Sequence record: PZ452578.1
Length of the DNA: 64,000 nt
DNA from: a phage
Strand: one strand, 5' to 3'
In this document: piece after piece, positions 1 to 64,000 of the stretch
How positions within the stretch are numbered: position 1 is the first letter of the stretch
Layout: the number at the start of each line of letters is the position of its first letter
The notes under the pieces: model-generated
Seen by the model: only the letters and a program-made list of their open reading frames with translations
Database searches by the model: none
What the model was told of the DNA's origin: nothing
Made by a program: the position numbers and the translations under genes

Positions 1-32
1 AATATATTAAAGCATATTAAAGAGGATTAAAA

Positions 33-2012
33 ATGACTTTATTATCTCCGGGCATTGAGCTCAAAGAAACTACGGTTCAAAGCACCGTGGTTAATAACTC
101 TACTGGTACAGCAGCTTTGGCCGGTAAATTCCAGTGGGGTCCTGCTTTTCAGATTAAACAGGTTACAAATGAAGTAGATTTAGTTAATACTTTTGGTCAA
201 CCAACCGCTGAAACTGCTGACTATTTTATGTCTGCGATGAATTTCTTGCAGTACGGAAATGACTTACGAGTAGTTCGTGCTGTTGATAGAGATACCGCTA
301 AAAACTCATCTCCGATTGCTGGTAATATTGAATACACAATTTCTACCCCAGGTAGTAACTATGCAGTTGGAGATAAAATCACGGTCAAATATGTTTCGGA
401 TGATATTGAAACTGAAGGTAAAATTACTGAAGTAGACGCAGATGGAAAAATTAAGAAAATTAATATTCCTACTGCAAAAATTATCGCTAAAGCTAAAGAA
501 GTCGGTGAATATCCGGAATTAGGTTCTAACTGGACTGCGGAAATTTCTTCGTCTTCCTCTGGTTTAGCTGCAGTAATAACTCTTGGAAAAATTATTACTG
601 ATTCTGGTATTTTATTAGCTGAAATTGAAAATGCTGAAGCTGCTATGACAGCGGTTGACTTTCAAGCAAATCTCGAAAAATACGGAATTCCAGGAGTAGT
701 AGCTCTTTATCCAGGCGAATTAGGCGATAAAATTGAAATTGAAATCGTATCTAAAGCTGACTACGCAAAAGGAGCTTCTGCATTACTGCCAATTTATCCA
801 GGTGGTGGTACTCGTGCATCTACTGCTAAAGCAGTGTTTGGATATGGACCACAAACTGATTCACAGTACGCTATTATAGTTCGTCGTAATGATGCTATTG
901 TTCAAAGTGTTGTTCTTTCAACTAAGCGTGGTGAAAAAGATATTTACGATAGTAACATTTATATCGATGACTTTTTCGCAAAAGGCGGTTCAGAATATAT
1001 TTTCGCAACTGCACAAAACTGGCCAGAAGGATTCTCTGGAATTTTAACTCTGTCTGGTGGATTATCATCAAATGCTGAAGTAACAGCAGGAGATTTGATG
1101 GAAGCCTGGGACTTCTTTGCTGACCGTGAATCTGTTGACGTTCAGTTGTTTATTGCGGGTTCTTGTGCCGGTGAATCTTTAGAAACAGCATCTACTGTCC
1201 AAAAACACGTCGTTTCAATTGGGGATGCTCGCCAGGATTGCTTAGTATTGTGCTCACCACCGCGTGAAACTGTAGTTGGAATTCCTGTAACTCGCGCTGT
1301 TGACAACTTAGTCAACTGGAGAACCGCAACAGGTTCATACACTGATAATAACTTTAATATCAGTTCAACCTATGCAGCAATTGATGGTAACTACAAATAT
1401 CAGTATGACAAATACAATGATGTCAATCGCTGGGTTCCATTAGCAGCTGATATTGCCGGTTTATGTGCAAGAACCGATAACGTTTCTCAGACTTGGATGT
1501 CTCCAGCTGGTTATAATCGCGGCCAGATTCTTAACGTTATTAAACTTGCTATTGAAACTCGCCAAGCTCAGCGCGACCGTTTATACCAAGAAGCTATCAA
1601 CCCAGTGACTGGTACAGGTGGTGATGGTTACGTATTATATGGTGATAAAACAGCTACTTCTGTTCCTTCTCCATTTGATCGTATTAACGTTCGTCGTCTG
1701 TTTAATATGTTGAAAACGAATATCGGACGTAGTTCAAAATATCGTTTGTTCGAATTAAACAACGCGTTTACTCGTTCATCATTCCGCACAGAAACTGCCC
1801 AATACTTACAGGGAATTAAAGCTCTCGGTGGAATTTATGAATATCGTGTAGTTTGCGATACAACAAATAACACTCCGTCAGTAATTGATAGAAATGAGTT
1901 TGTTGCAACATTCTACATCCAACCAGCTAGAAGCATTAACTACATTACCTTAAACTTCGTAGCAACTGCTACTGGTGCAGATTTCGATGAGTTAACTGGT
2001 CTTGCAGGTTAA
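33..2012 (+). CDS. 18: Tail sheath protein gp18
   Basis: 659 aa, same length as T4 gp18 and N-terminus MTLLSPGIELKETTVQS recognised; sits directly upstream of tail tube gene 19. Confidence 0.93.
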   Translation: MTLLSPGIELKETTVQSTVVNNSTGTAALAGKFQWGPAFQIKQVTNEVDLVNTFGQPTAETADYFMSAMNFLQYGNDLRVVRAVDRDTAKNSSPIAGNIEYTISTPGSNYAVGDKITVKYVSDDIETEGKITEVDADGKIKKINIPTAKIIAKAKEVGEYPELGSNWTAEISSSSSGLAAVITLGKIITDSGILLAEIENAEAAMTAVDFQANLEKYGIPGVVALYPGELGDKIEIEIVSKADYAKGASALLPIYPGGGTRASTAKAVFGYGPQTDSQYAIIVRRNDAIVQSVVLSTKRGEKDIYDSNIYIDDFFAKGGSEYIFATAQNWPEGFSGILTLSGGLSSNAEVTAGDLMEAWDFFADRESVDVQLFIAGSCAGESLETASTVQKHVVSIGDARQDCLVLCSPPRETVVGIPVTRAVDNLVNWRTATGSYTDNNFNISSTYAAIDGNYKYQYDKYNDVNRWVPLAADIAGLCARTDNVSQTWMSPAGYNRGQILNVIKLAIETRQAQRDRLYQEAINPVTGTGGDGYVLYGDKTATSVPSPFDRINVRRLFNMLKTNIGRSSKYRLFELNNAFTRSSFRTETAQYLQGIKALGGIYEYRVVCDTTNNTPSVIDRNEFVATFYIQPARSINYITLNFVATATGADFDELTGLAG

Positions 2013-2028
2013 TACGGTGCATTCTAAA

Positions 2029-2046
2029 GGCCTGTTTCGGCAGGCC
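2029..2046 (+). terminator. Hairpin after gene 18 (GGCCTG-loop-CAGGCC)
   Basis: Inverted repeat immediately 3' of the gene 18 stop; no clear U-tract, late promoter follows. Confidence 0.4.
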
Positions 2047-2047
2047 A

Positions 2048-2055
2048 TATAAATA
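2048..2055 (+). promoter_or_regulatory. T4-type late promoter TATAAATA
   Basis: Exact TATAAATA octamer in the 18-19 intergenic region. Confidence 0.55.
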
Positions 2056-2106
2056 CACTATATCCTTAATTCTTTAATTCTATATGCCCTAGGTTAAACA
2101 TAGGGA

Positions 2107-2114
2107 TATAAATA
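2107..2114 (+). promoter_or_regulatory. T4-type late promoter TATAAATA for gene 19
   Basis: Exact TATAAATA 15 nt upstream of the gene 19 ATG at 2129. Confidence 0.65.
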
Positions 2115-2128
2115 CTACAGAGGCTAAT

Positions 2129-2620
2129 ATGTTTGTAGATGATGTAACACGAGCGTTTGAATCTGGTGATTTTGCTCGACCTAACTTATTCCAAGTAGAA
2201 ATTTCTTATCTTGGACAAAATTTTACGTTTCAATGTAAAGCTACTGCTCTACCAGCTGGTATTGTAGAAAAAATTCCAGTCGGATTTATGAACCGTAAAA
2301 TTAACGTAGCAGGCGATCGTACATTCGATGACTGGACTGTTACAGTAATGAACGATGAAGCTCATGATGCTCGCCAGAAGTTCGTTGATTGGCAAAGCAT
2401 TGCTGCGGGGCAAGGAAACGAAATTACTGGTGGAAAACCTGCAGAGTATAAAAAGAGCGCTATCGTTCGTCAATATGCTCGTGATGCTAAAACAGTAACA
2501 AAAGAAATTGAAATTAAAGGTCTGTGGCCTACTAACGTGGGTGAACTTCAATTAGATTGGGATTCAAACAATGAAATCCAAACATTTGAAGTAACTCTTG
2601 CTCTCGATTATTGGGAATAA
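2129..2620 (+). CDS. 19: Tail tube protein gp19
   Basis: 163 aa, T4 gp19 length and sequence recognised; follows gene 18. Confidence 0.93.
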   Translation: MFVDDVTRAFESGDFARPNLFQVEISYLGQNFTFQCKATALPAGIVEKIPVGFMNRKINVAGDRTFDDWTVTVMNDEAHDARQKFVDWQSIAAGQGNEITGGKPAEYKKSAIVRQYARDAKTVTKEIEIKGLWPTNVGELQLDWDSNNEIQTFEVTLALDYWE

Positions 2621-2625
2621 AATGA

Positions 2626-4277
<1,652 letters not shown>

Positions 4278-4278
<1 letters not shown>

Positions 4279-4526
4279 TGGAAGGTTTAATTGAAGCTAT
4301 TAAATCAAACGACCTCGTAGCCGCTCGTAAATTATTTGCTGAGGCCATGGCTGCAAGAACGATTGATTTAATTAAAGAAGAAAAAATCGCTATCGCTCGT
4401 AATTTCTTAATCGAAGGTGAAGAACCCGATGACGAGGATGATGACGAAGACGAAGATAGTGATGATAAAGACGACAAAAAAGACAAAGACTCTGATGAAG
4501 ATGACGAAGACGAGGATGATGAATAA
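4278..4526 (+). CDS. 67: Prohead core protein gp67 with acidic D/E-rich C-terminus
   Basis: 82 aa; start overlaps the gene 20 stop; C-terminal run of Asp/Glu; position between 20 and 68. Confidence 0.85.
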
Positions 4527-4951
4527 TGCTTCTGATCCCTGAAACTCATGAATTAGTTCTCGAGAATGTCGAAGCACTTATTCCTGAAGCACAGGGTCGC
4601 TTTGACGAATTGTCTTCTGCTTTAAATAAAGACGATATAAATACAATTGTCGAGAATATGCTTGATGATGAAACTGATTTAGCGGTTGCATTAGCTTCTA
4701 TTAATGAAAATATGCCGTTAAATGAATTCATCGTTAAACATGTTTCCGCCCGTGGTGAAATTACTCGCACTAAAGACCGCAAAACGCGTGAACGTAATGC
4801 ATTTCAAACCACTGGGCTGTCTAAAGCAAAACGTAGACAAATTGCTCGTAAAGCTACCAAAACGAAGATTGCCAATCCAGCAGGTCAATCTCGTGCTCAG
4901 CGTAAGCGTAAAAAAGCTCTTAAACGCCGTAAAGCATTAGGATTAAGCTAA
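4526..4951 (+). CDS. 68: Prohead core protein gp68
   Basis: 141 aa, basic C-terminus, synteny 67-68-21. Confidence 0.85.
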
Positions 4952-5589
4952 TGAATGAACCCCAATTACTAATTGAAACTTGGGGTCAACCTGGCGAAAT
5001 TATTGATGGCGTGCCAATGCTTGAATCTCATGATGGAAAAGACTTAGGTTTAAAACCGGGTTTATACATCGAAGGAATATTCATGCAAGCGGAAGTCGTC
5101 AATAGAAATAAACGTCTTTATCCAAAACGTATATTAGAAAAAGCGGTAAAAGACTATATTAATGAGCAAGTTTTAACTAAACAAGCTCTCGGAGAATTAA
5201 ATCATCCTCCACGCGCTAATGTTGACCCGATGCAAGCCGCTATCATTATAGAAGATATGTGGTGGAAAGGAAATGACGTATACGGACGAGCTCGTGTTAT
5301 TGAAGGTGACCATGGTCCTGGAGATAAATTAGCAGCTAATATTCGTGCCGGATGGATTCCAGGAGTTTCTTCTCGTGGATTAGGTTCATTGACTGACACA
5401 AATAAAGGTTATCGTATCGTAAACGAAGGATTCAAATTAACTGTAGGTGTTGATGCAGTATGGGGTCCAAGTGCTCCAGATGCATGGGTAACTCCTAAGG
5501 AAATTACCGAATCACAGACGGCGGAAGCCGATACAAGTGCCGATGACGCCTATATGGCTCTCGCAGAGGCCATGAAAAAAGCGTTATAA
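4951..5589 (+). CDS. 21: Prohead core scaffold protein and protease gp21
   Basis: 212 aa, T4 gp21 length; position upstream of 22 and 23. Confidence 0.9.
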   Translation: MNEPQLLIETWGQPGEIIDGVPMLESHDGKDLGLKPGLYIEGIFMQAEVVNRNKRLYPKRILEKAVKDYINEQVLTKQALGELNHPPRANVDPMQAAIIIEDMWWKGNDVYGRARVIEGDHGPGDKLAANIRAGWIPGVSSRGLGSLTDTNKGYRIVNEGFKLTVGVDAVWGPSAPDAWVTPKEITESQTAEADTSADDAYMALAEAMKKAL

Positions 5590-5592
5590 ATA
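5585..5592 (+). promoter_or_regulatory. T4-type late promoter TATAAATA for gene 22
   Basis: Exact octamer overlapping the gene 21 stop, about 28 nt upstream of the gene 22 ATG. Confidence 0.6.
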
Positions 5593-5619
5593 TTATTATC
5601 TAAACAACAGGACTACAAA

Positions 5620-6429
5620 ATGCTTAAAGAACAACTGATTGCCGAAGCGCAGAAAATTGATGCTTCCGTTGCTCTTGATAGTATTTTCGAATCAGTTAAT
5701 ATTTCTCCGGAAGCAAAAGAAACTTTCGGCACTGTATTCGAAGCTACCGTCAAGCAGCACGCCGTTAAATTAGCTGAATCTCATATCGCTAAAATTGCTG
5801 AAAAAGCAGAAGAAGAAGTAGAAAAAAATAAAGAAGAAGCCGAAGAAAAAGCTGAGAAGAAAATCGCTGAGCAAGCTTCTAAATTCATTGACCATCTTGC
5901 AAAAGAATGGCTCGCTGAAAATAAATTAGCAGTTGATAAAGGCATCAAAGCCGAACTGTTTGAATCCATGCTTGGTGGATTAAAAGAGCTCTTTGTTGAA
6001 CACAACGTTGTTGTTCCAGAAGAATCAGTTGATGTTGTAGCTGAAATGGAAGAAGAGCTGCAAGAACATAAAGAAGAATCAGCTCGTCTGTTCGAAGAAC
6101 TCAATATGCGCGACGCATATATCAATTATGTGCAGCGTGAAGTGGCATTGAGCGAAAGTACTAAAGATCTGACTGAGTCTCAAAAAGAAAAAGTCTCTGC
6201 TCTGGTCGAAGGTATGGATTATTCAGATGCATTCTCAAGTAAATTGAGTGCAATCGTAGAAATGGTGAAGAAATCTAATAAAGATGAAAGCACTATTACT
6301 GAGAGTATAAATACTCCTGATACTGAAGCAGCCGGACTGAATTTCGTCACTGAAGCTGTAGAAGATAAAGCTGCACAGGGTGCAGAAGATATTGTAAGTG
6401 TATATGCGAAAGTCGCATCTCGTTTCTAA
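5620..6429 (+). CDS. 22: Prohead core scaffold protein gp22
   Basis: 269 aa, E/K-rich helical scaffold-like sequence, directly upstream of 23. Confidence 0.9.
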   Translation: MLKEQLIAEAQKIDASVALDSIFESVNISPEAKETFGTVFEATVKQHAVKLAESHIAKIAEKAEEEVEKNKEEAEEKAEKKIAEQASKFIDHLAKEWLAENKLAVDKGIKAELFESMLGGLKELFVEHNVVVPEESVDVVAEMEEELQEHKEESARLFEELNMRDAYINYVQREVALSESTKDLTESQKEKVSALVEGMDYSDAFSSKLSAIVEMVKKSNKDESTITESINTPDTEAAGLNFVTEAVEDKAAQGAEDIVSVYAKVASRF

Positions 6430-6447
6430 TTTTAAAGGTTAACACAA

Positions 6448-8013
6448 ATGACTATCAAAACTAAAGCTGAACTTTTGAACAAATGGAAGCCATTACTGGA
6501 AGGTGAAGGTTTACCGGAAATTGCTAATAGCAAACAAGCGATTATCGCTAAAATCTTTGAAAACCAGGAAAAAGATTTCCAGACAGCTCCGGAATATAAA
6601 GACGAAAAAATTGCTCAGGCATTCGGTTCTTTCTTAACAGAAGCTGAAATCGGTGGTGACCACGGTTACAATGCTACCAACATCGCTGCAGGTCAGACTT
6701 CTGGCGCAGTAACTCAGATTGGCCCAGCTGTTATGGGTATGGTACGTCGTGCTATTCCTAACCTGATTGCTTTCGATATTTGTGGTGTTCAGCCGATGAA
6801 CAGCCCGACTGGCCAGGTATTCGCACTGCGTGCAGTATATGGTAAAGATCCGGTGGCTGCTGGTGCTAAAGAAGCTTTCCACCCAATGTATGGTCCAGAT
6901 GCAATGTTCTCTGGTCAGGGTGCTGCTAAGAAATTCGCTGCTTTGAAAGCAAGTGATACTCTTGAAGTCGGAACTATTTACACCCACTTCTTCCAGGAAA
7001 CTGGTACCGTATATCTGCAAGCTACAGAAGTTAAGCAAATTGATACTAGTGCAACTGACGCAGCTAAATTAGATGCTGAAATTAAGAAACAAATGGAAGC
7101 TGGTGTACTGGTAGAAATCGCTGAAGGTATGGCTACTTCTATCGCTGAACTCCAGGAAAGTTTCAACGGTTCTACCGATAACCCATGGAATGAAATGGGC
7201 TTCCGTATCGATAAACAAGTTATCGAAGCTAAATCTCGCCAGCTGAAAGCTGCTTACTCTATTGAATTAGCACAAGACCTCCGCGCTGTTCACGGTATGG
7301 ATGCTGATGCTGAACTGTCTGGTATTCTGGCTACAGAAATTATGCTGGAAATCAACCGTGAAGTTGTTGATTGGATTAACTACTCAGCTCAGGTTGGTAA
7401 ATCTGGTATGACCCTGACTCCGGGTTCTAAAGCTGGTGTATTTGACTTCCAGGACCCAATCGATATTCGTGGTGCTCGCTGGGCAGGTGAATCCTTTAAA
7501 GCTCTGTTGTTCCAGATTGACAAAGAAGCAGTTGAAATTGCTCGTCAGACCGGTCGTGGTGAAGGTAACTTCATTATCGCTTCCCGTAACGTAGTTAACG
7601 TTCTGGCTTCAGTTGATACCGGCATTTCTTATGCTGCACAGGGTCTGGCTACCGGCTTTAACACTGATACTACCAAGTCAGTATTTGCTGGTGTTCTGGG
7701 TGGTAAATACCGCGTATATATCGACCAGTATGCTAAACAGGATTATTTCACTGTAGGTTATAAAGGTCCGAACGAAATGGATGCTGGTATTTACTATGCT
7801 CCATATGTAGCTCTGACTCCGCTGCGTGGTTCCGATCCGAAGAACTTCCAACCGGTAATGGGATTCAAAACTCGTTACGGTATCGGTATCAACCCATTTG
7901 CAGAATCCGCTGCTCAGGCTCCGGCTTCTCGCATCCAGAGCGGTATGCCTTCTATTCTGAATAGCCTTGGTAAAAACGCTTACTTCCGCCGTGTATATGT
8001 TAAAGGTATCTAA
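6448..8013 (+). CDS. 23: Major capsid protein gp23
   Basis: 521 aa; N-terminus MTIKTKAELLNKWKPLLEGEGLPEIANSKQ recognised as T4 gp23. Confidence 0.95.
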   Translation: MTIKTKAELLNKWKPLLEGEGLPEIANSKQAIIAKIFENQEKDFQTAPEYKDEKIAQAFGSFLTEAEIGGDHGYNATNIAAGQTSGAVTQIGPAVMGMVRRAIPNLIAFDICGVQPMNSPTGQVFALRAVYGKDPVAAGAKEAFHPMYGPDAMFSGQGAAKKFAALKASDTLEVGTIYTHFFQETGTVYLQATEVKQIDTSATDAAKLDAEIKKQMEAGVLVEIAEGMATSIAELQESFNGSTDNPWNEMGFRIDKQVIEAKSRQLKAAYSIELAQDLRAVHGMDADAELSGILATEIMLEINREVVDWINYSAQVGKSGMTLTPGSKAGVFDFQDPIDIRGARWAGESFKALLFQIDKEAVEIARQTGRGEGNFIIASRNVVNVLASVDTGISYAAQGLATGFNTDTTKSVFAGVLGGKYRVYIDQYAKQDYFTVGYKGPNEMDAGIYYAPYVALTPLRGSDPKNFQPVMGFKTRYGIGINPFAESAAQAPASRIQSGMPSILNSLGKNAYFRRVYVKGI

Positions 8014-8028
8014 TCTTTGACGATTTAA

Positions 8029-8057
8029 GGGACCTTCGGGTCCCTTTAGTTGTTTTT
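8029..8057 (+). terminator. Rho-independent terminator after gene 23
   Basis: GGGACC-TTCG-GGTCCC hairpin followed by a T-rich run. Confidence 0.8.
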
Positions 8058-8061
8058 ATGG

Positions 8062-8069
8062 TATAAATA
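8062..8069 (+). promoter_or_regulatory. T4-type late promoter TATAAATA for gene 24
   Basis: Exact octamer 28 nt upstream of the ATG at 8097. Confidence 0.65.
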
Positions 8070-8096
8070 AATCATATAAACCAAAAGGAAAGCGCA

Positions 8097-9380
8097 ATGG
8101 CTAAAATCAACGAACTTCTGCGCGAATCAACCACAACGAATAGCAACTCAATCGGTCGCCCAAATCTCGTTGCTTTGACTCGCGCTACCACTAAATTAAT
8201 ATATTCTGACATTGTAGCAACGCAAAGAACTAATCAACCTGTTGCTGCTTTTTATGGTATCAAATACCTTAACCCAGACAATGAATTTACATTTAAAACT
8301 GGTGCTACTTACGCTGGCGAAGCTGGATATGTAGACCGAGAACAAATCACAGAATTAACAGAAGAGTCTAAATTAACTCTCAATAAAGGCGATTTTTTCA
8401 AATATAATAATATCGTTTATAAAGTATTAGAAGATACTCCATTTGCTGATATTGAAGAAAGCGATTTAGAATTAGCTCTTCAGATTGCAATTGTTCTTTT
8501 AAAGGTTCGTCTATTTTCTGACGCAGCGTCAACAAGCAAATTTGAAAGCTCTGATAGCGAAATTGCGGATGCTAGATTCCAGATTAATAAATGGCAAACC
8601 GCCGTTAAATCTCGTAAACTTAAAACTGGCATTACAGTTGAATTGGCTCAAGATTTAGAAGCAAACGGATTCGACGCTCCTAATTTCCTGGAAGATTTGC
8701 TTGCAACTGAAATGGCAGATGAAATCAATAAAGATATTCTGCAGTCTTTGATTACAGTATCAAAACGTTATAAAGTTACAGGAATTACTGATACTGGATT
8801 CATTGATTTGAGTTATGCATCTGCTCCTGAAGCAGGTCGTTCATTATACCGAATGGTATGTGAAATGGTTTCGCATATCCAAAAAGAATCAACTTATACA
8901 GCAACGTTCTGTGTTGCTTCTGCTCGTGCCGCTGCGATTCTTGCTGCATCAGGTTGGTTAAAACATAAACCAGAAGATGATAAATATCTCTCACAAAATG
9001 CCTATGGGTTCTTAGCTAATGGTTTACCGCTTTATTGCGATACTAACAGCCCATTAGATTATGTAATCGTTGGCGTAGTAGAAAATATCGGTGAAAAAGA
9101 AATTGTTGGATCAATTTTCTATGCTCCGTATACAGAAGGTCTTGACTTAGATGACCCTGAACATGTTGGCGCATTTAAAGTTGTAGTTGACCCAGAAAGT
9201 TTGCAGCCATCTATCGGTTTATTAGTTAGATATGCTTTATCTGCAAATCCTTACACTGTAGCAAAAGATGAAAAAGAAGCAAGAATAATTGACGGTGGAG
9301 ACATGGATAAAATGGCAGGTCGTTCAGATTTGTCTGTTTTATTAGGTGTTAAATTACCAAAAATTATTGTTGATGAATAA
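8097..9380 (+). CDS. 24: Capsid vertex protein gp24
   Basis: 427 aa, T4 gp24 length; follows 23. Confidence 0.92.
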   Translation: MAKINELLRESTTTNSNSIGRPNLVALTRATTKLIYSDIVATQRTNQPVAAFYGIKYLNPDNEFTFKTGATYAGEAGYVDREQITELTEESKLTLNKGDFFKYNNIVYKVLEDTPFADIEESDLELALQIAIVLLKVRLFSDAASTSKFESSDSEIADARFQINKWQTAVKSRKLKTGITVELAQDLEANGFDAPNFLEDLLATEMADEINKDILQSLITVSKRYKVTGITDTGFIDLSYASAPEAGRSLYRMVCEMVSHIQKESTYTATFCVASARAAAILAASGWLKHKPEDDKYLSQNAYGFLANGLPLYCDTNSPLDYVIVGVVENIGEKEIVGSIFYAPYTEGLDLDDPEHVGAFKVVVDPESLQPSIGLLVRYALSANPYTVAKDEKEARIIDGGDMDKMAGRSDLSVLLGVKLPKIIVDE

Positions 9381-9386
9381 AACAAA

Positions 9387-9411
9387 GGGACCTTTCGGTC
9401 CCTTTTTATTT
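9387..9411. terminator. Bidirectional terminator between gene 24 (+) and rnlB (-)
   Basis: GGGACC-TTTC-GGTCCC hairpin flanked by an A-run upstream and a T-run downstream, so it has a U-tract on either strand. Confidence 0.8.
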
Positions 9412-10414
9412 AGCTCACCAATTCAATCCAAGCCGGACGAAGTACATCTTGCACCATTTTAACTAATTCCTTTTTAATCAAAGAAGGATTATCTGCTTGA
9501 GTTAAAGTAATACCTTCACGAGAAGTTTCTTCCAAAATATCTTGGACAGTTAGCCCCATCACCTTTCCAAAATCCTTTGGACCAATTTCACCAATTTTAG
9601 AAATAACGTTATTTACTCGGTTTAGTGTAACGTAACAAGCTAAAATCCCCACCAATTTGTTATCAGCTTCTGACAGTTCAACTTTAGCTTTAATAGGCTT
9701 ATCAGACTTTTTCTTTTCACTAAATTTAGAATTCTTACATTTGATGGCTACACGATTACGATTAGGCAGCCAAGAAGGATAACAAGGTTTCAATACATAT
9801 CCTTCAGCGGTAAATACTTCGCCTTTGGCTTCGGCATTCCAAACGCATTTATTTGCATCAACTAATCCAGCATGGTCTACTGTAAAATTATAATCTTGGA
9901 CGACAGAATCTAAATCATTTGGCAATTTAATAAGCTCTTCAAATTTACCGCGGCCTAAAAGTGGGGCCATTTTAAATTTAAATGTATTACAGAATGATTC
10001 CATCATATAATCGTCGACATAAGTCACATCACCACTTTCTGTAGTGACAATAATGTCAAATACATAAAAATCTTTATCACCATAATCAACATTCTTCTGA
10101 ATGCCAGGTCCAGCGAATTCGCCAAAGACTTGATAAGATACAACCGCTGAGGTTTCCATAATATCTTGTACTGCTTTAATGGAATCAGCGTAATTCTTTA
10201 GAATAATTTCATACCCAAAGAAATCTTCAGCAGGAAGAATCGGTCCAGTACGTTTAGCGCAAGTTACTTTATCGCGCTCAATAATCAATGAGAAATTTGT
10301 ACCATGAATCTTTTCACGAGCTACCCACTCCCCACCAGTCAATCCCAGGCTATAAAGTTTTTCAATAAATTTAGAGTTGTAATGATTTTCAAGACTGCTA
10401 TACTTTTTAAACAT
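9410..10414 (-). CDS. rnlB: RNA ligase 2
   Basis: 334 aa, T4 Rnl2 length; nucleotidyltransferase KxHGxN motif (KIHGTN) near the N-terminus. Confidence 0.9.
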
Positions 10415-10423
10415 AATTAATCC

Positions 10424-10702
10424 TCAAAATGTAATTTCTAACCAATCACCATCACGCTGATCACTATTGACTTTAAAATTAAATCCTTCTTTTCTCAGCC
10501 AATCACCAATTTCTTCAGTAATCAATTTATCGCGAGCAGTACAATAATAACTAAAATATGTTTTACCTTGTTCAGCTGCTTTATTAGCAAGTTCTGAAAA
10601 ATCTTTAATAAAACACTCTAGCTTAAACTGTTTACTTTTAAGTGCTTTTTCGCGTAATTGATTAGCAAAAGATTCATTTTCATAAAGATCATACTGTTCC
10701 AT
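10424..10702 (-). CDS. Hypothetical protein (T4 24.2 position)
   Basis: 92 aa ORF in the compact minus-strand run between hoc and rnlB. Confidence 0.7.
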   Translation of the reverse strand: MEQYDLYENESFANQLREKALKSKQFKLECFIKDFSELANKAAEQGKTYFSYYCTARDKLITEEIGDWLRKEGFNFKVNSDQRDGDWLEITF

Positions 10703-10904
10703 TTTTCACCTTTTTATTGATATGTCTTTTTCTATAGACGACTTTTTCTCGAGTTTCAAATTTATTTTTAGCAGTCATAGCTCGAGCCCATAATACAGCC
10801 ACTTCCTTTGCCTGTAAGTTTAATTCACGAGCAATTTCAATGAATGACTTTCCAGACTCATGAAGAGTAAACACCACAACCTCAGTTCTCATAATCAATC
10901 TCAT
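10689..10904 (-). CDS. Hypothetical small basic protein (T4 24.3 position)
   Basis: 71 aa ORF; 3' end overlaps the next gene start by 14 nt. Confidence 0.65.
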   Translation of the reverse strand: MRLIMRTEVVVFTLHESGKSFIEIARELNLQAKEVAVLWARAMTAKNKFETREKVVYRKRHINKKVKNGTV

Positions 10905-10992
10905 GTTATCGAGTTGGTGCCATTATATACATCATTTTCTGATTGTGTTTTGTGTGCTTTCAAAATGAAGAAAGGGGCCGAAGCACCTACGA

Positions 10993-12411
10993 TTATGGAT
11001 AGGTATAGATGATACCAGTTTCTAAAGCAGTTTTATGAATGATGTATCCATTACGCGATTCTTGGACATCAACTTCTGGATAATCTTTCATCATCTTCTG
11101 GAGAGTGTAACGATGCAAGTAGTACTTACTATCTGGATCGTCAGTTTTCCAATCTTTACCTTCTTCGGTCATTTTTTGGATTTCATCCATAACCCACCAA
11201 CCGCACCAGATGTAAGCTGAAGTACGATGTGGAAGAGGATGAACATAAGGCAATTCACCTTCTGGTTCTGGAGCAACTTTATCAGTTACCTGAACTTGAC
11301 CTTCTGCTGTAATAGTTTTGCTATCATAATCAGTAGCAGTAACAGTTGCAGTAACTTCAATAGTTTGACTTCCAATAGATGAGGTATCAACTGTATACAC
11401 ATTAGTCGATCCTTCTACAGGAGAAGAGTCTTTCTTCCATGAATAAGTAATTTGCGCTTCTTCTGGAGCATCAGTCACATTAGCAGTAAATGTAGCCGAA
11501 GCATCTTGCTGAACATTAATAGAAGGAGGAGTCAATGTAACCTGTGGATTCATTGTCTTCTTATTAACTGTCAATGATACTTCATTTGAAGTAACTTCTT
11601 TTGCATTATAATCATCAGCAGTTACTTGGGCTACGCATTTAATTCTTTTGACTCCATTTGTAGTTGGAGTATAATTAAATGTAGAGTTAGTTTCTCCACT
11701 AACTTGAGAGTCATCTACATACCATTGATACGTAGCAGACGCTCCATCAGGTTGAGAAGCTAAGGCAGCAGTAAATTGAACTGGGGTTCCAATTACTCCA
11801 GCTGAAGGACTAGCAGGAGTTACTGCCAATGTAGTTGTCTGCGTCTTTTTATTAACAGTCAGTGATACTTCATTAGAAGTAACGCTCAGTGCATCATAAT
11901 TTGTCGCGGTTACTTGAGCTGTGCACTTGATTTTTTTAACTCCGCTTGTGTCAGGAGTGTAATTGAATGTAGCGCTAGTCGCTTCGCTCACAGGAGAATC
12001 GTCAACGTACCATTGATACGTAGCAGATGCGCCTGATGGCTGCGAAGCCAAAGCAGCGGTAAATTCAACAGCTGTTCCAATCACTCCAGCCGCAGGACTA
12101 GCAGGAGTTACGGCTAAGGTAGTCGTCTGTGTCTTATTTTTAACTGTGATAGTTGTTGTCGCTTCAGCCGTTTCCGGGCCTCCTTCAGAAAGTGTATTTG
12201 TTGCAACTACTTTAATAGTCTTTTGACCGGCAGGTCCTTTTAGTACATAACTAAAAGTTGCTTCAGCTCCATCTTGTGGAACATCATCTACAGTCCAAGC
12301 ATATGTAATAGTTCCGCCTCCAGTTTGACCACTGGGTGTAGCAGTAAACTGCTTAGTTTCATCAATAACCCCTGTCGGTGTTTTAGGAGTTATATCAACT
12401 GTAAAAGCCAT
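10993..12411 (-). CDS. hoc: Outer capsid decoration protein Hoc with four Ig-like domains
   Basis: 472 aa; repeated Ig-like modules rich in T/S/V; two adjacent modules are near-identical; position next to inh. Confidence 0.85.
   Translation of the reverse strand: MAFTVDITPKTPTGVIDETKQFTATPSGQTGGGTITYAWTVDDVPQDGAEATFSYVLKGPAGQKTIKVVATNTLSEGGPETAEATTTITVKNKTQTTTLAVTPASPAAGVIGTAVEFTAALASQPSGASATYQWYVDDSPVSEATSATFNYTPDTSGVKKIKCTAQVTATNYDALSVTSNEVSLTVNKKTQTTTLAVTPASPSAGVIGTPVQFTAALASQPDGASATYQWYVDDSQVSGETNSTFNYTPTTNGVKRIKCVAQVTADDYNAKEVTSNEVSLTVNKKTMNPQVTLTPPSINVQQDASATFTANVTDAPEEAQITYSWKKDSSPVEGSTNVYTVDTSSIGSQTIEVTATVTATDYDSKTITAEGQVQVTDKVAPEPEGELPYVHPLPHRTSAYIWCGWWVMDEIQKMTEEGKDWKTDDPDSKYYLHRYTLQKMMKDYPEVDVQESRNGYIIHKTALETGIIYTYP
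11560..12135 (-). repeat. Tandem direct repeat of about 288 bp inside hoc
   Basis: Protein segments KKTQTTTLAVTPASP...SNEVSLTVN occur twice in tandem; the two DNA copies are clearly alignable. Confidence 0.85.
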
Positions 12412-12420
12412 AAGTTATCC

Positions 12421-13101
12421 TTATTTTAATGTTACGAAAGAAGAGTTGCGTGTTTCACGAATTAAAACTGATCCATCGCGATTAATGTAATAAATTAAGC
12501 TAAATAAAGTTTGGTGTGCTGACGCATGCTCAAAACTAGTTGGGTGAGATTTCCAATCCGGAGTTTCAGCAATCCATTGATAAATCCACCAAGGAACAGT
12601 GCAGAATCCTGGATTTTTTCCAATCAACTGAAGATTCGGACTAAAGTTTTCCGGAAGAGTAAATACAGACGGCTTTTCAGATTCAATAATCTCAGCTACA
12701 GCTTGTTCGAATTTTTCTTCAACAAAAGGAGTATCTTCAATCAAAACATCGGTATTTTCAGGAATTTTATCCGTTTCTACTACTTCAATTTTAATGTCAG
12801 ATTTAACCGGAGAATCAATCAAAAGTGCTGCTTCTGGATTGACTTCTTCATCGTCATATTTTAATCCCTCTGCGGCATCAGCAGCATCAATTAAGTCTTT
12901 AATAGATAACCCATCAGTCTCTGGCATAGGTTCACTAGCGAGCTTCTGGAGGGCTTCTTCAATATCAGCAACGATATTATCAAAAGATTTATTCTTTTTG
13001 ACCTTTATACCAAACTGTTCAGCATATTCAGCTAATTTAGCTTTAGCTTCTTTGTTATCATCAAGAGCCTTCAGCTCTGCAATATAATCTTTATCTATCA
13101 T
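12421..13101 (-). CDS. inh: Inhibitor of prohead protease gp21
   Basis: 226 aa, T4 Inh length; position between hoc and uvsW. Confidence 0.8.
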   Translation of the reverse strand: MIDKDYIAELKALDDNKEAKAKLAEYAEQFGIKVKKNKSFDNIVADIEEALQKLASEPMPETDGLSIKDLIDAADAAEGLKYDDEEVNPEAALLIDSPVKSDIKIEVVETDKIPENTDVLIEDTPFVEEKFEQAVAEIIESEKPSVFTLPENFSPNLQLIGKNPGFCTVPWWIYQWIAETPDWKSHPTSFEHASAHQTLFSLIYYINRDGSVLIRETRNSSFVTLK

Positions 13102-13114
13102 AATATTTCCTCAG

Positions 13115-13122
13115 TATAAATA
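13115..13122 (+). promoter_or_regulatory. T4-type late promoter TATAAATA for uvsW
   Basis: Exact octamer about 30 nt upstream of the uvsW ATG. Confidence 0.55.
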
Positions 13123-13151
13123 TAGATATATTTATTACATGGTATTTAGAC

Positions 13152-14663
13152 ATGACTGACATTAAAGTACATTTTTATGATTTTAGTCACGTGAGAATTG
13201 ATTGTGAAGAAAGTACATTTCATGAACTCCGTGATTTCTTTAGCTTTGAAGCTGATGGGTATCGTTTTAATCCGAAGTACAAATATGGCCACTGGGATGG
13301 ACGAATCCGTCTTTTAGATTATAATCGACTTCTTCCATTTGGATTAGTCGGGCAAATTAAAAAGTTCTGTGATAACTTTGGCTATAAAGCCTGGATTGAC
13401 CCACAAATTAATGAAAAAGAAGAATTATCAAGAAAAGATTTTGATGAATGGCTTTCTAAATTAGAAATCTATTCAGGAAATAAAAGAATTGAACCACACT
13501 GGTATCAAAAAGATGCAGTGTTCGAAGGATTAGTTAATCGTCGTAGAATTCTTAATCTTCCAACATCCGCTGGTAAATCGTTAATTCAAGCTCTGCTTGC
13601 TCGGTATTATTTGGAAAATTATGAAGGTAAAATTCTTATCATTGTTCCAACAACTGCTCTGACAACTCAGATGGCTGATGACTTCGTTGACTATCGTTTA
13701 TTCAGTCATGCAATGATAAAGAAAATTGGCGGAGGAGCATCAAAAGATGATAAATATAAAAATGATGCACCAGTCGTTGTTGGTACATGGCAAACTGTAG
13801 TTAAACAACCAAAAGAATGGTTCTCACAGTTTGGAATGATGATGAATGATGAATGCCATCTTGCTACAGGAAAAAGTATTTCATCTATCATATCTGGTTT
13901 AAATAACTGTATGTTTAAATTTGGTCTATCAGGTTCATTACGTGATGGCAAAGCCAATATCATGCAGTATGTTGGAATGTTTGGTGAAATATTTAAGCCA
14001 GTAACGACTTCTAAATTAATGGAAGATGGGCAAGTAACTGAGCTAAAAATTAATAGTATTTTTCTTCGCTATCCCGATGAGTTCACTACTAAATTAAAGG
14101 GAAAAACTTATCAAGAAGAAATAAAAATTATTACTGGGCTTAGTAAAAGAAATAAATGGATCGCTAAATTAGCTATTAAGCTTGCGCAAAAAGATGAAAA
14201 CGCTTTTGTCATGTTTAAACATGTATCACATGGTAAAGCTATTTTCGATTTAATTAAAAATGAATACGATAAAGTTTATTACGTATCAGGGGAAGTTGAT
14301 ACCGAAACCCGCAATATAATGAAAACCTTAGCTGAAAACGGTAAAGGAATAATTATAGTAGCTAGTTATGGTGTATTTTCTACAGGTATTTCAGTTAAAA
14401 ATCTGCACCACGTTGTTTTAGCACACGGTGTTAAATCAAAAATCATTGTATTACAAACAATCGGTCGTGTATTACGTAAGCATGGTTCTAAGACAATAGC
14501 AACAGTCTGGGACCTCATAGATGATTGTGGTGTTAAGCCAAAATCTGCTAATACGAAAAAGAAATATGTTCATTTGAACTATCTTTTAAAACACGGCATT
14601 GATCGTATTCAGCGCTACGCAGATGAAAAATTTAATTACGTAATGAAAACAGTTAATTTATAA
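13152..14663 (+). CDS. uvsW: UvsW DNA/RNA helicase (SF2)
   Basis: 503 aa; Walker A-like TSAGKS and DECH box visible. Confidence 0.9.
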   Translation: MTDIKVHFYDFSHVRIDCEESTFHELRDFFSFEADGYRFNPKYKYGHWDGRIRLLDYNRLLPFGLVGQIKKFCDNFGYKAWIDPQINEKEELSRKDFDEWLSKLEIYSGNKRIEPHWYQKDAVFEGLVNRRRILNLPTSAGKSLIQALLARYYLENYEGKILIIVPTTALTTQMADDFVDYRLFSHAMIKKIGGGASKDDKYKNDAPVVVGTWQTVVKQPKEWFSQFGMMMNDECHLATGKSISSIISGLNNCMFKFGLSGSLRDGKANIMQYVGMFGEIFKPVTTSKLMEDGQVTELKINSIFLRYPDEFTTKLKGKTYQEEIKIITGLSKRNKWIAKLAIKLAQKDENAFVMFKHVSHGKAIFDLIKNEYDKVYYVSGEVDTETRNIMKTLAENGKGIIIVASYGVFSTGISVKNLHHVVLAHGVKSKIIVLQTIGRVLRKHGSKTIATVWDLIDDCGVKPKSANTKKKYVHLNYLLKHGIDRIQRYADEKFNYVMKTVNL

Positions 14664-14676
14664 GGGCTTCGGCCCT

Positions 14677-14919
14677 TTGGAGAAAAAGATGTTACTAGAA
14701 TTTAAACAATTTCTTTATGAAGCTTCTATTGATGAATTTATGGGTAAAATTGCCTCTTGTCAAACATTAGAAGGTTTAGAAGAACTTGAAGCTTATTATA
14801 AGAAAAGAGTCAAAGAAACTGAATTAAAAGATACTGATGACATCTCTGTGAGAGATGCTTTGGCAGGAAAAAGAGCTGAATTAGAAGATTCAGACGATGA
14901 AGTAGAAGAAAGCTTTTAA
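14677..14919 (+). CDS. Small acidic protein downstream of uvsW (T4 uvsW.1 position)
   Basis: 80 aa ORF with an RBS; a GGGCTTCGGCCC hairpin lies between uvsW and this ORF. Confidence 0.75.
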   Translation: MEKKMLLEFKQFLYEASIDEFMGKIASCQTLEGLEELEAYYKKRVKETELKDTDDISVRDALAGKRAELEDSDDEVEESF

Positions 14920-14974
14920 ATTAAAAAAGGCCCAACCAAAAAGGAAGGGCCAAAACTATAGACTAAAGGTCACA

Positions 14975-15140
14975 CTATAGCAAAAGTTGTGTTTCATTTA
15001 ATTGTTCTTCCGAACTTTCTGAAACTGGTAGTTCTTTAATGTAATTATAGCAAGGCCCAGGATGTACAGGACCTTTGTCTGTTTCAACAACCAATGCAGA
15101 ATCGATTGGAGTTTTACAGACAACACAAATCTTATCTGAC
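14975..15140 (-). pseudogene. Frameshifted small ORF (T4 uvsY.-2 position)
   Basis: ATG at 15140 with a GAGGAGA RBS and a late promoter upstream; frame stops after 8 codons (MSDKICVL), while the adjacent frame continues 49 codons to TAG at 14975 without an ATG. Confidence 0.4.
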
Positions 15141-15165
15141 ATGATTGTCTCCTCTGAATTATATA

Positions 15166-15173
15166 TCTATTTA
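15166..15173 (-). promoter_or_regulatory. T4-type late promoter TATAAATA (minus strand)
   Basis: Reverse complement of TATTTATA; 25 nt upstream of the ATG at 15140. Confidence 0.55.
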
Positions 15174-15265
15174 TAACCCCATCTTAAAACGCATTTCTTG
15201 TACACGCTTTAAACATGCTTCCATTTCTGCTAAAAGTCTAAATACTTCTTTATAATTTGTCATAT

Positions 15266-15493
15266 TTACCCCATATCTCTCATATGCATATCAATGCCCA
15301 TATCTTTAGAATAAAAATATTCATCAAGATATCCGGCAAATTTTCCTTTAATATAAAGGACATCTTCACCGCACGGGTGATCGGCCAGGATACGAATATC
15401 CTGACGCTTAAGATTATGCTTTTTCATTAAGAATTGAATTTCCGTTTCAAATTCTTCTTCATAATTAAAAGCATCATCAATACTATATCTCAT
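15266..15493 (-). CDS. Hypothetical protein (T4 uvsY.-1 position)
   Basis: 75 aa ORF immediately 3' of uvsY with ATGA-type coupling. Confidence 0.75.
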   Translation of the reverse strand: MRYSIDDAFNYEEEFETEIQFLMKKHNLKRQDIRILADHPCGEDVLYIKGKFAGYLDEYFYSKDMGIDMHMRDMG

Positions 15494-15906
15494 TATTTTC
15501 CAGCCTCAAATGCTCGCATGTCTTGAATATGCTTAATAGCAAATCCACGTGATTTAATAGCATCAAGAGCTCCGCTACAGAAATCCAATAAAATCCCCCA
15601 ATACTGTAACGAGGTATCAACCTTTAAAACATCCTTATCAGCTGATAGAACTGTCTTCATTTCTGATTTCTCGTAACGATCCATACTAAATTCATCACCA
15701 TCTCCTCGTCCCGAGTAGTAGTCTAATTTAGCTTTAAGAGCAACTTTTTTCTGTGCGTCAATTCTAAGCATTTCCTTTTTAATACTTGAATGCTTATTAA
15801 GCCATTTACTATATAACATCACATTATTAGCTGCTTCATACTGTAATTTAGTCGAATCTATAAACACATCTTTCTTCAATTCTTCTTGAAGATCTTCTAA
15901 TCTCAT
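15493..15906 (-). CDS. uvsY: UvsY recombination mediator
   Basis: 137 aa, T4 UvsY length and sequence recognised. Confidence 0.9.
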   Translation of the reverse strand: MRLEDLQEELKKDVFIDSTKLQYEAANNVMLYSKWLNKHSSIKKEMLRIDAQKKVALKAKLDYYSGRGDGDEFSMDRYEKSEMKTVLSADKDVLKVDTSLQYWGILLDFCSGALDAIKSRGFAIKHIQDMRAFEAGK

Positions 15907-15972
15907 ATTGTTCTCTATTCAATTGTTATTGGATGGACTTAGATTCATTATACCACGTTTATACGTGAAGCA

Positions 15973-16371
15973 TTATACTCTATTACTAGAAGCCAATTGC
16001 AGTTTTATCTGCTCAATATCATCGGGGTTATCGATGACCGAAAAGCGTATTTCTACTATCAGAGTATAATCATCATAAACGGGTATCACATTAACTGATA
16101 ATTTATCAATACGCGGCTCATAGTTTCTTACTGCGCTTTCGATATTGCGCTCAACTGTATCAGCAGTAAGAGGAGTCATATTTTCAAAAAGCTGGTCTGA
16201 TAAATCACATCCAAATTCAGGGTCAAACGGTCTTGAACCTTTTCTTGTTGTAATAATTCCCAAAAGACTGTTTTTAATTGACCTTAATCCAAGTGATCTG
16301 GAAACATCTTTGTTCCAATCCATTTTCATTTCCGGGTCAATATCAGAATAAAGCTTATTAATATTTGCCAT
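15973..16371 (-). CDS. 25: Baseplate wedge protein gp25
   Basis: 132 aa, T4 gp25 length; overlaps the gene 26 stop. Confidence 0.9.
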   Translation of the reverse strand: MANINKLYSDIDPEMKMDWNKDVSRSLGLRSIKNSLLGIITTRKGSRPFDPEFGCDLSDQLFENMTPLTADTVERNIESAVRNYEPRIDKLSVNVIPVYDDYTLIVEIRFSVIDNPDDIEQIKLQLASSNRV

Positions 16372-16997
16372 TATAGTAACTCAAAGAACTCTTTGAGGCC
16401 TCTTATTACGTGAGCATGGGTTTTTCCACACTCTGGACACTTAATTGGAACAGCCAAATAAACGGTAGGCTTTAAAAGCATATCTTTTATAGCTACAATA
16501 TCTGACTCTGTGATGATAGAATATAAATCTTCTAGTTCCTTTTCATTTAAGTCTTCAACTGGAATGCTTTCCCCGTTAGCATGAATCGTTTCTATACATG
16601 ATACTATCATGTGGGCTATATTTTTATCATCAAAAATTTTAGGGTATCGGAATTTAATTTTAATGTCACCCAGTGTATACCAGAGGTCTTCTGGTGCATC
16701 TATTTGTGTGTGTAATAGATTTATATGGGTTGGTATTTCAGTTCCACAGGTGCACTTCCAGGAGTTTTCGTGATTAACTTCGCCGAGAGAATGTGCCCAT
16801 AAATGAATCAACAATAGTTCTGATTCTTGGCGGTTTAAATCTTTTGCATTTGTGCAGTCTTTGATTAGCTTTTTAACAATTACTTCTACAGAACCATTAT
16901 TTTTGGCAGTAATAAGTTCTAGATATTCTTTAAGCGTGAATGCGCGACAATTGATTATTTTAGAACCAACTCTCACATCAAATTTGTATTCATACAT
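16371..16997 (-). CDS. 26: Baseplate hub protein gp26
   Basis: 208 aa, T4 gp26 length; divergent from gene 51. Confidence 0.85.
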
Positions 16998-17018
16998 ATT
17001 TAGCTCCTTTATTTATCA

Positions 17019-17030
17019 TATTTATAAATA
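17019..17030. promoter_or_regulatory. Divergent overlapping late promoters for genes 26 (-) and 51 (+)
   Basis: TATTTATAAATA contains TATAAATA on both strands, between the two divergent start codons. Confidence 0.6.
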
Positions 17031-17047
17031 GAATAAAAGGAGCATCT

Positions 17048-17797
17048 ATGGCAAACATTATTCGTTGTAAATTACCAGATGGTGTTCATCGTTTTAAACC
17101 ATTTACGGTAGAAGATTATCGAGATTTTTTGTTAGTTCGAAACGATATAGAACATCGGTCACCACAAGAACAAAAAGAAATAATTACTGATTTAATTGAT
17201 GATTATTTTGGAGACTATCCGAAGACTTGGCAACCATTTATATTTTTGCAGGTATTTGTAGGGTCAATAGGTAAAACAAAAGTACCGGTCACATTTGTAT
17301 GTCCAAAATGTAAAAAAGAAAAGACAGTTCCATTTGAAATATATCAAAAAGAATTAAAGGAACCTGTTTTTGATGTAGCTAATGTTAAAATTAAATTAAA
17401 GTTTCCTTCTGAGTTTTATGAAAATAAAGCAAAGATGATTACTGAAAATATTCATTCTGTTCAAGTAGATGAAATATGGTATGATTGGAAGGAAATTAGT
17501 GAATCAAGCCAAATAGAACTTGTTGATGCCATCGAGATAGAAACATTAGAAAAAATTCTCGATGCAATGAATCCTATTAATTTAACTCTACATATGTCAT
17601 GCTGTAATAAGTACATTAAAAAATACACTGATATAGTAGACGTGTTTAAGCTATTAGTTAACCCAGATGAGATATTTACTTTTTATCAAATTAATCACAC
17701 ACTCGTAAAAAGTAATTATAGCTTAAATTCAATAATGAAAATGATTCCTGCCGAGCGCGGATTCGTATTAAAACTGATTGAGAAGGATAAACAATAA
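17048..17797 (+). CDS. 51: Baseplate hub assembly catalyst gp51
   Basis: 249 aa, T4 gp51 length; Cys pairs CPKC and CCNKY. Confidence 0.88.
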
Positions 17798-18969
17798 TGA
17801 GTATGTTGCAACGCCCCGGATATCCAAATCTCAGCGTTAAATTATTTGATAGCTACGACGCTTGGAGTAATAATAGATTTGTTGAATTAGCTGCTACTAT
17901 TACTACATTAACTATGCGGGATTCTCTTTATGGCCGAAATGAAGGAATGCTGCAGTTTTATGATTCTAAAAACATCCATACAAAAATGGATGGAAATGAA
18001 ATAATTCAGATTTCTGTAGCTAATGCAAATGATATTAATAATGTTAAAACACGAATTTATGGATGTAAGCATTTTTCCGTGTCAGTAGATTCAAAAGGTG
18101 ATAACATCATTGCTATTGAATTGGGAACTATTCATTCTATAGAAAATCTTAAATTTGGTAGACCATTTTTCCCTGATGCAGGTGAATCTATAAAAGAAAT
18201 GCTTGGTGTCATTTATCAGGATCGCACATTATTAACTCCAGCAATAAATGCTATAAATGCTTATGTTCCTGATATTCCATGGACTAGCACATTTGAAAAC
18301 TATTTGTCATATGTAAGAGAAGTTGCTCTAGCTGTAGGAAGCGACAAATTTGTATTTGTATGGCAAGACATCATGGGAGTTAACATGATGGACTATGATA
18401 TGATGATAAATCAAGAACCATATCCAATGATTGTCGGTGAGCCATCTTTAATAGGTCAATTTGTCCAAGAATTAAAATATCCATTAGCATATGATTTCGT
18501 TTGGTTGACTAAATCGAATCCTCACAAACGTGACCCAATGAAAAATGCTACTATCTATGCGCATTCATTTTTAGATTCTTCAATACCAATGATTACTACA
18601 GGAAAGGGTGAAAACTCTATTGTAGTGTCAAGGTCAGGTGCTTATTCTGAAATGACTTATAGGAATGGATATGAAGAAGCTATTCGTCTTCAAACTATGG
18701 CACAATATGACGGTTATGCTAAATGTTCTACTGTCGGTAATTTTAACTTGACTCCTGGCGTTAAAATTATTTTTAATGATAGTAAAAACCAATTTAAAAC
18801 AGAATTTTACGTTGATGAAGTTATCCATGAATTATCAAATAATAATTCAATAACTCATTTATATATGTTCACTAATGCAACGAAACTGGAAACAATAGAC
18901 CCAGTTAAGGTTAAAAATGAATTTAAATCTGATACTACCACTGAAGAAAGTAGTTCTTCCAATAAGTAA
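17797..18969 (+). CDS. 27: Baseplate hub subunit gp27
   Basis: 390 aa versus 391 in T4; synteny 51-27-28-29. Confidence 0.9.
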
Positions 18970-19450
18970 TAAAGAAGTTTCTATTCCTAAAATGGGTCTT
19001 AAACATTATAACATTTTAAAAGATGTTAAAGGCCCTGATGAAAATTTAAAACTTCTTATTGATTCTATTTGTCCGAATTTATCACCGGCAGAAGTTGATT
19101 TCGTTTCTATTCATTTATTGGAATTTAATGGAAAGATTAAATCTCGTAAAGAAATAGATGGCTATACTTATGACATTAATGATGTTTATGTGTGCCAAAG
19201 ATTAGAATTTCAATACCAAGGAAATACATTTTATTTTAGACCTCCTGGAAAATTTGAACAATTTTTAACGGTGAGCGATATGTTATCTAAATGCTTGCTT
19301 AAGGTCAACGATGAAGTTAAAGAAATTAATTTTCTTGAGATGCCAGCATTCGTTTTAAAATGGGCAAATGATATTTTTACAACTTTAGCAATTCCTGGCC
19401 CTAATGGTCCAATAACTGGAATTGGCAATATTATTGGATTATTTGAATGA
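18917..19450 (+). CDS. 28: Baseplate hub distal subunit gp28
   Basis: 177 aa, T4 gp28 length; start overlaps the 3' end of gene 27. Confidence 0.85.
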
Positions 19451-21219
19451 AAAAGCCACAAGAAATGCAAACGATGCGTAGAAAAGTTATTTCAGATAAT
19501 AAACCAACACAGGAAGCGGCTAAATCCGCTTCCAACACTTTATCTGGACTTAACGATATATCTACGAAATTGGATGATGCTCAAGCTGCCTCTGAATTAA
19601 TAGCTCAAACTGTCGAAGAAAAATCGAATGAAATAGTTGGAGCAATTGGTAACGTAGAAAGCGCAGTGAGTGATACTACTGCCGGTTCTGAGTTAATTGC
19701 TGAAACTGTCGAAATTGGCAACAATATTAATAAAGAAATCGGTGAATCACTCGGAAGCAAATTAGATAAATTAACAAGTTTACTAGAGCAAAAAATCCAG
19801 ACAGCTGGAATTCAACAAACAGGAACTAGTTTAGCTACGGTTGAAAGCGCTATTCCCGTTAAAGTCGTTGAGGATGATACTGCTGAATCTGTGGGTCCTT
19901 TATTACCAGCTCCTGAAGCAGTTAATAATGATCCTGACGCTGATTTTTTCCCTACCCCTCAGCCAGTTGAGCCAAAGCAAGAATCACCAGAAGAAAAACA
20001 GAAAAAAGAAGCATTTAACTTAAAATTATCTCAAGCTTTAGATAAATTAACAAAGACAGTTGATTTTGGATTTAAGAAATCCATTTCAATTACTGATAAA
20101 ATATCAAGCATGCTATTTAAGTATACCGTCAGTGCTGCTATTGAAGCTGCTAAAATGACTGCAATGATATTGGCTGTTGTTGTTGGAATAGACCTGTTGA
20201 TGGTTCATTTTAAATACTGGTCAGATAAATTTTCAAAAGCCTGGGATTTATTTAATACTGACTTTACTAAATTCTCTAGCGAAACCGGAACATGGGGTCC
20301 TTTATTACAGAGCATCTTTGATTCTATTGATAAAATTAAACAACTTTGGGAAGCGGGAGATTGGGGTGGATTGACAGCAGCTATTGTTGAAGGACTCGGA
20401 AGTGTTCTTTTTAATTTAGGTGAACTTATTCAATTAGGTATGGCTAAATTATCTGCAGCAATTCTTCGAGTCATTCCTGGTATGAAGGATACTGCTGATG
20501 AAGTAGAAGGAAGAGCATTAGAAAATTTCCAAAATTCTACTGGAGCATCTCTCAATAAAGAAGACCAGGAAAAAGTTGCAAATTATCAAGATAAACGAAT
20601 GAATGGAGACCTTGGTCCGATAGCAAAAGGATTAGATAAAATTGCTAATTGGAAAACTCGTGCATCTAATTGGATTCGTGGGGTTGATAATAAAGAAGCA
20701 CTAACTACCGACGAAGAACGCGCAGCAGAAGAAGAAAAATTAAAGCAACTTTCACCTGAAGAAAGAAAAAATGCTTTAATGAAGGCTAATGAAGCCCGTG
20801 CCGCAATGATTCGCTTTGAAAAATATGCTGATTCAGCTGATATGAGTAAAGACTCAACGGTTAAATCAGTTGAAGCTGCCTATGAAGACCTTAAAAAACG
20901 GATGGATGACCCGGATTTAAATAATTCACCGGCAGTTAAAAAAGAACTTGCTGCTAGATTTTCTAAAATTGATGCTACTTATCAAGAGCTCAAGAAAAAT
21001 CAGCCTAATGCCAAACCTGAAACTTCTGCTAAATCGCCAGAAGCAAAACAAGTCCAGGTTATTGAAAAGAACAAAGCACAGCAAGCTCCTGTTCAACAAG
21101 CATCTCCTTCAATCAATAATACTAATAATGTTATTAAGAAAAATACTGTCGTTCATAATATGACACCTGTCACAAGCACAACTGCTCCTGGTGTATTTGG
21201 CGCGACTGGAGTTAATTAA
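19447..21219 (+). CDS. 29: Baseplate hub subunit and tail length determinator gp29
   Basis: 590 aa, T4 gp29 length; ATGA overlap with 28. Confidence 0.9.
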   Translation: MKKPQEMQTMRRKVISDNKPTQEAAKSASNTLSGLNDISTKLDDAQAASELIAQTVEEKSNEIVGAIGNVESAVSDTTAGSELIAETVEIGNNINKEIGESLGSKLDKLTSLLEQKIQTAGIQQTGTSLATVESAIPVKVVEDDTAESVGPLLPAPEAVNNDPDADFFPTPQPVEPKQESPEEKQKKEAFNLKLSQALDKLTKTVDFGFKKSISITDKISSMLFKYTVSAAIEAAKMTAMILAVVVGIDLLMVHFKYWSDKFSKAWDLFNTDFTKFSSETGTWGPLLQSIFDSIDKIKQLWEAGDWGGLTAAIVEGLGSVLFNLGELIQLGMAKLSAAILRVIPGMKDTADEVEGRALENFQNSTGASLNKEDQEKVANYQDKRMNGDLGPIAKGLDKIANWKTRASNWIRGVDNKEALTTDEERAAEEEKLKQLSPEERKNALMKANEARAAMIRFEKYADSADMSKDSTVKSVEAAYEDLKKRMDDPDLNNSPAVKKELAARFSKIDATYQELKKNQPNAKPETSAKSPEAKQVQVIEKNKAQQAPVQQASPSINNTNNVIKKNTVVHNMTPVTSTTAPGVFGATGVN

Positions 21220-21227
21220 GGAATAAT

Positions 21228-22322
21228 ATGGCAATTGTTAAAGAAATAACTGCTGATTTAATTAAAAAATCCGGTGAGAAAATTTCAGCCGGGCAGAGTA
21301 CTAAATCAGAAGTAGGAACTAAAACATACACAGCCCAGTTTCCAACTGGGCGTGCTAGTGGTAATGACACTACAGGGGACTTCCAGGTAACAGATCTATA
21401 TAAGAATGGATTATTATTTACTGCATACAATATGTCATCTAGGGATTCTGGAAGTCTTAGATCGATGAGATCTAACTACTCTTCTTCATCTTCGAGTATT
21501 TTACGTACAGCCAGAAACACTATTAGTAGTACAGTATCAAAACTATCAAATGGATTAATATCAAATAATAATTCAGGAACAATAAGTAAAGCTCCTATCG
21601 CAAACATTCTTTTACCGAGATCTAAATCTGATGTTGATACATCATCACATAGATTTAATGATGTTCAAGAAAGCCTTATCAGTAGAGGCGGAGGTACTGC
21701 TACTGGTGTGCTAAGTAATATTGCTTCAACCGCAGTATTTGGGGCGCTGGAAAGTATAACACAAGGTATAATGGCTGATAATAATGAACAGATTTATACG
21801 ACAGCCAGAAGTATGTATGGTGGTGCTGAAAATAGAACTAAAGTGTTTACATGGGATTTGACTCCACGTTCAACAGAAGATTTAATGGCTATTATTAATA
21901 TCTATCAATATTTTAACTATTTTTCTTATGGTGAAACGGGTAAATCTCAATATGCTGCTGAAATAAAGGGGTATTTAGATGATTGGTATCGTTCTACGTT
22001 AATTGAACCTTTATCTCCGGAAGACGCAGCTAAAAATAAAACACTATTTGAGAAAATGACATCGAGTTTAACTAACGTTCTAGTAGTTTCAAACCCGACA
22101 GTTTGGATGGTGAAAAACTTTGGTGCAACATCTAAGTTTGATGGAAAAACGGAAATATTTGGTCCATGCCAAATACAGAGCATTAGATTTGATAAAACAC
22201 CTAATGGTAACTTTAACGGATTAGCTATTGCTCCAAACCTCCCTAGTACATTTACTCTCGAGATTACTATGAGAGAAATTATCACGTTAAACCGTGCTTC
22301 TTTATATGCGGGGACTTTTTAA
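21228..22322 (+). CDS. 48: Baseplate tail tube cap gp48
   Basis: 364 aa, T4 gp48 length. Confidence 0.9.
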   Translation: MAIVKEITADLIKKSGEKISAGQSTKSEVGTKTYTAQFPTGRASGNDTTGDFQVTDLYKNGLLFTAYNMSSRDSGSLRSMRSNYSSSSSSILRTARNTISSTVSKLSNGLISNNNSGTISKAPIANILLPRSKSDVDTSSHRFNDVQESLISRGGGTATGVLSNIASTAVFGALESITQGIMADNNEQIYTTARSMYGGAENRTKVFTWDLTPRSTEDLMAIINIYQYFNYFSYGETGKSQYAAEIKGYLDDWYRSTLIEPLSPEDAAKNKTLFEKMTSSLTNVLVVSNPTVWMVKNFGATSKFDGKTEIFGPCQIQSIRFDKTPNGNFNGLAIAPNLPSTFTLEITMREIITLNRASLYAGTF

Positions 22323-23287
22323 TGTATTCTTTAGAGGAATTTAATAATCAAGCAATAAACGCAGATTTCCAACGTAATAATATGTTTAGCTGCGTTTTTG
22401 CAACAACTCCATCAACTAAAAGCTCTTCGTTGATAAGTTCAATTAGCAACTTTTCTTATAATAACTTGGGCCTAAATTCAGATTGGCTAGGATTAACTCA
22501 AGGTGATATTAATCAGGGAATTACCACGCTAATTACAGCTGGCACACAAAAACTGATAAGAAAATCAGGGGTTAGTAAATATCTTATTGGTGCCATGAGT
22601 CAACGTACAGTTCAAAGTTTATTAGGCTCATTTACAGTTGGTACATATTTAATTGACTTCTTTAACATGGCATATAACTCATCTGGATTGATGATATATT
22701 CTGTAAAAATGCCAGAGAATAGATTATCCTATGAAACTGACTGGAACTATAATTCTCCTAATATTCGTATAACTGGAAGAGAATTAGACCCTTTGGTTAT
22801 TTCATTTAGAATGGATTCAGAAGCATGTAACTATCGTGCAATGCAAGACTGGGTTAACGCTGTTCAAGACCCAGTAACTGGATTACGTGCTTTGCCACAA
22901 GATGTCGAGGCAGATATTCAGGTTAATCTTCATTCTCGTAATGGATTGCCTCATACTGCGGTGATGTTCACCGGATGCATTCCAGTGTCAGTGAGCGCTC
23001 CTGAGTTATCATATGATGGAGATAACCAAATAACTACATTTGATGTTACTTTTGCGTACAGAGTGATGCAGGCTGGAGCAGTTGATAGGCAAGCTGCGCT
23101 TGAATGGCTTGAATCTGCTGCTATAAATGGTATTCAAAGCGTTCTCGGAAATAGTGGAGGTGTTACTGGACTATCTAATTCGCTTTCACGACTTAGTAGA
23201 TTAGGAGGAACTGCAGGAAGCATTTCAAACATTAATACTATGACAGGAATTGTCAATTCGCAAAGTAAAATATTAGGAGCAATATAA
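22322..23287 (+). CDS. 54: Baseplate tail tube initiator gp54
   Basis: 321 aa, T4 gp54 length; ATGA coupling with 48. Confidence 0.9.
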   Translation: MYSLEEFNNQAINADFQRNNMFSCVFATTPSTKSSSLISSISNFSYNNLGLNSDWLGLTQGDINQGITTLITAGTQKLIRKSGVSKYLIGAMSQRTVQSLLGSFTVGTYLIDFFNMAYNSSGLMIYSVKMPENRLSYETDWNYNSPNIRITGRELDPLVISFRMDSEACNYRAMQDWVNAVQDPVTGLRALPQDVEADIQVNLHSRNGLPHTAVMFTGCIPVSVSAPELSYDGDNQITTFDVTFAYRVMQAGAVDRQAALEWLESAAINGIQSVLGNSGGVTGLSNSLSRLSRLGGTAGSISNINTMTGIVNSQSKILGAI

Positions 23288-23291
23288 CAAT

Positions 23292-23320
23292 GGGGACCTT
23301 TCGGTCCCCATATTTTTATT
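23292..23320. terminator. Bidirectional terminator between gene 54 (+) and the 96 aa minus-strand ORF
   Basis: GGGGACC-TTTC-GGTCCCC hairpin with T-rich flank. Confidence 0.8.
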
Positions 23321-23606
23321 TACGGAATGAAATGAAAGCAGAAACTGAAGCAACTAAACTGTCTTCAATATAAACTTCAATTTTTACCGGAGCTTCTGAC
23401 TCAAATTTACCTGTTACTACACCCTGAAAAATACTTTCAGTTTGTTCTGGCTTTGAAAAATTTTCAGAAGGAAAAATTCCGAACTTTTTATCTGTTCCAA
23501 AAATTTTAATAAATTCATCGTAAACTGCTTCATTAAAAGCATTATCAGCAGGAATAACGCCTTCAACTACAAGTTCTTGACCTAAAAAGCGCAAAGAAGA
23601 TTTCAT
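23316..23606 (-). CDS. Hypothetical early protein
   Basis: 96 aa ORF with a GAGGAA RBS, directly downstream of an early promoter. Confidence 0.75.
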   Translation of the reverse strand: MKSSLRFLGQELVVEGVIPADNAFNEAVYDEFIKIFGTDKKFGIFPSENFSKPEQTESIFQGVVTGKFESEAPVKIEVYIEDSLVASVSAFISFRK

Positions 23607-23635
23607 TTTGTGTTCCTCATGTTATGTCAGTAAGA

Positions 23636-23667
23636 CTACTATAACACAACATAAGGGACTTGTAAAC
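23636..23667 (-). promoter_or_regulatory. Sigma70-like early promoter (-35 TTTACA, 17 bp spacer, -10 TATAGT)
   Basis: Read on the minus strand as GTTTACA...TATAGT; promoter plus leader nearly identical to the copy at 39134-39191. Confidence 0.7.
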
Positions 23668-25724
23668 TACATTTTGAACTTTTTAGACATTCCGTTGATG
23701 TTAACCAAAGAAGCCAAGATTTGAGAAACTTCGTTTTCCTCTTCTTTTGATTCTTCTACAAGAAATTGATTAAATCCAGCCATTGGACGAACTTCACCAG
23801 TTTCCATTAAATGGTCGCCATCATATACCGATTCCTCTAATTGTTCAGAAGGAGGAACGATTGTACCTTCGATTAGATACTTGTTATAAGCAGTTTCTTT
23901 CATAAAGTACGTACTTACTTTATTAATCTTCAGTAAAATTCCACGCGGTAGAATAACTTCAGCTTCTGATGGAAATCCTGATAAATGACCTGGAACGATA
24001 ACTTTGATTCGCTCAGCTCCTTTAATTACCATACCCACGCTAGTTTCAGCATCTTCATTAGCATATGTAGAATGACTACCCATATGCATCAAATCTTCTG
24101 CGTCAACTGAACCTTCTCCTTCACCAGAAAATACTGCGCCGGAATCATCTAGAGCCATATAGTTTTTACCATGCTCACCGAAGATATTTGGTTTAAGAGA
24201 TGTGGATACGAAGTTCTTGAAATAGAACATTTTGTTTTCAATGTTATGACGCAAAGTTTTAAAGGTAACTTCTTGTCCGCGATAAAGCGTAGTTCCTGGA
24301 GGAAGAACTGAACCTTTAGCGAATGCAGAATCCAACGTCTCGATGTTCTTAATAGCTCGTTCCATATATTCTTCACGGGTAGAATCTGGTTTACCCAAAA
24401 GGAACGAGTTCATTTCAACATATGAATCTGCACAATAATCTTCAATTACATCAGATTCGGCCTGAGTCAGTCCTTTTGGAGTTACTTCAGTGCTTGCGTA
24501 TTCATATGCCTGGGCAGCAGATTCATTAATCAATTTATAAATGCCATTCATTACAAATTGAATAATAGCTGTCTTTTCATCTGGCGTAGCTTTAGAACCT
24601 TTAACCAAATCATTGATAATTTTCTTAATAACATCAAAGCTATTAGAAATATTAATATCAGCAAGATCGCTTAAAATTTTATCAGTTTTATAATCAAAGA
24701 ATTCTTTATTCTTTAAATATTCTTGAGAACCTTGATATGTTATATCGCTCTGCAACTTGATAGATGGATCACGTAAACGTGCATGGGCCAATGCAATATG
24801 ATTTCGGAAGTTTTCTAGTTCATAATCGCTAGATTTAAAACGAGAAGCACTCCTCATACCACCGATAGCTCCTTTGCTAAAGTTTGAACCAATCTGGATA
24901 ACCCCGGAGTTCATCGGACCTTCTGCTTTATATACCGGAACTTTAGATTCAAACTCTTGATATTTCTTAGCAGCGAAGCTATCACCCTGAAGTGAAGCAT
25001 CAACAGTAGAATATTGAGCTTGTGCTGCTAATCGACGACTAATTTTAGTTTTCTGAATAACAGCTTGGTCAGTACGTTTATCATTTTCTAAAGCAATAGA
25101 AGCAGCAACAGCAACAGCTTTAGGAACAGCATTACCTGTTTTAACATCTACATAAACATCACCAACCTTTGATTCAACTTTTGTGAATAACTCAGTTGAA
25201 ATAGGAGGTACACCTGGAATGTCTTCTAAATTGGCATTTTTACGGTAAACCATAATATATGCATACTTTTTATCATAGTCCCAGATTTCCTTTAAAAGAA
25301 CATATCGACCTGCTCCTTTAGTACGTACTAAACGGTCAGCAATAACTTGCATTTGACGAGCTGCGCCATTTGTTTTACTTTTTAGTACGCGGAATAAGCA
25401 TGCGTCAATTTTATACTGCTTCATTGTTTGAAGAGCAGTATCAAAAACAGCGTTAATGACGCCAATTGGATTTCCACCCAAGTTTCTAAGCTTAACCAGC
25501 GATAATTTCTCGTTGACACCTATCATTACGATATGCATCATTTTATCGCCTGGCTTAACGTTTTTATTCGTATCACCGCCAGAGGTGTATGTACAAAATC
25601 TAAATCCAGGAAGCACGCTTTCTTCGCCGGCTTGAATAGCAAAAATTTGTGGTATTTTATGCTTAGGATTTAAGTTAACAACCGGCGCCGAAGCGCCGTC
25701 AAATAATTCTGTAATAAGTTCCAT
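23667..25724 (-). CDS. Alt-family ADP-ribosyltransferase, downstream copy
   Basis: 685 aa; N-terminal 230 aa closely matches the adjacent 698 aa paralog; C-terminal half has R (LYRGQ), STS (FVSTSL) and catalytic E (SEAEVILPRG) motifs of R-S-E ARTs. Confidence 0.85.
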   Translation of the reverse strand: MELITELFDGASAPVVNLNPKHKIPQIFAIQAGEESVLPGFRFCTYTSGGDTNKNVKPGDKMMHIVMIGVNEKLSLVKLRNLGGNPIGVINAVFDTALQTMKQYKIDACLFRVLKSKTNGAARQMQVIADRLVRTKGAGRYVLLKEIWDYDKKYAYIMVYRKNANLEDIPGVPPISTELFTKVESKVGDVYVDVKTGNAVPKAVAVAASIALENDKRTDQAVIQKTKISRRLAAQAQYSTVDASLQGDSFAAKKYQEFESKVPVYKAEGPMNSGVIQIGSNFSKGAIGGMRSASRFKSSDYELENFRNHIALAHARLRDPSIKLQSDITYQGSQEYLKNKEFFDYKTDKILSDLADINISNSFDVIKKIINDLVKGSKATPDEKTAIIQFVMNGIYKLINESAAQAYEYASTEVTPKGLTQAESDVIEDYCADSYVEMNSFLLGKPDSTREEYMERAIKNIETLDSAFAKGSVLPPGTTLYRGQEVTFKTLRHNIENKMFYFKNFVSTSLKPNIFGEHGKNYMALDDSGAVFSGEGEGSVDAEDLMHMGSHSTYANEDAETSVGMVIKGAERIKVIVPGHLSGFPSEAEVILPRGILLKINKVSTYFMKETAYNKYLIEGTIVPPSEQLEESVYDGDHLMETGEVRPMAGFNQFLVEESKEEENEVSQILASLVNINGMSKKFKM

Positions 25725-25727
25725 GAT

Positions 25728-27824
25728 TTATCCTTGAACGAACTTGTAAGGTATGTTTGTAATATCTATGCAAGACGCAATAATTCCAAGAGATGATTCT
25801 ACTTTCTGTTTAACATTTGATGAAACAAATGATGCAAAGTCAACTCTGCCTTCTATTTCAATATCACCTGTCATTGCAACTACTTCGCCGGTTTCCATTA
25901 AACGGTCACCGTCATAAATTACCGATTCGGTGAGTTCTTCGGTGGTCATAACTTCAGCTTGAATGAGTTTTGTATTATTAGACGTGGTTCCGTCATTATT
26001 AGAAGCATCAGTTATTTTATTAACTTTGACCATCAATCCGCGCGGCAGAATAACTTCGGCTTCTGTTGCTATTCCGAGACTTCCTGGATATACAACATTA
26101 ACTTTATGAGCTCCATCAATTGCCCATCCTATTTGAACTTTAACGTATTCAGGATTTTCTTTATACGCTCTTATTTCGTTTGGATTAATAGTTATTCCTT
26201 CTTCATTTTTATCAACTGTTAATTCATTGCGAGCTTCTGGTTCTAAAAGACCAATACCAGCATGTGTAATTCCAAAACGTCCAAAAATGATAGGAGTTAA
26301 AGAAGTAGATACAAAATTTCTGAAATAGAACACTTTATTTTTAACTAGTGCTTCGTATATAGGAGCAGTCATACTTTGAGCACGATAAACTGTAATGCCT
26401 TCCGGTATGCGGTCACCATTTTCAAAAGCTGAATCTAAATTATTTATAGCAGATTCAATTTCTTTTTCACTCATTACATCATATCGTTCTGGATTGTAAC
26501 GACCTAAAAGAAGATTATTAATGTCTGTATATCCTGAACCACAATATTCTCTAATGCCGCGCTTTTGTGATGGAGTATATTTAGAACCATCACGGGCAAT
26601 AGTAATATCAATCATTGGACCTGCACCAATTCCAGAAAAGCTATAAATCATTCGTTTGAGGAATTTAGTTTTTGCTGCATTCCAGGCATTTTTAGTTATT
26701 TCTCCCCAGACTTCATCTGGTTGCCCTTTACGAGTTTTATTATGTTTATCAAGCCAATTATCTTTATATTCTTCAAAGAATTTATTAACAGCTGCTGCGT
26801 ATTTCTCTAAACATTTTATTGAAGTAGTTGGCTCATTTTTTATCGCATTGAGAATTACATCTTTAATTTTTTCAGAAACTTCATCAACCTCACTTTTTGA
26901 AAAGAATTTATAGTCATAGTGAAGTTCATTCGCAGTTCCTTCGGCAATAATTTTTGCTGCCTTAGTTTTAGAAGCTAATGAATTAATTCCAAGCTTCATT
27001 TCTTCTGCTTCGGGAATTAAAGGAGCGGTAGCAGGTTTATTGAAATTAGCTGCGGTAGATTCATACTTCTGGAATAATTCACTTTCAAATCTAGAAGATT
27101 CCAATGATTGACTTTGCGCAATTGCTCTACGGGAAATTTTAACTTTAACGATTACAGCTTGGTCAGAACGTTTATCATTTTCTTGCGCAATAGATGCTGC
27201 AATTGCCTCATTTTTAGTTACTTGGGCTCCAGTATCTTTATTGATATAAACATCACCGACCTTCGATTCAACTTTAGTAAAGAGCTCGGTACTAATTTCC
27301 GGAACTCCTGGAATGTCTTCTAGTGATACATTTTTACGATGTATAAGAATATATGCATACTTTTTATCATAATCCCAGAGTTCCTTAAGAAGGACGTATC
27401 TGCCACCTGAACGACTACGGATAAGTCTATCAGCAATAACTTGAATTTGTCGAGCTTGGCCAGCAGTTTTAGACTTAAGAATACGAAGCATACAAGCATC
27501 AATTTTATACTGACGCATCGTTTGCATTGCAACAGTAAAAACTGAATTGATATAATTAATTGGGCTTGGACCAAGACCTTTTAATTTAGCAATTGAACCT
27601 TTAGCAGTTAATGTAAAAGGAACAATATGCATCATTTTATCGCCCATCTTTAAATCGCGATTAGTATCACCTCCAGATGTATAGGTACATAAACGAAAGC
27701 CTGGTTGTTCAATTGCATCATCAACATGAACTGAAAAAATTTGCGGTATTTTCTTCTTTGGATTTAAGTTTGTAATCGGAAGAGTAGTATCTTCGTCAAA
27801 TAATTCTGTAATAAGTTCCATCAT
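25728..27824 (-). CDS. alt: Alt ADP-ribosyltransferase, upstream copy
   Basis: 698 aa; N-terminus MMELITELFDEDTTLPITNLNPKK; motifs VYRAQ, FVSTSL, TEAEVILPRG; 3 nt from the downstream paralog. Confidence 0.88.
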   Translation of the reverse strand: MMELITELFDEDTTLPITNLNPKKKIPQIFSVHVDDAIEQPGFRLCTYTSGGDTNRDLKMGDKMMHIVPFTLTAKGSIAKLKGLGPSPINYINSVFTVAMQTMRQYKIDACMLRILKSKTAGQARQIQVIADRLIRSRSGGRYVLLKELWDYDKKYAYILIHRKNVSLEDIPGVPEISTELFTKVESKVGDVYINKDTGAQVTKNEAIAASIAQENDKRSDQAVIVKVKISRRAIAQSQSLESSRFESELFQKYESTAANFNKPATAPLIPEAEEMKLGINSLASKTKAAKIIAEGTANELHYDYKFFSKSEVDEVSEKIKDVILNAIKNEPTTSIKCLEKYAAAVNKFFEEYKDNWLDKHNKTRKGQPDEVWGEITKNAWNAAKTKFLKRMIYSFSGIGAGPMIDITIARDGSKYTPSQKRGIREYCGSGYTDINNLLLGRYNPERYDVMSEKEIESAINNLDSAFENGDRIPEGITVYRAQSMTAPIYEALVKNKVFYFRNFVSTSLTPIIFGRFGITHAGIGLLEPEARNELTVDKNEEGITINPNEIRAYKENPEYVKVQIGWAIDGAHKVNVVYPGSLGIATEAEVILPRGLMVKVNKITDASNNDGTTSNNTKLIQAEVMTTEELTESVIYDGDRLMETGEVVAMTGDIEIEGRVDFASFVSSNVKQKVESSLGIIASCIDITNIPYKFVQG

Positions 27825-27845
27825 AGCCTCTCTAGTGTTTATTCT

Positions 27846-27853
27846 ATTTATAA
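27846..27853 (-). promoter_or_regulatory. T4-type late promoter TATAAATA upstream of alt
   Basis: Minus strand reads TTTTATAAATAGAATAAACACTAGAGAGGCT ATG; sits just after a terminator hairpin. Confidence 0.6.
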
Positions 27854-27858
27854 AATTA

Positions 27859-27878
27859 AAGGCCCGAAGGCCTTTAAT
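27859..27878 (-). terminator. Terminator hairpin after the 62 aa ORF / gene 30 operon
   Basis: AAAGGCC-CGAA-GGCCTTT palindromic hairpin directly 3' of the stop at 27874, followed by T-rich sequence. Confidence 0.7.
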
Positions 27879-28062
27879 AATCTAGTGGTAAGAGAGTACG
27901 GTATATTTCAAACTTTGGACCTTTTTCATAGGCATCAAATGTTTCTGTGAATTTATTATAAGCATATGCATCTACAAATTCGAGAATGACTTGTGATACA
28001 GAAGTAGAAACATCTCCACCTTCTTTTTGAGCAATGACAATTGTTTCTAAGTAAGCTTTCAT
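27874..28062 (-). CDS. Hypothetical protein
   Basis: 62 aa ORF whose start overlaps the gene 30 stop. Confidence 0.65.
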   Translation of the reverse strand: MKAYLETIVIAQKEGGDVSTSVSQVILEFVDAYAYNKFTETFDAYEKGPKFEIYRTLLPLDY

Positions 28063-29522
28063 AAACCAGTTACCTCATGAAAATCACCAAATACATCCTC
28101 GAATGTATTAGCTTTAGTTTTATCTTCACGTAAACGAATCGCAATCGGAAGAAATAATTTAACGTAATCAGTGCGGCCATCAGATTTTAACCAACCGTTG
28201 CATTCGCACTCTAGAATTTTTCCAATATAATAATTTTGGTTTTCCATAATGCGAGTACGGTCAAGTTCATGCGATTTTACACCGGCTTTATCTTTTAAGC
28301 CTGAACCAGCATTTACCTTAATTTTTCCACACTCTGATTCAAGAATAAATCCACCCGCTTTAGTAGGGTCTTTACGGTGAGGATAAATTCCTACAATTTT
28401 TAAATCAACATCAATTACTTCTTTAAATTTATAGAGATTTTTTGAACGAGCATTTTCCCACAATCCATCGGTATTTTTGAGAATAATACCTTCAAGACCT
28501 TGGTCAATATACTTTTTATAAATTACCTTAGCTTCATCTAGGTTATTTACTACCTGGTTTTCAATTAAAATTACTTTATCATAACCTGATGTCATTTGTT
28601 CTAGTTTAGAAAAACGTACATCATATTTCAAACGAAATGCAGGAAGACCGTATATTTCTACCAACGGGACATAATCCCAGACCTGAAACTTCATGCATTG
28701 AGCTTCTTTTTCAGAAATGGTTCCCTTTAAAGATTTATTGGCGATGCCATTAGATGCAGTACGTGATTCAGCTACTTCGGCGAATTCTTTAGCTTTACTA
28801 ATTTCAGGATAAGCATCAAAAAGAAAATCTAGTCCTTCTGGTTCCTTTTCAACTTGCTCATGGTATACCAATTCGCCATCAATTAACACACCTTCTGGAT
28901 GAATCTGGCGGGCTTCAGCGGTCATTTTAATTAACTCTTCCTTAAGAAGATCTAATCCTAGATATTCATTACCAGCTCGTGATAAAAGACGAACATCATC
29001 TAATTCATCACCTCTAACTTCAGCAAAACACCGAGCTCCATCAGCTTTTAACTGGGCAAAGGCTGGAAATTTGATATTCTTATTAATGCCTTTTTCATCA
29101 TAAGAACTTGCAAGCATTTGAGGTTGTTCAGGAATTAAACCTGGCCAAACTTTGTTCGCAATAGATACTGAAGCACCGCATTCAAGGTCTCGCATCATCA
29201 CCCGACGCAAAACTTCAACATCATCTTTTTTACCGTCAGTAATATATCCAGTTAATTCCTCAATTGCCGCATTTCCAGTCAATTTCCGAGTAGCTAACGT
29301 GAATTCAATGAAGTCGAGCATATCGGTAAGAGTCAACATTCCAAAACTCTGGGTAGCAATACCCGGTTTAGGCCATTTCTTGATATAATACTGTAACCCA
29401 CGAGAATAAGTCAGACGATATACTCGTTTAAGCAATTCATTATCTTTATTCTTTTCAAGAATTGCTTGCTTCTGCTTAGTTGAACCAATAGATGCTATTT
29501 CGTTCAGAATTTTAAGAATCAT
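28059..29522 (-). CDS. 30: ATP-dependent DNA ligase gp30
   Basis: 487 aa, T4 DNA ligase length; active-site KADGAR motif present. Confidence 0.95.
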   Translation of the reverse strand: MILKILNEIASIGSTKQKQAILEKNKDNELLKRVYRLTYSRGLQYYIKKWPKPGIATQSFGMLTLTDMLDFIEFTLATRKLTGNAAIEELTGYITDGKKDDVEVLRRVMMRDLECGASVSIANKVWPGLIPEQPQMLASSYDEKGINKNIKFPAFAQLKADGARCFAEVRGDELDDVRLLSRAGNEYLGLDLLKEELIKMTAEARQIHPEGVLIDGELVYHEQVEKEPEGLDFLFDAYPEISKAKEFAEVAESRTASNGIANKSLKGTISEKEAQCMKFQVWDYVPLVEIYGLPAFRLKYDVRFSKLEQMTSGYDKVILIENQVVNNLDEAKVIYKKYIDQGLEGIILKNTDGLWENARSKNLYKFKEVIDVDLKIVGIYPHRKDPTKAGGFILESECGKIKVNAGSGLKDKAGVKSHELDRTRIMENQNYYIGKILECECNGWLKSDGRTDYVKLFLPIAIRLREDKTKANTFEDVFGDFHEVTGL

Positions 29523-29788
29523 TGTTCATCCTTTAGAGTTTGGTTTACAGCTCTATTATAAATCAATTCATCATTAAGCTCAGTCAAAGACCTGTGGTAC
29601 GTGGTTCTAACTTTATTTCCTTGCATCCAGTGCTTGACGTAAATGAAACCTTGCTCTACACATTTTTTAAAAATTCGTTCGTCTTTTTGAGCTCGGAATT
29701 CTGGATTGCATCTAAAAAATTGATTTACGTGACCGTAATCACGTGTAGTATTACCTTCATTTTCATAAATAGTATGAACAACAAACAT
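29519..29788 (-). CDS. Hypothetical protein (T4 30.1 position)
   Basis: 89 aa ORF overlapping the gene 30 start. Confidence 0.7.
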   Translation of the reverse strand: MFVVHTIYENEGNTTRDYGHVNQFFRCNPEFRAQKDERIFKKCVEQGFIYVKHWMQGNKVRTTYHRSLTELNDELIYNRAVNQTLKDEQ

Positions 29789-30627
29789 TAGAATGCTCCT
29801 TGGAAAATATTATCACCACTAGTAGGTCTATTATACAAATACTCTATGCCACCAGGTTTAATATAGTTCCATGTCTGAAACGGATGTGTCTGATATGGAT
29901 GATATAGATGATTATAAGGATTAAATCCAGGAGTTCTCCAGGTAGTGTTCCAAGGAAAAGAATCGTTTTTGATCATCTTCTCAATTACATCTTTTATAAC
30001 TTTTTCACTATCAAAACTTTCTTTATTTTCCTTCGATGGAAAAAGCTTATTCTCTACATCATTCCATGTATAAACTCGCTGTGCAGTTTTTGGAATACTG
30101 TCACGCTCCCCTCGAGCCATCCAATAAACAGGAACATTTAATATTTCACTCGCGTGATCGCAGTGGTGAGCGAGATCGTCAATATAACAAATTACGTTAT
30201 ATTTCTCTTTTGCCTTTTTGAACAACTCTTCTTTTGAAGAATCATGACCACACATCAATACTTCTGAGAAGGCACCAGGAAAAAGAGCATTCAAATTAAA
30301 TTGACGATTCAGCAGAGCGTCAATAGAATCACCCAATGCTGTAAGAGCTACAAAATTATAATCTTCTTTTAATTTGTTAATTACACACAGGGCATCTTTA
30401 TATGGAGACAAGTAACGAATAAAATCTGAACGATTGTATTTTTCAATTAACTTGACGCCAAGTTCTTCATCACAATTAAAGAGTTTACCAGGAGAAATAA
30501 ATTTCTCATCTTGGATCATTTTTAAAATATGTTCTAACGGAAGATTATATTTCTGAGCAAAATAAGGAAGGCCTGATTGCCAGCTTAAACATACTCCATC
30601 AATATCAGTTAAAATAGTAGGCTTCAT
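29788..30627 (-). CDS. Putative HAD-superfamily hydrolase (T4 30.2 position)
   Basis: 279 aa; N-terminal ILTDIDGV fits HAD motif I (DxDx[TV]); later CYIDD could be the acidic motif IV. Confidence 0.65.
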   Translation of the reverse strand: MKPTILTDIDGVCLSWQSGLPYFAQKYNLPLEHILKMIQDEKFISPGKLFNCDEELGVKLIEKYNRSDFIRYLSPYKDALCVINKLKEDYNFVALTALGDSIDALLNRQFNLNALFPGAFSEVLMCGHDSSKEELFKKAKEKYNVICYIDDLAHHCDHASEILNVPVYWMARGERDSIPKTAQRVYTWNDVENKLFPSKENKESFDSEKVIKDVIEKMIKNDSFPWNTTWRTPGFNPYNHLYHPYQTHPFQTWNYIKPGGIEYLYNRPTSGDNIFQGAF

Positions 30628-31088
30628 AGAGAGTCTCTTAATAGGTTTAACACATCAATAAATTCAGCTTCGGTTAGTATTGTATCATCTTTTGTTAGAC
30701 CACTAGCCATGCTGTGCTTCAAAACTTTTCCTTTCGAGGCTTGTAATGCATCACGAAAGCCCTTGTTTTGGATCGCTGCTTCAAAATATGCATTTGTGTA
30801 TAATTCTTTCCACGCCGGGGAGTATCTTGAAAACGGAACTCCAAGCCAGAAGAGGGTCCCACGGTCCTGAGCTCTAGCATAAGACCTTCCAGCTTGTTGA
30901 GCGGCAAGCCCGGATAACCCAAATATACGACGTTGTTGTTCAACATTTTTCACCTTACATCCTTGGAGGAATCCTTCGAGACCTCCAAATTGAATGCCAT
31001 CCATAACGAAAGGCCATTGGGCGAAATTACTTAATGCACATGATGGCCACCTAAAATTGCTTCTAATCTCTAACTCAGACATTTTCAA
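30624..31088 (-). CDS. 30.3: NADAR-like (YbiA/DUF1768-like) protein, 30.3
   Basis: 154 aa; LSNFAQWPFVMDGIQF...EGFLQGCKV resembles the remembered YbiA core FSNFAAWP...DG...EHYFQAQKF; recalled from memory. Confidence 0.55.
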   Translation of the reverse strand: MKMSELEIRSNFRWPSCALSNFAQWPFVMDGIQFGGLEGFLQGCKVKNVEQQRRIFGLSGLAAQQAGRSYARAQDRGTLFWLGVPFSRYSPAWKELYTNAYFEAAIQNKGFRDALQASKGKVLKHSMASGLTKDDTILTEAEFIDVLNLLRDSL

Positions 31089-31281
31089 TACTTATAATTT
31101 CAACATCAGCCCAATGACCATAGCAAGGAAGACGAAATTCAACTGGCCAGTTAGGGTCCTTTTCTAATATAATAGACTCAACTTGTGGTTCTTCATGTTC
31201 ATCAGTATATGGATTTTTATCTGTTACTTTATATGTTACCTTAATGTACTGAATTCCAAAAATCTTATTAATTATATTCAT
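31075..31281 (-). CDS. Hypothetical small protein
   Basis: 68 aa ORF in the tightly packed 30.x cluster. Confidence 0.6.
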   Translation of the reverse strand: MNIINKIFGIQYIKVTYKVTDKNPYTDEHEEPQVESIILEKDPNWPVEFRLPCYGHWADVEIISIENV

Positions 31282-31475
31282 ATTAATTCCTTTAATCCAT
31301 AGATAGGAGATAATTCATCGCCCATATGAAGGTCTTCATTTCCATCTACCCAAGAAACAATATAAGCCTCTTTTACTTGAACATCTCCCAATTTAAATGC
31401 GGGTAAAACCTTAGAAATTAATCCAGGTATACCAACTCCCTTTAATTCAACGGTTTGACCTAAAAAGAATTTCAT
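31278..31475 (-). CDS. Hypothetical small protein
   Basis: 65 aa ORF with overlapping stop/start on both sides. Confidence 0.6.
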   Translation of the reverse strand: MKFFLGQTVELKGVGIPGLISKVLPAFKLGDVQVKEAYIVSWVDGNEDLHMGDELSPIYGLKELI

Positions 31476-31813
31476 TAGAACCTCATCTGAAACCCATGTG
31501 ATTTAACATTACCGCCATTAATATCAGAACTATTAATTTCGCGTGCAATTGAGGGATCAATGTCAATTTCGCCATTAAGTTTAATGATAGACAAAGTATC
31601 ACGCCCATTTACAGTGCGAAACTCTAAAGGACAAACCACATCAACGTAGTTTTTAATCGATTCACTGGTAGGTTGCAAATGAGCAGGAAGGTCTTTGGAC
31701 GCCTTTGAGAAAACCACTTCACAGAAATTTTTACGGGTATCAAAATAAGTAGTCATAAACATAGTATTTTCCTCAGTAAGGGGCCGAAGCCCCTCATTTA
31801 TTTTAAATATCAA
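31475..31813 (-). CDS. Hypothetical protein
   Basis: 112 aa ORF in the 30.x cluster. Confidence 0.65.
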   Translation of the reverse strand: MIFKINEGLRPLTEENTMFMTTYFDTRKNFCEVVFSKASKDLPAHLQPTSESIKNYVDVVCPLEFRTVNGRDTLSIIKLNGEIDIDPSIAREINSSDINGGNVKSHGFQMRF

Positions 31814-32180
31814 ATTCGTTAAGAACTACATCAAAGATTGCTTCAAGATGCTCAGGTTTAGCTCTGTTACTCAGAATATGACGAATCCAAGTTTTAACCA
31901 AAAGCTTGCGATTATCACCATTCCAGCAAGGATGAGTCCCTAAATCACGTTGACGGAAATCATCATCCAGAGCGATTTTGAAGTTGGAACCTTCCATTGT
32001 GATTGAAACCGTGATACCGTTTTCAAATCGCATATAAACGTAGTTAGGAGTCATATACTGTTCAATTTCGCATACTGATCCATTTTGATGTTTCCAAAGG
32101 CAAATAGTATCAATAGAACCTGCAATACCATTAGAAACATATTTACGTTCAAAGTTGATGTAGTTCATTTTATTCTCCAA
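31803..32180 (-). CDS. Hypothetical protein
   Basis: 125 aa ORF in the 30.x cluster. Confidence 0.65.
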   Translation of the reverse strand: MENKMNYINFERKYVSNGIAGSIDTICLWKHQNGSVCEIEQYMTPNYVYMRFENGITVSITMEGSNFKIALDDDFRQRDLGTHPCWNGDNRKLLVKTWIRHILSNRAKPEHLEAIFDVVLNEFDI

Positions 32181-32235
32181 GATGTTTAATTGCGGTACAG
32201 GTATATAATATCATATCCTGTACCAAAGTAAACAA

Positions 32236-32568
32236 TTATTTTACTACTTTCCAATGCTGCATGTCAAGTTTACCAACTTTTTTCATCTTCTCAATTAAGC
32301 GTTCTGCACGTTGACGAGCTGTAACATAATGCCATTCGCCTAATTCATTTTGTTCAATTTTTCCAACGATTACTGTATTCAATTCATAAATCCAACCAGT
32401 AAAGAAATTATGAACTTGAATTGTAAAGGTGAAATCTGTTCCCATACCTTCTGTTGTTTCTACTTCAATAATATCACCTTCAACTGCCATTAAGAACCAC
32501 ATAGTTTCATTATATTTACCATTGAAGCATTTAGTTTTAACTGCAGCGTTCAGATTAATCGTTTTCAT
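32236..32568 (-). CDS. Hypothetical protein
   Basis: 110 aa ORF with a GGAGAA RBS, downstream of an early promoter. Confidence 0.7.
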   Translation of the reverse strand: MKTINLNAAVKTKCFNGKYNETMWFLMAVEGDIIEVETTEGMGTDFTFTIQVHNFFTGWIYELNTVIVGKIEQNELGEWHYVTARQRAERLIEKMKKVGKLDMQHWKVVK

Positions 32569-32595
32569 TTTATTCTCCTTTGTTTGTGTAAGATA

Positions 32596-32624
32596 ATACT
32601 ATCACAAAGGAACCATACTGTAAA
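32596..32624 (-). promoter_or_regulatory. Sigma70-like early promoter (-35 TTTACA, 17 bp, -10 TAGTAT)
   Basis: Minus strand GTTTACAGTATGGTTCCTTTGTGATAGTAT upstream of the 110 aa ORF. Confidence 0.65.
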
Positions 32625-32654
32625 CAACTTTATGCAATCTTTGGAAAATAAAAA

Positions 32655-32678
32655 AGGACTCCCGAAGGAGTCCTCAAC
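32655..32678 (-). terminator. Rho-independent terminator after 30.9
   Basis: AGGACTCC-TTCG-GGAGTCCT hairpin followed by TTTTTATTTT on the minus strand. Confidence 0.8.
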
Positions 32679-32855
32679 TTATGCTTTCTGCTTACCAAAA
32701 CGAGAAGCATCATCTCGAAGAACCGCACGTGCTCGACGCATGATCTTCTCAACAGTTTGATTGATACGAGAGTTCGACCCACGCTTGTAGCCAGCGCGTT
32801 TAGAATCACCAACTTTCTTTTCAACTGCTTTCTTTGCTTTAACTTGTTTTGCCAT
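32679..32855 (-). CDS. 30.9: Small basic protein 30.9
   Basis: ORF track gives 72 aa; the internal MAKQVKAKKAVEKK start gives a 58 aa Lys/Arg-rich protein. Confidence 0.65.
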   Translation of the reverse strand: MAKQVKAKKAVEKKVGDSKRAGYKRGSNSRINQTVEKIMRRARAVLRDDASRFGKQKA

Positions 32856-33143
32856 TATAAATTCTCTTTTAAATGAAAATGCAGGACTTATTGACATTGC
32901 CTGCGCAAGCCCTCAAGGGGAACATAGGTTTTTGGATATTTAACGACCAGGATAACCATAAACCCGTCATCATACCACCAAGACTTACACAGATAACACT
33001 TTTCTGACGCATGATAGTAACATTCAAGAGGTACACCGTAAAACTGCCGGGGTCTTAAAACTATAATGATTCGCAAATCATTAATCAGACAGTTCGACGG
33101 CTCCTCGATTTAGCTCACACTAAGGCAGTGAATCTCCAATAAA

Positions 33144-33392
33144 TTACTTCAATGTTACCACAAAGTGACGAACTGCTTTTCGCGCAGCAGAAGCCAAAGG
33201 CTTAGCATATTTAAGTTCATCTTTTTCCTGAAGCTCAGCAGCTAGTGCAGTTTGAGCAGGATTCAGATGTTTGAAATAACGCAGGATTTCAAGAGCTTCG
33301 GCTTCAACATCAATAGATGCGCCATAGTTTTCGTGACCATTATTCCATGCGTTTCGTTGCAGTTCAAGAGCGTGTTGTAATTGTTTAATCAT
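33144..33392 (-). CDS. rIII: rIII lysis-inhibition accessory protein
   Basis: 82 aa, T4 RIII length; position between the 30.x cluster and gene 31. Confidence 0.8.
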   Translation of the reverse strand: MIKQLQHALELQRNAWNNGHENYGASIDVEAEALEILRYFKHLNPAQTALAAELQEKDELKYAKPLASAARKAVRHFVVTLK

Positions 33393-33520
33393 TTAAAAAT
33401 TCTCGTTAGAGATTAAAACTCGGTAGTCACGTTCTTCTGAATTTCATCTTCTTTCGACAGATCTCTCAGTTGTAGACTACCACATAGAATTGTTCGGTTA
33501 ACTTATTATTCCGACACCCA

Positions 33521-33528
33521 ATTCATAT
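33521..33528 (-). promoter_or_regulatory. T4-type late promoter TATAAATA after the gene 31 stop
   Basis: Minus strand GTGATATAAATAATAAT just 3' of the gene 31 stop codon. Confidence 0.45.
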
Positions 33529-33539
33529 TATTATTTATA

Positions 33540-33875
33540 TCACTTATAAAGACACGGAATAGCTTTATAGTGACAAGTAACGAATTTTTGTTTAATTTCT
33601 TTTGGCTGCTTAAGACCCAGAGCTACAAAAGGATGCGGAACATTTCGAATTTGACCAACTGGAAGAGAAGTCAAATCACCAACTTCGCAGAAACCTTCAG
33701 GAACATCAGGACCGACAGAGTGAACTACACACAGTTCAGGAACTTCACCTTGAACACGTTTACCGATAATAAGTCCTGATTCTGTAACTTCTTCATCACC
33801 GGCTTGTGCAGGTTCAGAAACTAAAATAACATATTCACCGACAGCACGAATTGGTAGCTGTTGTACTTCAGACAT
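33540..33875 (-). CDS. 31: Co-chaperonin for GroEL, gp31
   Basis: 111 aa, T4 gp31 length. Confidence 0.88.
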
Positions 33876-33931
33876 CGTTTTTCCTTTTTGTTAACAGATG
33901 AATTAATAATAACAAATAATTCTTAAAGCAT

Positions 33932-34240
33932 TTATTTACCAATAAATTGGAGCAAATGCTCAACTTTCATACCATTAACGGAAATCAATTTGTCAATAGA
34001 AAAACCTCGCCATGCACCAAGCTCAACATCAAATACTGGAATCATGTCAGTAGATTCTTTCCGAGTAGATTCAGTCAATTTGCCAGTTTGCATGGTTGGC
34101 ATAAAGTCCGCGTCGCGAGTACCTTTCATAACACGAATAGTACCGTCAGACTTTTCAAAAACTACGTTTGAAACACCCATGGACAATTTAGTTTTCAAAA
34201 TTTCACGAATTGCTACTTTCTGCTCAGTTGTCAGTTTCAT
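33932..34240 (-). CDS. Hypothetical protein (T4 31.1 position)
   Basis: 102 aa ORF. Confidence 0.7.
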   Translation of the reverse strand: MKLTTEQKVAIREILKTKLSMGVSNVVFEKSDGTIRVMKGTRDADFMPTMQTGKLTESTRKESTDMIPVFDVELGAWRGFSIDKLISVNGMKVEHLLQFIGK

Positions 34241-34244
34241 TTAT

Positions 34245-34484
34245 TTACCATTTACCTATTACAGTTTTAATATGAGTTGTTCCACGTTCTTTAAGGGTGG
34301 AAAGTAATTTTTGGCATTTTTCTAAATCAGATTTCCAACTATATGGTTTATCAATACAAACCCAATTTGTCTTATAATACTGTTTCCATTTAGAGAAAAA
34401 ATATTTCTTATACTCTACAGCAAACGAGATGTTCTCATTAGAATAAGAACTAATTGCTGTGAGCTTTACCAAACGAAATTTCAT
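34245..34484 (-). CDS. Hypothetical protein (T4 31.2 position)
   Basis: 79 aa ORF overlapping the cd start. Confidence 0.65.
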   Translation of the reverse strand: MKFRLVKLTAISSYSNENISFAVEYKKYFFSKWKQYYKTNWVCIDKPYSWKSDLEKCQKLLSTLKERGTTHIKTVIGKW

Positions 34485-35065
34485 TATTCACCGCAGAATT
34501 CGTTGATATTTTCCCAGTTTAACTTATTCAAGTTTTTCTTAGGAACATTAAACACTTCAATACCTGCATTTCGCAGAATATCATCCCAGCCAGGTTTATT
34601 TTTATCATATGTTTCGCAATAAACCAGCTTTTTAATACCCGATTGAGCTATCGCTTTTGCACAATCTGGACAAGGAGAAAGTGTTACATACATAGTAGCA
34701 CCTTCAATAGAAGAACCATTTCGTGCAGCAAACAAAATTGCATTTAGCTCAGCATGAATTTCATTTTTAGACGACCATTCAGAGTGAGCGCTGCGGTGTT
34801 CTTTCGCCAAGACAAAACGATCAGTTGAACTAAATGATACACATTCGGGCTTATGACCTTGGATGATAGTATGTTTAGGTTTATTTAGCAACCAACCTTG
34901 CTCAGCAGCATAATCACAACAGTTCACACCCCCTGCGGGGGAACCATTATACCCAGTAGAAATAATACGTCCATTCTTTTCAATTACTGCTCCTACCTTC
35001 CAGGAGCAACATTTGGATTCTTGTGATACTAAATATGCAATTTGAAGTACTGTACTCGCTTTCAT
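34484..35065 (-). CDS. cd: dCMP deaminase
   Basis: 193 aa; zinc-binding HAELNAI and SPCPDCA motifs of the cytidine/dCMP deaminase fold. Confidence 0.92.
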   Translation of the reverse strand: MKASTVLQIAYLVSQESKCCSWKVGAVIEKNGRIISTGYNGSPAGGVNCCDYAAEQGWLLNKPKHTIIQGHKPECVSFSSTDRFVLAKEHRSAHSEWSSKNEIHAELNAILFAARNGSSIEGATMYVTLSPCPDCAKAIAQSGIKKLVYCETYDKNKPGWDDILRNAGIEVFNVPKKNLNKLNWENINEFCGE

Positions 35066-35400
35066 TTCATAATCACCAGATAAGCAGATTTAGCAGTTTC
35101 AACACGATAAATTTCGTGACGAAGTTTAGTTATACTTTTAATAACAGAACTAATTATATTCTGCCCATCTTTAAAGCGGTTTTTCTTATCAATAAAAACT
35201 GCGCCAACCATCTTTTTGTGAAGCTCAACTGGATACTTCGTCACAATAATAGCATCATACACAGAAGGATGAATACTATTCACCAGAGTATCATTCATTA
35301 AAGTTATTCTAATGAACTGTGCTGTTTCAGAATCAAGCGCTCTATGATCGCCAGTATCATTTTCAAGACAATTATCAATTATATCAGTTAAATTCATCAT
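35062..35400 (-). CDS. Hypothetical protein
   Basis: 112 aa ORF overlapping cd. Confidence 0.7.
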   Translation of the reverse strand: MMNLTDIIDNCLENDTGDHRALDSETAQFIRITLMNDTLVNSIHPSVYDAIIVTKYPVELHKKMVGAVFIDKKNRFKDGQNIISSVIKSITKLRHEIYRVETAKSAYLVIMK

Positions 35401-35636
35401 AGTACGCCATACACCCTTTGTGCTTCAACTAATCCATCAAAATCCAGTTTAAGATGCGATATTTGATCGCCATCACCTGGATTTACAATTACTAATACTG
35501 AACGAGGAGTTTCGGTAATAACACGAACCGATGTTTCAGGAAATCGTTCAGAAACCTTATTTACTAATTCCTGTGCAAATAGTTTAACTTTTTCTTGGAA
35601 TTCTTTAACAGTAATTGGTTTTTCACTTAGTAGCAT
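35397..35636 (-). CDS. Hypothetical protein
   Basis: 79 aa ORF. Confidence 0.65.
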   Translation of the reverse strand: MLLSEKPITVKEFQEKVKLFAQELVNKVSERFPETSVRVITETPRSVLVIVNPGDGDQISHLKLDFDGLVEAQRVYGVL

Positions 35637-36157
35637 GTTGATCCAAGCTCCTTACTTTCAACGTTTTTAACTAATTTGACAGAAACTAATTCAGCATCTT
35701 GAGTAATCATTACCGGGCCTTCTTCATACTCTTCAAGATATTCTAGAGCTTTCTTTTTAGCTTCTTCCTTCGTATCAGTTTGAGCATAGATATAGAACAT
35801 ACAACCAGTAATACCTACTACTTTCCACTTAATTTCTTTATCAGTTTTAATTTCAAATTTACTTACAGAATCATCTTTTTGAACTTCTTCGAAAAAAGAA
35901 TATTCTAACATATAAGCAATTGAAAATAGCGGGCTAACTTTATAGGATTCACCCATTACATCAACAGCTTTATACCAACAATCATCAATTTCGCGTTTAA
36001 TGCTAATAACATTTTTCGCAGGATCTATTTTTACTTTAAATGAATTTTCCCCAATAAACTGGGCAATTCGTTTATTAGCCCCGCAAGTTTCATTAAAAAT
36101 ATCTTTATATCCAGCTTTAAAGCGATAAACCTTATCTTCTTCAAACCATTCGCTCAT
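35627..36157 (-). CDS. Hypothetical protein
   Basis: 176 aa ORF. Confidence 0.7.
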   Translation of the reverse strand: MSEWFEEDKVYRFKAGYKDIFNETCGANKRIAQFIGENSFKVKIDPAKNVISIKREIDDCWYKAVDVMGESYKVSPLFSIAYMLEYSFFEEVQKDDSVSKFEIKTDKEIKWKVVGITGCMFYIYAQTDTKEEAKKKALEYLEEYEEGPVMITQDAELVSVKLVKNVESKELGSTCY

Positions 36158-36219
36158 TTCAATTTCCTCATTTGTTTTGGTAGAGCTATAATATCATAAC
36201 TCTACCGTAAAGTAAACTA

Positions 36220-36525
36220 TTAAATCGCTTTAAATTCTGACGTCTGTGATTTAAAGCGAATGTCGCCTTTGATAACTAGCTCAGCATCAAGACCAAATAC
36301 AACAATGATATGCGCGGAACCTGGATACAGCGTAATGGCAACAGAATCCACCTGGTCTGGAAGCAAAGTGTTCAATACATGAGTCACTTGAGCATGGATT
36401 CGAAGCTCAGCTGCGTTATCAAGTTTTTCAAACATATTATTAGCGATAATTTGGCTAAACACTACTTCTACGATTTTAGAATAAGTCGGAAACATATTTA
36501 CCTCACATAATTTTCTTCGAGCCAA
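36220..36525 (-). CDS. Hypothetical protein
   Basis: 101 aa ORF upstream of pseT. Confidence 0.65.
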   Translation of the reverse strand: MARRKLCEVNMFPTYSKIVEVVFSQIIANNMFEKLDNAAELRIHAQVTHVLNTLLPDQVDSVAITLYPGSAHIIVVFGLDAELVIKGDIRFKSQTSEFKAI

Positions 36526-36558
36526 TTAATAATACCCAAGTTTCATGGTGCAAAGCCA

Positions 36559-37759
<1,201 letters not shown>

Positions 37760-37763
<4 letters not shown>

Positions 37764-37990
37764 TTATTTTTCTCAACCAATGATTGAATATAATCATGCA
37801 GGTCTTTAGATGCTTTACCCCACTTATTTTGATATTCATTTTTGAGATTAGCACGTGATTGAGCTAATAAAACATCATTAGTTGGAGGTAAAGATTCTAA
37901 TCGTTGAATCTGGCGACCATAAATCATCGCTGCCATCTCGGATTCATAAATCAATCCTTTGAGATGTTCAAATTGATGCCATGAAATCAT
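37760..37990 (-). CDS. Hypothetical protein
   Basis: 76 aa ORF. Confidence 0.6.
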
Positions 37991-38286
37991 TTACATTTAT
38001 CCTCTTTTAGCTCTTGACGATAATAACATATCATAGTTTTTTGGTCATGTACATATCGTTTTACATCATTAAGCCAAATACGAAATTCCTGAGAATCTTC
38101 AAATGGCATACCAACCCAAGCTTTACCATCAATAACTTTAACTTGCCAAGATAATTTAGCTTCGTCATATGACTTTATTTGTACAGGCCAATTAGGATGA
38201 ACTGTTTCTTTCTTTACTTCTAGAGGCTTTGTCGAACAACCAACTAGAAGACCAATAGATAATATTACTGCTGATAATTTAATCAT
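37987..38286 (-). CDS. Putative outer-membrane spanin (lipoprotein)
   Basis: 99 aa; N-terminal signal MIKLSAVILSIGLLVGC with an LVGC lipobox; adjacent to the inner-membrane partner. Confidence 0.7.
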   Translation of the reverse strand: MIKLSAVILSIGLLVGCSTKPLEVKKETVHPNWPVQIKSYDEAKLSWQVKVIDGKAWVGMPFEDSQEFRIWLNDVKRYVHDQKTMICYYRQELKEDKCK

Positions 38287-38636
38287 TTAGAAAGGTCCTG
38301 GATGTCTTCTGCGAACTTGTTGAAGGAGTTGTTGATTTGTTTTTCAACCAATCCTGGCTTATGAGCCACCACATCCGCCTTCTTTGCATCTTTGCGCAGT
38401 TTTTCATTTTCACGCTCAATAGCAGCAATTGCCTCACGATTTTTATTATTCATCGCATCAATATAATTATACTGAATTCGCAAATTATCTAATGCTAAAG
38501 CGTTTTCATTGGCCGTTTTTGTAATTTCTACAACAGACGTTTCTAATCTTTCAATTTTATTTTTTAAAATTAAAGAAGTTCCGCCTAATGCAATTACAAT
38601 TAATAGCAAACCTGCTGTCGTATTACTTAATTGCAT
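38283..38636 (-). CDS. Putative inner-membrane spanin
   Basis: 117 aa; N-terminal hydrophobic helix TAGLLLIVIALGGTSLIL followed by charged coiled-coil-like sequence. Confidence 0.7.
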   Translation of the reverse strand: MQLSNTTAGLLLIVIALGGTSLILKNKIERLETSVVEITKTANENALALDNLRIQYNYIDAMNNKNREAIAAIERENEKLRKDAKKADVVAHKPGLVEKQINNSFNKFAEDIQDLSK

Positions 38637-39133
38637 AAAGTTTTAATAACCTCTATAATATCGTCTTGAGAAAGACCGTTAATTAAAATATGATGTTCAG
38701 CTGGAGATTTAGAAATTTTAAAGCATGCCTCAACATCTTCTGCCATATCCGATGCACTACGATTTGGATTACTAATACCAAGGCGGTGTTTTCCCGTCAA
38801 AGGATTAACGATGATATAGCATTTGCAGCTATTGATATGAACATTGGGTTGAGTCTGATTAATGAACACTTCACAATCATACTTAGCGAGTTGATTTTCT
38901 AAAAAGACTTTCATCTCTTCAACCGCATCAGGAAGCATATCACGGGCTTGCTCAAGACGACGATTTCGATATTCTTTAATGGTCGTTTTCCGCTTGACTT
39001 GCTTAGCTAAATCTTTCTTAAGATCGGTGATATATCCAACTCGACGATTTCCTTTGAATACAGAAATCCCATCTGTAGTATCACCGTATGCTTCAACGAC
39101 CATTTCAGTAGTAATAAGCTGCAAATCCATCAT
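38627..39133 (-). CDS. alc: Alc, inhibitor of host transcription
   Basis: 168 aa versus 167 in T4; position between rnlA and pseT; early promoter directly upstream. Confidence 0.75.
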   Translation of the reverse strand: MMDLQLITTEMVVEAYGDTTDGISVFKGNRRVGYITDLKKDLAKQVKRKTTIKEYRNRRLEQARDMLPDAVEEMKVFLENQLAKYDCEVFINQTQPNVHINSCKCYIIVNPLTGKHRLGISNPNRSASDMAEDVEACFKISKSPAEHHILINGLSQDDIIEVIKTLCN

Positions 39134-39191
39134 AAAGTCCTCATGTTATGTCAGTAAGACTACTATAACACAACACGAGGGACTTGTAAAC
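39134..39191 (-). promoter_or_regulatory. Sigma70-like early promoter with conserved leader (-35 TTTACA, -10 TATAGT)
   Basis: Minus strand GTTTACAAGTCCCTCGTGTTGTGTTATAGTAGTCTTACTGACATAACATGAGG; second copy of the cassette at 23607-23667. Confidence 0.7.
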
Positions 39192-39194
39192 AAC

Positions 39195-40782
<1,588 letters not shown>

Positions 40783-40790
40783 AATAAAAT

Positions 40791-40804
40791 GGGCCTTGCG
40801 GCCC
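40791..40804 (-). terminator. Hairpin after nrdB
   Basis: GGGCC-GCAA-GGCCC hairpin on the minus strand followed by ATTTTATT, right before the denA ATG. Confidence 0.6.
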
Positions 40805-40809
40805 ACTCC

Positions 40810-41979
40810 TTAAAAATATTTTTTAAAACTCATCATAACTTTATCATCAACATCATTATCAATCTGTGCAACAAGGTAAGATGACAGTTCTACTTCTTGC
40901 GGCGCGGATTGAACATTATCAGAATTAAGGTATTCACGAATCCAAGGATATGGATGTTTAACCGGAGCATCGGTAATTGGGCATGGAAGACCACACTGTT
41001 TCATACGAGATACAGTTAAGTAATCAATAAAGCTCCACATGCTATTTGTATTTAATCCAGGAACATCACCATCTTTAAATAAATGAACTGCCCAATCTTT
41101 TTCTTGGCGGTTAACTTCCATGAAAATATCAACTGCTTCTTGTTCACACTCTTGAGCAATTTTAACCCATTCATTGCCATCAATGCCAAGCTGAAGTTGA
41201 CGAATAATATATTGAGTGCCTTTAAGGTGAAGCTGTTCATCACGAGCAATGAACTTCATAATCTTGGCATTACCTTCCATGATTTCCATATTCTTGTGGA
41301 AGTTAAAGGTACATGCAAAAGATACATAAAAACGAATAGCTTCCAATGCGTTGATTACATGGAGGCAAAGATAAAGAGATTTCATCAGCTCTCGTTTGGC
41401 GTATTCAACGACTTTACCAAGTTCATCTTTGCGCCAACCTTCAGACAAAATTCCTTCGTATTCTTCTTTAGCGTTTTCCCATTCACGGGTTTTAACCAAG
41501 ACATCATCGTAATATCGCCCAATGGACTCAGCACGTTTCATAATAGCTTCATCTAATACAATCTCATCAAACACCTTCGATGGATCAGTATAAAGATTTC
41601 GCATGATATGAGTATATGAACGACTGTGAATAGTTTCACTAAAAGTCCATGTAGCAACCCATGTATCAAGGCTTGGGTCTGAAATTAATGACATAAGTAC
41701 AGCAGATGGTGCACGACCCTGAATGCTATCCAAAAGTGATTGATACTTCAGGTTGTTAGTAAAAATATTTTGCTGATACTGAGGAAGCTTATTAAATTGT
41801 GCAGCATCCATCATCAAGTTTACTTCTTCAGGACGCCAGAAAAATGACAATTGCTTTTCGGTTAAATCTTCAAAAACTTTATGACGTTGAATATCATAAC
41901 GTGCAATACCAAGACCTGAACCGAAGAACATAGGTTCTTTTAAAACATCAACTGGATTTGTATTAAAAACTGTGCTCAT
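40810..41979 (-). CDS. nrdB: Ribonucleotide reductase small subunit, uninterrupted
   Basis: 389 aa continuous ORF, near T4 NrdB length; no intron-sized interruption. Confidence 0.92.
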   Translation of the reverse strand: MSTVFNTNPVDVLKEPMFFGSGLGIARYDIQRHKVFEDLTEKQLSFFWRPEEVNLMMDAAQFNKLPQYQQNIFTNNLKYQSLLDSIQGRAPSAVLMSLISDPSLDTWVATWTFSETIHSRSYTHIMRNLYTDPSKVFDEIVLDEAIMKRAESIGRYYDDVLVKTREWENAKEEYEGILSEGWRKDELGKVVEYAKRELMKSLYLCLHVINALEAIRFYVSFACTFNFHKNMEIMEGNAKIMKFIARDEQLHLKGTQYIIRQLQLGIDGNEWVKIAQECEQEAVDIFMEVNRQEKDWAVHLFKDGDVPGLNTNSMWSFIDYLTVSRMKQCGLPCPITDAPVKHPYPWIREYLNSDNVQSAPQEVELSSYLVAQIDNDVDDKVMMSFKKYF

Positions 41980-42030
41980 AAATTTTCCACTTAGTTAATA
42001 GATAGTGACTCGTCCGTGAGTCAAATTATA

Positions 42031-44295
42031 TCATAATTTACAGGATGAACAATCTTCAGCTTTTGGAGTTTCTATTTCATAATCATCAGTACCAGAACCA
42101 TCACGGGTATTATGATAATAGAAATTTTTTCCGCCAAAATACCAAAAATACAAAAGGTCATCAATCATTATTGACATTGGAACCTTTCCTTTTGGAAAAA
42201 TCTGTGGGTCATAATATGTATTCGCTGAAGCTGATTGACATACCCATTTCAGCATAATAGCTACCTGCGTAAGATAAGGTTTATTACCTTTCTTAGCTAA
42301 TTTCCATGTATAATCATAGAGGTCTATGTTATGCTCAATATTGGGCACGACTTGATTAAAGGAGCCCTCTTTTGATTCTTTAACAGAGACTGGTCCACGT
42401 GGAGGCTCGATACCGTTTGTACTGTTAGAAACTTGGGAAGATGACTCACATGGCATAAGTGCTGATAATGTGCTATTACGGATGCCAAAGAGCTTAAGGT
42501 CTTCCCGCAGCGACGACCAGTCACAAACGTATTTTGGAGCTGCGATTTGGTCAATCTTTTTATTGTACCAGTCGATAGGTAATTCGCCTCGAGACCAACG
42601 AGTGTCTGAATAATATTCACAAGGTCCTTTTTCTTTGGCGAGCTTAATGGATGCTTTAATGAGTCCATACTGTAATCTCTCAAATAGTTCATGTGTTAAA
42701 TCGTTAGCATCTTCATAAGAAGCAAAGTTACTTGCCAGCCAAGCTGCATAGTTAGTAACACCTACACCGAGGTTACGACGCTTTTTAGCTTTTTCTGCTT
42801 CAGGAACTGGATATCCTTGGTAATCCAAAAGATTATCAAGAGCACGAACTTGGACTTCTGCCAATTCATTAATTTTATCTTGGTCTTGCCAGTCAAAATT
42901 ATCCAGTACGAATGCAGAGAGAGTACACAATCCAATTTCAGCATCAGGACTATTCACATCATTTGTTGGAATAGCAATTTCACAGCACAAGTTACTCTGA
43001 CGAATAGGTGCCTTTTCACGAATAAACGGAGTATAGTTATTCGTATTATCAATGAACTGTACATAAATCCTTGCTGTTCCTGAACGTTCAGTCATGAGCA
43101 ATTCAAATAGTTCACGGGCTTTAATACGCTTTTTACGAATATTAGGGTCTTTTTCTGCTGCTTCATATAATTCACGGAAACGGTCTTGGTCTTTAAAATA
43201 AGAATAATAAAGCTCGCCACCCATTTCATGCGGACTGAACAAAGTAATGTAATCGTTCTTTCCGAATCGTTCCATCATCAAATCATTCAGTTGAACACCA
43301 TAATCCATATGACGAATGCGGTTTTCTTCTACGCCTTTGTTATTTTTCAAAACGAGAAGATTTTCAACTTCCAAATGCCAAATAGGATAATAAGCAGTAG
43401 CAGCGCCGCCACGAATTCCACCCTGTGAGCATGATTTAACAGCAGTCTGAAAATGTTTCCAAAAAGGAATAACACCAGTATGGCGTACTTCACCCATGCC
43501 AATCTTAGAACCTTCGGCACGAATCATACCAACGTTAATACCAATTCCAGCGCGTTTAGAGATATATTCTACAATCGAAGCGGAAGCCTTATTGATAGAC
43601 TTCAATGAATCACCTGCCTCAATAACAACGCATGAACTAAACTGCCGAGTCGGAGTACGGCAACCAGCCATAATAGGAGTTGGCAATGAAATCTGTCGAG
43701 TAGATACTGCTTCATAAAAACGGATAACGTGTTTTAGTCTATCAACAGGTTCATCTTGATGCAATGCCATTCCAATAGTCATAAATGCAAACTGCGGAGT
43801 TTCATAAATTTGACCAGTGGTTTTATCTTTAACTAGATATTTTTCTTTTAATTGCATCGCTCCGGAATAAGTAAATTCCATATCCCGCTCGTGCTTAATT
43901 TTTGATTCTAAAAATGTAATTTCTTCCGCAGAATATTTTGACAATAATTCAGGGTCATATTTACCTTCATTTACACAGTAAGAAATATGGTCAATAAATG
44001 AACGTGGTTCATACTGCCCATAAACATGCTTACGAAGAGCAAACATTAAACAGCGCGCAGCTACGTATTGATAATCAGGCTCTTCAACTGAAATAGAATT
44101 CGCAGCAGCCTTAATTACAATGGTTTGAATATCATCAGTTGTCATTCCATCACGGAGATAAGATTTAATATTTTCATATAATTCATAAGGATCTACTGAT
44201 GTTCCTTCAGCTGCCCAAGACAAAACTTTAATAATTTTTTGCGGGTCAAAGCTCTGAGAAACACCACTACTTTTGATAACATTAATTAATTGCAT
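42031..44295 (-). CDS. nrdA: Ribonucleotide reductase large subunit
   Basis: 754 aa, T4 NrdA length. Confidence 0.93.
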   Translation of the reverse strand: MQLINVIKSSGVSQSFDPQKIIKVLSWAAEGTSVDPYELYENIKSYLRDGMTTDDIQTIVIKAAANSISVEEPDYQYVAARCLMFALRKHVYGQYEPRSFIDHISYCVNEGKYDPELLSKYSAEEITFLESKIKHERDMEFTYSGAMQLKEKYLVKDKTTGQIYETPQFAFMTIGMALHQDEPVDRLKHVIRFYEAVSTRQISLPTPIMAGCRTPTRQFSSCVVIEAGDSLKSINKASASIVEYISKRAGIGINVGMIRAEGSKIGMGEVRHTGVIPFWKHFQTAVKSCSQGGIRGGAATAYYPIWHLEVENLLVLKNNKGVEENRIRHMDYGVQLNDLMMERFGKNDYITLFSPHEMGGELYYSYFKDQDRFRELYEAAEKDPNIRKKRIKARELFELLMTERSGTARIYVQFIDNTNNYTPFIREKAPIRQSNLCCEIAIPTNDVNSPDAEIGLCTLSAFVLDNFDWQDQDKINELAEVQVRALDNLLDYQGYPVPEAEKAKKRRNLGVGVTNYAAWLASNFASYEDANDLTHELFERLQYGLIKASIKLAKEKGPCEYYSDTRWSRGELPIDWYNKKIDQIAAPKYVCDWSSLREDLKLFGIRNSTLSALMPCESSSQVSNSTNGIEPPRGPVSVKESKEGSFNQVVPNIEHNIDLYDYTWKLAKKGNKPYLTQVAIMLKWVCQSASANTYYDPQIFPKGKVPMSIMIDDLLYFWYFGGKNFYYHNTRDGSGTDDYEIETPKAEDCSSCKL

Positions 44296-44612
44296 AAGTC
44301 CTCAACTTGAAAATCGTCTTTAAACAATCGGTTAACTATATGAGCTATTATATCACCATGACACGGCTTTGGTTTACATGTGCATCCTAGCCTCATTCCA
44401 CGTAAAGGCTCTAAATGTGCTTTAGTTATTTCTCCGGATTTAATTCGACGTATAAAATCTTTTTTGAATAATTCAATGGCAGCCTCCCGGCTGCCAGCAT
44501 CTTTACCGACGTAATTTCCCCAAAATGTACCACGGTGAATATTAACATCAAAGTCGGATTTATATTTATTCACTACCTGGCATAGACGGCCCGCGCGGTG
44601 ATAATTCGTCAT
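44286..44612 (-). CDS. Hypothetical protein with Cys/His cluster
   Basis: 108 aa; C-terminal [12 protein letters not shown] cluster; overlaps the nrdA start. Confidence 0.7.
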
Positions 44613-44841
44613 ATTGTTTTTCCGTTAAAACAGTAATATCATAGTAACAATCTGAAGAAGTTTTAACTGTAGAAATTTTATTATCAAAATACTCACGAGT
44701 CATTTTATGAGTATAATATTTTTTGCCATAAATGATAATAGGCTGATTTGGTCCTGGAACTTCTAACTCGCTTGGATTAGGAAGTGTAAAAAGAACGACA
44801 CCAGAAGTATCTTTAAATCGTAAAATCATATATCCTCGCAA
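44566..44841 (-). CDS. Hypothetical protein
   Basis: 91 aa ORF between td and nrdA. Confidence 0.65.
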
Positions 44842-44852
44842 TTAAATTAAAA

Positions 44853-45713
44853 TTATACCGCCATTTTTCCTTTCAAGACACCGTGGGACTGATAATCTTT
44901 GAGAACGAAATCTTTAGGCCTGAGTTTAAGAATGTATTCCAATTGTTCTTTAGTAGAAAGATAGCGGAATTTATAAGGCAATCCGCCTATTACCAGTTCA
45001 CAAAGCTCTTTAGGTTCACGACGCAAAATTTCTTTACACTGTTCTACGTGATTCATATAGATATGAGTATTACCGCCAGAAAATATCAAATCTCCAGGAA
45101 TAAGATTACACATCTTAGCTACAATATGAACTAACGCAGCATATGATGCAATATTAAATGGAAGACCGAGGAAAACATCTACCGAACGTTGATACCACTG
45201 CAAATCTAAATAGCCATTACGCACATTAAACTGATAGAACATATGACAAGGCGGTAATGCCATATATTTAAGTTCAGCTGGATTCCACGCAGAAACAATT
45301 TGACGCCTATCATTTGGCAGTTTTTTAATACGATCAACAACTTCTATAATTTGGTCTACACCGCCAAAATCACGCCACTGTTTTCCATAAATTGGACCAA
45401 GTTCACCGCTATGGTATCCTAAATCTTTTGCCTGATTTTCGTAATTTTCATCCCAGACTGTTTTGCCTTGGATTAACGAATCGTGTTGAATTAATCGTAA
45501 ATCATTAACATTTGTGCTTCCTGATAAAAACCATATTAGCTCAGCAATGCATGCATTCCAGGCGAGCTTTTTAGTTGTTACTGCAGGAAAGCCTTTAGTT
45601 AAATCCCAACGCAATTTAGTACCGAACAGAGCAATTGTTCCTGTGCCCGTTCGGTCATCGGTTTCATAGCCATTTTCAAAAATGTCTTTAATTAAATCTT
45701 GGTATTGTTTCAT
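44853..45713 (-). CDS. td: Thymidylate synthase, uninterrupted
   Basis: 286 aa continuous ORF, T4 TS length; active-site region ALPPCH present. Confidence 0.93.
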   Translation of the reverse strand: MKQYQDLIKDIFENGYETDDRTGTGTIALFGTKLRWDLTKGFPAVTTKKLAWNACIAELIWFLSGSTNVNDLRLIQHDSLIQGKTVWDENYENQAKDLGYHSGELGPIYGKQWRDFGGVDQIIEVVDRIKKLPNDRRQIVSAWNPAELKYMALPPCHMFYQFNVRNGYLDLQWYQRSVDVFLGLPFNIASYAALVHIVAKMCNLIPGDLIFSGGNTHIYMNHVEQCKEILRREPKELCELVIGGLPYKFRYLSTKEQLEYILKLRPKDFVLKDYQSHGVLKGKMAV

Positions 45714-45758
45714 TTAGTACCTTATATAAATTATAATACATTTTATGAAGCTAAATAA

Positions 45759-46106
45759 TCAATACGGTTTAGCATCAAATTTTCTCTCAATTTCAGGTGT
45801 GAAATATAATTCTTTACCACGTTTGGAAAAGCGACCAATAATATGATAATTATTCTCATCAAACGTAATATTACCAATATCCATAGCTTTCAACCAAATA
45901 TCGATATTTCTATCCAGCTTTATGTCAAAATTCCAATACAGAGAACTATTACCGAAAATACTGCAAGCGGATTCAGTGAAACAACTGCTATAAATCTTGT
46001 CTTTAGGAACTACTAATTGATAGACACCTTTAATAAACTGAGGACCCTGCCACTTTGGCTGTTTCTCGTCTTTTTCTAATAGAATAGGGTAATAATTAAA
46101 ATTCAT
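45759..46106 (-). CDS. Hypothetical protein between td and frd
   Basis: 115 aa ORF flanked by AT-rich spacers; no motif recognised. Confidence 0.6.
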   Translation of the reverse strand: MNFNYYPILLEKDEKQPKWQGPQFIKGVYQLVVPKDKIYSSCFTESACSIFGNSSLYWNFDIKLDRNIDIWLKAMDIGNITFDENNYHIIGRFSKRGKELYFTPEIERKFDAKPY

Positions 46107-46125
46107 ATTTCCGCCACGCGTTATT

Positions 46126-46710
<585 letters not shown>

Positions 46711-46965
46711 TCAAAACCCCCTTTCAATAAACCATTCAGTGGCTTTATTAGCATCAAAGAATAATTCTTCATATGTCTTTTCTTTGTTTTCAAAAACTGT
46801 CACACAAACACGTTGACATTCTCCACAGTATTCTTCTGACATACTTAAAGCGTCAGAAAACATTTCTTTAAATTCATTTAAATCAGGATTATGCAATGCG
46901 TTAAAAATTGCATAATCGAATTCATCATTCATAAATTCAAATACAAAAATCATATTACCTCCCAC
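46711..46965 (-). CDS. Hypothetical protein
   Basis: 84 aa ORF with Cys pairs (CGEC...C). Confidence 0.65.
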   Translation of the reverse strand: MGGNMIFVFEFMNDEFDYAIFNALHNPDLNEFKEMFSDALSMSEEYCGECQRVCVTVFENKEKTYEELFFDANKATEWFIERGF

Positions 46966-47309
46966 TGAAAGGGGCCAGAAGCAAATCCGCTATCTTTAAT
47001 CATTTTAACTAAAGTTACCATTCCTCTGTTAACTGCTTGTGAGATTTCATCAAAAACTTCATCACTATCACCATAAAGATCGCTAAAAAGTTCTAACACG
47101 TTCTTCTGAACTTTTAATTTACAGCCAACAAATTCGCCTACAGTAAATTCGTTTCCGCCAACTCCAGCGTAAAACGTAATTACACCAGTTAATGGTCTTT
47201 CACTAGAACATAGGTCGTGTGATAAATTAATATAAGCCGTCCCGGGTGCAGTTTTAAGTTGGCAACGAATACTTACTCGAGCAATTCCAGCTACACGAAT
47301 GTCAGACAT
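46950..47309 (-). CDS. Hypothetical protein
   Basis: 119 aa ORF. Confidence 0.65.
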   Translation of the reverse strand: MSDIRVAGIARVSIRCQLKTAPGTAYINLSHDLCSSERPLTGVITFYAGVGGNEFTVGEFVGCKLKVQKNVLELFSDLYGDSDEVFDEISQAVNRGMVTLVKMIKDSGFASGPFQWEVI

Positions 47310-47319
47310 ATTATTTTCC

Positions 47320-47562
47320 TCAAACAGACTTTTTCACAATTTTCCAATCAGCTTTAAACTGCTCGACGTCAGAATGGTAAATCCAAAATCCTGCGCTTTC
47401 TCCATCCTCATAAAGAGGGCATCCATCACATTCATCTTCCCACCCCATATCGCGTAAAAGGTGTTCAGCTTTTTCAACAAGTTCAGAATCTTTACCGATG
47501 ATATTATAATACCATTTACCTCTAACTTCCGAGTCTTTGATGCTCTGACGTTGTAATCTCAT
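47320..47562 (-). CDS. Hypothetical protein
   Basis: 80 aa ORF. Confidence 0.65.
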   Translation of the reverse strand: MRLQRQSIKDSEVRGKWYYNIIGKDSELVEKAEHLLRDMGWEDECDGCPLYEDGESAGFWIYHSDVEQFKADWKIVKKSV

Positions 47563-47619
47563 TTTATTCTCCTCAAGTTGATAAGGCTATAGTATCATTA
47601 CCATAGCCTGTTGTAACAT

Positions 47620-47847
47620 TTATTTTTGGATTAAGCCCATATAAAATTTAGCATCTTCAGGATACATGCCATCACAATACTCATTGGTCATAAAACTAAT
47701 AAGGTCTTCAAGAGGACCTTGGACCTCAATTTGAATACTAAAGAATTGGGTATCTTTAATGTAAGCCATACTCAAAGAAGGATAACGATTGCGGATAACT
47801 TCGTAAGTGTATTCAAAATCAACAATATCAATATTAACCTTAGCCAT
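47620..47847 (-). CDS. Small early protein, paralog A
   Basis: 75 aa from the [13 protein letters not shown] start (RBS GAGGA); paralog of the ORF at 48334-48564. Confidence 0.7.
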
Positions 47848-47876
47848 TTTATTTTCCTCATGTAGTTGATAGGGTA

Positions 47877-47906
47877 ATAGTATCACACTACTACCCTTAC
47901 TGTAAA
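47877..47906 (-). promoter_or_regulatory. Sigma70-like early promoter (-35 TTTACA, 18 bp, -10 TACTAT)
   Basis: Minus strand GTTTACAGTAAGGGTAGTAGTGTGATACTAT upstream of paralog A. Confidence 0.6.
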
Positions 47907-48287
47907 CTACTTTTTGAAAGTTTTTCGCAAAAGTTCAATGATTTCATCTACATTGTTTTCATCTACAATGCAGTGAATTTTTGTTACGCCAGAAACCTTG
48001 TCTTTGACTTCAACTTCTTCAGAAGTCGGTTCTTTATACTCACGAAAACAATGAAATTCGTCTTCGCAAATTTCTAAAAGTCTATCTTTGAGGTAAAAAT
48101 GCTTTCCATTTGCGCATTCAATGTGTTTTACTGCTTTATATCCATTAGCGACGGAAACTTCTTTAACTTCAAACCATCCGCCATTATCTCGAATCGCTTT
48201 AACTATTGATGAATTAGAACGTGGGCTATAATTAATAAATGTATCAATAAGTCTTGGAACAAGCTCATACTTTTTACCGGTATACAT
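47907..48287 (-). CDS. Hypothetical protein
   Basis: 126 aa ORF between the two paralogs. Confidence 0.65.
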
Positions 48288-48333
48288 TACGTTTTCCTCA
48301 TTTTAATAGGGGCTGTAATAGCCCCCTCGATAA

Positions 48334-48564
48334 TTATTGTTCAATCAGTCCCATGTAAAATTCTGCGTCTTCAGAATCCATGCCATCACAATATTCATTA
48401 GCCATAAAGCGGGTAAGGTCTTCAAGAGGACCTTCAATGACAATAGAAAAATTGCAATAATTGGGATCATCATGAATACTTGTGATACTAAGTTCAGGAT
48501 AACGATTACGAATAATTTCTTCGATATATTCAAAATCAACGATGTCAATATCAACTTTAGCCAT
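48334..48564 (-). CDS. Small early protein, paralog B
   Basis: 76 aa from the [13 protein letters not shown] start (RBS AAAGAGGAA); shared motifs with paralog A. Confidence 0.7.
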
Positions 48565-48607
48565 ATTATTTTCCTCTTTAATCATCAGCAGTATTGCCGA
48601 TAGTTGT

Positions 48608-48636
48608 ATAGTACCATGGAAGAACAGGGATGTAAA
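48608..48636 (-). promoter_or_regulatory. Sigma70-like early promoter (-35 TTTACA, 17 bp, -10 TACTAT)
   Basis: Minus strand GTTTACATCCCTGTTCTTCCATGGTACTAT, just downstream of the gene 32 terminator. Confidence 0.65.
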
Positions 48637-48668
48637 CAGTTTTGTGAAAAAATTTTTGAAATAAAAAA

Positions 48669-48695
48669 GGGGACCCTAGAGGTCCCCAATTAATT
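48669..48695 (-). terminator. Rho-independent terminator after gene 32
   Basis: GGGGACC-TCTA-GGGTCCCC hairpin followed by TTTTTTAT on the minus strand. Confidence 0.85.
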
Positions 48696-48709
48696 AGTAA
48701 TATAATCTA

Positions 48710-49618
48710 TTAAAGGTCATTCAAAAGGTCATCCAGGTCCGTGTCATCAGCACTAGATGAACTGCCAGAGCTTGAGCTCATAAAATCATCTTCAGTTTTT
48801 GTATTGAAGTCATCAACATTGAATGCATCCAAATCATCAGCAACTTTATCAGCTTTCTTAGCAGCAGTTGCAGCGGCACCGCCCATCACAGCAGTTCCCA
48901 TAACTTGACCGAATTTAGTATTCAGTTCTTCAAACGATTTGAATTTATCTTTAGAAGTCATTTCAGAAAGGTCAACCATTTGTTCGAACAGTTCTTTCTG
49001 GAAAGATTCATCATCAATGTTTGGAATCGCAGATTGATTCAGGAATTTAGATTCGTCGTAGTTACTAAAACCAGAAACTTGTTTAACTTTCAGTACAAAG
49101 TTAGCACCTTCCCATGGACAAGTTACATCAACCGGAGTTTCACCCATTTCAACATCAACCGCAATCATCGCGTTGATTTTATCCCAGATTTTCTTACCGA
49201 AACGGTATTTAAATACTTTACCTTCGTTTTCTGGAGCAGCTGGGTCTTTTACTACAAGAATGTTAGCCCAGTAAGAAGTTTTACGTTTAACAAGACCGTA
49301 CTCTTTATTGTCAGTGTTGTACAAATCATTTTTACTGATGTACTGACATACTGGACAAGAATCGTAATCACCGTGGGTAGATGAACAGTTTTCAATATAC
49401 CATTTACCATTTTTCTTGAAACCGTGATTTACAAGAATTGCGAATGGTGCTTGTTCATCATTTTTAGACGGAAGAAAACGAATTACTGCTTGACCGTTAC
49501 CCGCATTATCGAGTTTCAGTTTCCACTCGCCTTTATCTTCAGAAGAAAAACCACCCTTATTTCCAGCCAGTTTAGCCATTTGTGCAGCGAGTTCAGCAGT
49601 AGATTTACGTTTAAACAT
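48710..49618 (-). CDS. 32: Single-stranded DNA-binding protein gp32
   Basis: 302 aa; sequence recognised as T4 gp32 including the zinc-site region and acidic Ser/Asp-rich C-terminus. Confidence 0.95.
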
Positions 49619-49680
49619 TTTTATTTCCTTTTAATTTAATTAACAGTTGGTGCTATGACGATGTATGACCTCATAGCTGG
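49619..49680 (-). promoter_or_regulatory. Gene 32 mRNA leader: hairpin plus AU-rich unstructured tract
   Basis: Minus strand GCUAUGA-GGUCAUACAUCG-UCAUAGC hairpin followed by AACUGUUAAUUAAAUUAAAAGGAAAUAAAAUG. Confidence 0.6.
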
Positions 49681-49700
49681 TCAGTGAGATAATTATAATC

Positions 49701-49708
49701 TATTTATA
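49701..49708 (-). promoter_or_regulatory. T4-type late promoter TATAAATA upstream of gene 32
   Basis: Reverse complement of TATTTATA about 80 nt upstream of the gene 32 ATG. Confidence 0.5.
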
Positions 49709-49716
49709 ATAAGCAA

Positions 49717-50370
49717 TTAATACTTACAAGATTTCACAGTTTCAATGAAAACACTTTTAGCTTTCTGTGAATCAATATTTAAAATTTTTCTATAAGCTTT
49801 TAACTTTATAGAATAATTATTCCAAACTAAATTATCAGTCTGTTCATCATGTTTATCAATTATATTTAAAAACGAATCAAGTAAGATAAATGTCTCAAAC
49901 GAAATTATATTCGATTGAAGCAGTTTAAAAATATAACTTGACTGAACCTTTGGATTATATTCAAAGATTTCTTTAAAAGCAGAAACTTCAACTTTCTTAC
50001 TAAAATAATAAATGTTGCGAATATCTTCTTCAAACTTAAATTTAATTTGCTTTAAGCGTCCGATATATTCACGATAAAACACAAGTGCATCAGCGTCAGA
50101 GATGTCACCAATCCAAGCATCTTGGTTAGCAACAAGATTGCTTATAAAGATTAAAGCAAGTTCCTTTAATTTATATTTTTCTGATAACTTCTGGAAAAAA
50201 TACTTATCCCTTCGCTTTTGATAAGCGGCATCAGACACCCGCATGCACCAATTATACTTAATTACATCATACTTTCCATTCATATGTTGTTTTATCATTA
50301 AGTATAATTTATAAACTGATTTACCATCAATGTATCTTTCACCACCAGCAGGCATGCGGAGTTTAATCAT
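49717..50370 (-). CDS. 59: Helicase loader gp59
   Basis: 217 aa, T4 gp59 length; position between 33 and 32. Confidence 0.88.
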   Translation of the reverse strand: MIKLRMPAGGERYIDGKSVYKLYLMIKQHMNGKYDVIKYNWCMRVSDAAYQKRRDKYFFQKLSEKYKLKELALIFISNLVANQDAWIGDISDADALVFYREYIGRLKQIKFKFEEDIRNIYYFSKKVEVSAFKEIFEYNPKVQSSYIFKLLQSNIISFETFILLDSFLNIIDKHDEQTDNLVWNNYSIKLKAYRKILNIDSQKAKSVFIETVKSCKY

Positions 50371-50705
50371 AGCAGAAAATCTAATGTATTAGTTTTTTCA
50401 CAACGAACAACAGAAGGACGTAAAAGATTTTCGTCAATGGCTTCTGACTGAATTTTTTCAATTATACCCGAAGGAATAAATTTAGCAAATTGAGTTTCAG
50501 GAATAGAGTTTTCTTCCAAGAATGCTGTCGTAGCTTCAAGATAACTCATTCCAAACTCTTCTACCATTTTTTCAATAATAAATCCATTTTCTTGACGATC
50601 AAGAAGCTTTGCTATTTCATCCTTTTCTTTCTTAATTGAAAGTTCTTTTTCTGAAAGACCGGTCTCATCGACCGGACGAATATCATTTAGAGAAAACTGT
50701 GTCAT
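50367..50705 (-). CDS. 33: Late transcription co-activator gp33
   Basis: ORF track gives 115 aa; the ATG at 50705 (MTQFSLND) gives 112 aa, the T4 gp33 length. Confidence 0.85.
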   Translation of the reverse strand: MTQFSLNDIRPVDETGLSEKELSIKKEKDEIAKLLDRQENGFIIEKMVEEFGMSYLEATTAFLEENSIPETQFAKFIPSGIIEKIQSEAIDENLLRPSVVRCEKTNTLDFLL

Positions 50706-50952
50706 AAAGTTCAACTACCTCTTCAGTTTCAGCTTCAAACACATCACGATTATCTTTATGATACAAAGCTAATAGACGATTAAACATCTTACCATCAACG
50801 CCAAGTTCATCTTTGGCACGAATTCGAATATCTTTAATCAGTTCATTATAACCGGAAATTTTCAGTTTATGATCAGATGCTTCTTTAATAAATTTAGCTA
50901 AGTCTTCGCCGTGGATAGCTTCATCAAATTCAACCATTTCTTTTTTAGCCAT
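50683..50952 (-). CDS. dsbA: Double-stranded DNA-binding protein
   Basis: 89 aa, T4 DsbA length; overlaps the gene 33 start. Confidence 0.85.
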   Translation of the reverse strand: MAKKEMVEFDEAIHGEDLAKFIKEASDHKLKISGYNELIKDIRIRAKDELGVDGKMFNRLLALYHKDNRDVFEAETEEVVELYDTVFSK

Positions 50953-50960
50953 TATTCACC

Positions 50961-51878
50961 TCAAAATTCATTAATGCTATTAGTTAATTTAGAAAGACCC
51001 GCTTTTACAAAATATGAATAAATTTTGCCACGCGGTGGTAATTTATATGAATTATAGTAATTCACAATGTTTGAAGCAATATTATCAGGAATATAATCAA
51101 AATCAATTAGAACTAAATTTTCTTTATAACGATTATATTCAGATTCTGTGAGAAGCACCTTAGCTTGCTCACGGTCATTAGCAATAGCTTCAACGATTGA
51201 AGTTTTCATTGAAGGAGTTCGTTCACCTTCAACTCTGGTAAACCAAAAGTCAGATCGTACTTTAACTGAAGCAACGTTATCCTTTTTGTCGCCTTTAAGG
51301 ATTTTAGTCATACAGTCAATTTCAGCAGAACCGCTTTTAATTTTAACCCATTTCTTATGCATCGGTGACCATTGCTTAACATTTGGATATTTGTGAAGCT
51401 GTGTAAAGTCACCATCCGATGAAATGATTAAAATCTTGTGTCCTTCTAAAGAGAACTTTTTAACAAGAACAGCAATGTGGTCATCTGCTTCATACTTATC
51501 AATATCCATAACAATGTATGGCATATAAGCTTTTAATTCATCTATAACTTTGTGGCTGGATTCAAAATAACCTTCCCAGTCCCAAGTCGATTCTTCTCGT
51601 GCTTTTCCACGGTTTTTCTTGTAATAATACGCGAAATCACGACGCCAGTATCCAGATTTCGCGTTATCAATACACAGTACAATTTTAGTGTATCCAAGCG
51701 TTTTTGCTTTTTTGACATTAAACTTAATTGAGTTCAATATCAAATGACGAACCATTGATAAATTAATTTTTTCTTTATCTGGGAAGTTTACCAGAGCAGT
51801 TGAAAGCGCAATTTGACTAAAGTCAATAAAGCAAATTCCTTCTTTGTAATCTTCATCCAGCATCATTTCTAAATCCAT
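50961..51878 (-). CDS. rnh: RNase H (5'-3' exonuclease / flap endonuclease)
   Basis: ORF track gives 310 aa; the ATG at 51878 (MDLEMMLD, RBS GAGG) gives 305 aa, the T4 RNase H length. Confidence 0.9.
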   Translation of the reverse strand: MDLEMMLDEDYKEGICFIDFSQIALSTALVNFPDKEKINLSMVRHLILNSIKFNVKKAKTLGYTKIVLCIDNAKSGYWRRDFAYYYKKNRGKAREESTWDWEGYFESSHKVIDELKAYMPYIVMDIDKYEADDHIAVLVKKFSLEGHKILIISSDGDFTQLHKYPNVKQWSPMHKKWVKIKSGSAEIDCMTKILKGDKKDNVASVKVRSDFWFTRVEGERTPSMKTSIVEAIANDREQAKVLLTESEYNRYKENLVLIDFDYIPDNIASNIVNYYNSYKLPPRGKIYSYFVKAGLSKLTNSINEF

Positions 51879-51940
51879 ATGAACCTCGTTCAATTAGTGA
51901 GATTTCTATTATATACCATCCAAATCTTAAAGTAAACAAG

Positions 51941-51948
51941 TATAAATA
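51941..51948 (+). promoter_or_regulatory. T4-type late promoter TATAAATA for gene 34
   Basis: Exact octamer 35 nt upstream of the ATG at 51983. Confidence 0.65.
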
Positions 51949-51982
51949 CTTATTATTGAAAACACAATAGGAGCCCGGGAGA

Positions 51983-54900
51983 ATGGCCGAGATTAAAAGA
52001 AAGTTCAGAGCAGAAGATGGTCTGGACGCAGGTGGCGATAAAATAATCAACGTAGCTTTAGCTGATCGTGCCGTAGGAACTGACGGTGTTAACGTTGATT
52101 ACTTAATTCAAGAAAACACAGTTCAACAATACGATCCAACTCGTGGATATTTAAAAGATTTTGTAATCATTTATGATAACCGCTTTTGGGCTGCTATAAA
52201 TGATATTCCAAAACCAGCAGGAGCTTTTAATAGCGTACGCTGGAGAGCGTTACGTACTGATGCAAACTGGACAACTGTTTCATCAGGACCTTATCAATTA
52301 AAATCGGGTGAATCAATTTCAGTTGATACTGCAGCTGGTAATGACATTACATTTACTTTACCATCTACCCCAATTGACGGTGATACTATCGTTCTCCAAG
52401 ATATTGGAGGAAAACCTGGAGTTAATCAAGTTTTAATTACAGCTCCGGTACAAAGCATTGTAAATTTTAGAGGTCAGCAAGTACGTTCAGTACTAATGAC
52501 TCATCCAAAATCACAGATAGTTTTAATTTTTAGTAATCGTCTGTGGCAAATGTATGTCGCTGATTATAGTAGAGAAGCTGTAGTTGTAACGCCTGCGAGT
52601 CTCTATCAGGCTCAATCAAACGATTTTATCGTACGTAGATTTACTTCTGCTTCAGCAATTAATATTAAACTTCCAAGATTTGCCAATCATGGCGATATTA
52701 TTAATTTCGTTGATTTGGATAAATTAAATCCTCTTTATCACACAATTGTTACTACATATGATGAAACAACTTCAGTACAAGAAGTTGGAACTCATTCCAT
52801 TGAAGGTCGTACATCGATTGACGGTTTCTTGATGTTTGATGATAATGAGAAATTGTGGAGATTGTTTGACGGGGATAGTAAAGCACGTTTACGCATTATA
52901 ACAACTAATTCTAATATTCGTCCAAATGAAGAAGTCATGGTATTTGGCGCGAATAATGGAACAACCCAAACAATTGAACTTCAGCTTCCGACTGATATTT
53001 CTGTTGGTGATACTGTCAAAATTTCCATGAATTACATGAGAAAAGGACAAACGGTTAAAATCAAAGCTGCAGGTGAAGATAAAATTGCTTCTTCAGTTCA
53101 ATTGCTGCAATTCCCAAAACGCTCAGAATATCCACTTGAAGCTGAGTGGGTTACAGTTCAAGAATTAGTTTTTAACGGTGAAACTAATTATGTTCCAGTT
53201 TTGGAGCTTGCTTATATTGAAGATTCTGATGGAAAATATTGGGTTGTACAGCAAAACGTTCCAACTGTAGAAAGAGTAGATTCTTTAAATGATTCTACTA
53301 GAGCAAGATTAGGGGTAATTGCTTTAGCTACACAAGCTCAAGCTAATGCTGATTTAGAAAATTCTCCACAAAAAGAATTGGCAATTACTCCAGAAACGTT
53401 AGCTAATCGTACTGCTACAGAAACTCGTAGAGGTATTGCAAGAATAGCAACTACTGCTCAAGTTAACCAGGATACTACATTCTCTTTTGCTGATGATATT
53501 ATCATCACTCCTAAAAAGCTGAATGAAAGAACAGCTACTGAAACTCGCAGAGGTGTTGCTGAAATTGCTACACAGCAAGAAACTAATACAGGAACCGATG
53601 ATACTACAATCATCACTCCTAAAAAGCTTCAAGCTCGACAAGGTTCTGAATCATTATCTGGTATTGTAACTTTTGTATCTACTGCAGGTGCTACTCCAGC
53701 TTCTAGCCGTGAATTAAATGGTACGAATGTTTATAATAAAAACACTAATAATTTAGTTGTTTCACCTAAAGCTTTGGATCAGTATAAAGCTACTCCAACA
53801 CAGCAAGGTGCAGTAATTTTAGCAGTTGAAAGTGAAGTAATTGCTGGACAAAGTCAGGAAGGATGGGCAAATGCGGTTGTAACGCCAGAAACGTTACATA
53901 AAAAGACATCAACTGATGGAAGAATTGGTTTAATTGAAATTGCTACGCAAAGTGAAGTTAATACAGGAACTGATTATACTCGTGCAGTCACTCCTAAAAC
54001 TTTAAATGACCGTAGAGCAACTGAAAGTTTAAGTGGTATAGCTGAAATTGCTACGCAAGTTGAATTCGACGCAGGCGTCGACGATACTCGTATCTCTACA
54101 CCATTAAAAATTAAAACCAGATTTAATAGTACTGATCGTACTTCTGTTGTTGCTCTATCTGGATTAGTTGAATCAGGAACTCTCTGGGACCATTATACCC
54201 TTAATATTCTTGAAGCAAACGAGACACAACGTGGTACACTTCGTGTAGCTACACAGGTCGAAGCTGCTGCAGGAACATTAGATAATGTTTTAATAACTCC
54301 TAAAAAGCTTTTAGGTACTAAATCTACTGAAGCGCAAGAAGGTGTTATTAAAGTTGCAACTCAGTCTGAAACTGTGACTGGAACGTCAACAAATACTGCT
54401 GTATCTCCAAAAAATTTAAAATGGATTGTGCAGAGTGAACCTACTTGGGCAGCAACTACTCTGATAAGAGGTTTTGTTAAAACTTCATCTGGTTCAATTA
54501 CATTCGTTGGTAATGATACGGTAGGTTCAACACAGCCATTAGAATCATATGAGAAAAATAGCTATGCAGTATCACCATATGAATTAAACCGTGTATTAGC
54601 AAATTATCTGCCGTTAAAAGCAAAAGCTGTAGATAGTAATTTATTGGATGGTCTAGATTCATCTCAGTTCATTCGTAGGGATATTGCACAGACGGTTAAT
54701 GGTTCACTAACCTTAACCCAACAAACGAATCTGAGTGCCCCTCTTGTATCATCTAGTACTGCTACGTTTGGTGGTTCAGTTACGGCAAATAGTGTACTAA
54801 CTATTTCTAATACTGGAACAGAAACTCATCTGATTTTTGAGAAAGGACCTCAAACTGGAACTAACCAAGCACAGACGGTGACTATTAGAGTGTGGGGTAA

Positions 54901-55852
54901 TCAATTTAGTGGGGAATCAGATACAACACGTTCTACTGTATTTGAAGTTGGTGATGAAACGTCTAATCACTTTTATTCTCAGCGCAATAAAGCTGGAAAT
55001 ATAACATTTAATATCAATGGTACAGTAACACCTATAAATGTTAATGCTTCAGGAACATTGAATGCAAATGGTGTAGCAACATTTGGTAATTCAGTCACTG
55101 CAACTGGTGAAATTATTTCTCGAAGCGCAAATGCTTTCCGTGCTATTAACGGAAATTATGGTTTCATTGTTCGCAATGATGGATCAGTAACGAATTTTAT
55201 GCTTACTGCATCGGGTGATCAGACTGGTGGATTTAATGGATTACGTCCTTTAGCTATTAATAATGCATCTGGCCAAGTAACGATTGGCGAAAGCTTAATT
55301 ATTGCCAAAGGTGCTACTATAAATTCAGGCGGTTTAACTGTTAACTCGAGAATTCGTTCTCATGGTACTAAAACATCTGATTTATACACCCGCGCGCCAA
55401 CATCTGATACTGTAGGATTCTGGTCAATCGATATTAATGATTCAGCTACTTATAACCAGTTCCCAGGTTATTTTAAGATGGTTGAAAAAACTAATGAAGT
55501 GACTGGACTTCCATACTTAGAACGTGGCGAAGAGGTTAAATCTCCTGGTACATTGACTCAGTTTGGTAACACACTTGATTCGCTTTACCAAGATTGGATT
55601 ACTTATCCAACTACCCCAGAAGCACGCACCACTCGCTGGACACGTACATGGCAGAAAACCAAAAATTCTTGGTCAAGTTTTGTTCAGGTATTTGATGGGG
55701 GTAACCCTCCTCAGCCATCTGATATTGGTGCTTTACCATCTGATAATGCTATAATGGGGAATCTTACTATTCGTGATTTCTTACGAATTGGTAATGTTCG
55801 CATTATTCCTGACCCAGTGAATAAAACGGTTAAATTTGAATGGGTTGAATAA
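51983..55852 (+). CDS. 34: Long tail fibre proximal subunit gp34
   Basis: 1289 aa, T4 gp34 length; internal tandem peptide repeats. Confidence 0.93.
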   Translation: MAEIKRKFRAEDGLDAGGDKIINVALADRAVGTDGVNVDYLIQENTVQQYDPTRGYLKDFVIIYDNRFWAAINDIPKPAGAFNSVRWRALRTDANWTTVSSGPYQLKSGESISVDTAAGNDITFTLPSTPIDGDTIVLQDIGGKPGVNQVLITAPVQSIVNFRGQQVRSVLMTHPKSQIVLIFSNRLWQMYVADYSREAVVVTPASLYQAQSNDFIVRRFTSASAINIKLPRFANHGDIINFVDLDKLNPLYHTIVTTYDETTSVQEVGTHSIEGRTSIDGFLMFDDNEKLWRLFDGDSKARLRIITTNSNIRPNEEVMVFGANNGTTQTIELQLPTDISVGDTVKISMNYMRKGQTVKIKAAGEDKIASSVQLLQFPKRSEYPLEAEWVTVQELVFNGETNYVPVLELAYIEDSDGKYWVVQQNVPTVERVDSLNDSTRARLGVIALATQAQANADLENSPQKELAITPETLANRTATETRRGIARIATTAQVNQDTTFSFADDIIITPKKLNERTATETRRGVAEIATQQETNTGTDDTTIITPKKLQARQGSESLSGIVTFVSTAGATPASSRELNGTNVYNKNTNNLVVSPKALDQYKATPTQQGAVILAVESEVIAGQSQEGWANAVVTPETLHKKTSTDGRIGLIEIATQSEVNTGTDYTRAVTPKTLNDRRATESLSGIAEIATQVEFDAGVDDTRISTPLKIKTRFNSTDRTSVVALSGLVESGTLWDHYTLNILEANETQRGTLRVATQVEAAAGTLDNVLITPKKLLGTKSTEAQEGVIKVATQSETVTGTSTNTAVSPKNLKWIVQSEPTWAATTLIRGFVKTSSGSITFVGNDTVGSTQPLESYEKNSYAVSPYELNRVLANYLPLKAKAVDSNLLDGLDSSQFIRRDIAQTVNGSLTLTQQTNLSAPLVSSSTATFGGSVTANSVLTISNTGTETHLIFEKGPQTGTNQAQTVTIRVWGNQFSGESDTTRSTVFEVGDETSNHFYSQRNKAGNITFNINGTVTPINVNASGTLNANGVATFGNSVTATGEIISRSANAFRAINGNYGFIVRNDGSVTNFMLTASGDQTGGFNGLRPLAINNASGQVTIGESLIIAKGATINSGGLTVNSRIRSHGTKTSDLYTRAPTSDTVGFWSIDINDSATYNQFPGYFKMVEKTNEVTGLPYLERGEEVKSPGTLTQFGNTLDSLYQDWITYPTTPEARTTRWTRTWQKTKNSWSSFVQVFDGGNPPQPSDIGALPSDNAIMGNLTIRDFLRIGNVRIIPDPVNKTVKFEWVE
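53390..54425 (+). repeat. Tandem degenerate repeats of about 36 codons inside gene 34
   Basis: About seven copies of the pattern T-x-x-R-G-x-x-x-I-A-T-x-x-E-x-x-x-G-T-D-x-T-x-x-x-T-P-K-x-L in the gp34 translation. Confidence 0.75.
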
Positions 55853-55860
55853 GAGGTATT

Positions 55861-56976
55861 ATGGAAAAATTTATGGCAAAGTTTGGACAAGGATATGTCC
55901 AAACGCCATTTTTATCGGAAAGTAATTCAGTAAGATATAAAATAAGCATAGCGGGTTCTTGCCCGCTTTCTACAGCAGGACCATATGTCAAATTTCAGGA
56001 TAATCCTATTGGAAGTCAAACATTTAGCACAGGACTTCATTTAAGAGTTTTTGACCCTTCTACAGGAGCATTAGTTGATAGTAAGTCATATGCTTTTTCG
56101 ACTTCAAATGATACTACATCAGCTGCTTTTGTTAGTTTCATGAATTCTTTTTCAAACAACAGACTTGTTGCTATATTAACAAGTGGAAAGGTTAATTTTC
56201 CTCCTGAGGTAGTATCTTGGCTAAGATCCGCGGGAACGTCTGCTTTTCCATCTGATTCTATATTGTCAAGATTTGACGTATCATATGCTGCCTTTTATAC
56301 TTCTTCTAAAAGAGCTATTGCATTAGAACATGTTAAACTAAGTAATAGAAAAAGCACAGATGATTATCAAACTATTTTAGATGTTGTATTTGATAGTTTA
56401 GAAGACGTTGGAGCTACCGGGTTTCCAAGAAGAACGTATGAAAGCGTTGAGCAATTTATGTCAGCGGTTGGTGGAACTAATAACGAAATTGCACGTTTAC
56501 CAACTTCATCCGCGATAAGTAAATTATCTGATTATAATTTAATTCCTGGCGATGTTCTTTATCTTAAAGCGCAGCTATATGCTGATGCCGATTTACTTGC
56601 GCTTGGAACTACAAATATATCTATCCGTTTTTATGATGAATCGAATGGATATATTTCTTCAACACATGCTGAGTTTACTGGACAAGCTGAGTCATGGGAA
56701 TTAAAGGAAGACTATGTAGTTGTTCCTGAAAATGCAGTAGGATTTACGATATATGCACAAAGAACTGCACAAGCAGGTCAAGGTGGCATGAGGAATTTAA
56801 GTTTTTCTGAAGTATCAAGAAATGGCGGAATTTCAAAACCTGCAGAATTTGGCGTCAATGGTATTCGAGTTAATTATGTCTGTGAATCTGCTTCACCTCC
56901 AGATATAATGGTACTTCCTACACAAGCATCGTCTAAAACTGGTAAAGTGTTTGGACAAGAATTTAGAGAAGTTTAA
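55861..56976 (+). CDS. 35: Long tail fibre hinge connector gp35
   Basis: 371 aa versus 372 in T4; synteny 34-35-36-37. Confidence 0.88.
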   Translation: MEKFMAKFGQGYVQTPFLSESNSVRYKISIAGSCPLSTAGPYVKFQDNPIGSQTFSTGLHLRVFDPSTGALVDSKSYAFSTSNDTTSAAFVSFMNSFSNNRLVAILTSGKVNFPPEVVSWLRSAGTSAFPSDSILSRFDVSYAAFYTSSKRAIALEHVKLSNRKSTDDYQTILDVVFDSLEDVGATGFPRRTYESVEQFMSAVGGTNNEIARLPTSSAISKLSDYNLIPGDVLYLKAQLYADADLLALGTTNISIRFYDESNGYISSTHAEFTGQAESWELKEDYVVVPENAVGFTIYAQRTAQAGQGGMRNLSFSEVSRNGGISKPAEFGVNGIRVNYVCESASPPDIMVLPTQASSKTGKVFGQEFREV

Positions 56977-56981
56977 ATTGA

Positions 56982-57007
56982 GGGAGCCTTCGGGTTCCCT
57001 TTTTCTT
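56982..57007 (+). terminator. Rho-independent terminator after gene 35
   Basis: GGGAGCC-TTCG-GGTTCCC hairpin (one G-U pair) followed by TTTTTCTTT. Confidence 0.8.
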
Positions 57008-57015
57008 TATAAATA
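57008..57015 (+). promoter_or_regulatory. T4-type late promoter TATAAATA for gene 36
   Basis: Exact octamer 24 nt upstream of the ATG at 57039. Confidence 0.65.
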
Positions 57016-57038
57016 CTATTAAAATAAAGGGGCATACA

Positions 57039-57695
57039 ATGGCTGATTTAAAAGTAGGTTCAACAACCGGAGGCTCTGTCATTTGGCATCAAGGAAATTT
57101 TCCATTGAATCCAGCCGGTGACGATGTACTCTATAAATCATTTAAAATATATTCAGAATATAACAAACCGCAGGCTGCTGATAACGATTTTGTTTCTAAA
57201 GCTAATGGTGGTACTTATTTAAATAAAGTAATTTTTAATAAAGGAATGACTGTTCCTGGCGCAGGGTCAGGCGATAATGGTATTTTTGCTGGTCCTGGTG
57301 ATAGTGCCACGTATGATACTACAAATATGGATATTGTTTCGTGGTATGGTATTGGTTTTAAATCATCACAAGGAACAGCAGGTAGAACTGTAGTAATTAA
57401 CACACGAAATGGAGATATTAGCTCAAAGGGCGTAATTGAAGCATCACAAATCCGTGTAACTTCGTTATCACCAGTAAATAATTATGACCTTACGCGGAAA
57501 GATTATGTTGATGGAGCAATAAATATTGTTACAGCAAACGCAAACTCTAGGGTATTACGCTCTGGAGACACTATGACAGGAAATTTAACTGCGCCAAACC
57601 TTTTTTCACAGAATCCTGCATCTCAACCCTCACATGTTCCACGATTTGATCAAATTGTTATTAAGGATTCTGTTCAAGATTTCGGCTATTATTAA
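57039..57695 (+). CDS. 36: Long tail fibre distal connector gp36
   Basis: 218 aa versus 221 in T4. Confidence 0.88.
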   Translation: MADLKVGSTTGGSVIWHQGNFPLNPAGDDVLYKSFKIYSEYNKPQAADNDFVSKANGGTYLNKVIFNKGMTVPGAGSGDNGIFAGPGDSATYDTTNMDIVSWYGIGFKSSQGTAGRTVVINTRNGDISSKGVIEASQIRVTSLSPVNNYDLTRKDYVDGAINIVTANANSRVLRSGDTMTGNLTAPNLFSQNPASQPSHVPRFDQIVIKDSVQDFGYY

Positions 57696-57703
57696 GAGGA
57701 CTT

Positions 57704-60700
57704 ATGGCTACTTTAAAACAAATACAATTTAAAAGAAGCAAAACTGCAGGAGCACGTCCTGCCGCTTCAGTATTAGCCGAAGGTGAATTGGCTATAAACT
57801 TAAAAGACCGTGTACTTTTTACTAAAGATGACCAAGGAAATATTATTGATTTAGGTTTTGCTAAAGGCGGTAGCATTGACGGGAATGTTATTCATAAAGG
57901 CAATTATAACCAAACTGGTGATTATACTTTAAATGGCACATTCACTCAGACAGGTAATTTTAATTTAACTGGTATTGCTCGAGTAACTCGTGATATTATT
58001 GCCGCCGGGCAGATTATGACTGAAGGCGGAGAACTTATTACAAAAAGTTCAGGTACAGCGCATGTTCGTTTTTTCGATGGCAATAGTCGCGAACGTGGAA
58101 TCATTTATGCCCCGGCTAATGACGGTTTAACTACACAAGTACTTAATATCAGGGTTCAAGACTATGCCGCTGGTAGCGAAAGCACTTATGCATTTTCAGG
58201 CAGTGGCCTATTTACTTCACCTGAAGTATCAGCATGGAAATCTATTTCGTCTCCACAAATTCTGACCGACAAAGTCATTACAGACGGGAAGAAGGCAGGC
58301 GATTATGACATCTATTCATTAGCAAATAACACCCCATTATCTGAAAGCACTACTGCTATTAATCATCTTCGTGTCATGCGTAATGCAGTCGGTTCTGGTA
58401 TTTTCCATGAAGTTAAAGATAATGATGGGATAACCTGGTATGCCGGTGACGGGTTGGAGGCTTATCTTTGGTCGTTTACGTGGTCCGGTGGGTTGAAAGC
58501 GGGTCATTCTATTTCTATAGGTACCCCAGGCGGTCCAAAAGGATATTCTGAATTAGGAACGGCCTCAATTGTTCTTGGGGATAATGATACCGGATTTAAA
58601 TGGCATCAGGACGGATATTATTTCAGCGTTAATAATGGAACAAAAACGTTTTTATTTAGTCCCAGCGAAACAACTAGCCTAAGAAAATTTGTAGCTGGAT
58701 ATTCTACTAATGGAACCGATTTAACTACTCCTCCAACTGAAAATTATGCTCTTGCTACTGTCGTGACATATCACGATAATAACGCGTTTGGAGATGGCCA
58801 GACTCTTTTAGGATATTATCAAGGCGGTAATTATCATCATTATTTCCGCGGTAAGGGTACCACAAACATTAATACTCATGGCGGTTTGTTAGTTACTCCA
58901 GGTAATATTGATGTTATTGGCGGTTCTGTTAATATTGATGGTATAAATAATGCTTCTACCCTGCTATTTAGAGGCAACACAACTGGTAGTAGTTCAGTTG
59001 ATAATATGACAATTTCCGTTTGGGGCAATACGTTTACTAATCCTAGTGTAGGTAATCGTAAAAACGTCATGGAAATTTCTGATGCAACTAGTTGGATGAG
59101 CTATATTCAAAGACTTACAACAGGTGAAGTAGAAATGAACGTTAATGGTTCATTTGAATCATCTGGTGTTACTGCTGGAAATAGAGGAGTTCACACAACA
59201 GGCGAAATTTCATCTGGTGCAGTGAATGCGCTTCGCATTTGGAATGCAGATTATGGAGCCATTTTTAGACGTTCAGAAGGTAGTCTTCATATTATTCCAA
59301 CTGCTTACGGTGAAGGTAAACACGGCGATATCGGTCCACTTCGCCCATTTAGTATGGCTTTAGATACTGGTAAAGTTACTATTCCAGATTTACAATCAAG
59401 TTACAATACGTTCGCTGCTAACGGTTATATTAAATTTGTTGGTCATGGAGCGGGTGCCGGCGGTTATGACATTCAATATGTTCAAGCGGCTCCTATTTTC
59501 CAGGAAATCGATGATGATGCTGTAAGCAAATATTATCCTATTGTTAAACAGAAGTTTCTAAACGGTAAATCCGTTTGGTCTTTAGGTACTGAAATTAATT
59601 CAGGTACATTCGTTATTCATCATCTGAAAGAAGATGGTTCACAAGGCCATACGTCTCGTTTTAATCAAGACGGTACTGTTAACTTCCCAGATAACGTTCA
59701 GGTCGGCGGCGGTGAAGCTACTATTGCTCGTAATGGTAATATTTTCTCAGATATTTGGAAACCGTTTACTTCTGCCGGTGATACTACAAATATTCGCGAT
59801 GCTATTGCGACTCGTGTTTCGAAAGAAGGCGACACGATGACCGGTAAGTTGATTATTAGAAGAGATTCTGACGCTATTAACTTAGCTGCGCCTTCGACAA
59901 CTGATGCAAGTTACCTTCTTTCTACAGGAGCTGGTGAAAATCTATGGTATATTGGTAAAGGCGGCGCTGATAATACTGTATCATTCTACAACTATAAAAC
60001 CAGTGGGGCTGTGCAAATTAACTCTATTGGTGAAATCGCGCTGATTCCACAAGGTGCTGCAACATTTAACTTCAACCGCGATCGTCTCTATATAAATGGG
60101 TCTCAATGGACTGCACATCAAGCTGGTGACTGGGTTAACCAATGGCGTCAAGAAGCTCCTATATTTGTGGATTTTGGTAGTGTCGGCAATGACTGCTATT
60201 ATCCTATTATTAAAGGAAAATCTGTTATTACGAATGAAGGATACGTATCTGGTGTTGATTTCGGTATGCGCCGTATCACTAACCAATGGGCTCAGGCTAT
60301 TATTCGTGTTGGTAACCAGGAAAATGCTAGCGATCCGCAAGCTATCTTCGAATTCCACCATAATGGAAACATGTACGTTCCTGACATGGTTAAAGCTGGA
60401 GTAAGATTATCAGCTGGTGGAGGTGACCCTGCATGGACAGGCGCATGTGTTGTTATTGGTGATAATGACACTGGGTTAGTTCATGGCGGTGACGGTCGTA
60501 TTAACATGGTTGCAAATGGAGTGCATATTGCTTCATGGTCGGCCGCTTACCATCTCCATGAAGGTCTTTGGGATACCACTGGTGCTTTGTGGACTGAACA
60601 AGGAAGAGCTATTATTTCTTTTGGTCATTTAGTCCAACAAAGCGATGCCTATTCCACATTTGTCCGCGATGTTTATGTCCGTTCTGATATTCGTGTTAAA

Positions 60701-61018
60701 AAAGACCTTGTTAAATTTGAAAATGCTTCTGAGAAGCTTTCTAAAATTAACGGTTACACTTATATGCAGAAGCGAGGCCTAGATGAAGAAGGCAATCAGA
60801 AATGGGAACCTAACGCCGGTTTGATAGCTCAAGAAGTTCAAGCTATTTTGCCTGAATTAGTTGAAGGTGACCCTGATGGCGAAGCTTTACTTCGTTTGAA
60901 CTATAACGGTGTAATTGGTTTAAATACAGCTGCAATCAATGAGCATACTGCAGAAATTGCGGAACTTAAATCAGAAATTGAAGAACTTAAAGCATTAGTT
61001 AAATCATTGTTAAAATAA
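57704..61018 (+). CDS. 37: Long tail fibre distal subunit gp37 with C-terminal chaperone-like domain
   Basis: 1104 aa; N-terminus [46 protein letters not shown] typical of gp37; C-terminal 115 aa resembles self-cleaving intramolecular chaperone domains and ends in a coiled-coil-like stretch. Confidence 0.9.
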
Positions 61019-61023
61019 TAAGA

Positions 61024-61037
61024 GGGGCTTCGGCCCC
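61024..61037 (+). other. GC hairpin between genes 37 and 38, no U-tract
   Basis: GGGGC-TTCG-GCCCC followed by TTGGAGG (the gene 38 RBS); may be an RNA stability or processing element rather than a terminator. Confidence 0.5.
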
Positions 61038-61049
61038 TTGGAGGTTTAT

Positions 61050-61826
61050 ATGGCAGTAACAGGACCGTGGGTAGGATCGTCTGCAGTAGTTAATACAGGA
61101 CAAAATTGGATGGGTGGCGCGGCCCAACGATTAAGAATGGGTGCTCCATTTTGGATGAGTAATATGATAGGTCGATCTGTTGAAATAATTCACACGCTTG
61201 GAGCAGACCATAACTTCAATGGTCAATGGTTCCGAGATAGATGTTTTGAGGCAGGTAGTGCACCTATAGTGTTTAATATCACTGGAGATTTAGTATCATA
61301 TTCTAAAGATGTTCCTTTATTCTTCATGTATGGAGATACACCGAATGAATATGTTCAGTTGAATATACACGGCGTAACGATGTATGGACGTGGCGGTAAT
61401 GGCGGTAGCAATAGTCCTGGTTCAGCTGGGGGTCATTGTATTCAAAATGATATTGGTGGGAGACTAAGAATTAATAATGGCGGAGCTATTGCTGGAGGTG
61501 GCGGTGGCGGCGGCGGCGGATATTATTCTCCTTTTTCACGAATGAGATTGACTTTTGGCGGGGGCGGCGGGCGTCCGTTTGGCGCACCGGGCGGATCTAT
61601 TGATATGCAATCAGGAGCAACTGCTGGTACTATTTCTGCGCCTGGCGCAGGGTCTGTGAACGGTATCTATAGCGGCGGTGGCGGTGGCGAAGTTGGCTCC
61701 GCAGGAGGTAGATGTAATATTCGTGGTCAAGGATCTGAATACGACGGCGGAGCTGCTGGTTATGCCGTCATAGGGTCTACACCGACATGGCAAAACGTTG
61801 GAGCAATATATGGTCCAAGAGTATAA
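61050..61826 (+). CDS. 38: Receptor-recognising adhesin gp38 (T2-type, glycine-rich)
   Basis: ORF track starts at a TTG; the ATG at 61050 has a GGAGG RBS and gives 258 aa; C-terminal half has several Gly runs (GGGGGGGG, GGGGG, GGGGG) separated by short variable segments. Confidence 0.85.
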
Positions 61827-61856
61827 TTTGAATAAATATCCTTAAAAGGAGGGTCT

Positions 61857-62513
61857 ATGGCAGCACCTAGAATATCATTTTCGCCCTCTGATATTCTGTT
61901 GGGTGTTCTAGATCGCTTGTTCAAAGATAACGCTACCGGGAAGGTTCTTGCTTCCCGAGTAGCTGTCGTAATTCTTTTATTTATGATGGCGATTGTTTGG
62001 TATAGGGGAGATAGTTTCTTTGAGTACTATAAGCAATCAAAGTATGAAACATACAGTGAAATTATTGAAAAGGAAAGAAATGCACGCTTTGAATCTGTCG
62101 CCCTGGAACAACTCCAGATAGTTCATATATCATCTGAGGCAGACTTTAGTGCGGTGTATTCTTTCCGCCCTAAAAACTTAAACTATTTTGTTGATATTAT
62201 AGCATACGAAGGAAAATTACCTTCAACAATAAGTGAAAAATCACTTGGAGGATATCCTGTTGATAAAACTATGGATGAATATACAGTTCATTTAAATGGA
62301 CGTCATTATTATTCCAACTCAAAATTTGCTTTTTTACCAACTAAAAAGCCTACTCCCGAAATAAACTACATGTACAGTTGTCCATATTTTAATTTGGATA
62401 ATATCTATGCTGGAACGATAACCATGTACTGGTATAGAAATGATCATATAAGTAATGACCGCCTTGAATCAATATGTGCTCAGGCGGCCAGAATATTAGG
62501 AAGGGCTAAATAA
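61857..62513 (+). CDS. t: Holin t
   Basis: 218 aa, T4 T holin length; single N-terminal transmembrane segment; downstream of 38. Confidence 0.9.
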   Translation: MAAPRISFSPSDILLGVLDRLFKDNATGKVLASRVAVVILLFMMAIVWYRGDSFFEYYKQSKYETYSEIIEKERNARFESVALEQLQIVHISSEADFSAVYSFRPKNLNYFVDIIAYEGKLPSTISEKSLGGYPVDKTMDEYTVHLNGRHYYSNSKFAFLPTKKPTPEINYMYSCPYFNLDNIYAGTITMYWYRNDHISNDRLESICAQAARILGRAK

Positions 62514-62786
62514 TTATTTGTTCGTATACATCTCTAGATATCGATATACACCCTCAAAACCCTCGTTGAATTCGTCGATGAGGGTTTTCTTATCTTCTTG
62601 GGTTAATTCAGAAACAATTTTACGGAATGAATTCTGATTTAACTTTCTACCTTCATGCATTACTCCAATCTCATTCAGAAATGCAATAAAATTAGCACGA
62701 TTCTCAACAATATCTTCTCTGGAAAATTTAATCAAAATAGACGCAATAGTAATAATTTCACGAACTGTATCAATGTTTTTATTCAT
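62514..62786 (-). CDS. asiA: Anti-sigma70 protein AsiA
   Basis: 90 aa, T4 AsiA length and sequence recognised; convergent with t with no spacer. Confidence 0.9.
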   Translation of the reverse strand: MNKNIDTVREIITIASILIKFSREDIVENRANFIAFLNEIGVMHEGRKLNQNSFRKIVSELTQEDKKTLIDEFNEGFEGVYRYLEMYTNK

Positions 62787-62798
62787 TAACTATACCAC

Positions 62799-62951
62799 TC
62801 AATTAGTTGACTTTATTATAATATCATCAGACACTTGATTTGTAAACTGGTCTGTGTTATTTTCTTCAAAAATTTTTTCTACGAATTCCTTGAACGACTC
62901 GCGTTCCTGAGCTGCATTATGCTCGATTACCATTTCAAGATTATGACTCAT
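62799..62951 (-). CDS. Hypothetical small protein (not in ORF track)
   Basis: 50 aa ORF found by manual translation (MSHNLEMVIEHNAAQERESFKEF...); its ATG overlaps the arn stop as ATGA. Confidence 0.5.
   Translation of the reverse strand: MSHNLEMVIEHNAAQERESFKEFVEKIFEENNTDQFTNQVSDDIIIKSTN
62818..62846 (-). promoter_or_regulatory. Sigma70-like early promoter for asiA (-35 TTTACA, 17 bp, -10 TATTAT)
   Basis: Minus strand AGTTTACAAATCAAGTGTCTGATGATATTAT, embedded in the 3' end of the upstream small ORF. Confidence 0.6.
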
Positions 62952-63226
62952 TCGAAATAATCTTCAATTTCGTAATCATTGACATAAAACATTATAGTTT
63001 TTAATACATCATCAATACTTTTTCCTGGAGCTGGAATTACGTAAAAATATCCTGCTTTTGAGAGGTCTTTATAAGTTCCAATCAAGAAATCATTATTCTC
63101 AAGATGTAGTTCTTCAACTAATTCATTGACAATTGAATGGTATAAATTTGGTAGAAACTTATATAGCTTTTCTAAAATATCAATTTTGATTGTGTATTGA
63201 ACCACGGACTGAGAATCAATAATCAT
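62948..63226 (-). CDS. arn: Anti-restriction nuclease Arn (McrBC inhibitor)
   Basis: 92 aa, T4 Arn length; acidic; position upstream of asiA. Confidence 0.7.
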   Translation of the reverse strand: MIIDSQSVVQYTIKIDILEKLYKFLPNLYHSIVNELVEELHLENNDFLIGTYKDLSKAGYFYVIPAPGKSIDDVLKTIMFYVNDYEIEDYFE

Positions 63227-63335
63227 AGACCTTCCCCTTATGTTTCTGTTTGCGATTAGATTCTTTAAACGCTTTCTTCTTATCTTTATGGACAGAAGCT
63301 TTATTAAAATTATGCTTTGCGACTAAATTGTTCAT
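63216..63335 (-). CDS. Hypothetical small basic protein (not in ORF track)
   Basis: 39 aa Lys-rich ORF found by manual translation (MNNLVAKHNFNKASVHKDKKKAFKESNRKQKHKGKVYDY); its stop overlaps the arn start. Confidence 0.45.
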   Translation of the reverse strand: MNNLVAKHNFNKASVHKDKKKAFKESNRKQKHKGKVYDY

Positions 63336-63528
63336 AGTGCTGAATTACCTCTCTTAAACATTTGCATGTGAATGAAAACTTTTTAGCTACACCACATTCA
63401 AATATATGTTCTCTTAAATCGCATGTATCGGTATATCCCATCTCAACAATAAAATGCCGTATTAGATTTTTATCTTTATCATTGAGAGAATTAAAATAAT
63501 CAGATTTTGAATTAATTTCCCTGGCCAA
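63310..63528 (-). CDS. Hypothetical protein with Cys cluster
   Basis: 72 aa ORF; CDLREHIFEC...FTCKC. Confidence 0.6.
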   Translation of the reverse strand: MAREINSKSDYFNSLNDKDKNLIRHFIVEMGYTDTCDLREHIFECGVAKKFSFTCKCLREVIQHYEQFSRKA

Positions 63529-63808
63529 ATTGAATCACCTTCAGTTGACGTTTTAATTCTTTTATCATTTCTTCGTTCATCGCAATATAAAGATCGCGTA
63601 AAGCAGGTTTTAACATTCCATTTACTGGAGAACTAAATGGACATACATAATCTTTTCCTACGAGCTTTTTGGTGAATTCCATATCACAGAACTTAAATCC
63701 CGGCTCATTGGTATAAATTCCCCAATTAGTTGACATCATTTTATTAGCATATTCCAGTGCCTGGATTTGATTCATAATTCCATCAATTTGAAACTTTTTA
63801 ATATTCAT
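63512..63808 (-). CDS. Hypothetical protein
   Basis: 98 aa ORF. Confidence 0.65.
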   Translation of the reverse strand: MNIKKFQIDGIMNQIQALEYANKMMSTNWGIYTNEPGFKFCDMEFTKKLVGKDYVCPFSSPVNGMLKPALRDLYIAMNEEMIKELKRQLKVIQFGQGN

Positions 63809-63999
63809 TAGTAAAGGTCCTCAGAGTAAAGTTCTTTTTCACTACCACCACGTTCAATACGTACTTGTCCAGCGTAAGTTGCAATAATCATTGCTTCTTC
63901 ACGTGTCCAATAATTACTATATTGGTCAATAAACCCTTGGTCATCATCACAAACTTGTTGAGTAACTAATTGAGGTTTAACTACATCTAAAACTTCTGC
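63808..63999 (-). CDS. Hypothetical protein, 3' end only (gene continues beyond the window)
   Basis: Open minus-strand frame from the window edge to TAA at 63808-63810 (...[20 protein letters not shown]); stop overlaps the next ATG as TAATG. Confidence 0.5.
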
Positions 64000-64000
64000 C

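Follow-up and report, generated by a model that had tools for sequence, protein, structure and literature searches.

C-terminal intramolecular chaperone domains are described for K1F endosialidase, the GA-1/phi29 neck appendage and T5 pb1 (Schulz et al. 2010; PMC4690869). Processing of gp37 was first shown for T2 in 1986 (Drexler, Riede and Henning, as cited in PMC3157838), and for T2 and T6 the later account, again citing the 1986 work, describes a gp37 that is cleaved and a gp38 that then caps the tip. In S16, gp37 autocleaves its intramolecular chaperone (IMC), which exposes the docking surface for gp38 (PMC7917993). The S16 cut lies at DLNVS^SDRRIKK, where the caret marks the bond, and a cut at DVYIR^SDGRLKI is predicted for the Yersinia fPS phages (PMC7917993). 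The architecture of the S16 gp37 tip is given in PMC6851490 and the docking strand, DVYIR or DLNVS, in PMC7917993; the tryptophans of S16 gp38 plug into pockets on the cleaved tip (PMC6851490, PMC7917993). A structural explanation of the S16 IMC is credited to Dunne et al. 2018 in the relevant sections of PMC7917993 and PMC6851490.

In T5 pb1 the bond that is cut is Thr1263-Ser1264, and a Ser1264Ala change blocks cleavage (PMC4690869). Ser1264 is the proposed nucleophile and Lys1269, at a spacing of +5, the proposed activating base; a trimeric coiled coil, more polar towards the fibre, runs through the centre of the chaperone (PMC4690869). In the passages of PMC7917993, PMC4690869 and PMC3157838 that deal with it, autoproteolytic release following trimer folding, and the need for the domain in folding, are given as experimentally shown for the S16, T5, K1F and T2 homologues.

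The window analysed here is a 64,000-nucleotide stretch of phage DNA (record PZ452578.1). A canonical T-even (Tequatrovirus) long-tail-fibre locus occupies its right end on the plus strand, with the gene order gp34-35-36-37-38-t (Table 1). PHROG 1699, 'long tail fiber protein distal subunit', matches gp37 over its full length (E = 0). The Enterobacteria phage RB27 shows 97.9% DNA identity to gp37-gp38 and 97.8% to the last 25 kb of the window, which makes the phage a Tequatrovirus closely related to RB27. The codon of R993 starts at 60680 and the TAA stop of gp37 is at 61016-61018; the interval 60680-61018 contains 112 codons and the stop. We also looked for an overlapping or antisense gene, and no ORF of at least 50 aa in the other frames overlaps this interval.

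Table 1. Coordinates of the long-tail-fibre genes, of the predicted functional elements of gp37 and of the recurrences of the junction hairpin core (positions in the window).
Feature	Coordinates	Strand	Basis
gp34	51983-55852	+	ORF listing and profile matches
gp35	55861-56976	+	ORF listing and profile matches
gp36	57039-57695	+	ORF listing and profile matches
Gene 37, long tail fibre distal subunit, 1104 aa, 119.0 kDa precursor	57704..61018	+	ORF; PHROG 1699
Mature fibre distal tip, residues ~913-993, ending in strand DVYVR	60440..60682	+	Aligned to 6F45 chain residues 25-93
Predicted scissile bond R993/S994, codons CGT TCT	60680..60685	+	Alignment with S16 and fPS sites, T5 pb1 and 3GUD
Ser994, predicted catalytic nucleophile	60683..60685	+	Conservation; equivalent to T5 Ser1264
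Lys999, predicted general base (Ser+5)	60698..60700	+	Conservation; T5 Ser1264/Lys1269 spacing
Intramolecular chaperone (Peptidase_S74) domain, S994-K1104, 111 aa, 12.3 kDa, predicted to be released	60683..61015	+	PF13884; whole-length alignment to S16 IMC
C-terminal helix, five continuous heptads, predicted trimeric coiled coil	60914..61015	+	Heptad analysis; AF2 helix
Gene 38, T2-type tail-fibre adhesin, 258 aa	61050..61826	+	PF05268, PF21721; ATG after GGAGG Shine-Dalgarno
Holin t	61857-62513	+	ORF listing and profile matches
Hairpin-core recurrences	31780-31793 and 10974-10987	-	GGGGCTTCGGCCCC match

Two further modules are found in the fibre genes. A copy of PF21446 (Gp34_trimer) is present in gp37 residues 450-550 (59051-59353, E = 1.1e-7). 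It also occurs in T4 and T2 gp37, and the module is therefore common to the proximal and distal half-fibres. Residues 58-127 of the hinge protein gp35 match PF15711 (ILEI, interleukin-like EMT inducer / FAM3 fold) with E = 5.5e-8 and 33.6 bits, compared with a gathering score of 27.

When the C-terminal segment of gp37 is searched in isolation, residues 994-1053 match PF13884 (Peptidase_S74, 'chaperone of endosialidase') with E = 1.4e-14 and a score of 54.6 bits, where the gathering score is 22, and positions 1-57 of the 58 in the profile are covered. A sequence-only reading of this DNA had proposed a chaperone-like domain here, to be checked by a search for the peptidase S74 / intramolecular chaperone family; that search is clearly positive, and all the peptide strings quoted for the C-terminus are found in frame in the 57704-61018 (+) ORF. 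The domain itself is thus upheld, while its length had been put at 115 residues and comes to 111-112 by codon count.

Solved structures of IMCs are reached as well. With phmmer, the S16 gp37 tip construct (PDB 6F45) matches the last 212 residues of gp37 with E = 6.3e-44 and aligns to the final residue. A profile made from 27 sequences of the domain finds 6F45 (6e-35), the MYRF ICA 7DC3 (5e-13), the tail fibre 8JOV (9e-11), the released GA-1 neck-appendage chaperone 3GUD (4e-7) and the tailspike 6EU4 (8e-3). The profile is needed for the last three, as a single-sequence search of the PDB gives only 6F45 and, weakly, MYRF. The chains of K1F endosialidase and T5 pb1 are not recovered from the PDB by this profile at E <= 0.01, and the comparison with them therefore rests on the literature (PMC4690869).

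The gp37 chaperone domain is a member of a very large and well-characterised family, and represents ordinary, already known biology. An exhaustive phmmer search against 1.84 billion cluster representatives returns 16,565 homologues at E <= 0.001, and many otherwise unrelated fibre proteins share this C-terminal block in alignments to PHROG tail-fibre families. Among the 169 domain hits in the best 158 proteins, 133 end at most 15 residues from the protein C-terminus; in gp37 the stop codon coincides with the end of the Peptidase_S74 domain, the same extreme C-terminal placement as in the family. The exhaustive search was used for the conservation analysis instead of a word-indexed one, which gave only 10 proteins, most of them fragment gene calls of 170 aa, and could not support a good alignment. 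These public 170-aa entries, 'tail fiber domain-containing protein [Escherichia coli]', are the C-terminal piece of gp37 starting from an internal Met. They sit on contigs of ~166-167 kb that appear to be phage genomes deposited under E. coli, and gene calling seems to have split gp37 or cut it short in these records.

At the N-terminal edge of the domain we find an intact Ser/Lys motif, S994-D-I-R-V-K999 (S-D-x-x-x-K). Over 162 aligned homologous domains, Ser994 is conserved in 159, and Asp995 and Lys999 in 161 each. Further into the domain all 162 have G1039, A1042 and P1050, and 161 share Q1043. From the aligned sites, the expected cut in gp37 is DVYVR993^S994DIRVKK, between nucleotides 60682 and 60683, and the masses computed for this cut are 106.7 kDa for the mature chain and 12.3 kDa for the fragment. 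The chain of 3GUD, the crystallised free GA-1 chaperone, begins with SDERHK. No counterpart of the T5 'folding sensor' residues Arg1250 and Asp1239 could be mapped onto the gp37 sequence.

The domain ends in a long helix. A single heptad register runs without a break through the last 34 residues of gp37, the a positions being I, I, I, I, V and the d positions N, H, L, L, L; 8 of the 10 a/d positions are hydrophobic, compared with 12% of the other positions. As in T5 pb1, the fibre-proximal end of the heptads is the more polar one. An AF2 model of residues 980-1104 (125 aa) contains a single helix over query positions 88-124, which are residues 1067-1103, with a pLDDT of 92-93 in the last blocks. 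The terminal coiled coil expected at this end of gp37 is thus supported by both the heptads and a predicted helix with pLDDT above 90.

The rest of this model is poor. For the monomer, predicted from an alignment of 7 sequences, the mean pLDDT is 60.4 and query residues 1-45 are below 50. A Foldseek search of this low-confidence monomer against the PDB finds nothing at E <= 0.001, and ribosomal or irrelevant matches at E > 1. Most likely this is a consequence of the domain being an obligate intertwined trimer and of the shallow alignment. The outcome is uninformative and is not evidence against the Peptidase_S74 assignment, and the structural assignment therefore rests on the profile links to solved IMCs.

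We compared the tip with those of T4, T2 and S16. In a control profile search PF13884 is present in the gp37 of T2 and S16 and absent from that of T4, which instead contains the Collar (PF07484) and fibre-repeat (PF03335) families. Neither of these two families is found by profile search in the gp37 of this phage. In the same way, the gp38 proteins of T2 and S16 match PF05268 and PF21721, while T4 gp38 matches neither. T4 has its genes at the same locus position and the N-terminal and shaft part of its gp37 is homologous, including the Gp34_trimer module. However, its Collar / His-rich fibre-repeat tip, without S74, binds the receptor itself, and its gp38 is an unrelated assembly chaperone, in contrast to the adhesin found here.

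The S74 domain together with a gp38 adhesin therefore places the locus in the gp38-adhesin (T2/T6/S16) type and not in the T4 type. The receptor-binding module had been called T2-type rather than T4-type; this holds for the broad gp38-adhesin class but not for the subtype. The IMC of gp37 is 57% identical to that of S16, 36% to T2 and 31% to T6, and judged by these identities the subtype is nearer to S16 than to T2.

The approximately 80 residues of gp37 that precede the chaperone are homologous to the beta-helical tip of S16 on which gp38 docks (6F45). The protein that would dock here matches PF05268 with E = 9.6e-71 and the attachment-domain family PF21721 with E = 2e-21. Its N-terminal attachment domain consists of residues 1-40, including W7, W20 and W35, and the remainder is the glycine-rich specificity domain. 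In an alignment of gp38 from this phage, T2 and S16 the three tryptophans are invariant, and the poly-Gly runs are conserved as well. That a T2-type tip is capped by gp38 after processing, as the sequence-only reading assumed, agrees with the literature, in the parts of PMC3157838 and PMC7917993 that describe it.

The junction between the two genes has features of its own. Gene 37 ends in a double in-frame stop, TAATAA (61016 onward), followed by a GC-rich hairpin with a UUCG tetraloop (GGGGC-TTCG-GCCCC, 61024-61037), a GGAGG Shine-Dalgarno sequence (61040-61044) and the gp38 ATG at 61050. The upstream TTG (61038) that the ORF list gives as the start of gp38 is probably wrong. Stable C(UUCG)G intercistronic hairpins are known from T4, and the hairpin core resembles these. 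The minimum free energy of 61010-61055 is -14.1 kcal/mol (z = -1.29). We considered the hairpin as a terminator and rejected it given this z-score and the lack of a T-run; without a T-run it is not a classic terminator. The 14-nt core, GGGGCTTCGGCCCC, has one further exact copy and one copy with a single mismatch in the window; by chance none would be expected. The fibre loci of T2, T6, T4 and S16 do not contain it.

By analogy with the homologues, the maturation of the fibre may proceed as follows. The C-terminal domains would bring three nascent gp37 chains into register, with the terminal helices forming a trimeric coiled coil, and this register would nucleate the folding of an interdigitated triple beta-helix at the fibre tip. 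After correct folding of the trimer, Lys999 would activate Ser994 for attack on the R993-S994 bond in each chain, and a chaperone trimer of 12.3-kDa chains would be released. One copy of gp38 would then cap the flat tip that this release lays bare and that ends in DVYVR, docking through its N-terminal W7, W20 and W35 and carrying the receptor-binding glycine-rich domain. Every step of this scheme is carried over from homologues, and what gp37 itself contributes are features of its sequence.

In general the evidence points to gp37 residues S994-K1104 being a Peptidase_S74 C-terminal intramolecular chaperone that is autocleaved so that gp38 can cap the tip, and we put the probability of this reading at about 0.93. 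By comparison with the homologues, gp37 very probably cleaves itself through Ser994 and Lys999 and releases the chaperone. It could instead be that the S74-like domain is inactive or retained, as a permanent C-terminal trimerisation module on a mature gp37 of full length. In some members of the family the domain is indeed internal, with 24 of the 169 hits in the best 158 proteins lying more than 50 residues from the C-terminus. However, the Ser-Asp-x-x-x-Lys motif is intact in gp37 and this phage has kept the docking tryptophans of gp38, both of which speak against this reading. Further, the docking surface for gp38 in S16 is available only after the IMC has been released (PMC7917993), and in T5 a retained chaperone blocks receptor binding (PMC4690869). 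We regard a retained or inactive domain as improbable.

Even less probable is that gp37 is cut by a separate phage or host protease, with the C-terminal domain serving only as a recognition or propeptide segment. Recombinant S16 gp37, T5 pb1 and K1F endosialidase cleave themselves in E. coli, and in recombinant homologues the replacement of one Ser by Ala is enough to abolish self-cleavage (PMC7917993, PMC4690869). The Ser/Lys pair of the self-cleaving proteins is conserved in gp37, which also speaks against a separate protease, although the title of Drexler et al. 1986, as cited in PMC3157838, has 'proteolytic processing' and does not itself specify autocatalysis. Finally, the resemblance to S74 might be a chance or low-complexity match caused by the coiled coil; the helix alone does draw spurious matches, as seen from a weak DivIC coiled-coil match under the cutoff (E = 0.041). 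The PF13884 match, however, lies upstream of the helix and is 30 bits over the gathering score, and together with the 6F45 match, the 16,565 homologous clusters and the reach of the profile to solved IMCs it refutes this explanation, whose probability is practically nil.

The different parts of the locus do not have the same relatives. Overall gp38 is 86% identical to that of T6, but over its first 45 residues the identity is only 59% with T6, compared with 64% with S16. The identities of the IMC and of gp38 point to different phages, which makes the locus a mosaic and agrees with the modular view given in PMC3157838: the cassette resembles that of S16 (57% IMC identity), and the specificity domain attached to it resembles that of T6 (86% gp38 identity). 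The specificity domain of gp38 thus seems to be exchanged independently of the tip, the chaperone and the attachment domain. The mosaic pattern of gp37-gp38 was largely anticipated by Trojet et al. 2011. It is a speculative and improbable extension that the gp37 tip, chaperone and gp38 attachment domain may move as one co-adapted cassette, independently of the specificity domain, and that the released 12.3-kDa trimer might have a later, hypothetical role, such as gating or assisting the loading of gp38.

Among phages, conservation is higher in the chaperone (60683-61015), predicted to be cleaved off, than in the mature tip that it would fold. The chaperone is found at 99% identity or higher in 73 records of the phage collection, while no record there contains the preceding 101 residues (60380-60682) at that level, the best being 97%.

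The chaperone tail of gp37 raises no new biological question; its practical use lies in annotation and engineering. With R993 as the C-terminus of mature gp37, the docking surface for gp38 is predicted to end in DVYVR. For recombinant fibres or adhesin swaps, the 111-residue chaperone would be needed for folding and be absent from the product. As the receptor-binding module depends on gp38, host range should be placed in gp38 and not in gp37.

Compared with known systems, the locus resembles S16 in having the same gene, position and gp37-gp38-t order, the SDxRxKK motif, a terminal helix and, next after gp37, a gp38 adhesin in which the three tryptophans recur. The differences are that the residue before the scissile bond is Ser in S16 (DLNVS/S) and Arg here (DVYVR/S), that the upstream tip is only ~40% identical with an insertion of ~12 residues, and that gp37 is 749 aa in S16 against 1104 aa here. 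With T2 and T6 it shares genus and locus, the C-terminal S74 domain in gp37, a VYIR/SDxRLK site and the gp38 cap; however, the T2 IMC is shorter (99 aa), in addition to the lower identities of both. In MYRF, the ICA (PDB 7DC3) is a homologous domain (E = 5e-13 with the family profile) that also trimerises and cleaves itself, but it is found inside a membrane-bound transcription factor and not in a virion fibre, and not at the extreme C-terminus. K1F endosialidase, the GA-1/phi29 neck appendage and T5 pb1 belong to the same Pfam family and have the Ser/Lys(+5) dyad (PMC4690869), and like gp37 as predicted here they are cut just before the Ser, carry a C-terminal trimeric coiled coil and release the chaperone after the trimer has folded. 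Their sequences are distant, and after release those proteins bind or degrade the receptor directly, whereas here the release would expose the site where gp38, a separate and monomeric adhesin, docks.

Follow-up and report, generated by a model that had tools for sequence, protein, structure and literature searches.

Gene 38 of a Tequatrovirus of the RB27 lineage encodes a T6/RB27-type tail fiber adhesin with conserved glycine motifs, variable loops, and predicted Tsx specificity

Location and Genomic Context of Gene 38

We analyzed a 64,000-nucleotide stretch of phage DNA (PZ452578.1), hereafter the window. Its long tail fiber region contains the following features around gene 38:

57704–61018, + strand: gene 37, long tail fiber distal subunit of 1104 aa, the attachment partner of gp38 (Pfam)
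60683–61018: gp37 residues 994–1104, Peptidase_S74 end region
61022–61037, + strand: hairpin GGGGC-UUCG-GCCCC between the g37 stop codon (61016–61018) and the Shine–Dalgarno sequence of g38, fold energy −14.1 kcal/mol
61050–61826, + strand: gene 38, receptor-recognizing adhesin gp38, 258 aa plus stop (ORF, Pfam, and PDB sequence matches)
61857–62513: T holin gene t, the next gene after g38

The open reading frame of gp38 comprises 258 codons from ATG at 61050 to TAA at 61824–61826 and is preceded by the Shine–Dalgarno sequence GGAGG (61040–61044). A longer frame starting from TTG at 61038, as proposed by the ORF finder, was rejected: the Shine–Dalgarno sequence falls inside this extension, and none of the homologues uses it, all of them beginning with MAV. 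Genes for gp35 and gp36 are located upstream of g37, and the resulting order, g35-g36-g37-g38-t-asiA, is the same in phage RB27. Since positions 40000–64000 of the window are 97.8% identical to RB27 across 98% of their length, the source of the DNA was assigned to Tequatrovirus, RB27 lineage.

A T4 late-promoter motif, TATAAATA, occurs at 57008–57015, 24 nt upstream of the g36 start (57039); no such motif was found directly upstream of g38, which suggests co-transcription of g36, g37, and g38. Residues 58–127 of the proximal hinge connector gp35 (55861–56976) match the Pfam ILEI “interleukin-like EMT inducer” domain (PF15711; E 5.5e-8, 33.6 bits with a cut-off of 27).

The hairpin at the g37/g38 junction is kept in RB5, RB14, and PST (GGGGG...CCCCC) as well as in T2 and T4, with differing stem and loop sequences. 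Its energy did not differ significantly from that of shuffled sequences (z-score −1.68), so we take the hairpin as real because of its conservation across phages and not from its energy alone. Its presence even in T4, the g38 of which encodes an unrelated chaperone, suggests that its function, in stabilizing the mRNA or coupling translation, is conserved.

Family Assignment and Predicted Fold

Two Pfam models cover almost the whole protein, both far above the cut-off of 25 bits: Gp38_N (PF21721) in residues 1–40 (E 2e-21, 76.2 bits, profile 1–40 of 40) and GP38 adhesin (PF05268) in residues 45–258 (E 1e-70, 238.5 bits, profile 1–218 of 218). The protein also matches PHROG 2056, “tail fiber protein; host specificity” (E 2e-109). 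Searches of PDB sequences retrieved the receptor-binding domain of PP01 gp38 (9V85, E 1.6e-80) and, aligned end to end, S16 gp38 from the gp37–gp38 tip complex (6F45_D, E 3.3e-52).

An AlphaFold2 model, built as a single chain on 90 homologues, had a mean pLDDT of 88.2 and a pTM of 0.80, with most of the receptor-binding domain above 90 and the glycine motifs at 93–98. The 10-residue blocks of this domain with the lowest pLDDT were 161–170 (80; loop B) and 221–230 (83; loop E). In a Foldseek search against the PDB, only 9V85 (E 3.5e-26) and 6F45_D (E 5.4e-22) were found with a probability of 1.00, the next match having an E value of 2.6. Superposition on 9V85 gave a TM score of 0.88 normalized to the target and an rmsd of 2.3 Å over 222 columns. 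The modelled fold is thus that of 6F45 and 9V85, a beta-helix followed by a polyglycine-II (PGII) sandwich whose loops lie at the distal end, with the PGII assignment based on the Foldseek superposition scores. Together with the order of motifs described below and the position directly downstream of g37, these matches place the protein among the T2/T6-type gp38 adhesins, as the preliminary description had proposed from the sequence alone.

That description had also named alignment with the T4-type gp38 chaperones as the observation that would speak against an adhesin. T4 gp38 is not a component of the virion, and a note in the T4 record says the same. A protein of this kind would act as an assembly chaperone of gp37, and receptor recognition would lie in the gp37 tip. 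T4 g38 occupies the same slot between g37 and t, behind the same kind of hairpin, and several records annotate T2-type gp38 as “distal long tail fiber assembly catalyst”. However, T4 gp38 is a protein of 183 aa without detectable similarity to that of the window (BLASTP against NC_000866: E = 1.9, 5/12 identities) and has no Pfam family of its own, whereas the Pfam, PHROG, PDB-sequence, and fold matches of the window protein all lead to the adhesin family. In addition, the gp37 of the window has a Peptidase_S74 intramolecular chaperone at its C-terminus and does not resemble the T4 gp37 tip. A T4-type chaperone is therefore ruled out at the level of sequence and fold, and we consider this reading of the gene extremely improbable.

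Glycine Runs

Glycine accounts for 63 of the 258 residues of gp38 (24%), but its share rises from 12% in residues 1–113 to 34% (49/145) in residues 114–258. Three long runs were located in the C-terminal half, in addition to eight GG doublets:

61494–61520, + strand: nine-glycine run, residues 149–157
61557–61571, + strand: five-glycine run, residues 170–174
61674–61688, + strand: five-glycine run, residues 209–213

The alternation of glycine runs with non-glycine segments, noticed at the outset, is thereby borne out with exact coordinates. In 10,000 shuffles of the protein’s own residues, the longest run averaged 3.6 glycines, a run of at least nine appeared with a probability of about 1e-4, and at least three runs of at least four glycines appeared with P = 0.019. 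GG doublets were no more numerous than expected from the same shuffles (P = 0.51). The shuffles indicate that clustering of glycine into long runs exceeds what composition alone gives. The runs are encoded by mixed codons (GGA, GGT, GGC, and GGG) and are therefore not simple DNA repeats.

The runs differ in their conservation among homologues. An uninterrupted five-glycine run at 209–213 is restricted to the subgroup of RB27, RB5, NiC89, and the window, while T6 and most relatives read GGNGG (T6) or GGSGG. The run in the second glycine motif (GRM2) varies from five to nine residues, and that in GRM3 is invariant. The DNA of GRM2 (61494–61520) includes a GGC x4 stretch, at which in-frame slippage could be favored.

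Scaffold Motifs and Variable Segments

The protein was divided according to the scheme of five GRMs and four variable segments (HVSs) of Trojet et al. 2011 (PMC3157838), also found in PMC12032242 and bioRxiv 10.64898/2026.04.02.716166. The five GRMs were found in the fixed order, with the four HVSs between them and the conserved C-terminal motif at the end. Column entropies (window numbering) were calculated from an alignment of 126 distinct full-length homologues, consisting of 120 cluster representatives plus named phages; loops A–E of the PP01 crystal structure (PMC12892980) were mapped by pairwise alignment. The parts of gp38 are as follows:

61050–61184, + strand: N-terminal attachment module, residues 1–45; PF21721 covers 1–40
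61185–61385, + strand: beta-helix part of the receptor-binding domain, residues 46–112; 0.74 bits; pLDDT 81–97, beta strands; aligned to the PP01 beta-helix domain (PMC12892980)
61386–61406, + strand: GRM1 (GRGGNGG), residues 113–119; 0.30 bits; G113, R114, G115, G116, and G118 invariant in 90 sequences
61407–61427, + strand: variable part of HVS1, residues 120–126; 1.74 bits; insertion site in 36% of homologues; PP01 loop A corresponds to window residues 119–123
61428–61493, + strand: conserved core, residues 127–148; 0.54 bits
61494–61520, + strand: GRM2 (nine-glycine run), residues 149–157; 0.50 bits
61521–61556, + strand: HVS2, residues 158–169; 2.29 bits, the highest value; 18 allele types; PP01 loop B corresponds to 161–168
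61557–61583, + strand: GRM3 (GGGGGRPFG), residues 170–178; 0.12 bits; G170–G174, P176, and G178 invariant
61584–61673, + strand: HVS3, residues 179–208; 1.54 bits; PP01 loops C and D correspond to 182–187 and 203–207
61674–61709, + strand: GRM4, residues 209–220; 0.96 bits; G210, G212, G213, G216, and G219 at least 90% conserved
61710–61745, + strand: HVS4, residues 221–232; 2.03 bits; PP01 loop E corresponds to 223–230
61746–61823, + strand: GRM5 (residues 233–242) and C-terminal strand motif (243–258); 0.76 and 0.95 bits

Mean column entropy was 0.57 bits in the GRMs and 1.81 bits in the HVSs (126 homologues, Mann–Whitney p = 7e-12), and no indels were seen among the homologues outside the HVSs and the N-terminus; in 83% of the homologues, extra residues follow residue 204, within HVS3. 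The preliminary description, which took the glycine motifs for a scaffold and the segments between them for variable, agrees well with these values. Residues 127–148 are placed inside HVS1 by some published schemes, yet they are highly conserved, with G127, G128, I131, N133, I135, G136, R138, L139, I141, N143, G145, and I147 invariant. In the C-terminal motif P245, W247, G251, I253, Y254, and G255 are at least 90% conserved.

Alternatively, the glycine runs might form a linker with no defined structure that is of low complexity, disordered, or prone to slippage, and might alternate with the other segments only by coincidence. The extreme composition of residues 114–258, the GGC stretch, and the varying length of GRM2 are what such a linker would lead one to expect. 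Nevertheless, the glycine columns are invariant over 90–126 homologues despite synonymous codon differences, the model assigns high confidence to the glycine motifs, and it fits onto crystal structures whose corresponding motifs are packed as a PGII lattice (PMC12892980). The ratio pN/pS is only 0.034 in the GRMs and core, and GRM deletions in T6 were not recoverable (PMC3157838). We therefore give this explanation virtually no weight, and the glycine motifs are treated below as a structured scaffold.

One T6-like homologue from outside the window (P0008; 238 aa, 29.5-kb Logan contig) has GRM2 joined straight to GRM3, HVS2 being absent. Because viable HVS2 deletions of T6 were not recovered by Trojet et al., this gene either carries a deletion that is tolerated in nature or is an artefact of assembly.

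Predicted Receptor

Identities of named gp38 proteins to the window protein were calculated region by region. In the C-terminal domain (residues 113–258) they were as follows:

RB27, NiC89, RB5: 99%; Tsx reported for RB27 and RB5
PD112: 98%
Bas36: 96%; left out as a receptor-labelled reference
RB14, FL23: 95%; Tsx
T6: 94%; Tsx
FL18: 73%; OmpA
M1: 70%; OmpA
PP01: 55%; OmpC
FL08, AV119: 54%; OmpA type 1
T2: 49%; FadL/OmpF

Use of Tsx by RB5, RB14, RB27, and other T6-like adhesins was reported by Trojet et al. 2011 (PMC3157838), and FL23 and FL44 are Tsx-dependent according to Lutz et al. (PMC12032242). The HVS allele combination of the window (H1 0, H2 2, H3 1, H4 2) is the T6-like set of four alleles; among the kept sequences, combinations containing it were (0,0,2,1,2), found four times, and (1,0,2,1,2), found five times.

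As judged by sequence, the specificity domain is of the T6/RB27 type and not of the T2 type (99% vs. 49% identity). The initial label “T2-type” holds for the adhesin family, which is of the T2/T6 kind, but not for the specificity domain. Since residues 113–258 are 99% identical to the same region of the RB27 and RB5 adhesins, for which Tsx dependence has been reported, we predict that the phage uses Tsx, a nucleoside channel of E. coli, as its primary receptor. Binding of Tsx by the window variant, which we infer from this near-identity, is the best-supported prediction.

Modularity, Recombination, and Substitution Pattern

The N-terminal module and the specificity domain form two separate cassettes among the phages compared. 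Identity of the N-module to that of the window is 93–100% in phages with an RB27/PP01-type gp37 (80% in PP01 itself) and 55–60% in those with a T6/RB5-type gp37. The N allele of the window is 98–100% identical to those of P0001, P0007, P0010, and FL08, the C-terminal domains of which are 89%, 77%, 72%, and 54% identical, respectively; RB5 gp38 combines a C-terminal domain 99% identical to that of the window with an N allele of 57%.

The C-terminus of gp37 is common to the window, RB27, NiC89, PD112, FL23, and PP01, while the gp37 proteins of RB5, RB14, and Bas36 are essentially unrelated to that of the window. Compared in 50-aa bins, RB27 gp37 is 96–100% identical to window gp37 throughout, and RB5 gp37 is 84% identical in the first bin and 6–32% beyond residue 50. 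Apart from this, gp37 is mosaic: residues 701–800 (about 59804–60103) are 44–66% identical to PD112, FL23, and PP01, with flanking bins mostly at 80–100%. In gp38 modelled without gp37, the first 40 residues had a pLDDT of 52–65, as expected if they fold against gp37. As these comparisons show, the N-terminal module follows the gp37 type and is reassorted independently of the specificity domain.

When the alleles of each HVS were clustered, the two major N types were each found with 6–13 HVS types. In most cases the four HVSs travel together as one linked set, and a minority of proteins are recombinant within the domain: HVS2 type 2, for instance, is paired with type 1 or 2 of HVS3 and with type 0 or 2 of HVS4. 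Recombination thus mostly moves the whole specificity domain relative to the N-module, single-loop shuffling being less frequent.

Among nine T6-like genes, pN/pS was 0.149 in the HVSs, 0.034 in the GRMs and core, and 0.030 in the beta-helix, with pS values of 0.20, 0.27, and 0.15, respectively. The similar pS of the HVSs and the GRMs with core points to more accepted replacements in the former and not to a raised mutation rate. Overall positive selection on the loops was not supported, as the HVS ratio lies below 1 and represents only a 4–5-fold relaxation, or enrichment, relative to the scaffold. The initial suggestion that the loops are hotspots of recombination or mutation therefore stands with refinements: replacements do concentrate in the HVSs and a minority of loop recombinants exists, but there is no sign of a raised mutation rate, and what recombination moves is mostly the whole specificity cassette.

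Residue R164 in Loop B

The window g38 is 97.7–97.8% identical to those of RB27 and NiC89 over the whole gene at the nucleotide level, with 18 and 17 differing positions, respectively, most of them synonymous. From codon 47 onward, the only amino acid difference from RB27, NiC89, and RB5 is R164 (CGA) in place of Q (CAA), located in HVS2/loop B; two to four further substitutions from RB27 and NiC89 (positions 22, 23, 32, and 46) were found in the first 46 residues. All seven close relatives compared have Q at position 164. The exact window protein was absent from a collection of 15 billion sequences in an exact-sequence look-up. When IMG/VR was scanned with a degenerate nucleotide pattern encoding the R variant, no match was obtained, but a control pattern for the common Q variant had none either, so this search is no measure of rarity.

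Residue 164 of the window aligns with T6 residue 167. In the dual-host, Yersinia-infecting phage PST, Q167R is one of three changes separating its adhesin from that of T6 and enabling infection of Y. pseudotuberculosis (PMC3157838); the PST genome record reads YYSPFPRIRLTF at this site, confirming Q167R/M168I. A single HVS change can switch the receptor, as with Q206L in RB68, which replaces OmpF by OmpW (bioRxiv 10.64898/2026.04.02.716166), and the specificity of the window gp38 may therefore be altered or broadened. On this reading, Q164R would be an adaptive host-range mutation in the same adhesin, on an RB27-type fiber backbone, broadening or shifting its specificity beyond K-12-type Tsx (for example to Yersinia, to OmpA as in PST, or to a divergent Tsx allele), so that Tsx would not be the sole or main receptor. 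The substitution is the sole difference from RB27, RB5, and NiC89 in residues 47–258 and repeats the PST change at the same site; moreover, PST HVS2 moved alone into T6 improves plating on Y. pseudotuberculosis (PMC3157838), and residues of loop B modulate binding in PP01 (PMC12892980). However, the effect of PST HVS2 involved M168I as well as Q167R, and M is retained in the window; T6 chimeras given the PST changes continued to rely mainly on Tsx in E. coli (PMC3157838). Homologue P0003, otherwise T6-like, has the same arginine, so R164 may be a neutral polymorphism. We consider such a shift away from Tsx unlikely, and R164 may be either a recurrent host-range polymorphism or simply neutral. 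Tsx remains the receptor that we predict.

Proposed Mode of Action

The C-terminus of gp37 contains the Peptidase_S74 intramolecular chaperone (residues 994–1053), with the motif S-D-I-R-V-K at residue 994. By analogy with this domain family and with the processing of T2 gp37, self-cleavage at the S/D motif would remove the last 110 residues of gp37 before gp38 caps the tip. One gp38 monomer would then cap the tip of the trimeric gp37, docking through its N-module (residues 1–45) as in 6F45, a contact to which the co-variation with gp37 noted above lends support here. According to the published structures and genetics, GRM1–5 would pack into a rigid PGII lattice, and HVS1–4, forming loops A–E, would project from its distal end and contact the outer-membrane porin. 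Loop E is the primary OmpC-contacting loop of PP01 gp38 (PMC12892980); the roles of individual loops in the window protein are inferred from this PP01/OmpC pair, that is, from a different receptor.

Comparison with Known Adhesins and Significance

RB27 and NiC89 share with the window the gene order, gp37, and the gp38 N-module. RB27, NiC89, and RB5 are identical to the window in GRM1–5, HVS1, HVS3, and HVS4 and differ from it in HVS2 by Q in place of R164, while RB5 carries the other N-module allele and an unrelated gp37. T6 gp38, the archetypal Tsx-binding adhesin, has the same HVS allele set (YYSPF.QMRLTF in HVS2); its N-module is 57% and its residues 46–112 are 85% identical to the window, and it reads GGNGG where the window reads GGGGG (209–213). 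PP01 gp38 (9V85; PMC12892980) has the same fold, conserved GRMs, and 97% identity in residues 46–112, but all five of its loops differ in sequence and some in length; its receptor is OmpC of O157, whereas Tsx is predicted for the window. S16 gp38 (6F45; Dunne et al. 2018), specific for Salmonella OmpC, aligns over residues 1–255 with 44% identity and is built from the same three parts, an attachment domain, a beta-helix, and a PGII sandwich. The whole-chain rmsd of the model to 6F45_D was 6.4 Å, presumably because the N-terminal domain was modelled without gp37.

Taken together, g38 of the window very probably encodes an RB27-related Tequatrovirus adhesin that sits on the gp37 tip and consists of a PGII scaffold with loops, its predicted receptor being Tsx. 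The architecture of gp38 is already published (Trojet 2011; Dunne 2018), and RB27 gp38 was part of the 2011 comparative study; the window adds only one natural variant with a single loop-B substitution.

In T2/T6-like phages, gp38 is the main determinant of the outer-membrane porin used. Placing the window protein in the T6/RB27 (Tsx) subgroup therefore yields a prediction of the primary receptor and of how hosts are likely to become resistant, namely by losing or altering tsx. Because their rigid glycine lattice bears loops that can be exchanged and their docking module is separate, such adhesins are attractive for host-range engineering.
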